Positions 1 through 22,496 are shown, counted from the stretch's first letter. The stretch: DNA of 22,496 nucleotides from a virus (IMGVR_UViG_3300000301_000103), one strand, 5' to 3'. The notes: generated by a model from the letters alone, not told the origin. Program-made: numbers and translations.

Positions 1-1
1 A

Positions 2-1514
2 CAGACGATGAACGCGACTCGATTGCTTGCCGGCTTCACAATGGCTGAAGCTGACGGTGTGCGTTCCGCAATCGGTAAGAAGAACATGGAAAAAATGAAG
101 AGCATGGGCGAGAAGTTCATCGTTCAGGCTCAAGCTGGCTGGATAGACGTTGAGCTGGAAGATGGCACTACACAGCGCATTCACCGTGCGGAACATTTTA
201 AATGCGAAGACGGAACTCTGAAAACTGTCGAAGAGGCACTTGAGCACGGCGCAAAACTACCTATAAACGCAGTACGCGTTACAGCGTCACATCCAGGGCT
301 ATCAGAGATGAAAGCGAAGGAGATCTGGACCGCATTCGAAAAAAATGGTGCCTACCAGTTCAATAAATCACACTCCGTTGCTTATTCTTTAATCAGTTAT
401 CAGTCTATGTGGCTAAAGACGCACTACCCTGCTGAGTTCTTCGCAGCTGCGCTCACCATTCTGGGCGAGGATAAGCATCAGGGGCTGGTGAAGGATGCGC
501 TGACCTATGGCATTCGCGTATTGCCACCAGACGTTAATGTGTCATCTAACCGAATTGAGATCCGCACACTCGAAGACGGCAGTCAGGCACTGTATGCGCC
601 ATTCTCTGCTGTGAAAGGCTGTTCTGAAAATGGTTGTCAGGCAATTATGCGTGCGCGTGAGAAAGTTGGTGGCAAATTCGAGTCAGTGGCACAATTCGAT
701 GAAGCGGTCGAGAAGCGTGCATGTAACAGTCGTGTACGCGAGTCGCTTCATAAAGTAGGGGCTTTTGCGTCAATTGAGCCAGGCAGTCTGCCAGCAACTG
801 ATCCTGAACGACTGCGCGACCAGGCTGAGCTGATGGGCAATCTCATCATTGACGCTGTTAAAGCATCACGTCCGTTCGAAATGAATCCTAAGCGTTCTGC
901 CGAAATCAACGTACTCATGACACGTATGGCGGCTGAAATGGGCTTGGGTGAGGAGTTGATACGCCCGACTATTGGTATTAAACCCAAAATCATGATCATT
1001 CTGGACAATGCGAACGGCAATGACGCTCGTACCGGCTACTTCATGGAGAACGGATACGACGACTTTAAGGCAAAACTACTGACAGTTGGAGATCTGCGCA
1101 TGGGCGATCTTTATGTCACGGGTGTTTGTAAGAAGGTTAAGGACAAAGAGAAAGACTATACCAAAGACGAGATAGGCCAGTTCACAGACTTTATGCGGGA
1201 AGAAATTAATCTTGTACGACCAACCTACATTTTGACGTGTGGTAGTCGTTCAANNNNNNNNNNNNNNNNNNNNNNNNNNNNNNNNNNNNNNNNNNNNNNN
1301 NNNNNNNNNNNNNNNNNNNNNNNNNNNNNNNNNNNNNGCACTATTTAACAATAAGAGTAAACCATCAGATCTGATTGGTCGTAAGGAGTACTTCCCAGAG
1401 CTTGATGCAACCGTCTTCTACGGATTTAACCCGAATATCCTGTACTTCCGACCGGAAGAAGGAGAGCGACTGGAGGCCATTCTGGCTGATATCGCGGAGA
1501 CAATAAATAAGTAA
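2..1514 (+). CDS. dnaE: DNA polymerase III alpha subunit (DnaE family), C-terminal part; 5' end lies outside the window; carries a C-terminal UDG-fold-like extension
   Basis: Open from window edge; translation has the DnaE motif region FNKSHSVAYSLISYQSMWLKTHYPAEFFAA. N-run 1254-1337 interrupts it; the reading continues in another frame to TAA at 1512-1514. Confidence 0.8.
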
Positions 1515-1520
1515 TAAAGA

Positions 1521-1548
1521 AAACCCGCCTGTTGGCGGGTTTATAAAG
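1521..1548 (+). terminator. Stem-loop after dnaE (AAACCCGCC-TGTT-GGCGGGTTT followed by TATAAAG)
   Basis: 9-bp GC-rich inverted repeat with 4-nt loop 7 nt after the stop; the T-tract is short, so weak as an intrinsic terminator. Confidence 0.45.
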
Positions 1549-1704
1549 AATTATGGCGCTTGTTGAGGAAGTCACTCCTCTTACGCACTTTGTTTTGCCA
1601 TGCCGGCAGTTAGCTTCTGCCTTTGACTATTCATGCGGCAACCCCGCATTTCGCCACAATGGGCAATTCACTTTTATGGAATAAACTGGCCGTTGTGTCG
1701 ATTT

Positions 1705-1731
1705 AATTAGCATGGCCTTACCATGCTAATT
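1705..1731. other. Perfect 11-bp inverted repeat hairpin (AATTAGCATGG-CCTTA-CCATGCTAATT) between convergent genes
   Basis: Exact inverted repeat read from sequence; no U-tract on either side, so possibly a protein site or RNA stability element rather than a terminator. Confidence 0.35.
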
Positions 1732-1817
1732 TATTCAACTTGTACAATCCTACAAATCTATCCACTCAGGCTTACACCGTCTTCGTTATTGTAGAAATGA
1801 GGATCATCAGCGTTGAA

Positions 1818-2033
1818 TCAGCTTAGAGCAACGACATTTGCTGCTGCTGGGCCTTTAGCCCCATTCTCGATAGAGAATTCGACCTGCTGGCCTTCTTCCA
1901 AAGTGCGGAAATTATTACTCTGAATTGCCGAAAAATGTACAAAAACATCTTTACTGCCATCAGCAGGAGAAATAAAGCCAAAGCCTTTATCAGAGTTAAA
2001 CCATTTTACTAAACCAGTCATTTTATTAGACAT
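1818..2033 (-). CDS. Cold shock protein, CspA family (71 aa)
   Basis: Translation [71 protein letters not shown] matches the CspA pattern including the RNP-like KGFGFI and VFVHF motifs. Start set at the internal ATG (2031-2033) preceded by TAAGAAGGTAATATCT, not the longer ORF-track start. Confidence 0.9.
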
Positions 2034-2250
2034 AGATATTACCTTCTTAATTTTGTGAGCCACATAGTGCGGCGAGAATTTGATCTGTATAGATTGGGAC
2101 TTACTTAGGCACTTAAGGAGGAGACTCACGAAGAAGGGAAATCAGAAGATAACACTGAACTGAGACTGCTTTACTAAAACTGCTTACATAAGGTCTGTCT
2201 TGCAAACCAACGATGCTATTAACGCATACCCCTTCTTTTCATGCAACCTT
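2034..2250 (-). promoter_or_regulatory. cspA-type promoter and long 5' leader with cold-box-like sequence
   Basis: On the minus strand: AT-rich upstream element, TTGCAT (-35, plus 2241-2246), 18-nt spacer, TTAATA (-10, plus 2217-2222), then a ~175-nt leader. Its start (UUGGUUUGCAAGACAGACC...) and end (AUUAAGAAGGUAAUAUCUAUG) resemble the E. coli cspA leader as I recall it. Confidence 0.5.
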
Positions 2251-2337
2251 TATTTTTCAAAGATAACTAATTTTTGTCACCATTGGTTTAGTAAACGTTA
2301 ACGAACCAGACGATGCCAGACACCTTTACAGAGAACA

Positions 2338-2359
2338 GATGCCCGCCAATTGGCGGGCA
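2338..2359 (-). terminator. 22-bp perfect palindrome ATGCCCGCCAATTGGCGGGCAT just downstream of the minus-strand HTH gene
   Basis: 9-bp GC-rich stems with AATT loop, 4 nt after the stop at 2363-2365; flanking T-run is modest. Confidence 0.5.
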
Positions 2360-2362
2360 TCA

Positions 2363-2926
2363 TTATGCGCATTTCGCAATATCTTTGCGGCGTTTAATCA
2401 GTTTCTCCGCAATTTGCTCTATTTCGTTGAAATCTTTCGAGACGCTGTTTCGAAGCGCCAGATTCCATTTACTCAAAGTTCGGGCATTTTGGACAATTTG
2501 ATCGCCCTCTTTAAGTCGTCCGTTATTCATGAGCCATTCAGCCACATCAGCCCAATCCCAGAGAGGAGACTGGCCTTTTATGCGTTGTACAGGGCAAGGG
2601 AAGTCGCCGCTTCCGCGCTTACCGTCTTTGAGCAACGCCACTGCCTGGCGAGACAGGTCTGTCAGTTCCGCGATATCGCTTAAGCCCACAAGAGCCGAGT
2701 CGACGGATTCAACAATTGCACCGATACCGGCTGATTCAATATTGTCGACCGCAGATGCGATAGCTGCATCAAGTGATTGTGCTTCGCGGTCAAATTCTAC
2801 ATAGACGGAGTTTCCATATGCGCAAATTAGCGCATCGTCACAGCCGTTTTGGTACAGCGCGTCTTCCAGTCCTTCCGTCTCATACGATACGCCTGAGAGC
2901 GTCAGAGTGAAGTTATAAAGCGCCAT
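2363..2926 (-). CDS. DNA-binding protein with XRE-type helix-turn-helix (possible antitoxin or repressor)
   Basis: Start ATG (plus 2924-2926) preceded by AAAGGAAAACT; HTH-like segment LVGLSDIAELTDLSRQAVALLKDGKR. The ORF-track start 12 codons upstream lacks an RBS. Confidence 0.6.
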   Translation of the reverse strand: MALYNFTLTLSGVSYETEGLEDALYQNGCDDALICAYGNSVYVEFDREAQSLDAAIASAVDNIESAGIGAIVESVDSALVGLSDIAELTDLSRQAVALLKDGKRGSGDFPCPVQRIKGQSPLWDWADVAEWLMNNGRLKEGDQIVQNARTLSKWNLALRNSVSKDFNEIEQIAEKLIKRRKDIAKCA

Positions 2927-2986
2927 AGTTTTCCTTTGAAGATAGTTGGACAGTTTCTGCAAAAGGCGGCTAATGCCGCCTTGAAA

Positions 2987-3295
2987 TCATTTACAACGAT
3001 CAACCATTCGTTTGATCTGTTTGGCATGGTTTTCGGGATTACCCGGAGTCGACCATACGCTCATTTGGNNNNNNNNNNNNNNNNNNNNNNNNNNNNNNNN
3101 NNNNNNNNNNNNNNNNNNNNNNNNNNNNNNNNNNNNNNNNNNNNNNNNNNNNNNAGTTTTGTGTTCACCTTCTGGATTACCGCATCGCAGTCTGCAAAAA
3201 CAATGTGCAGCACCACCAGCAGCTACCCAGATCCAGCCTTTACTTAATGCATAGTCAATGGCTGCTTGAATATGCTTATTCGGATGTTGCTTCAT
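2987..3295 (-). CDS. Small hypothetical protein, first gene of a two-gene module (interrupted by N-run 3069-3154)
   Basis: ATG at plus 3293-3295 preceded by GGAGG and a sigma70-like promoter; N-term MKQHPNKHIQAAIDYALSKGWIWVAAGGAAHCF. Middle of the protein is hidden by Ns. Confidence 0.5.
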   Translation of the reverse strand: MKQHPNKHIQAAIDYALSKGWIWVAAGGAAHCFCRLRCGNPEGEHKTXXXXXXXXXXXXXXXXXXXXXXXXXXXXXQMSVWSTPGNPENHAKQIKRMVDRCK

Positions 3296-3312
3296 TCGCC
3301 TCCGATAATAGT

Positions 3313-3342
3313 ATTCTATTCACAGTGTTGACATCTGTCAAC
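3313..3342 (-). promoter_or_regulatory. Sigma70-like promoter with overlapping palindromic operator GTTGACATCTGTCAAC
   Basis: Minus strand reads TTGACA - 17 nt - TAGAAT - 9 nt - GGAGG - CGA - ATG. The 16-bp palindrome at 3327-3342 overlaps the -35. Confidence 0.55.
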
Positions 3343-3529
3343 GGCGACTGAATTTCATCCGTTCATGCCACACCCCCATCCATCTCATGTATGTGACCTA
3401 AAGATGGTCAGCACAGCTTACCAAAATAAGACAACTAATTATCTTCGGTGATCTCAATATCTTCCCCTGAACAAAGTTGACATGACGCCATAAACCCGTT
3501 CTCTGTTTGATATAATTGATACAGATTTT

Positions 3530-3548
3530 ATAAGTAGGAACCTATTAG
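3530..3548 (+). promoter_or_regulatory. Recurrent imperfect palindrome site 1 (ATAAGTAGG-AA-CCTATTAG)
   Basis: Member of a six-copy intergenic motif family (half-site about ATAGGTA / TACCTAT); overlaps a possible TTGATA-16 nt-TATAAG promoter. Confidence 0.4.
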
Positions 3549-3549
3549 A

Positions 3550-3981
3550 GTGAACACTGATATTTTTTCTAAAATCATGGCCGATCTGGAGTTCGACCGC
3601 GACAACCTTGAGGAAGTATGGCGTAAACAGCCACGGCTTTTAATGGAGTATGGGTCAAAACTAGCGCAGGCAGATCGAGATGTCGCAGAGGCAAAACTTA
3701 ACCTTGAAGCTGTTGAAGCAAAGCTATACGACACAGAGCGTAAGAACTTGAGTATGAACGGCATTAAGTTCAACGAGTCTGTACTGGACGCTAAGGTTAA
3801 AACAAACCCACAGTATCTGTCTAAACGGCAGAAGTTGGATGAAGCACGGCACATCGCAGACATATACAAACATGCTGTCGCCGCCTTTTCGCATCGCAGA
3901 GACATGATCGTTCAGGCGTCAAAGATGGCCATCGTTGAATTAGAGCGATTAGGCTCTGAACGCTTTATTACTCCCCGTTGA
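3550..3981 (+). CDS. Hypothetical protein, possibly a UvsY-like recombination mediator (143 aa)
   Basis: GTG start 9 nt after AGGAA. Size and scattered residue pattern (e.g. SVLDAKVKTNPQY) resemble T4 UvsY as I recall it; this is a weak by-eye similarity. Confidence 0.5.
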   Translation: MNTDIFSKIMADLEFDRDNLEEVWRKQPRLLMEYGSKLAQADRDVAEAKLNLEAVEAKLYDTERKNLSMNGIKFNESVLDAKVKTNPQYLSKRQKLDEARHIADIYKHAVAAFSHRRDMIVQASKMAIVELERLGSERFITPR

Positions 3982-3994
3982 TTTTTGATAGATA

Positions 3995-4016
3995 ATAAGT
4001 AAGTACTGATCTATCA
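3995..4016 (+). promoter_or_regulatory. Recurrent imperfect palindrome site 2 (ATAAGTAAGTACTGATCTATCA)
   Basis: Same motif family, 83 nt upstream of the SSB start codon. Confidence 0.4.
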
Positions 4017-4098
4017 TTTAACAGCTCGAAAGAGCCACGAATGAACGAAAGCCCAACGCGCATAGCGCCATCGGCCAAATCACAACAAGGAGAAACAC

Positions 4099-5203
4099 AT
4101 GTCTAAGACATTACTTGATTTGCTTAACAAAACTCGTGAAGACATTGCCGCCAAACGTGGCAACAACGTTGATCTGACTCGCTTAAAAGACGGCGTCAAC
4201 TATATCCGCATCTTCCCGAATAAAGACGACCCAAACGGTAAGTTCTTCCAGACTTTCGGTATGCACTACGTTAAGTATCAGAACGAGGAAGGTAAAGAAG
4301 CAACCAACGCTTATATTTGTGAGCAACATACTCACGGTCGCGCTTGTCAGCTATGCGAAATGGTGATGGAAGGTCGCGCTCGTCACAAGGGTAACAAAGC
4401 AATGGAAGAACGCATCGGTCAAATGCGTGCCACTCCTCGCTACCTGGTCAACGGCATTCTTTCTGCTCGTGAGGATTTCGCAGATGCTGAGAAATGCCAG
4501 TTAATCGAGCTGCCGTCTACTGTATTCGATGATATCTGCAAAGCAATCACCGAAGACATCGCTGATGATATCGGCAATCCACTGAGCAAAGAGGAAGGCT
4601 ACGCATTCCTGATTAAACGTACTGGCTCTGGTCGCGATACCAAATATGACGTCTCGCCTAAGCGTAAAGTCTACAAAGGCGATATCGAAGATAAATTCTG
4701 GAACACCCAGCATGATCTGATCGCATACGCAAATCAGGCTGATGAAACTCGTCTTCTGTCGACAGTTCGCACTATGGGTCGTCTGATTGGCATCGCTGCA
4801 CCAACTGCCGCAGCATCTGCACCAGCAATTTCCTCAACCGCGAAAACATCGGCTGCGGCACTACCTGGATTTGGCTCTGTCACTGGTCATACAGAAGGAG
4901 CGACGGCTGTAGCAACCGCGCACACACCGGCTTCTGAACCAACCAGTCTGGTTGATGAAGAAATCCTCCGTGCCGTTGAAACTGAATTTAAACCAGAGGC
5001 AAGTTCCGCTGCCGTTGCCGTATCAGTCAAAGAGTCTGAAGCAGTCGCAGCGACATCTGTAGCAACCGCATCTGCGACGGAAGATNNNNNNNNNNNNNNN
5101 NNNNNNNNNNNNNNNNNNNNNNNNNNNNNNNNNNNNNNNNNNNNNNNNNNNNNNNNNNNNNNNNNNNCTGGATGACCTACTGAGAGAGCTGGACTCTCTG
5201 TAA
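4099..5203 (+). CDS. Single-stranded DNA-binding protein, T4 gp32-like (zinc-binding), with Ala/Ser/Thr-rich linker and acidic tail
   Basis: ATG preceded by AAGGAG; YIRIFPNKDDPNGKFF resembles the gp32 N-terminal region; Cys-x3-His-x5-Cys-x2-Cys (CEQHTHGRACQLC) fits the gp32 zinc site pattern. After N-run 5086-5167 the tail LDDLLRELDSL ends at TAA 5201-5203 in a different frame. Confidence 0.7.
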
Positions 5204-5219
5204 TCCCATTACGTGACCA

Positions 5220-5250
5220 GTAAGGCGTCTACGGACGCCTTACTTTTTGG
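5220..5250 (+). terminator. Rho-independent terminator (GTAAGGCGTC-TACG-GACGCCTTAC + TTTTT)
   Basis: Perfect 10-bp stem, 4-nt loop and T5 run 17 nt after the SSB stop. It lies inside the ORF-track ORF 5213.., which argues for the later FEN start. Confidence 0.7.
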
Positions 5251-5263
5251 AAGGAATGTACCG

Positions 5264-6363
5264 GTGAATTATCTCTTCGTAGATGGCAATAGCCTGGGCT
5301 ATTACCACCAACAATCTGACAAATTGCACAACGGCGAAATGGAAGTACAGGCTGCTTTCGGCTTTGTTANNNNNNNNNNNNNNNNNNNNNNNNNNNNNNN
5401 NNNNNNNNNNNNNNNNNNNNNNNNNNNNNNNNNNNNNNNNNNNNNNNNNNNNNNNNNNCGTTATGCCTCCATCCTCCATGCCCGGCCTATGATTCTTTGG
5501 GATGGATTTAGTGACAAGCGTCGCGACTTTTACCCGGACTACAAAGCAAATCGCGACGACGATCCTGATATGAAAAAGATGAAGGAAGGCTTTGCTATCC
5601 AGAAGCCATACATCCTCAAAATGATGACCGCGCTTGGAGTTACCCAACTCATTGCAAAAGATGCAGAAGCGGATGATCTGGCCGGGCTGCTGGTATCCCG
5701 CATGGCACCGCAGCCAACCGTTGAACACATCTATCTGTTAACAGGCGATAGCGACTGGCTTCAGTTAGTTCGTGAAAACGTAAGCTGGGTAAGCCTGCGT
5801 GAAGACGCCAAAAACAAGCAGGTTAATTTTGAGCAATTTGCGGAGCTGACAGGATTCGCCACGCCTCGCGCATTTTTGGAAGCAAAAGCATTACAAGGCG
5901 ATAAATCGGACAACATTAGCGGTGTTGGTGGCATTGGTGCTGGCGGTGCGAAAGAGCTGCTGCATGNNNNNNNNNNNNNNNNNNNNNNNNNNNNNNNNNN
6001 NNNNNNNNNNNNNNNNNNNNNNNNNNNNNNNNNNNNNNNNNNNNNNNNNNNNNNNNNNCAACGATGGTACGCGGCATCAACGACGGCTCAATCGTGGTTG
6101 ACAAAGGACGCCATAAGACCGCCTTCAACAAACTAGCGAAGAATGCCTTCAACGAGAAAACAGGCTGTCGAATGCTCGAAGCGTTCAAGAGAAACATCAC
6201 GCTAATGAACCTGATTGAGACGAAGTTTCCGCCTACCGAAATCGAAACAATCAAAGGCAATCGTGACGTGAAAGCATTCGAGCAACTGTGCTACGAGCTG
6301 AATTTCCGTTCGTTCCTTGAAGACCTTGAAGTGTTTGTTCTTCCATTCGAAAGGTATTGCTAA
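5264..6363 (+). CDS. 5'-3' exonuclease / flap endonuclease (T4 RNase H / T5 D15 family)
   Basis: GTG start 8 nt after AAGGA gives MNYLFVDGNSLGYY. Motifs YKANRDD, EADDLAGLL, TGDSDWLQLV and H3TH GDKSDNISGVGGIG are present. N-runs 5370-5458 and 5967-6058 interrupt it; the frame changes after the second; stop TAA 6361-6363. Confidence 0.8.
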
Positions 6364-6704
6364 TGCTTAAATCGATTATTAATGGCGCTACAACCACCCC
6401 CACCCAACTGGCAAAAGAGATTGTCTTTTATCACGGTGAGTACGCTGTCATCGCACTGCCGTCAATTCTAGGCGCTGCCGGAATGAAAGCGACAGATCGC
6501 GAGTTTGGATTAGTCAGCGAGCAGGTCGTAAAAATCCTCGCTCGTGTATCCAGACTCCTTAATCACGATGCGATTGTATTCGACGAATCCGCCGCTTTAA
6601 NNNNNNNNNNNNNNNNNNNNNNNNNNNNNNNNNNNNNNNNNNNNNNNNNNNNNNNNNNNNNNNNNNNNNNNNNNNNNNNNATCAACGAAACAAAAGGAGC
6701 CTGA
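6363..6704 (+). CDS. Hypothetical protein (about 110 aa, C-terminus uncertain because of N-run 6601-6680)
   Basis: ATG overlaps the FEN stop (TAATG), preceded by GAAAGG; no recognisable motifs. Confidence 0.45.
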   Translation: MLKSIINGATTTPTQLAKEIVFYHGEYAVIALPSILGAAGMKATDREFGLVSEQVVKILARVSRLLNHDAIVFDESAALXXXXXXXXXXXXXXXXXXXXXXXXXXXINETKGA

Positions 6705-6706
6705 TC

Positions 6707-9437
6707 ATGGCAAAAGGAAAATCCGCACTGGCACTTGCTCTGAAAAAGAAAATCGGTAGCAACGACGAAATTCAGAAAGTAACTCATTGGATTGACACAG
6801 GCTTTCCTCCGTTAAACAAAGCTATTTCCGGTCGTTACGATGGCGGTTTCCCATGTGGTCGTATCGTAGAAGTATTCGGGCCACCAAGCGCGGGGAAATG
6901 TGTTACCGCAGACACCATGCTGCTGACGGAGCGTGGAATGGTAACAGTGAAAGAGTTGTTTGAGATTGAAGGGTACAAAGCGACATGCACTACTCGCGAT
7001 GTAGAGCATAACGTTGGACTCATCAATGAAAATGGCGTGATAGAGAAGACCTCACACCTGACATGGAACAACCGTCGCAAATTCAAGCGTATTAAGCTGG
7101 CATCAGGCGGTTATATCGAGGCTACGTTCCGTCACCCAATCCGTGTGGTTGACGACTTAGGTAATGTCGTCTGGCGACATGCTGAAAAAATCAGTGTAGG
7201 CGACACGATTCCTTCAATGGTTGGCACACATCAATTCGGCGATCAGCACCTGGATGCCAATATCGCAAAACTGATGGGCTATTTAATTGCTGACGGATAC
7301 GTGGCCTCTGAAAATTCAGTGAATTTTTCTAACACAGATCCTTTCATCAAGGATGAGTACTACCGCCTCATTTCGCTGGTATCAGACAAGATGCCAGTTG
7401 CGAGAAAACATAACGGCTCGGAAGACCATGTGCTGTTTAGCAAAGAGGTGCGTTCGCTGCTTTTTAAAGAATATGGTCTGGAGTATGAGAAAGCTGCTGG
7501 CAAGCAGGTTCCGTTGAGTGTGCGTCGCGCCAATAGCGAGGCTCAAATTGCATTCCTTCGCGGCTACTTTGAGCTGGAATGCCACGTCAATGATGGTCGC
7601 TGCATTGAGGTTGTGAGCGCGAGTGGGCTGCTGCTACAGCAAATTCGCCTCATGCTCCTGAATCTGGGGATTACGTCAACTATCTCTGAAAAACACGTCG
7701 CGGGTTATGAAAATACATATTACCGGCTGTCATTCAGTGGCTCTAATTACGACCTTTTTCTGTCAACGATTGGTTTCGAATCTCCGGCACGTTTATCAGT
7801 GGCAACCAAACGGGACATTGGTTTTGACCGCACTTACTCAGGCTATGTTCCGCACATCAGCGGCTTAGTGAAATCACTCNNNNNNNNNNNNNNNNNNNNN
7901 NNNNNNNNNNNNNNNNNNNNNNNNNNNNNNNNNNNNNNNNNNNNNNNNNNNNNNNNNNNNNNNNNNNNNNNNNNCACCCGTGAAGACTACGCTCTGGTAG
8001 ACCACGTTATTGGCCGCGGCGATCGTGTCGGAATAGACAAACTGCGAGAAATCTATGTCTCCTTCATTGGCAGAAAGAATCGTTTTAACGAGCATCTGTT
8101 TGCACAACTGGCAGCGGTAATTGGCTCTAACTTGTTCTACGACGAAGTCGTGGCTATTGAGGAAGGTGAAGCACCAACGTTCGACGTAGCGATGCCGGAA
8201 ACACACTCNNNNNNNNNNNNNNNNNNNNNNNNNNNNNNNNNNNNNNNNNNNNNNNNNNNNNNNNNNNNNNNNNNNNNNNNNNNNNNNNNNNNNNNNNNNN
8301 NNNNNNNNGCCACAACACATTCCTTGCAACAGCAGCGATGATCTCCGCTCAAAAACAAGATGGTCTGGCGGTATTCCTCGATCATGAAAACAGTTTTGAC
8401 GTTGGCCTGGCTGCAGCCAATGGCCTGAACGCAGATGAGGATGACGGTCAGTGGGTATACAAGCANNNNNNNNNNNNNNNNNNNNNNNNNNNNNNNNNNN
8501 NNNNNNNNNNNNNNNNNNNNNNNNNNNNNNNNNNNNNNNNNNNNNNNNNNNNNNNNNNNNNNNNNNNNNNNNNNNNNNNNNNNNNNNNNNNNNNNNNNNN
8601 NNNNNNNNNNNNNNNNNNNNNNNNNNNNNNNNNNNNNNNNATCGTGGCTGACTCTCTTGCGTCTATGGTTCCGAACTCCAAAGCCGAGAAGTTCGAAAAG
8701 ATGGCTGAAGGCACAGCCAAAGACAAAGATCAGCTAAACATGAACGACAATACGGCACTGGCTCGTGCGACGAGNNNNNNNNNNNNNNNNNNNNNNNNNN
8801 NNNNNNNNNNNNNNNNNNNNNNNNNNNNNNNNNNNNNNNNNNNNNNNNNNNNNNNNNNNNNNNNNNNNNNNNNNNNNNNNNNNNNCACGCAAATACAACG
8901 CCTGCATCATCTTCTTGAATCAGGTTCGCACAAAAATCGGTGTAATGTTTGGCGACCCTACTACGTCGCCAGGTGGAGATTCACCGAAGTTCTACGCTTC
9001 TGTACGTATCCGTCTTGGTGCATCGGTGATGAAGGATGGTAAAGAGAAGATCGGCCAGGACGTAGGCGCAGAATGCATCAAAAACAAAGTTGCACCACCG
9101 TATGGCAAATGCACCTGGAAATTCTACTTCGATCCTACTCGTGGCCTCGACGTTATCGAGTCGCTCGTCGAGTACATGCTGGAAGAAGGATACCTGCCAA
9201 AGAACGCCAGCGGTCGAGTAGAAATTGGTGACAAGAAATACACCAAATCACAAATCGTCGAGATGTATCGGGAGAAGCCACNNNNNNNNNNNNNNNNNNN
9301 NNNNNNNNNNNNNNNNNNNNNNNNNNNNNNNNNNNNNNNNNNNNNNNNNNNNNNNNNNNNNNNNNNNNNNNGCGGCTTTACAGGCAATCGACGACCGGAG
9401 ATCAAAAGACAATCCCACCGAGTCAGTAGAAGAGTAA
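6707..9437 (+). CDS. recA: RecA-family recombinase interrupted by an intein
   Basis: ATG preceded by AAAGGAG. Walker A GPPSAGK is followed directly by an intein; C-extein has IIFLNQVRTKIGVMFGDPTTSPGGDSPKFYASVRIRL, the RecA core signature. Four N-runs lie inside the gene and frames shift across three; stop TAA 9435-9437. Confidence 0.8.
6899..8316 (+). other. Intein with LAGLIDADG homing-endonuclease domain, inserted in the RecA P-loop
   Basis: Starts with Cys right after GPPSAGK (CVTADTMLL, block A); TxxH block B (EATFRHP); LAGLIDADG-like LMGYLIADGY and IAFLRGYFELE; block F-like TFDVAMPETH; ends HN followed by Thr (cac aac aca at 8311-8319). N-runs 7880-7974 and 8209-8308 lie inside. Confidence 0.7.
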
Positions 9438-9441
9438 ACAC

Positions 9442-9468
9442 AAGGCGTCCACAGGACGCCTTTTTTAT
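9442..9468 (+). terminator. Rho-independent terminator (AAGGCGTCC-ACA-GGACGCCTT + TTTTAT)
   Basis: 9-bp perfect stem and T-run 5 nt after the recA stop. Confidence 0.7.
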
Positions 9469-9480
9469 CTCTTGAAAATA

Positions 9481-9500
9481 TATAAGTGCTTACTTATCAT
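9481..9500 (+). promoter_or_regulatory. Recurrent imperfect palindrome site 3 (ATAAGT-GCTT-ACTTAT); also fits TTGAAA-17 nt-TATCAT
   Basis: Inverted hexamers ATAAGT/ACTTAT; TTGAAA at 9472-9477 and TATCAT at 9495-9500 are spaced 17 nt. Confidence 0.45.
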
Positions 9501-9529
9501 TTTCACATAACAACCACATAGGAAAACAC

Positions 9530-9730
9530 ATGATCAAAATCTATCTATTGGCAGTAGCCACAGGCCTTTCAGTGGCTCTCATCTACGGATTACTGGTTCC
9601 GTCGCTGATTTCTGCAAAGAGTGATTTGGCCGTCATGCTTGGAGTTCTCGTTGGTTTTGGCGCTCCAGTAATCGGTCTTATTGGTGGTCGTAAGTTTATT
9701 AACTCATTAATCAAAGCAAAGGGGAAATAA
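9530..9730 (+). CDS. Small membrane protein (66 aa, two predicted transmembrane helices)
   Basis: ATG preceded by AGGAAAACAC; almost entirely hydrophobic with a short basic tail; stop is 3 nt before the SPFH gene start. Confidence 0.6.
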   Translation: MIKIYLLAVATGLSVALIYGLLVPSLISAKSDLAVMLGVLVGFGAPVIGLIGGRKFINSLIKAKGK

Positions 9731-9733
9731 GTA

Positions 9734-10643
9734 ATGAAGAAAGGTTTACTTGCAGTTGCTCTGGCGGCTATTTGCACAATGGGTCTTACTGGCTGTGATC
9801 GCGTGGAGCCTGGATACGTTGGCATCAAAGTAAACAAATTAGGTGAAGACAAAGGGATTGGTGAAGTGGTTGGCGTTGGTCGCCAATGGACAGGTCTTAA
9901 CACCGAACTTTACGTATTCCCGACCTTCAAACAAATGAAGACCTACGACGAGCCGTTCACATTCCAGATGAGTGACGGTACTGCTATTGGTCACAAAATT
10001 GGCGTTGCGTATCTGGTTAATCGTGACAAGGTAACTACGGTGTTCCAGACCTATCGCAAAGGCGTAGACGATATCACCGNNNNNNNNNNNNNNNNNNNNN
10101 NNNNNNNNNNNNNNNNNNNNNNNNNNNNNNNNNNNNNNNNNNNNNNNCGATATCACCGAATCAGATCTGCGTCAGAAAATTGCCGACTCTCTAAACCGTT
10201 TGGCCAGCCGTATGACCACTGACTCATTTATCGACGGTGGTAAGGCACAATTGCTGGACAACGCACTGAAAGATATTCAGAAAGAGATGTCTCCGGTTGG
10301 TATTGAGGTACTGAGCCTGTCATGGGTTGGAAAGCCTGATTACCCAAAAACTGTCATTGAATCTATTAACGCCAAAGTAACGGCTAACCAGCGTACTCTG
10401 CAACGTCAGCAGGAAGTTGAACAACGTAAAGCTGAGGCGAATATGCTACGTGAACAGGCTAATGGTGAAGCTGATGCTATCCGTGCTCGTGCGCAAGCAG
10501 AAGCAGACGCCATTCGTCTGCGCGGTGAAGCTCTGCGTCAAAACCCGAACGTTATGGAACTGGAAGCCATCAATAAATGGAATGGCCAGTTACCGCAGTA
10601 CATGACTCAAGGGGCTAACACTCCTTTCATTACAGTGAAATAA
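9734..10643 (+). CDS. SPFH/Band 7 (prohibitin/HflC-like) domain lipoprotein
   Basis: Signal peptide with lipobox LTGC; Band-7-like core and Ala/Glu/Arg-rich coiled-coil tail (AEANMLREQANGEADAIRARAQAEADAIRLRGEAL). N-run 10080-10147 interrupts it and is flanked by identical 10-mers GATATCACCG. Confidence 0.7.
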
Positions 10644-10659
10644 CTCCCCTAAAAAGTTC

Positions 10660-10688
10660 AGGCGTCCAGTTGGACGCCTTTTTTATCG
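10660..10688 (+). terminator. Rho-independent terminator (AGGCGTCC-AGTT-GGACGCCT + TTTTTTATC)
   Basis: 8-bp perfect stem and T6 run 17 nt after the SPFH stop; same stem sequence as the terminator at 9442. Confidence 0.7.
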
Positions 10689-10734
10689 CAATTATCTTAT
10701 TAAGAAAACAATTTGTTTAAAAGGATAAGAAAAC

Positions 10735-11238
10735 ATGACAGCTATTAAGAAACTCTACGATGCCGCAAACGTGGCTCTGGATGTTATTGATGATGAAGTA
10801 GCAAAAGGCTTTCCTGAACCTGATTGGGCGCATCAGCTACGAAACGCTATCGCAGAAATGACCCCACCAGATCCAACCCCCGACGAGACAGACTGGCAGC
10901 GATTCATCCGTATGTACGCTCAGGAAATAGGTCCAACGCCAACGGCAGAGCAGGCAATGCTGCTGAAATACTTCAAAGAGGCGGGAGAGGATTTACCAAT
11001 TGATGACTCAGCATATTGGTTCCACNNNNNNNNNNNNNNNNNNNNNNNNNNNNNNNNNNNNNNNNNNNNNNNNNNNNNNNNNNNNNNNNNNNNNNNNNNN
11101 NNNNNNNNNNNNNGTAAGTATGACGTGATATTCACACAAGGCATGGGAAGCAAAGATATGGTTGTGTGGCATCTACTCCATATAGACACAGCCGTTGACA
11201 GAGTTATTGAACAGTTTTTCCCTAAACAAGAAGATTGA
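10735..11238 (+). CDS. Hypothetical protein (about 167 aa; N-run 11026-11113 inside)
   Basis: ATG preceded by AAAGGATAAGAAAAC; protein-like composition on both sides of the gap in the same frame. Confidence 0.55.
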   Translation: MTAIKKLYDAANVALDVIDDEVAKGFPEPDWAHQLRNAIAEMTPPDPTPDETDWQRFIRMYAQEIGPTPTAEQAMLLKYFKEAGEDLPIDDSAYWFHXXXXXXXXXXXXXXXXXXXXXXXXXXXXXXKYDVIFTQGMGSKDMVVWHLLHIDTAVDRVIEQFFPKQED

Positions 11239-11293
11239 TCGCCTATTCATAACTAACAAAATAAGTAAACACTAACCACAAAAGGAAAAACAC

Positions 11294-11569
11294 ATGAGAG
11301 TTTTAGTTCGAATCGTTACCAGCACTGTCTATGACGTGTTTCCACTTTTTATGATCAAAGTCGATGGCCTTAACGACGAAGAAACTGACGCGCTGATCCA
11401 GCGTACTCTTGTTGAATATACAGGTCATGACGCTGATTCAGTGATGGTTGATGATGATGGTGTTTGTTGGCATAACGGCAACTGTTGGTACGTAGAAGAG
11501 ACTCAACAAATCAGTGATGAAGATGCCGCACATCTTGAGCGTATTTTAAGCATCAGCACTTTTGAGTGA
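11294..11569 (+). CDS. Hypothetical acidic protein (91 aa)
   Basis: ATG preceded by the conserved AAAAGGAAAAACAC leader; no recognisable motifs. Confidence 0.55.
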   Translation: MRVLVRIVTSTVYDVFPLFMIKVDGLNDEETDALIQRTLVEYTGHDADSVMVDDDGVCWHNGNCWYVEETQQISDEDAAHLERILSISTFE

Positions 11570-11587
11570 GTTTACAGTAAAATTTAT

Positions 11588-11609
11588 ATAAGTTAGTATC
11601 TACCTATCA
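11588..11609 (+). promoter_or_regulatory. Recurrent imperfect palindrome site 4 (ATAAGTTAGTATCTACCTATCA)
   Basis: Same motif family, in the intergenic region after the 11569 stop. Confidence 0.4.
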
Positions 11610-11788
11610 TGAAGATTTTTATTGAATACTTGTTACTCATCGTTTCAATAGCTTTTGTCATCGACTGCATTTTCACCGGTGTCATTCGTAAAGTCTTTTC
11701 CCCGGTGAACGACGTAGTCATAAACGCTTTGGCTATCGTGCTCGTATTTAATTCAGCATTTGATGTAATCAAAGAGGTGGCAGCATGA
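11609..11788 (+). CDS. Possible small hydrophobic membrane protein (59 aa)
   Basis: ORF MKIFIEYLLLIVSIAFVIDCIF..., stop overlaps the next ATG (ATGA); no Shine-Dalgarno and the start sits inside the palindrome motif, so it may not be translated. Confidence 0.25.
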   Translation: MKIFIEYLLLIVSIAFVIDCIFTGVIRKVFSPVNDVVINALAIVLVFNSAFDVIKEVAA

Positions 11789-12120
11789 AGGCCATCCCAT
11801 TCGCTCTGTTGTTCCTTTCCTCGATCGTTGTGGCCGACACCACTGTTTATCAGTGTGAAATGTCTGTAGCCGACGTTAAGAATGGCGCTCTTACCGACGT
11901 CATAAAAGCACCATATGGAGCGATGGTCGTAGACAGCGGCGACCAGTTCTATGTTGTGCGTGACGATCGAGTGTTGTCATCCCCATATCTCACAAATCGT
12001 AATGGCAAATTAACCGGCGTCGGAGAAGACCACTTCGTATACAACAAATACAAGGGCTTCTATGGCGTTCACGCTTCTCAGCAAAGCTACCTTTTCGATG
12101 ACTGCAAGGAGGTTGGATAA
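11785..12120 (+). CDS. Secreted or periplasmic hypothetical protein (111 aa) with N-terminal signal peptide
   Basis: ATG preceded by AGAGGTGG; signal-peptide-like N-terminus MKAIPFALLFLSSIVVA. Confidence 0.6.
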   Translation: MKAIPFALLFLSSIVVADTTVYQCEMSVADVKNGALTDVIKAPYGAMVVDSGDQFYVVRDDRVLSSPYLTNRNGKLTGVGEDHFVYNKYKGFYGVHASQQSYLFDDCKEVG

Positions 12121-12332
12121 TGGCATTAACACTGGCAGGTCTGGAAATCGAGAAAACAAGCGGCTACTGGCGTGCTAAGGGTTTCAAGCAGCCTGGCATT
12201 CTTGAGCGTCTGGAACGTGAAGATGGGTATATCGTCCACCAGCGGCGTGAATGGCGTATGTACGATCCAGAAACAGGAAAACTGACTACAAAAGCCGGAA
12301 CACTTTGGGGCCTGTTGAAGAAAATACACTAA
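12120..12332 (+). CDS. Hypothetical basic protein (70 aa)
   Basis: ATG overlaps the upstream stop (TAATG), preceded by AAGGAGG. Confidence 0.5.
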   Translation: MALTLAGLEIEKTSGYWRAKGFKQPGILERLEREDGYIVHQRREWRMYDPETGKLTTKAGTLWGLLKKIH

Positions 12333-12342
12333 TAGCACCAAC

Positions 12343-12820
12343 CACTGCGGTGAGTAGCCAGCTCACCGCATTCGTATCAGCTCATTATCCACTGTGGTCT
12401 GCAGTCCTCTCTTCCTACATATCTGCTAACCACTGTAGCGAGTAGACAGCCTTTCATTCGCATCAAACAACCACTATGGTGAGTATTGGAGTGAGATGTC
12501 CAGCGGGTATCCACTATGGTGAGTAAGCCTTTGCTGTTTTCAGTGGATATCCACTCGCCACAGTGGATACGCTCAAAGATGAGGGCGACAACAACCACTA
12601 TAGACAGTAAATTTTCCAAGATACCCAGTGACCACTAACCTCGCAGCCCTTGTTTCATCAGTGTTAGTGATCACTAACATTTGATTCAGTATTTGCATTC
12701 TACTGCCTACAGTGGTTATCAACAGATAACGATACTCACTATAGTGGATAGCGAATTACAGATATAAGTAAGGCTCACTACAGTGGATAGTGAGCCTTAC
12801 TACTAACTACAGTGGTTGGG
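12343..12820. repeat. Iteron-like array downstream of repA: about 12 sites with core CCACT(A/G)T(A/G)G / CTA(T/C)AGTGG in both orientations, plus perfect palindromes
   Basis: CCACTATGGTGAGTA at 12471 and 12511; variants at 12343, 12430, 12595; CACTATAGTGGATAG at 12736; CACTACAGTGGATAG at 12777; palindromes GTGGATATCCAC (12543-12554) and GTTAGTGATCACTAAC (12663-12678). Confidence 0.7.
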
Positions 12821-13876
12821 CTATTTGCGAGTCTTTGCCTTGCGCAACTCTTCGAGAAGCGCCAGTTCTTCTTTACTCAACATGACCATTTTGCCTTCTT
12901 TTTCGTCAGGCACAACGTCGATAATGTCATCTTGATTCTCATCTGGGAGGCTATATTCCGTCTCATCATTATCGATTTTTGTTGATATTTGTGCCTGGCG
13001 TAACTTTGGCCGCCTATAGTGGATGACGAAGTAGACCGAGTTTCCGCGCTTAACTTCCGTGTAATCGAGATATCCTATCTCTCGCAGCTGTTCCATAGCC
13101 TTTCTTACCGTCGCATTCTGAGTAATAGTGCGACTTGTCAGATTAAGTCTGGCGCGTAAACGGGCTAGTGATATTGGTGCCGGATCAGGCGGCAAACTTT
13201 CAATAAAAGTATAAAGCGCCTGAGCGGATTCTTTTCTTGAGAGTTCGTTTATAGCCCGGAGTTGCAGAAGAACCTTTTTGTCGAACTGGTAGAGTTCGAA
13301 AATCTTGGGATCTGCTTTCAGTTCGACCGTATCGTGCTTGACACTATATTTTGCCGTTTGCACAAGATGCGTTACGTAAAACTCATCAGAGCCTTTGCTA
13401 CGGAACGAGATGGTATTTGTGGCAATACGGCTTAGCGAACTGTCCAGGCGTTTGCGTAACTTCGCTGATGACCTGGCGGTCGGAATGCCACACAGCCTTA
13501 CAAACTCAACGAACGGCAACGTGACAGTATCGCCAACGACCTTGTGTTTGGCAAACGCGTGGATTATTCCCACCCACGTTTTAAAGTCGTTATCCATATC
13601 AAGCCGAAGGCCAGAGATCCTTATGTCTTCGTACCCTTCGGCTTTTGCCAGAGACAGCTGTTTGAGTTCAGCAGAGGCATCCATAGAGACCATTTGCCCC
13701 TTTCTTCCTCTGGATGTCGATTTCAGCGTCGGAACGAAGAGGCCCAGACGCATCAAAGCAACAGGCTGAACAGTGTTATTAGTGTTAGGAACCAACGTAA
13801 CAACTTCGCCTGTCTTTTTATCTGTTTCTGAAAATGCTTCAACGATCGCTATGTTTTTATTGCCGTTTTCGCTCAT
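12821..13876 (-). CDS. repA: Plasmid-type replication initiator RepA (iteron-binding, Rep_3 / RepFIB / P1 RepA-like)
   Basis: 351-aa minus-strand ORF flanked on both sides by iteron arrays; two winged-helix-like halves and general resemblance to RepE/RepA initiators as I recall them. The ATG at 13874-13876 has only a weak Shine-Dalgarno. Confidence 0.75.
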
Positions 13877-13921
13877 TCCAAATGTCTCTTGTTATTCGAC
13901 GGCTTTGGTGGCCTTTGCTGA

Positions 13922-14036
13922 TTACAGTGGATAGTAGCACTCATCACAGCGGTTATCCTACCGTCTATAGTGGTTTTTCTCCTCTCTATAGTGGTTGCTT
14001 TGCTCCCTATAGTGGATTATTCGCTCTCTATAGTGG
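13922..14036. repeat. Iteron cluster A: six direct repeats (core CTATAGTGG) at 21-22 bp spacing, immediately upstream of repA
   Basis: Core 9-mers start at 13922, 13944, 13965, 13986, 14007 and 14028; the last four are exact CTATAGTGG. Confidence 0.8.
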
Positions 14037-14040
14037 ATAT

Positions 14041-14320
14041 CGATCATGTCTGAAGGCAGATGGCGCAACGGTTTGAGGTGGGCGGGGATCTTATTGGGTC
14101 TTTATGGGTCTCTTTGGTTCTCTTTGTGATCTGAATTACTGGATCGGGCCTGTGGATAAAATCAGAGGATTTCAAGAACAGGTAACTCTACTCTTCTGTG
14201 GATATTTAAGGACATAAGAATCATGACTAAGAGTAGAGTTTAAAATATATCTATGTATATCAGTATGTTAATGAAGAATTAAGTCATTAAGTTATCCATA
14301 AAAGACAATGTGCTCTACTC
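14041..14320. other. Putative origin spacer: degenerate GATC/GGTC block (14081-14145) and AT-rich segment containing a 12-bp inverted repeat (14184-14195 / 14229-14240)
   Basis: The block resembles the GATC cluster at 14464-14517 but with GGGTC/GGTTC in place of several GATC; AACTCTACTCTT and AAGAGTAGAGTT are exact reverse complements; 14200-14300 is AT-rich. Confidence 0.4.
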
Positions 14321-14321
14321 T

Positions 14322-14416
14322 CTACAGTGGATATATACAGCTCTCCAGAGTGGTTGTTTTACTCTTCATAGCGGTTATTCAGCTCTCTACAGAGGTTTCT
14401 TTGCTCTCCATAGTGG
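14322..14416. repeat. Iteron cluster B: five degenerate direct repeats (CTACAGTGG, CCAGAGTGG, TCATAGCGG, CTACAGAGG, CCATAGTGG) at about 21 bp spacing
   Basis: Repeat starts at 14322, 14343, 14366, 14387, 14408, same orientation as cluster A. Confidence 0.7.
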
Positions 14417-14463
14417 ATGGCAACACCCTTTCAGACCAGTAACCGCAACGGCTAGAGGCGATC

Positions 14464-14517
14464 GGGGATCTCTTTGGATCTTCTATTTGATCTTACTTGG
14501 GATCTCTTATTTGGATC
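14464..14517. promoter_or_regulatory. Cluster of five GATC sites at roughly helical-turn spacing (possible Dam-methylation-sensitive origin element)
   Basis: GATC at 14467, 14477, 14489, 14501 and 14514 within TTGGATCT-like repeats. Confidence 0.5.
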
Positions 14518-14618
14518 TATCCAGTGGATAACTGGGATAAGTAAAACAGGCAAATGCAGATTAAGGTATGCCTAATGAGTTATCGTAGCATCGGCCAATA
14601 ACTACTGAAAAAACGATT

Positions 14619-15263
14619 ATGGATCTAAAACGCACGCGCTGGGTTCGTCGTCTTGAGGACGGCTCCTACACTATCGAATCAAATTCCAACCTGAATAAGC
14701 AGAAGTTGCTTTGTGACATCTGCGGTATAGCGGCGAAGTGCCCGATCTACGAAACCAGAATTAAACTTGATAAGGCTGGTGTGAATTTTCATTTAAACAG
14801 TTGCATCAGGTACGTTCCATTGCTCGCATTTCGTAAACCGATCATCGGATTGGATGCACCCTACTTCAACACACTCCGTTCAGGTGTGACGTGGCAAGAT
14901 CGTTTATCACCAGACAAGCTGATTTGCCTTGTATCCGCAGACACAGGGAAAATCATCCGTTTTGGGAAAGTAGACAAGGTTTACTCAGGCCCAGTAGACG
15001 AAATGTTGCGGAAACACAGCCGGTTTAATCATCTCTGTATGGGTGGTGAGAAAATCGAGAAGGTAGAAGAAGTGATCCGCAAATCCTACGGACACTTCCT
15101 GACCAAAGATAGCCTGCTCACCGCAATCTACATCAGACATGTAAAACGTGAGTTCGACCTCGAATACCACAGTGAAGAAGAGCTTAACCTTGTTGACCCA
15201 CGTCCAAAAGCTGGCGTCATAAGCATAAACGCAGCGCGTAAAAAGCCCACTGAGACGTTTTAA
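14619..15263 (+). CDS. Hypothetical protein (214 aa)
   Basis: Long ORF in an otherwise empty interval; weak RBS; no recognisable motifs. Confidence 0.5.
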   Translation: MDLKRTRWVRRLEDGSYTIESNSNLNKQKLLCDICGIAAKCPIYETRIKLDKAGVNFHLNSCIRYVPLLAFRKPIIGLDAPYFNTLRSGVTWQDRLSPDKLICLVSADTGKIIRFGKVDKVYSGPVDEMLRKHSRFNHLCMGGEKIEKVEEVIRKSYGHFLTKDSLLTAIYIRHVKREFDLEYHSEEELNLVDPRPKAGVISINAARKKPTETF

Positions 15264-15338
15264 ACGTAATCTCAGGGTTTAACCGAGGCATAAAATATGG
15301 TGCATTAGAAAGACACTGAGGGCTTTTAGGATTAATAC

Positions 15339-15851
15339 ATGAGTGAATTTTATTCAAGGGCAGCAACTGTGACAGACATGCCTTTTATCATGGCTGAGTT
15401 CGAGGACGGCGCACGCAAAGGTCACTTCTACGAAGAGATCCTCACATCAAAGGGGGGGTAAAACCTTTGAGCAGCAGACCAGACTGGCAATCAAGACGAA
15501 CGAGCGGGGCCAATACTCCGGGCATTTTATCTACATCCTGCTGCATCGTTCTGATGACAAAAAGTAGGACTAATCTGGTTCTGTGCCGCACTCGATCCGA
15601 CTGGCGCACCTTGACTTGAACTCCGTGCCGTCAGTATTGTCAAAGAGCTTCGCGGAAAAGGCTATGGGTCAATGCTGGTGTCCGACATGATCGCATCAAA
15701 CCCTAGTCAGCCGACGATGGCAAAGNNNNNNNNNNNNNNNNNNNNNNNNNNNNNNNNNNNNNNNNNNNNNNNNNNNNNNNNNNNNNNNNNNNNNNNNNNN
15801 NNNNNNNNNNNNNNNNNNNNNNNNNNNNNNTGCTGTTTCGCGACCCAAAAT
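15339..15851 (+). pseudogene. Disrupted GNAT-family N-acetyltransferase
   Basis: Frame 0 MSEFYSRAATVTDMPFIMAEFEDGARKGHFYEEILTSKGG stops after a G7 run (15452-15458). It continues in frame +1 (KTFEQQTRLAIKTNERGQYSGHFIYILLHRSDDKK, TAG 15565), then frame 0 (GLIWFCAALDPTGAP, TGA 15612), then LELRAVSIVKELRGKGYGSMLVSDMIA with a GNAT motif-A-like R-G-x-G-x-G. N-run 15726-15830 follows. Confidence 0.55.
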
Positions 15852-15875
15852 AAAAAGCACCCCATACGAGGTGCT
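15845..15875 (-). terminator. Minus-strand rho-independent terminator (AGCACC-loop-GGTGCT with T-run on the minus strand)
   Basis: Plus strand reads AAAATAAAAAGCACC CCATACGA GGTGCT; on the minus strand the stem is followed by TTTTTATTTTGG, 10 nt after the lipoprotein stop. Confidence 0.55.
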
Positions 15876-15884
15876 CCTGAAGAA

Positions 15885-16388
15885 TTAATCACAAGTCGTT
15901 TTGCCCGTGCCGTCTGGGTACACGATTGATTCGCACGACTTGCCATTCAAGAAGCTGTAGCTGCGAATAGTACCGTCCGGATCGCGTTCTGTGTAAGACT
16001 CCAGCTTCTTCGGATCAGCGTTCTTACGGCGCACTTCTTTCAGCTCATATTGGGCCTTGTACATCTCCTTGTAGGCTTCCTCTATGCGTTTCATTTTGAT
16101 CTCCTTTGCCTCTTTGCTGCCCAGATAAGCGGCCATTTCAAGATCACAGTTGAACCTGATTTTTGGGAATGAAGGCGCGTATCTACCCATGACTTTGGTT
16201 AAATCATTGTCGTTAGAGACATAATAGGCATGGCTTCCACACAATTTGTCGGCTCTGTCTTGGGCAATTGCTACGCTTGAAGTGGAGTAAATATCAACGT
16301 ACCCGCCAGCTGACTTTTCATCTTGAGGTGGTTTTGGTACGCATCCGATCAGAGCAATGGCCATCGTCCCTATAATTACGCGTTTCAC
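15885..16388 (-). CDS. Lipoprotein (167 aa), function unknown
   Basis: GTG start (plus 16386-16388) 7 nt after AAGGAG; N-terminus MKRVIIGTMAIALIGC carries lipobox LIGC. Confidence 0.65.
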   Translation of the reverse strand: MKRVIIGTMAIALIGCVPKPPQDEKSAGGYVDIYSTSSVAIAQDRADKLCGSHAYYVSNDNDLTKVMGRYAPSFPKIRFNCDLEMAAYLGSKEAKEIKMKRIEEAYKEMYKAQYELKEVRRKNADPKKLESYTERDPDGTIRSYSFLNGKSCESIVYPDGTGKTTCD

Positions 16389-16481
16389 CGTCAGTTCTCC
16401 TTTTTCGTTTGGTTGTCATCATTAAGTGACTGCGATTATAGAGTGGCTTGTAACATCTAGAAGTCTTTGCTGTCCATAAAA

Positions 16482-16501
16482 ATAGGTATTCACTTACCTA
16501 T
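16482..16501 (+). promoter_or_regulatory. Recurrent imperfect palindrome site 5 (ATAGGTA-TTCACT-TACCTAT, perfect 7-bp arms)
   Basis: Exact inverted 7-mers, about 110 nt upstream of sbcD in the divergent intergenic region. Confidence 0.45.
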
Positions 16502-16614
16502 GAATTTGCCATAATCATGTGTCTGTGAACATTCTTAATGGCCGTGTTATCTGGATTGTTCGCCTCTCAAACACACTTAATATCTGTATCAAAATAACCA
16601 CAAAGGAAAAACAC

Positions 16615-17886
16615 ATGACTTTGCCATACGGCGTCATTTCTGACTGCCACTACCACAAATGGGATGCGTTCTCCACGACGAACGCTGAGGGGCTTAACTC
16701 CAGACTTGAAATACAGTTGGAAGCAACGAAAGAAGCAGCCATCGCCATGAAGAAGGCCGGTTGTAAGTACATGTTGGTTGCCGGTGATACATTTCACGTC
16801 CGAGGAACTGTGTCCCCTTCTGTTTTGCATTACGTAACTGAAACGTACAAGTGGATTATCAACGAGCTTGATCTGACAGTAGTAATGCTGGCCGGTAATC
16901 ACGATCTTGAAACCAACGATTCAGTATATAGCGCCAACGCAGCAGCATCGCTGAGTTCTATCGGCGTGGTAATCGTATGTGGCAAACGCCCACACTCAAT
17001 AAAAATTGGTGATGTGACTGTCCACCTGATTAGCTGGCGTAACAATCATGCGGAGCTTATCAGCGATCTGAAAGCATTACGTAAGAGCGTAGAAGGTGAT
17101 AATCATGACGTTGTTATCCATACATCCATTAACAAAGCCATTCCAACAATGCCTGACGTCGGTATCGATGCGCAGGAGTTAAAGGATATCGGCTTTCGTC
17201 TCGTGCTTAGTGGGCATTACCACAACCACAAAGAGGTCATTCCTGGAGTTATCAGTGTCGGTGCGCTGACCCATCAAAATTGGGGAGATGTTGGATCTCT
17301 GGCTGGTTACATGATCGTAAACCCGGACGGCAGTTTCAGTCACTACGAAACCAGTGCGCCTAAATTCATTAACCTGGAAGATTATGTTGCCGATGACCAA
17401 ATTCGCGGCAACTACGTGCGTTTCCGCGCCGTAATTGAGAACGATGAAGAAGGCATTAAGTACCAGAACATCCTCAAAACAATGGGTGCAAAAGGTGTCG
17501 TGTGCAACTTCATCCGTAAGTCATCAATGATGGAAGGGACAGCAAGCACAACGGAAACCAGCAAAATCGATAGCCTGGGAGAGTCGGTATCTGCTTATTG
17601 CAAGATTGTCCACGATACTGACGGCGGATTTGATCTGAGCAAGTTGGATATTTTGTGTCAGGAAATCCTCACNNNNNNNNNNNNNNNNNNNNNNNNNNNN
17701 NNNNNNNNNNNNNNNNNNNNNNNNNNNNNNNNNNNNNNNNNNNNNNNNNNNNNNNNNNNNNNNNNNNNNNNNNNNNNNNNNNNNNNNNNNNNNNNNNNNN
17801 NNNNNNNNNNNNNNNNNNNNNNNNNNNNNNNNNNNNNNNNNNNNNNNNNNNNNNNNNNNNNNNNNNNNNNNAAGGAAATCCCGTAG
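16615..17886 (+). CDS. sbcD: SbcD/Mre11-family nuclease (calcineurin-like phosphoesterase)
   Basis: ATG preceded by AAAGGAAAAACAC; phosphoesterase motifs DCHYH, GDTFH, GNHD and GHYHNH. N-run 17673-17871 hides the C-terminal region; the end is either TAG 17884-17886 or, in another frame, TGA 18006-18008 overlapping the sbcC start. Confidence 0.8.
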   Translation: MTLPYGVISDCHYHKWDAFSTTNAEGLNSRLEIQLEATKEAAIAMKKAGCKYMLVAGDTFHVRGTVSPSVLHYVTETYKWIINELDLTVVMLAGNHDLETNDSVYSANAAASLSSIGVVIVCGKRPHSIKIGDVTVHLISWRNNHAELISDLKALRKSVEGDNHDVVIHTSINKAIPTMPDVGIDAQELKDIGFRLVLSGHYHNHKEVIPGVISVGALTHQNWGDVGSLAGYMIVNPDGSFSHYETSAPKFINLEDYVADDQIRGNYVRFRAVIENDEEGIKYQNILKTMGAKGVVCNFIRKSSMMEGTASTTETSKIDSLGESVSAYCKIVHDTDGGFDLSKLDILCQEILXXXXXXXXXXXXXXXXXXXXXXXXXXXXXXXXXXXXXXXXXXXXXXXXXXXXXXXXXXXXXXXXXXXKEIP

Positions 17887-18004
17887 CGTTTTATCTTGGA
17901 AGGTTAACCAGAAAAGGCGTATTGAGGCGCAGATCCTTCCCGGCGCATACGGAGTTCAGATTGAAAGAAGGTCAAAAGCTAACACACGGTATCAAAGGTG
18001 TTAT

Positions 18005-19921
18005 ATGAAGTTTTTAAAGCTCCAGGTTGAGAATTTTATGGCTATCGCCAGCGCGGAGGTCGAGTTAGATCAGCGTGGTTTAGTGCTCATTCAGGGTGTT
18101 AATAGTGATGATAGTTCCGCATCAAGTAATGGCTCTGGAAAGTCAACGCTAATGAATAGCCTGATGTGGTGTCTTTATGGCGAAACAGCTCATGGTGTGA
18201 AGGGTGACGATGTGTTGTCTACCGACCATGAAAAGAACTGTCGTGTTGCAGTAACCATCGAGGATGAAGGCAAGAGATATGCGATCATTCGTCACCGTAA
18301 ACACAAAGAGTTCAAAAATCGGCTTATCGTTCGTGGTGAAGACGGCGATATGACGAAAGGCAAAGATGCGCTGACGCAAGAGTTCGTCGAGCGTCTGATC
18401 GGTGCATCTAAAGAGGTTTTCATGGCTTCCATCTATGCGAGCCAAGAAGCTATGCCAGATTTACCTGGAATGTCCGACAAAAACCTCAAAACCATCGTAG
18501 AAGAAGCCGCTGGCGTTGACAGACTGACACGCGCCTACGCTATTGCTCGTGAGCGAGCTAATGCAGCTGCCGCACGTATGGATGTGGTTAAAACCAAATT
18601 GGAGTCGACAATCTCGACCATTGAGGCAACACAGTCAGAAATTGAGTCAGCGAAAGCCTCCTCTGAATCATGGGAGCAAGAGCGTTCTAAACGTTATGAC
18701 GATGCCCTGGCTGGGCTGGCCAGTGCCGAAGTTGAGTTAACGGAAGTTGAACTTGAGATCCGCACTCTTCCCGAACAGATCCGTGATACCGAGAAGGCAA
18801 TCGAAAGTGAGCGCAAAAAGTTAGCCTCAAAAGAAGAACATGACGCCAAGTTGCTCAAAGTTCGTGGTGCGATAACTGATATTCGGGCAAGCATCAAAGC
18901 TACAGAAAATAGTCAGGCTGATGCAATGAACCGCGCGCGTAATTTTAAGACCAAAGCAGAAGAGGTTGGTACTAAAGTGGGATCACCATGCCCTACTTGT
19001 GGCAAAGCCTACTGCGAAGAAGATCTATCAACGGTGAAGGAGAATTTCATTGAACAAGCACGTCAGGAAATTGGTCAGGCGAAGACACTTGCAGAGGCAA
19101 TGGCTAAACACAAAACGAATCTTGAGAAAGCGTTAAGCATTGAGTCTGCCCTTGTTAAAACGACACCTGATGTAACGGCTATCATTGCCCGGATTGAAGA
19201 GCTTACGAAACAACTCTCATCTTTGCGTCATCGTGAGAAGGAGGTTGTTGCTATTGAGTCTCTTGTGACTCGTGCTCGTACTGAGGTCGATCGTATATCA
19301 AAAGAGATTAATCCGTTTATTGCTCTTATCGCCAGACACGAAGATAACCTGGTATCCAGTAAGTCTACCTTCAAGTCCTTAAAAGATGAGTTGAAGGCTA
19401 TTCAGGAACAAACGTTGCTATTGGAAAAAGCTCGTCAGGTCTACTCTCCTGCCGGGGTGCGTTCTCATATTTTGACGTCTGTTACGCCTTTCCTGAATAC
19501 ACGCACTGCCGAGTATCTCAATACGTTGTCTGACGGGAATATTACTGCTGAGTGGTCGACGATGGATGTCACTAAAAAAGGTGAGTATCGCGACAAATTC
19601 AACATTAGTGTGCAGAAGAAAGGTTCAAGTAAGTCGTTCCAGACCCTCTCTGGTGGTGAGAAGCGGAAGGTTCGCATTGCGTGTTCTTTGGCATTGCAGG
19701 ATCTGGTTAGTAACCGGGCGAGTAAAAACATCGATTTGTTTATCGGCGACGAAATTGACGATGCACTCGATACAGCCGGTCTTGAACGCCTCATGGGTAT
19801 TCTGGAGTCCAAAGCTCGCGAGCGAGGTACTGTGCTGATTATCTCCCATAAAGAGATGAAGTCATGGTTCCGGGAAACTATTACGCTGGAAGTTAAAGAG
19901 GGGCGCAGCTATGTCGTTTAA
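18005..19921 (+). CDS. sbcC: SbcC/Rad50-family ATPase (638 aa)
   Basis: Walker A GSGKST, long coiled-coil, zinc-hook CPTCGKAYC, signature LSGGEKRKV, Walker B/D-loop LFIGDEIDDALD, H-loop ISHK. Confidence 0.85.
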   Translation: MKFLKLQVENFMAIASAEVELDQRGLVLIQGVNSDDSSASSNGSGKSTLMNSLMWCLYGETAHGVKGDDVLSTDHEKNCRVAVTIEDEGKRYAIIRHRKHKEFKNRLIVRGEDGDMTKGKDALTQEFVERLIGASKEVFMASIYASQEAMPDLPGMSDKNLKTIVEEAAGVDRLTRAYAIARERANAAAARMDVVKTKLESTISTIEATQSEIESAKASSESWEQERSKRYDDALAGLASAEVELTEVELEIRTLPEQIRDTEKAIESERKKLASKEEHDAKLLKVRGAITDIRASIKATENSQADAMNRARNFKTKAEEVGTKVGSPCPTCGKAYCEEDLSTVKENFIEQARQEIGQAKTLAEAMAKHKTNLEKALSIESALVKTTPDVTAIIARIEELTKQLSSLRHREKEVVAIESLVTRARTEVDRISKEINPFIALIARHEDNLVSSKSTFKSLKDELKAIQEQTLLLEKARQVYSPAGVRSHILTSVTPFLNTRTAEYLNTLSDGNITAEWSTMDVTKKGEYRDKFNISVQKKGSSKSFQTLSGGEKRKVRIACSLALQDLVSNRASKNIDLFIGDEIDDALDTAGLERLMGILESKARERGTVLIISHKEMKSWFRETITLEVKEGRSYVV

Positions 19922-20734
19922 ATTAAGCCGCTCGCAGTTTTTGCAGGTATTTGCAGTGATGCAGTCGATAAAACTGATCAATGGGCATACTTCCAATGGN
20001 NNNNNNNNNNNNNNNNNNNNNNNNNNNNNNNNNNNNNNNNNNNNNNNNNNNNNNNNNNNNNNNNNNNNNNNNNNNNNNNNNNNNNNNCACGTATTCTGTG
20101 GGGCAGCAACAATATTGACGGAGTACAATTCGCCGCGTTGCTTGGTCTAATATCCGAGACGCCATTGATGCAAAGTTTGAAATCACTACCACCTGGATGT
20201 ATTGCGCCGATCCTGATTAATCCTTTTGTTGAGGGGGGATATCTTCCCAACGTCGGGCCTGGGTTTATTGCATCCCATGAAACTGAAGATCTTAACATTA
20301 ATAGCGAAGGGTTCTTTGGGGGTATGGGTGCGCATCACTGTATGGCTTTCACGAACCTTATTCGACTTGCCAATAAGCGGGTGGATAGTTTGGCATCGCC
20401 AGGTGATGCTTTTACTGGTTTCCTTATCCAAAGGAGGGATAAAAAGTACAGTGCGGACAAACTACAGTTTGTTGGTAAGTATGGAGAAATGGTAGAAATC
20501 GAACTTCAGCTCCCGCATGTTTTAGCAAACGATAGTGCAGACAGTCGGAGGCTGTTGGGCATCATGCGTCATTTCATAGCAAGTGGCGTTAAACATGCCG
20601 TAGATAAACGTGTCACGCAGGAAAATGAGTATTCAGACTTTGCAAACTCTCCCCAACCAACGTTGCAAACGGCAATAGTAACCAATTCGTTGGAGGCGAG
20701 ATTATTGGAAAACCCTATATGGGGAACATGGTAA
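19911..20734 (+). CDS. Hypothetical protein overlapping the sbcC stop (about 270 aa; N-run 19990-20087 inside, frame differs across it)
   Basis: ATG 19911 preceded by AAGAGGGG; after the gap the frame reaching TAA 20732-20734 is open from the gap edge. Whether this is one gene is unproven. Confidence 0.45.
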
Positions 20735-20743
20735 GGAGACTAT

Positions 20744-21470
20744 ATGAGTAAAAAAATCAGCGTAGTTGGTGTTGATCCCTCAATGAGCAACTTTGGGCTT
20801 GCTGTGGGCACTTTAGACCTTGAGACGGACGAACTTGAGATTCACGGCCTTACTCTTGTTGAGACTAAAGCGGGGAGTAACAAAAAGACCGTTCGTGTGA
20901 ACAGTGACGATCTGCGCCGAGCCAGTGAANNNNNNNNNNNNNNNNNNNNNNNNNNNNNNNNNNNNNNNNNNNNNNNNNNNNNNNNNNNNNNNNNNNNNNN
21001 NNNNNNNNNNNNNNNNNNNNNNNNNNNNNNNNNNNNNNNNNNNNNNNNNNNNNTTGTGAGCTACCGGTTGGGAGCCAAAACTCTCGTTCGCAGACGTCTT
21101 ACGGTATTTGTATCGGTGTACTTGCGTGTGTGGATAAGCCATTGATCCAGGTTACTCCAAACGAAATCAAGCATTTTGTCGGCAATAAACTTACTACATC
21201 GAAAGAAGAGATTATCCAGTGGGCTACGAAAAAACACCCTAAAGCACNNNNNNNNNNNNNNNNNNNNNNNNNNNNNNNNNNNNNNNNNNNNNNNNNNNNN
21301 NNNNNNNNNNNNNNNNNNNNNNNNNNNNNNNNNNNNNNNNNNNNNNNNNNNNACAGGATGTTCTCGTGAACAAAAACGAACATTTGGCTGATGCGGTGGC
21401 TGCCATCCATACCGGTATGCAAACAGATCAGTTCCGCCAGGTGCGCGATGTTCTTAAGTCTCTCATTTGA
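20744..21470 (+). CDS. RuvC-like Holliday junction resolvase
   Basis: ATG 5 nt after AAGGAG; N-terminus KISVVGVDPSMSNFGLAV resembles the RuvC start; EIKHFVGNK and C-terminal ADAVAAIH fit RuvC motifs. N-runs 20930-21053 and 21248-21352 interrupt it with frame changes. Confidence 0.6.
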
Positions 21471-21477
21471 TTTCATT

Positions 21478-21500
21478 GATAGGTAAGTGCTTATCTATTA
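21478..21500 (+). promoter_or_regulatory. Recurrent imperfect palindrome site 6 (GATAGGTAAG-TG-CTTATCTATTA)
   Basis: Same motif family, between the ruvC-like stop and the nrdA start. Confidence 0.4.
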
Positions 21501-21504
21501 ACAT

Positions 21505-21537
21505 GGGCCACTATATTTAGTGGCCCTCTTTATTTGG
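21505..21537 (+). terminator. Hairpin GGGCCACTA-TATT-TAGTGGCCC followed by TCTTTATTTGG
   Basis: 9-bp perfect stem with T-rich tail, 7 nt before the nrdA ATG; the arms contain the iteron-like core CCACTATA. Confidence 0.5.
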
Positions 21538-21543
21538 TGATAC

Positions 21544-22496
21544 ATGATAAGCATCGTAAAACGTAACGGCCAAACAGAGCCGTTATCCGAAGAAAAATAC
21601 AACCGCGTCGTAATGTATGGCGTAGAAGGCATTCGTGGTGTAAGCGCATCCGCTGTAGCAATGGGAGCTGCGGCCAGCATTTTTGATGGGATGACCACCA
21701 GCCAGTTGCANNNNNNNNNNNNNNNNNNNNNNNNNNNNNNNNNNNNNNNNNNNNNNNNNNNNNNNNNNNNNNNNNNNNNNNNNNNNNNNNNNNNNNNNNN
21801 NNNNNNNNNNNGCTGATTTGATCTCACCAGAAGCACCAAATTACTCACAGGTGGCTGCCCGCCTGAACATTTTTAAAATCCGCAAAGATGCCTTCGGTCG
21901 TTACGACTATCCGAACTTCTACCAACACATTGTCAAGAACGTTAACAAGGGCGTTTATGACAAGGATTTGCTGACACATTATTCGTTTGAAGAGATCGAA
22001 GAACTCGGCAATTACATTAAGCCGAAACGTGACGATCTTTTTGGCTATGCAGCTACGGTGCAGTTGCAAAGCAAATACCTCGTTCAAAACCGTGTTACTG
22101 GTGAGATTCATGAGGGGCCGCAACATATCTATATGCTGGTAGGCATGTGTCTGTTCCAGAATTGGGAAGACGACTGCGCTGGCAAAACACGTATGGAGAT
22201 GGTCAAAGGTTTCTATGACGTTACAAGTACGTTCAAACTGTCTCTGCCCACACCAATCATGGCCGGCGTCCGTACTCCAACCCGTCAGTTCTCCAGTTGT
22301 GTGCTGATTGAGTCTGGCGATAGTCTGAAAGGGATTAGTGCAGCTTCAGCCGCAATTATCGACTACGTTTCACGTCGTGCTGGAATTGGTATTGGTTTTG
22401 GCCGTATCCGTGCGCTGGGCAGCGAGATCCGCAATGGTGAAGCCACCCATACCGGAGTTATTCCATTCCTGAAGCATTTCCAGACGGCTGTTAAAT
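21544..22496 (+). CDS. nrdA: Ribonucleoside-diphosphate reductase alpha subunit (class Ia NrdA), N-terminal part; continues past window end
   Basis: ATP-cone-like N-terminus MISIVKRNGQTEPLSEEKYNRVV; downstream LQSKYLVQNRVTGEIHEGPQ and STFKLSLPTPIMAGVRTPTRQFSSCVLIESGDSL closely follow E. coli NrdA as I recall it. N-run 21711-21811 is inside, with a frame change. Confidence 0.9.

What the first reader, a model, noticed from the sequence alone, without database searches (positions are those of the whole stretch)
16615..21470. sbcD-sbcC followed by an overlapping unknown gene and a RuvC-like resolvase
The Mre11/Rad50-type pair is canonical. The next ORF starts 11 nt before the sbcC stop, which implies translational coupling, encodes about 270 aa with no motif I recognise, and is followed 9 nt later by a RuvC-like gene. 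The unknown protein may be an uncharacterised partner of the nuclease complex or of the resolvase.
Basis: inference. Interest (0 to 1): 0.4.

Follow-up and report, generated by a model that had tools for sequence, protein, structure and literature searches.

The report
Orphan tail-bearing partner of phage resolvase
The unknown gene between the phage's Mre11/Rad50-type nuclease and its RuvC-like resolvase is one real, fast-evolving 247-aa orphan protein whose only deeply conserved feature is an aromatic C-terminal tip, which also ends unrelated proteins at the same position in many other phages, so it is probably a docking adaptor rather than an enzyme.

Summary
The window is an SSU5-type phage-plasmid, 99.3-99.7% identical to Escherichia phages Cyrano and CMS-2020a. 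The gene order sbcD-sbcC-unknown-ruvC-like is real, as are the 11-nt and 9-nt junctions. The N-run 20000-20087 stands for only 8 nt, so the unknown gene ("X") is one ORF of 247 aa, not about 270.

Its invariant feature is the C-terminus P-x-W-[G/A]-[T/S]-W after a disordered linker. The same kind of tip (aromatic-G-x-F/W-COOH) ends a second, unrelated Cyrano protein beside the primase. It also ends unrelated orphan proteins just upstream of the same RuvC-like family in about 15 other phage lineages. N4-like phages have N4SSB (...SLFGKK) at that position.

Best reading: a non-enzymatic adaptor with SSB-like architecture whose tip docks a partner, most likely the resolvase. The receptor is not identified.

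The parts
16615..17700 (+). sbcD/Mre11-like nuclease gene (361 aa in Cyrano). Its last ~28 nt and stop codon are hidden in the N-run 17673-17871, so the end coordinate is approximate.
   Evidence: Pfam Metallophos E=8.4e-10 and phrog_100 SbcD-like E=3e-93. Start codon seen. N-run mapping.
17800..18008 (+). Small conserved ORF of 63 aa (SSU5_074 homologue; not annotated in Cyrano). Its start is hidden in the N-run, and its stop overlaps the sbcC ATG (ATGA). It is present only in the SSU5/Cyrano lineage.
   Evidence: 75% identity Cyrano vs SSU5. No Pfam hit.
18005..19921 (+). sbcC/Rad50-like ATPase gene (638 aa), with Walker A (GSGKST), a CxxC zinc hook (CPTC), the signature motif LSGGE and Walker B (DEIDD).
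   Evidence: Pfam AAA_23 and SMC_N, and phrog_77 E=3e-164. Partial NCBIfam Rad50/SbcC hits. Motifs read from the translation.
19895..19903 (+). Shine-Dalgarno-like AAAGAGGGG for gene X, lying inside the 3' end of sbcC.
   Evidence: Sequence. The junction is conserved in four divergent lineages.
19911..20734 (+). Gene X: one orphan gene of 247 aa. The 88-nt N-run 20000-20087 stands for 8 nt. It belongs to phrog_2117 (CYRAN_67, SSU5_076). The predicted structure is an alpha/beta core (aa 1-203), a disordered linker (aa 204-232) and a C-terminal tip.
20714..20731 (+). Codons for the C-terminal tip P-I-W-G-T-W-COOH of X. W244 and W247 are invariant even in members 24% identical overall.
   Evidence: Alignments. 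Synonymous codon variation. Motif specificity.
20744..21470 (+). RuvC-like (RNase H-fold) resolvase gene, 189 aa. The N-runs 20930-21053 and 21248-21352 inflate its apparent length. Candidate catalytic residues are D11, E80, H161 and D164.
   Evidence: phrog_159 E=3e-57. Invariant D/E/H/D in alignments down to 32% identity to the reference sequence (L090).
21505..21536 (+). Intrinsic-terminator-like hairpin (GGGCCACTA-TATT-TAGTGGCCC followed by TCTTTATTT) that closes the sbcD-to-ruvC operon ahead of nrdA (ATG at 21544).
   Evidence: 9-bp stem with 6 GC pairs, on the Cyrano copy. The window sequence is shown.

Best explanation
**What is shown**
- Gene X is a single, expressed-looking, purifying-selected gene in a five-gene operon: sbcD, a 63-aa ORF, sbcC, X, ruvC-like. 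The operon is closed by a terminator.
- X has no detectable relative outside SSU5-like phage-plasmids.
- X has no conserved catalytic-type residues.
- Its predicted architecture is a folded alpha/beta core, a roughly 30-residue disordered linker, and an invariant C-terminal tip P-x-W-[G/A]-[T/S]-W-COOH.
- Tips of the same type (aromatic-G-x-[F/W]-COOH) end otherwise unrelated proteins encoded directly upstream of the same RuvC-like family in many phage lineages.
- The same tip also ends one other Cyrano protein (CYRAN_34), in the primase-ligase module.

**What is inferred**
- X is a non-enzymatic adaptor built like a single-strand-binding protein: a core, a flexible linker and a docking tip.
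- Its body binds DNA or the SbcCD-like complex with which it is co-translated.
- Its C-terminal tip inserts into a pocket on a partner protein.
- The most likely partner is the RuvC-like resolvase encoded next to it. X would then bring or license junction cleavage at recombination or replication intermediates made by the nuclease.
- The fast-evolving body and the frozen tip are what one expects of such an adaptor.
For: **One gene, one operon**
- X is one gene.
- Operon structure and coupling.

**Selection**
- dN/dS is 0.14-0.31 for X, against 0.04-0.06 for sbcC and 0.03-0.05 for ruvC-like.
- Cyrano vs SSU5 identity is 48% for X, against 82-89% for its neighbours.

**Orphan status**
- No Pfam, NCBIfam, PADLOC or PDB hit.
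- Only 25 representatives among 1.84 billion cluster representatives.

**Structure**
- AF2 model: pLDDT 78, pTM 0.76. Block-mean pLDDT is 79-95 over residues 1-200; residues 204-232 fall below 50.
- Among the 14 invariant residues across the family, the only ionisable one is E240, in the C-terminal tail segment.

**Tip**
- W244 and W247 are invariant down to 23-26% overall identity to the reference (P0001) in A2.
- Codons vary synonymously, so selection acts on the protein.

**Same slot, unrelated bodies, same tip**
- The tips seen are FGSF, GYGSW, NWGAF, LWGMF, SFGSW, DFGAFA and others.
- hhalign finds no homology between most of these families.

**Specificity of the tip**
- 69 of 1242 distinct ORF ends match the tip pattern, and 67 of those are slot proteins or CYRAN_34 homologues.
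- In the whole Cyrano genome, only X and CYRAN_34 match, out of 709 ORFs.

**Link to the resolvase**
- By my corrected count, 22 of 26 RuvC-like lineages (clustered at 70% identity) have a tail-bearing ORF upstream: 15 of this tip type and 7 of the SLF/LFG N4SSB type.
- In Rhizobium phage RHph_N1_15 the gene abuts ruvC-like, not sbcC.
- N4-like phages have SSB-ruvC-like without sbcCD.
- N4SSB function depends on its C-terminal residues (PMC4496689).
Against: - No interaction was tested. Structure prediction of complexes was not available.
- The link with the RuvC-like gene comes from loci that were found by searching with the RuvC-like protein. The negative controls (sbcCD present, no ruvC-like, no tail protein) number only two.
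- CYRAN_34 carries the same tip far from the resolvase gene. This fits a shared hub at least as well as it fits the resolvase.
- The literature-documented target of the N4SSB C-terminus is RNA polymerase beta', not a resolvase.
- Cyrano already encodes a gp32-like SSB.
- Four RuvC-like lineages have no tail-bearing neighbour.
- Lineage counts rest on mechanical ORF calls, and I corrected three of them by hand.
Confidence: 0.45

Rival explanations
1. The tip is a sliding-clamp-binding motif. X and CYRAN_34 would tether recombination and replication factors to the host beta clamp. The phage encodes Pol III alpha and epsilon but no annotated clamp.
For: [quoted passage not shown]
- The ImuB motif is QLPLWG (PMC10421592), which resembles X's P-[I/L/V]-W-G.
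- The N4SSB-type tips...[K/Q]SLF(G), resemble QL[S/D]LF.
- Two unrelated proteins in DNA-metabolism modules share the tip, as expected for a hub.
- The Cyrano annotation lists no clamp.
Against: - X lacks the leading Gln.
- X has two residues, not zero or one, between the two hydrophobic positions.
- The review states that Phe-to-Trp at the last motif position weakens binding to E. coli beta.
- The canonical patterns Q-phi-x-[L/M]-[F/L] and Q-phi-x-[L/M]-x-[F/L] are not matched.
- This does not explain why the tail-bearing gene is so consistently glued to the RuvC-like gene.
Confidence: 0.2
2. X is a third subunit or regulator of the SbcCD-like nuclease. This would be analogous to Nbs1/Xrs2 for Mre11-Rad50.
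For: - The 11-nt overlap with sbcC is conserved in every SSU5-like locus, and also in the unrelated 'Y' family and in L207.
- 4-nt overlaps with sbcC occur in L226 and L248.
- Co-translation favours assembly into a complex.
Against: - Tail-bearing proteins occur next to ruvC-like genes in N4-like phages that have no sbcCD.
- In Rhizobium phage RHph_N1_15 four ORFs separate the gene from sbcC.
- Two sbcCD phages lacking ruvC-like have no such protein.
- X has its own SD sequence.
Confidence: 0.1
3. The tip contacts host RNA polymerase, as reported for N4SSB. This would couple late transcription to replication or recombination.
For: - N4SSB occupies the same position upstream of the same RuvC-like family.
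Against: - The X tip (WGTW) differs from the N4SSB tip (SLFGKK).
- There is no homology between the bodies.
- SSU5-like phages are temperate siphoviruses with their own regulators.
- Nothing links X to promoters.
Confidence: 0.08
4. X is a host-directed inhibitor or anti-defence protein, for example against RecBCD, host SbcCD or a defence nuclease. It would be evolving fast in an arms race and sit in this operon only for timing of expression.
For: - X evolves 3-7 times faster than its neighbours.
- It is acidic (pI mostly 4.4-6.7).
- It is an orphan with no fold match.
- The slot is filled by unrelated proteins in different lineages. This is typical of counter-defence 'hot spots'.
Against: - dN/dS stays well below 1.
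- The identical tip across hosts from Alpha-, Beta- and Gammaproteobacteria, and on a protein of the replication module, argues for a conserved partner rather than a variable host target.
- No PADLOC-related or known anti-defence family match.
Confidence: 0.07
5. The aromatic C-terminus is a degradation or quality-control tag (protease recognition) that limits the level of DNA-processing proteins.
For: - The motif sits strictly at the free C-terminus, after a disordered linker.
- It is shared by unrelated proteins.
Against: - It does not resemble the ssrA-type tag (ending LAA) or other C-terminal degrons that I recall from memory.
- It does not explain the tight genomic link to one resolvase family.
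Confidence: 0.05

Closest known systems
C-terminal tips of single-strand-binding proteins (E. coli SSB ...DDDIPF; T7 gp2.5 ...DGDF; sequences from memory)
   Same: Both have a folded core, a flexible low-complexity linker and a short conserved tip ending in an aromatic residue at the free C-terminus. Several slot proteins have acidic residues just before the tip (...YEDNELFGSW...FDDYDNFGMF...DDDDLFGED). T7 also uses similar tails on two different proteins (from memory), as Cyrano does with X and CYRAN_34.
   Different: No OB fold was detected for X. The X tip is not acidic and has two aromatic residues spaced by G-x. ssDNA binding is untested. The phage already has a gp32-like SSB.
Bacteriophage N4 single-strand-binding protein N4SSB (phrog_743)
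   Same: It has the same genomic position, immediately upstream of the same RuvC-like family. It has a similar size (247-268 aa) and is acidic. It has a functional C-terminal tail after a linker.
   Different: There is no sequence similarity to X. The tip is ...[K/Q]SLF(GKK), not W-G-T-W. N4-like phages have Sak4 and a PD-(D/E)XK exonuclease instead of sbcCD.
Beta-clamp-binding motifs (QL[S/D]LF; Pol IV QLVLGL-COOH; ImuB QLPLWG)
   Same: These are short hydrophobic docking peptides, often C-terminal, and they are shared by many unrelated DNA-metabolism proteins. The P-L-W-G of ImuB resembles the P-[I/L/V]-W-G of X.
   Different: The consensus is not matched: there is no Gln, the spacing is different, and the terminal residue is Trp. 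Binding is not tested.
Nbs1/Xrs2, the third subunit of eukaryotic Mre11-Rad50
   Same: It is a poorly conserved, fast-evolving accessory protein of a conserved nuclease-ATPase pair, and it uses short motifs to dock (PMC12343972 abstract; motif detail from memory).
   Different: There is no homology. Bacteria and phages are not known to have a third subunit. The comparative evidence here ties X more to the resolvase than to SbcCD.
phrog_2117 (PHROG family of unknown function)
   Same: X matches the profile end to end (E=2e-127), so it is a plain member.
   Different: The family carries no functional annotation. The tip and its wider distribution are not part of its description in the library.

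Membership tests
phrog_2117 (unknown function) | Full-length match to the family profile. | tested here: met
   E=2e-127 over residues 1-247 against profile positions 1-248 of 248. The SSU5 homologue scores E=2e-150.
SbcD/Mre11 nucleases (upstream gene) | Calcineurin-like metallophosphoesterase domain with N-terminal metal-binding motifs. | tested here: met
   Pfam Metallophos E=8.4e-10, above the cut-off. phrog_100 E=3e-93. The NCBIfam SbcD equivalog models score far below their cut-offs, so this is a divergent phage-type member.
SbcC/Rad50 ATPases (upstream gene) | Split ABC-type ATPase head (Walker A, signature motif, Walker B), a coiled coil and a CxxC zinc hook. | tested here: met
   Pfam AAA_23 and SMC_N score above their cut-offs. 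GSGKST, CPTC, LSGGE and DEIDD are read from the translation. CSEC occupies the same place in L074.
RuvC-type Holliday-junction resolvases (downstream gene) | RNase H-like fold with a catalytic acidic tetrad (D, E, D/H, D). | tested here: inconclusive
   D11, E80, H161 and D164 are invariant across relatives down to 32% identity to the reference sequence (L090). phrog_159 'RuvC-like' E=3e-57. But there is no Pfam hit, the NCBIfam RuvC score is 16.7 bits against a cut-off of 163, and there is no PDB sequence hit. The fold was not modelled.
RuvC-type Holliday-junction resolvases (downstream gene) | Cleaves four-way junctions. | not testable with these tools
   This needs biochemistry.
OB-fold single-strand-binding proteins (considered for X) | OB-fold DNA-binding core. 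| tested here: not met
OB-fold single-strand-binding proteins (considered for X) | Core, then a disordered linker, then a conserved C-terminal tip. | tested here: met
   In the AF2 model, block-mean pLDDT is 79-95 over residues 1-200 and residues 204-232 fall below 50. The tip is invariant.
N4SSB family (phrog_743) | Sequence or profile similarity. | tested here: not met
   In the all-against-all hhalign run, no X-versus-N4SSB pair appears among the 25 best, so the probability is below 0.5%. PHROG assigns X only to phrog_2117.
Beta-clamp-binding proteins | Motif Q-phi-x-[L/M]-[F/L] or Q-phi-x-[L/M]-x-[F/L] (PMC11139829). | tested here: not met
   The X tip, E-N-P-I-W-G-T-W, has no Gln. It has G where L/M is required and ends in W. 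The resemblance to the ImuB motif QLPLWG is a lead only.
Rad52/Redbeta/Erf-type annealing proteins | Fold or profile similarity. | tested here: not met

The most novel reading that the evidence does not exclude
The C-terminal tip aromatic-G-x-[F/W]-COOH, together with its SLF/LFG relatives on N4SSB, may be a previously unrecognised recruitment code of phage recombination modules. Unrelated, fast-evolving DNA-binding or adaptor proteins would use it to dock one widespread family of RuvC-like resolvases, or a hub shared with the replication module. X would be the SSU5-lineage example, with a fold not yet seen in solved structures.
Probability: 0.35. Interest if true: 0.7.

Novelty: new variant of a known kind. 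Interest (0 to 1): 0.55.

Why it matters
- SSU5-type phage-plasmids are common in clinical Enterobacteriaceae (E. coli, Salmonella, Klebsiella, Yersinia pestis pMT-like contigs), and their recombination and replication genes are almost unstudied.
- If the tip is a docking peptide, it gives a handle on how a phage couples end-processing (Mre11/Rad50 type) to junction resolution. No accessory factor is known for this step in bacteria.
- It would also give function to a set of orphan genes in many phage lineages that homology searches cannot connect to one another.
- The prediction is cheap to test with tip mutants and pull-downs.
- If the receptor is the host clamp or RNA polymerase, the motif would extend the known repertoire of those hubs.

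Tried and rejected
**Family and sequence searches**
- Pfam, NCBIfam, PADLOC and a PDB profile search for X gave nothing. The only near-hit, DUF7007 at E=0.04 for the SSU5 homologue, is below the cut-off.
- A second, profile-based search of 5.8 billion proteins found no new relatives.
- No slot family other than X and N4SSB has a PHROG or Pfam family.

**Structure searches**
- The 2H-phosphoesterase idea was rejected on its motifs.
- The Rad52/Erf idea was rejected for lack of hits.

**Homology between slot proteins**
- hhalign of X against the 'Y' protein of L074 and against CYRAN_34 gave probabilities of 0.2-0.35%.
- In the all-against-all comparison, only some short families link up.

**G/A covariation between the X and CYRAN_34 tips**
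- Across 44 genomes there were 38 concordant and 6 discordant pairs.
- I do not count this as evidence for a co-evolving receptor. It mostly follows two clades, and mosaics mix the two forms.

**Nucleotide-level constraint**
- The idea that the tip is conserved because of the RBS of ruvC-like was rejected. Codons vary synonymously, the downstream sequences differ, and CYRAN_34 has the tip without a resolvase gene downstream.

**Moellerella plasmid**
- It has only one clear tip-bearing ORF. The protein at the CYRAN_34 position ends ...AGMF, which is only a partial match.


Full report
**What the window is**

Megablast of 16400-22496 finds Escherichia phage CMS-2020a (99.6-99.7%), phage Cyrano (99.3%) and PhiR41_1 (99.5%). 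Salmonella phage SSU5 matches at 79%. The window therefore comes from an SSU5-type phage-plasmid. The Cyrano record annotates this stretch, in order, as: SbcD-like, SbcC-like, hypothetical protein (CYRAN_67, 247 aa), RuvC resolvase, NrdA. SSU5 has the same order plus a 64-aa-class ORF between the two nuclease genes.

**Checking the observation**

These coordinates hold:
- The sbcD ATG is at 16615.
- sbcC runs 18005-19921.
- An ATG at 19911 lies 11 nt before the sbcC stop.
- The unknown ORF stops at 20734.
- The RuvC-like ATG is at 20744 and its stop is at 21470.

The N-runs mislead.
- The run is 20000-20087, 88 nt.
- Read literally, the 19911 frame ends at 20150, and the long ORF (20138-20734) is in a different frame.
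- I anchored the flanks of each N-run on Cyrano. The 88 N stand for 8 nt (TGCGGCTC), the 199 N at 17673-17871 stand for 124 nt, and the 105 N at 21248-21352 stand for 25 nt.
- With 8 nt restored, the two frames join into one gene of 744 nt, 247 aa.
- The hidden 124 nt hold the sbcD stop and the start of a 63-aa ORF whose stop overlaps the sbcC ATG.
- A strong terminator-like hairpin follows the RuvC-like gene (window 21505-21536), and a promoter-like site precedes nrdA.

The unit is thus a five-gene operon.

**The flanking genes**

- SbcD-like: Pfam Metallophos and phrog_100.
- SbcC-like: AAA_23/SMC_N, phrog_77, Walker A, a CPTC zinc hook, LSGGE and DEIDD.
- RuvC-like: phrog_159 (E=3e-57), but no Pfam hit and only a far-sub-threshold NCBIfam RuvC hit.
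- In alignments reaching 32% identity to the reference sequence (L090), D11, E80, H161 and D164 of the RuvC-like protein are invariant. This is the pattern expected of an RNase H-fold resolvase.
- I did not model its fold.

**Gene X itself**

- X is a plain member of phrog_2117, a family of unknown function.
- It has no Pfam, NCBIfam, PADLOC or PDB sequence match.
- A search of 5.8 billion proteins gave 48 hits. All are 'hypothetical', and those with a source name come from Enterobacteriaceae, many on contigs of about 100-111 kb.
- An exhaustive HMM scan of 1.84 billion cluster representatives gave only 25 hits.
- A second profile search added nothing.
- The most distant members (P0059, P0065; 23-26% identical to P0001) sit in the same context, with the same 11-nt overlap.
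- X is a real gene under purifying selection: dN/dS is 0.14-0.31 over 50 distinct alleles.
- X evolves 3-7 times faster than sbcC (0.04-0.06) and ruvC-like (0.03-0.05).
- Cyrano vs SSU5 identity is 48% for X, against 82-89% for every neighbour.

**Structure of X**

- With 26 sequences, AF2 gives pLDDT 78 and pTM 0.76.
- The model has a confident core over residues 1-203 with the order alpha-alpha-beta-beta-beta-alpha-beta-beta-beta-alpha.
- It has a disordered segment at 204-232 and a short terminal helix.
- The two H-x-T/S motifs that define 2H enzymes are not conserved.
- Across the whole family, the invariant residues are M1, S2, L5, Q12, Q46, L50, P58, M60, P73, Y84, F195, E240, W244 and W247. 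This is not a catalytic constellation.
- The first codons are constrained by the overlap with sbcC.

**The tip**

- Every family member ends P-x-W-[G/A]-[T/S]-W-COOH.
- Gly, Ala, Thr and Ser codons vary synonymously, so selection is on the protein.
- I scanned all 709 ORFs (at least 40 aa) of the Cyrano genome for an end of the form [WFY][GA][STV][WFY].
- Only X and CYRAN_34 match. CYRAN_34 is a 260-aa hypothetical protein (phrog_4248) lying between the primase and the ligase, and it ends ...ISWGSW.
- The two bodies are unrelated (hhalign probability 0.35%).
- The SSU5 and Klebsiella homologues of CYRAN_34 end ...GWATW, like X in those lineages.
- Over 44 genomes the G/A state agrees in 38. 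Mosaics mix the two forms, so I treat this as clade signal, not co-evolution.

**The same slot in other phages**

I searched species-representative genomes, IMG/VR and metagenomes with RuvC-like alignments. The gene just upstream of the RuvC-like gene differs completely in sequence and length (141-312 aa), yet its end is similar:

| Source | End of the upstream protein |
|---|---|
| 'Y' family of Xenorhabdus, Morganella and Moellerella; same 11-nt overlap with sbcC | ...F-x-[F/M]-G-S-F |
| Photobacterium | ...ELFGSW |
| Chitinibacter, two tandem ORFs | ...GYGSW (both) |
| Other lineages | ...NPNWGAF, ...NPNWGLF, ...NPNFGRF, ...HLWGMF, ...ESFGSW, ...KDFGSW, ...DNFGMF, ...DFGAFA, ...SNYGGF, ...EDFGAW, ...DYGGW, ...PLFGVWG |

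- hhalign links only some of the short families to each other. X shares at most its N-terminal helix with 'Y' and L207.
- None of these proteins has a PHROG or Pfam family.
- The pattern [FWY][GA].[FW].?$ matches 69 of 1242 distinct ORF ends in all the DNA I held. Of these, 67 are slot proteins or CYRAN_34 homologues.
- In N4-like phages the upstream gene is N4SSB (phrog_743), which ends ...[K/Q]SLF(GKK).
- I clustered the RuvC-like proteins at 70% identity and corrected three mechanical ORF mis-picks.
- The result is 26 lineages: 15 with the first tip type, 7 with the SLF/LFG type and 4 with neither.
- These lineages were found by searching with the resolvase, so the association is conditional on that seeding.

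**Which neighbour matters**

- In Rhizobium phage RHph_N1_15 four ORFs lie between sbcC and the tail-bearing gene, and that gene ends 2 nt before the RuvC-like ATG.
- N4-like phages have the pair without sbcCD.
- Stenotrophomonas phage BUCTxx99 and Enterococcus phage iF6 have sbcDC but no RuvC-like gene, and no tail-bearing ORF downstream.
- The conserved unit is therefore [tail-bearing protein]-[RuvC-like]. In SSU5-like elements it is also translationally coupled to sbcC.

**Mechanism**

- The architecture (core, flexible linker, conserved aromatic C-terminal tip) is that of single-strand-binding proteins, whose tips recruit partner enzymes. This is established knowledge for E. coli SSB and T7 gp2.5; I cite it from memory.
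- I infer that X is a non-enzymatic adaptor whose tip docks a partner.
- The resolvase next door is the most economical candidate.
- CYRAN_34 carries the same tip in the replication module, so a shared hub is a serious alternative.
- The host beta clamp is the best-known hub of that kind. ImuB's motif QLPLWG resembles P-[I/L/V]-W-G (PMC10421592).
- However, the canonical clamp motif is not matched, and Trp at the last position is reported to weaken binding to the E. coli clamp (PMC11139829).
- All slot proteins are acidic or near neutral except L188 (7.7) and L238 (8.6) (pI 4.4-8.6). This does not discriminate between the models.

**Verdict**

- The finding is real but was mis-measured.
- The gene family is already catalogued as a hypothetical protein.
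- As far as my searches went, what appears new is the shared C-terminal tip that connects unrelated orphan proteins across many phage lineages.
- No interaction has been shown, and the receptor is unknown.

Noticed in passing
window 17673-18008 (Cyrano L001:7167-7358): A conserved 63-aa ORF (SSU5_074 homologue, 75% identical between Cyrano and SSU5) lies between sbcD and sbcC. Its stop overlaps the sbcC ATG. It is hidden by an N-run in the window and is not annotated in Cyrano. It is absent from the Xenorhabdus/Moellerella lineage, where sbcD and sbcC abut. It has no Pfam hit.
   Followed up: partly
window N-runs at 17673-17871, 20000-20087 and 21248-21352 (and probably all 19 runs): The N-runs do not preserve length. 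The three whose flanks could be matched are 75-80 nt longer than the sequence they replace in 99%-identical genomes. As a result, frames and ORF sizes read across them are wrong.
   Followed up: yes
outside the window: Cyrano OV696614.1 34791-35573 (L096): CYRAN_34 (260 aa, phrog_4248, hypothetical) lies between the primase and the ligase and ends ...ISWGSW, the same tip as X. It also evolves fast (41.5% identity to its SSU5 homologue). Its body is unrelated to X.
   Followed up: partly
L251/L252 (about 4216-4992) and L254/L256 (4795-4992): In one SSU5-like sub-lineage (RuvC-like 71% identical), an extra ORF is inserted between X and the RuvC-like gene. It is up to 258 aa, ends ...HFVEMEVTE and has no Pfam hit. 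X and the resolvase gene are therefore not always contiguous.
   Followed up: partly
L091, L260, L262, L263 (N4-like phages): N4SSB homologues carry the peptide SLFG/NLFG at both ends: an N-terminus of MSNLFGNL or MSSLFGKL, and a C-terminus of ...KSLFGKK. In L091, the 164-aa ORF after the RuvC-like gene ends ...PSLFANLKR.
   Followed up: no
L012/L147, L022/L137, L072/L111 and others: These SSU5-like genomes are mosaic. Their recombination module is Cyrano-like (RuvC-like 100% identical), but their replication module is SSU5-like (CYRAN_34 homologue 43% identical), or the reverse. This points to module exchange between sub-lineages.
   Followed up: no
window 15885-16388, minus strand: A 167-aa ORF with a lipoprotein-type N-terminus (MKRVIIGTMAIALIGC...) is transcribed away from the nuclease operon. 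It is the homologue of SSU5_072 and has no Pfam hit.
   Followed up: partly
Cyrano genome (L096-L098): The element carries a T4-like recombination kit as annotated: UvsY, a gp32-like SSB ending in the acidic ...DDLLRELDSL, a 5'-3' exonuclease, a 779-aa RecA/UvsX-like protein and UvsW. It also carries Pol III alpha and epsilon, but no annotated sliding clamp or clamp loader.
   Followed up: no
L083/L084 (Yersinia pestis NCTC5923 contig NZ_UAVH01000011.1): The same sbcD-to-ruvC module appears twice on one 108-kb contig. Downstream, the nrdA region is replaced by repeated 169-aa ORFs. This may be an assembly or terminal-redundancy artefact, or a rearranged pMT1-like/SSU5-like element.
   Followed up: no
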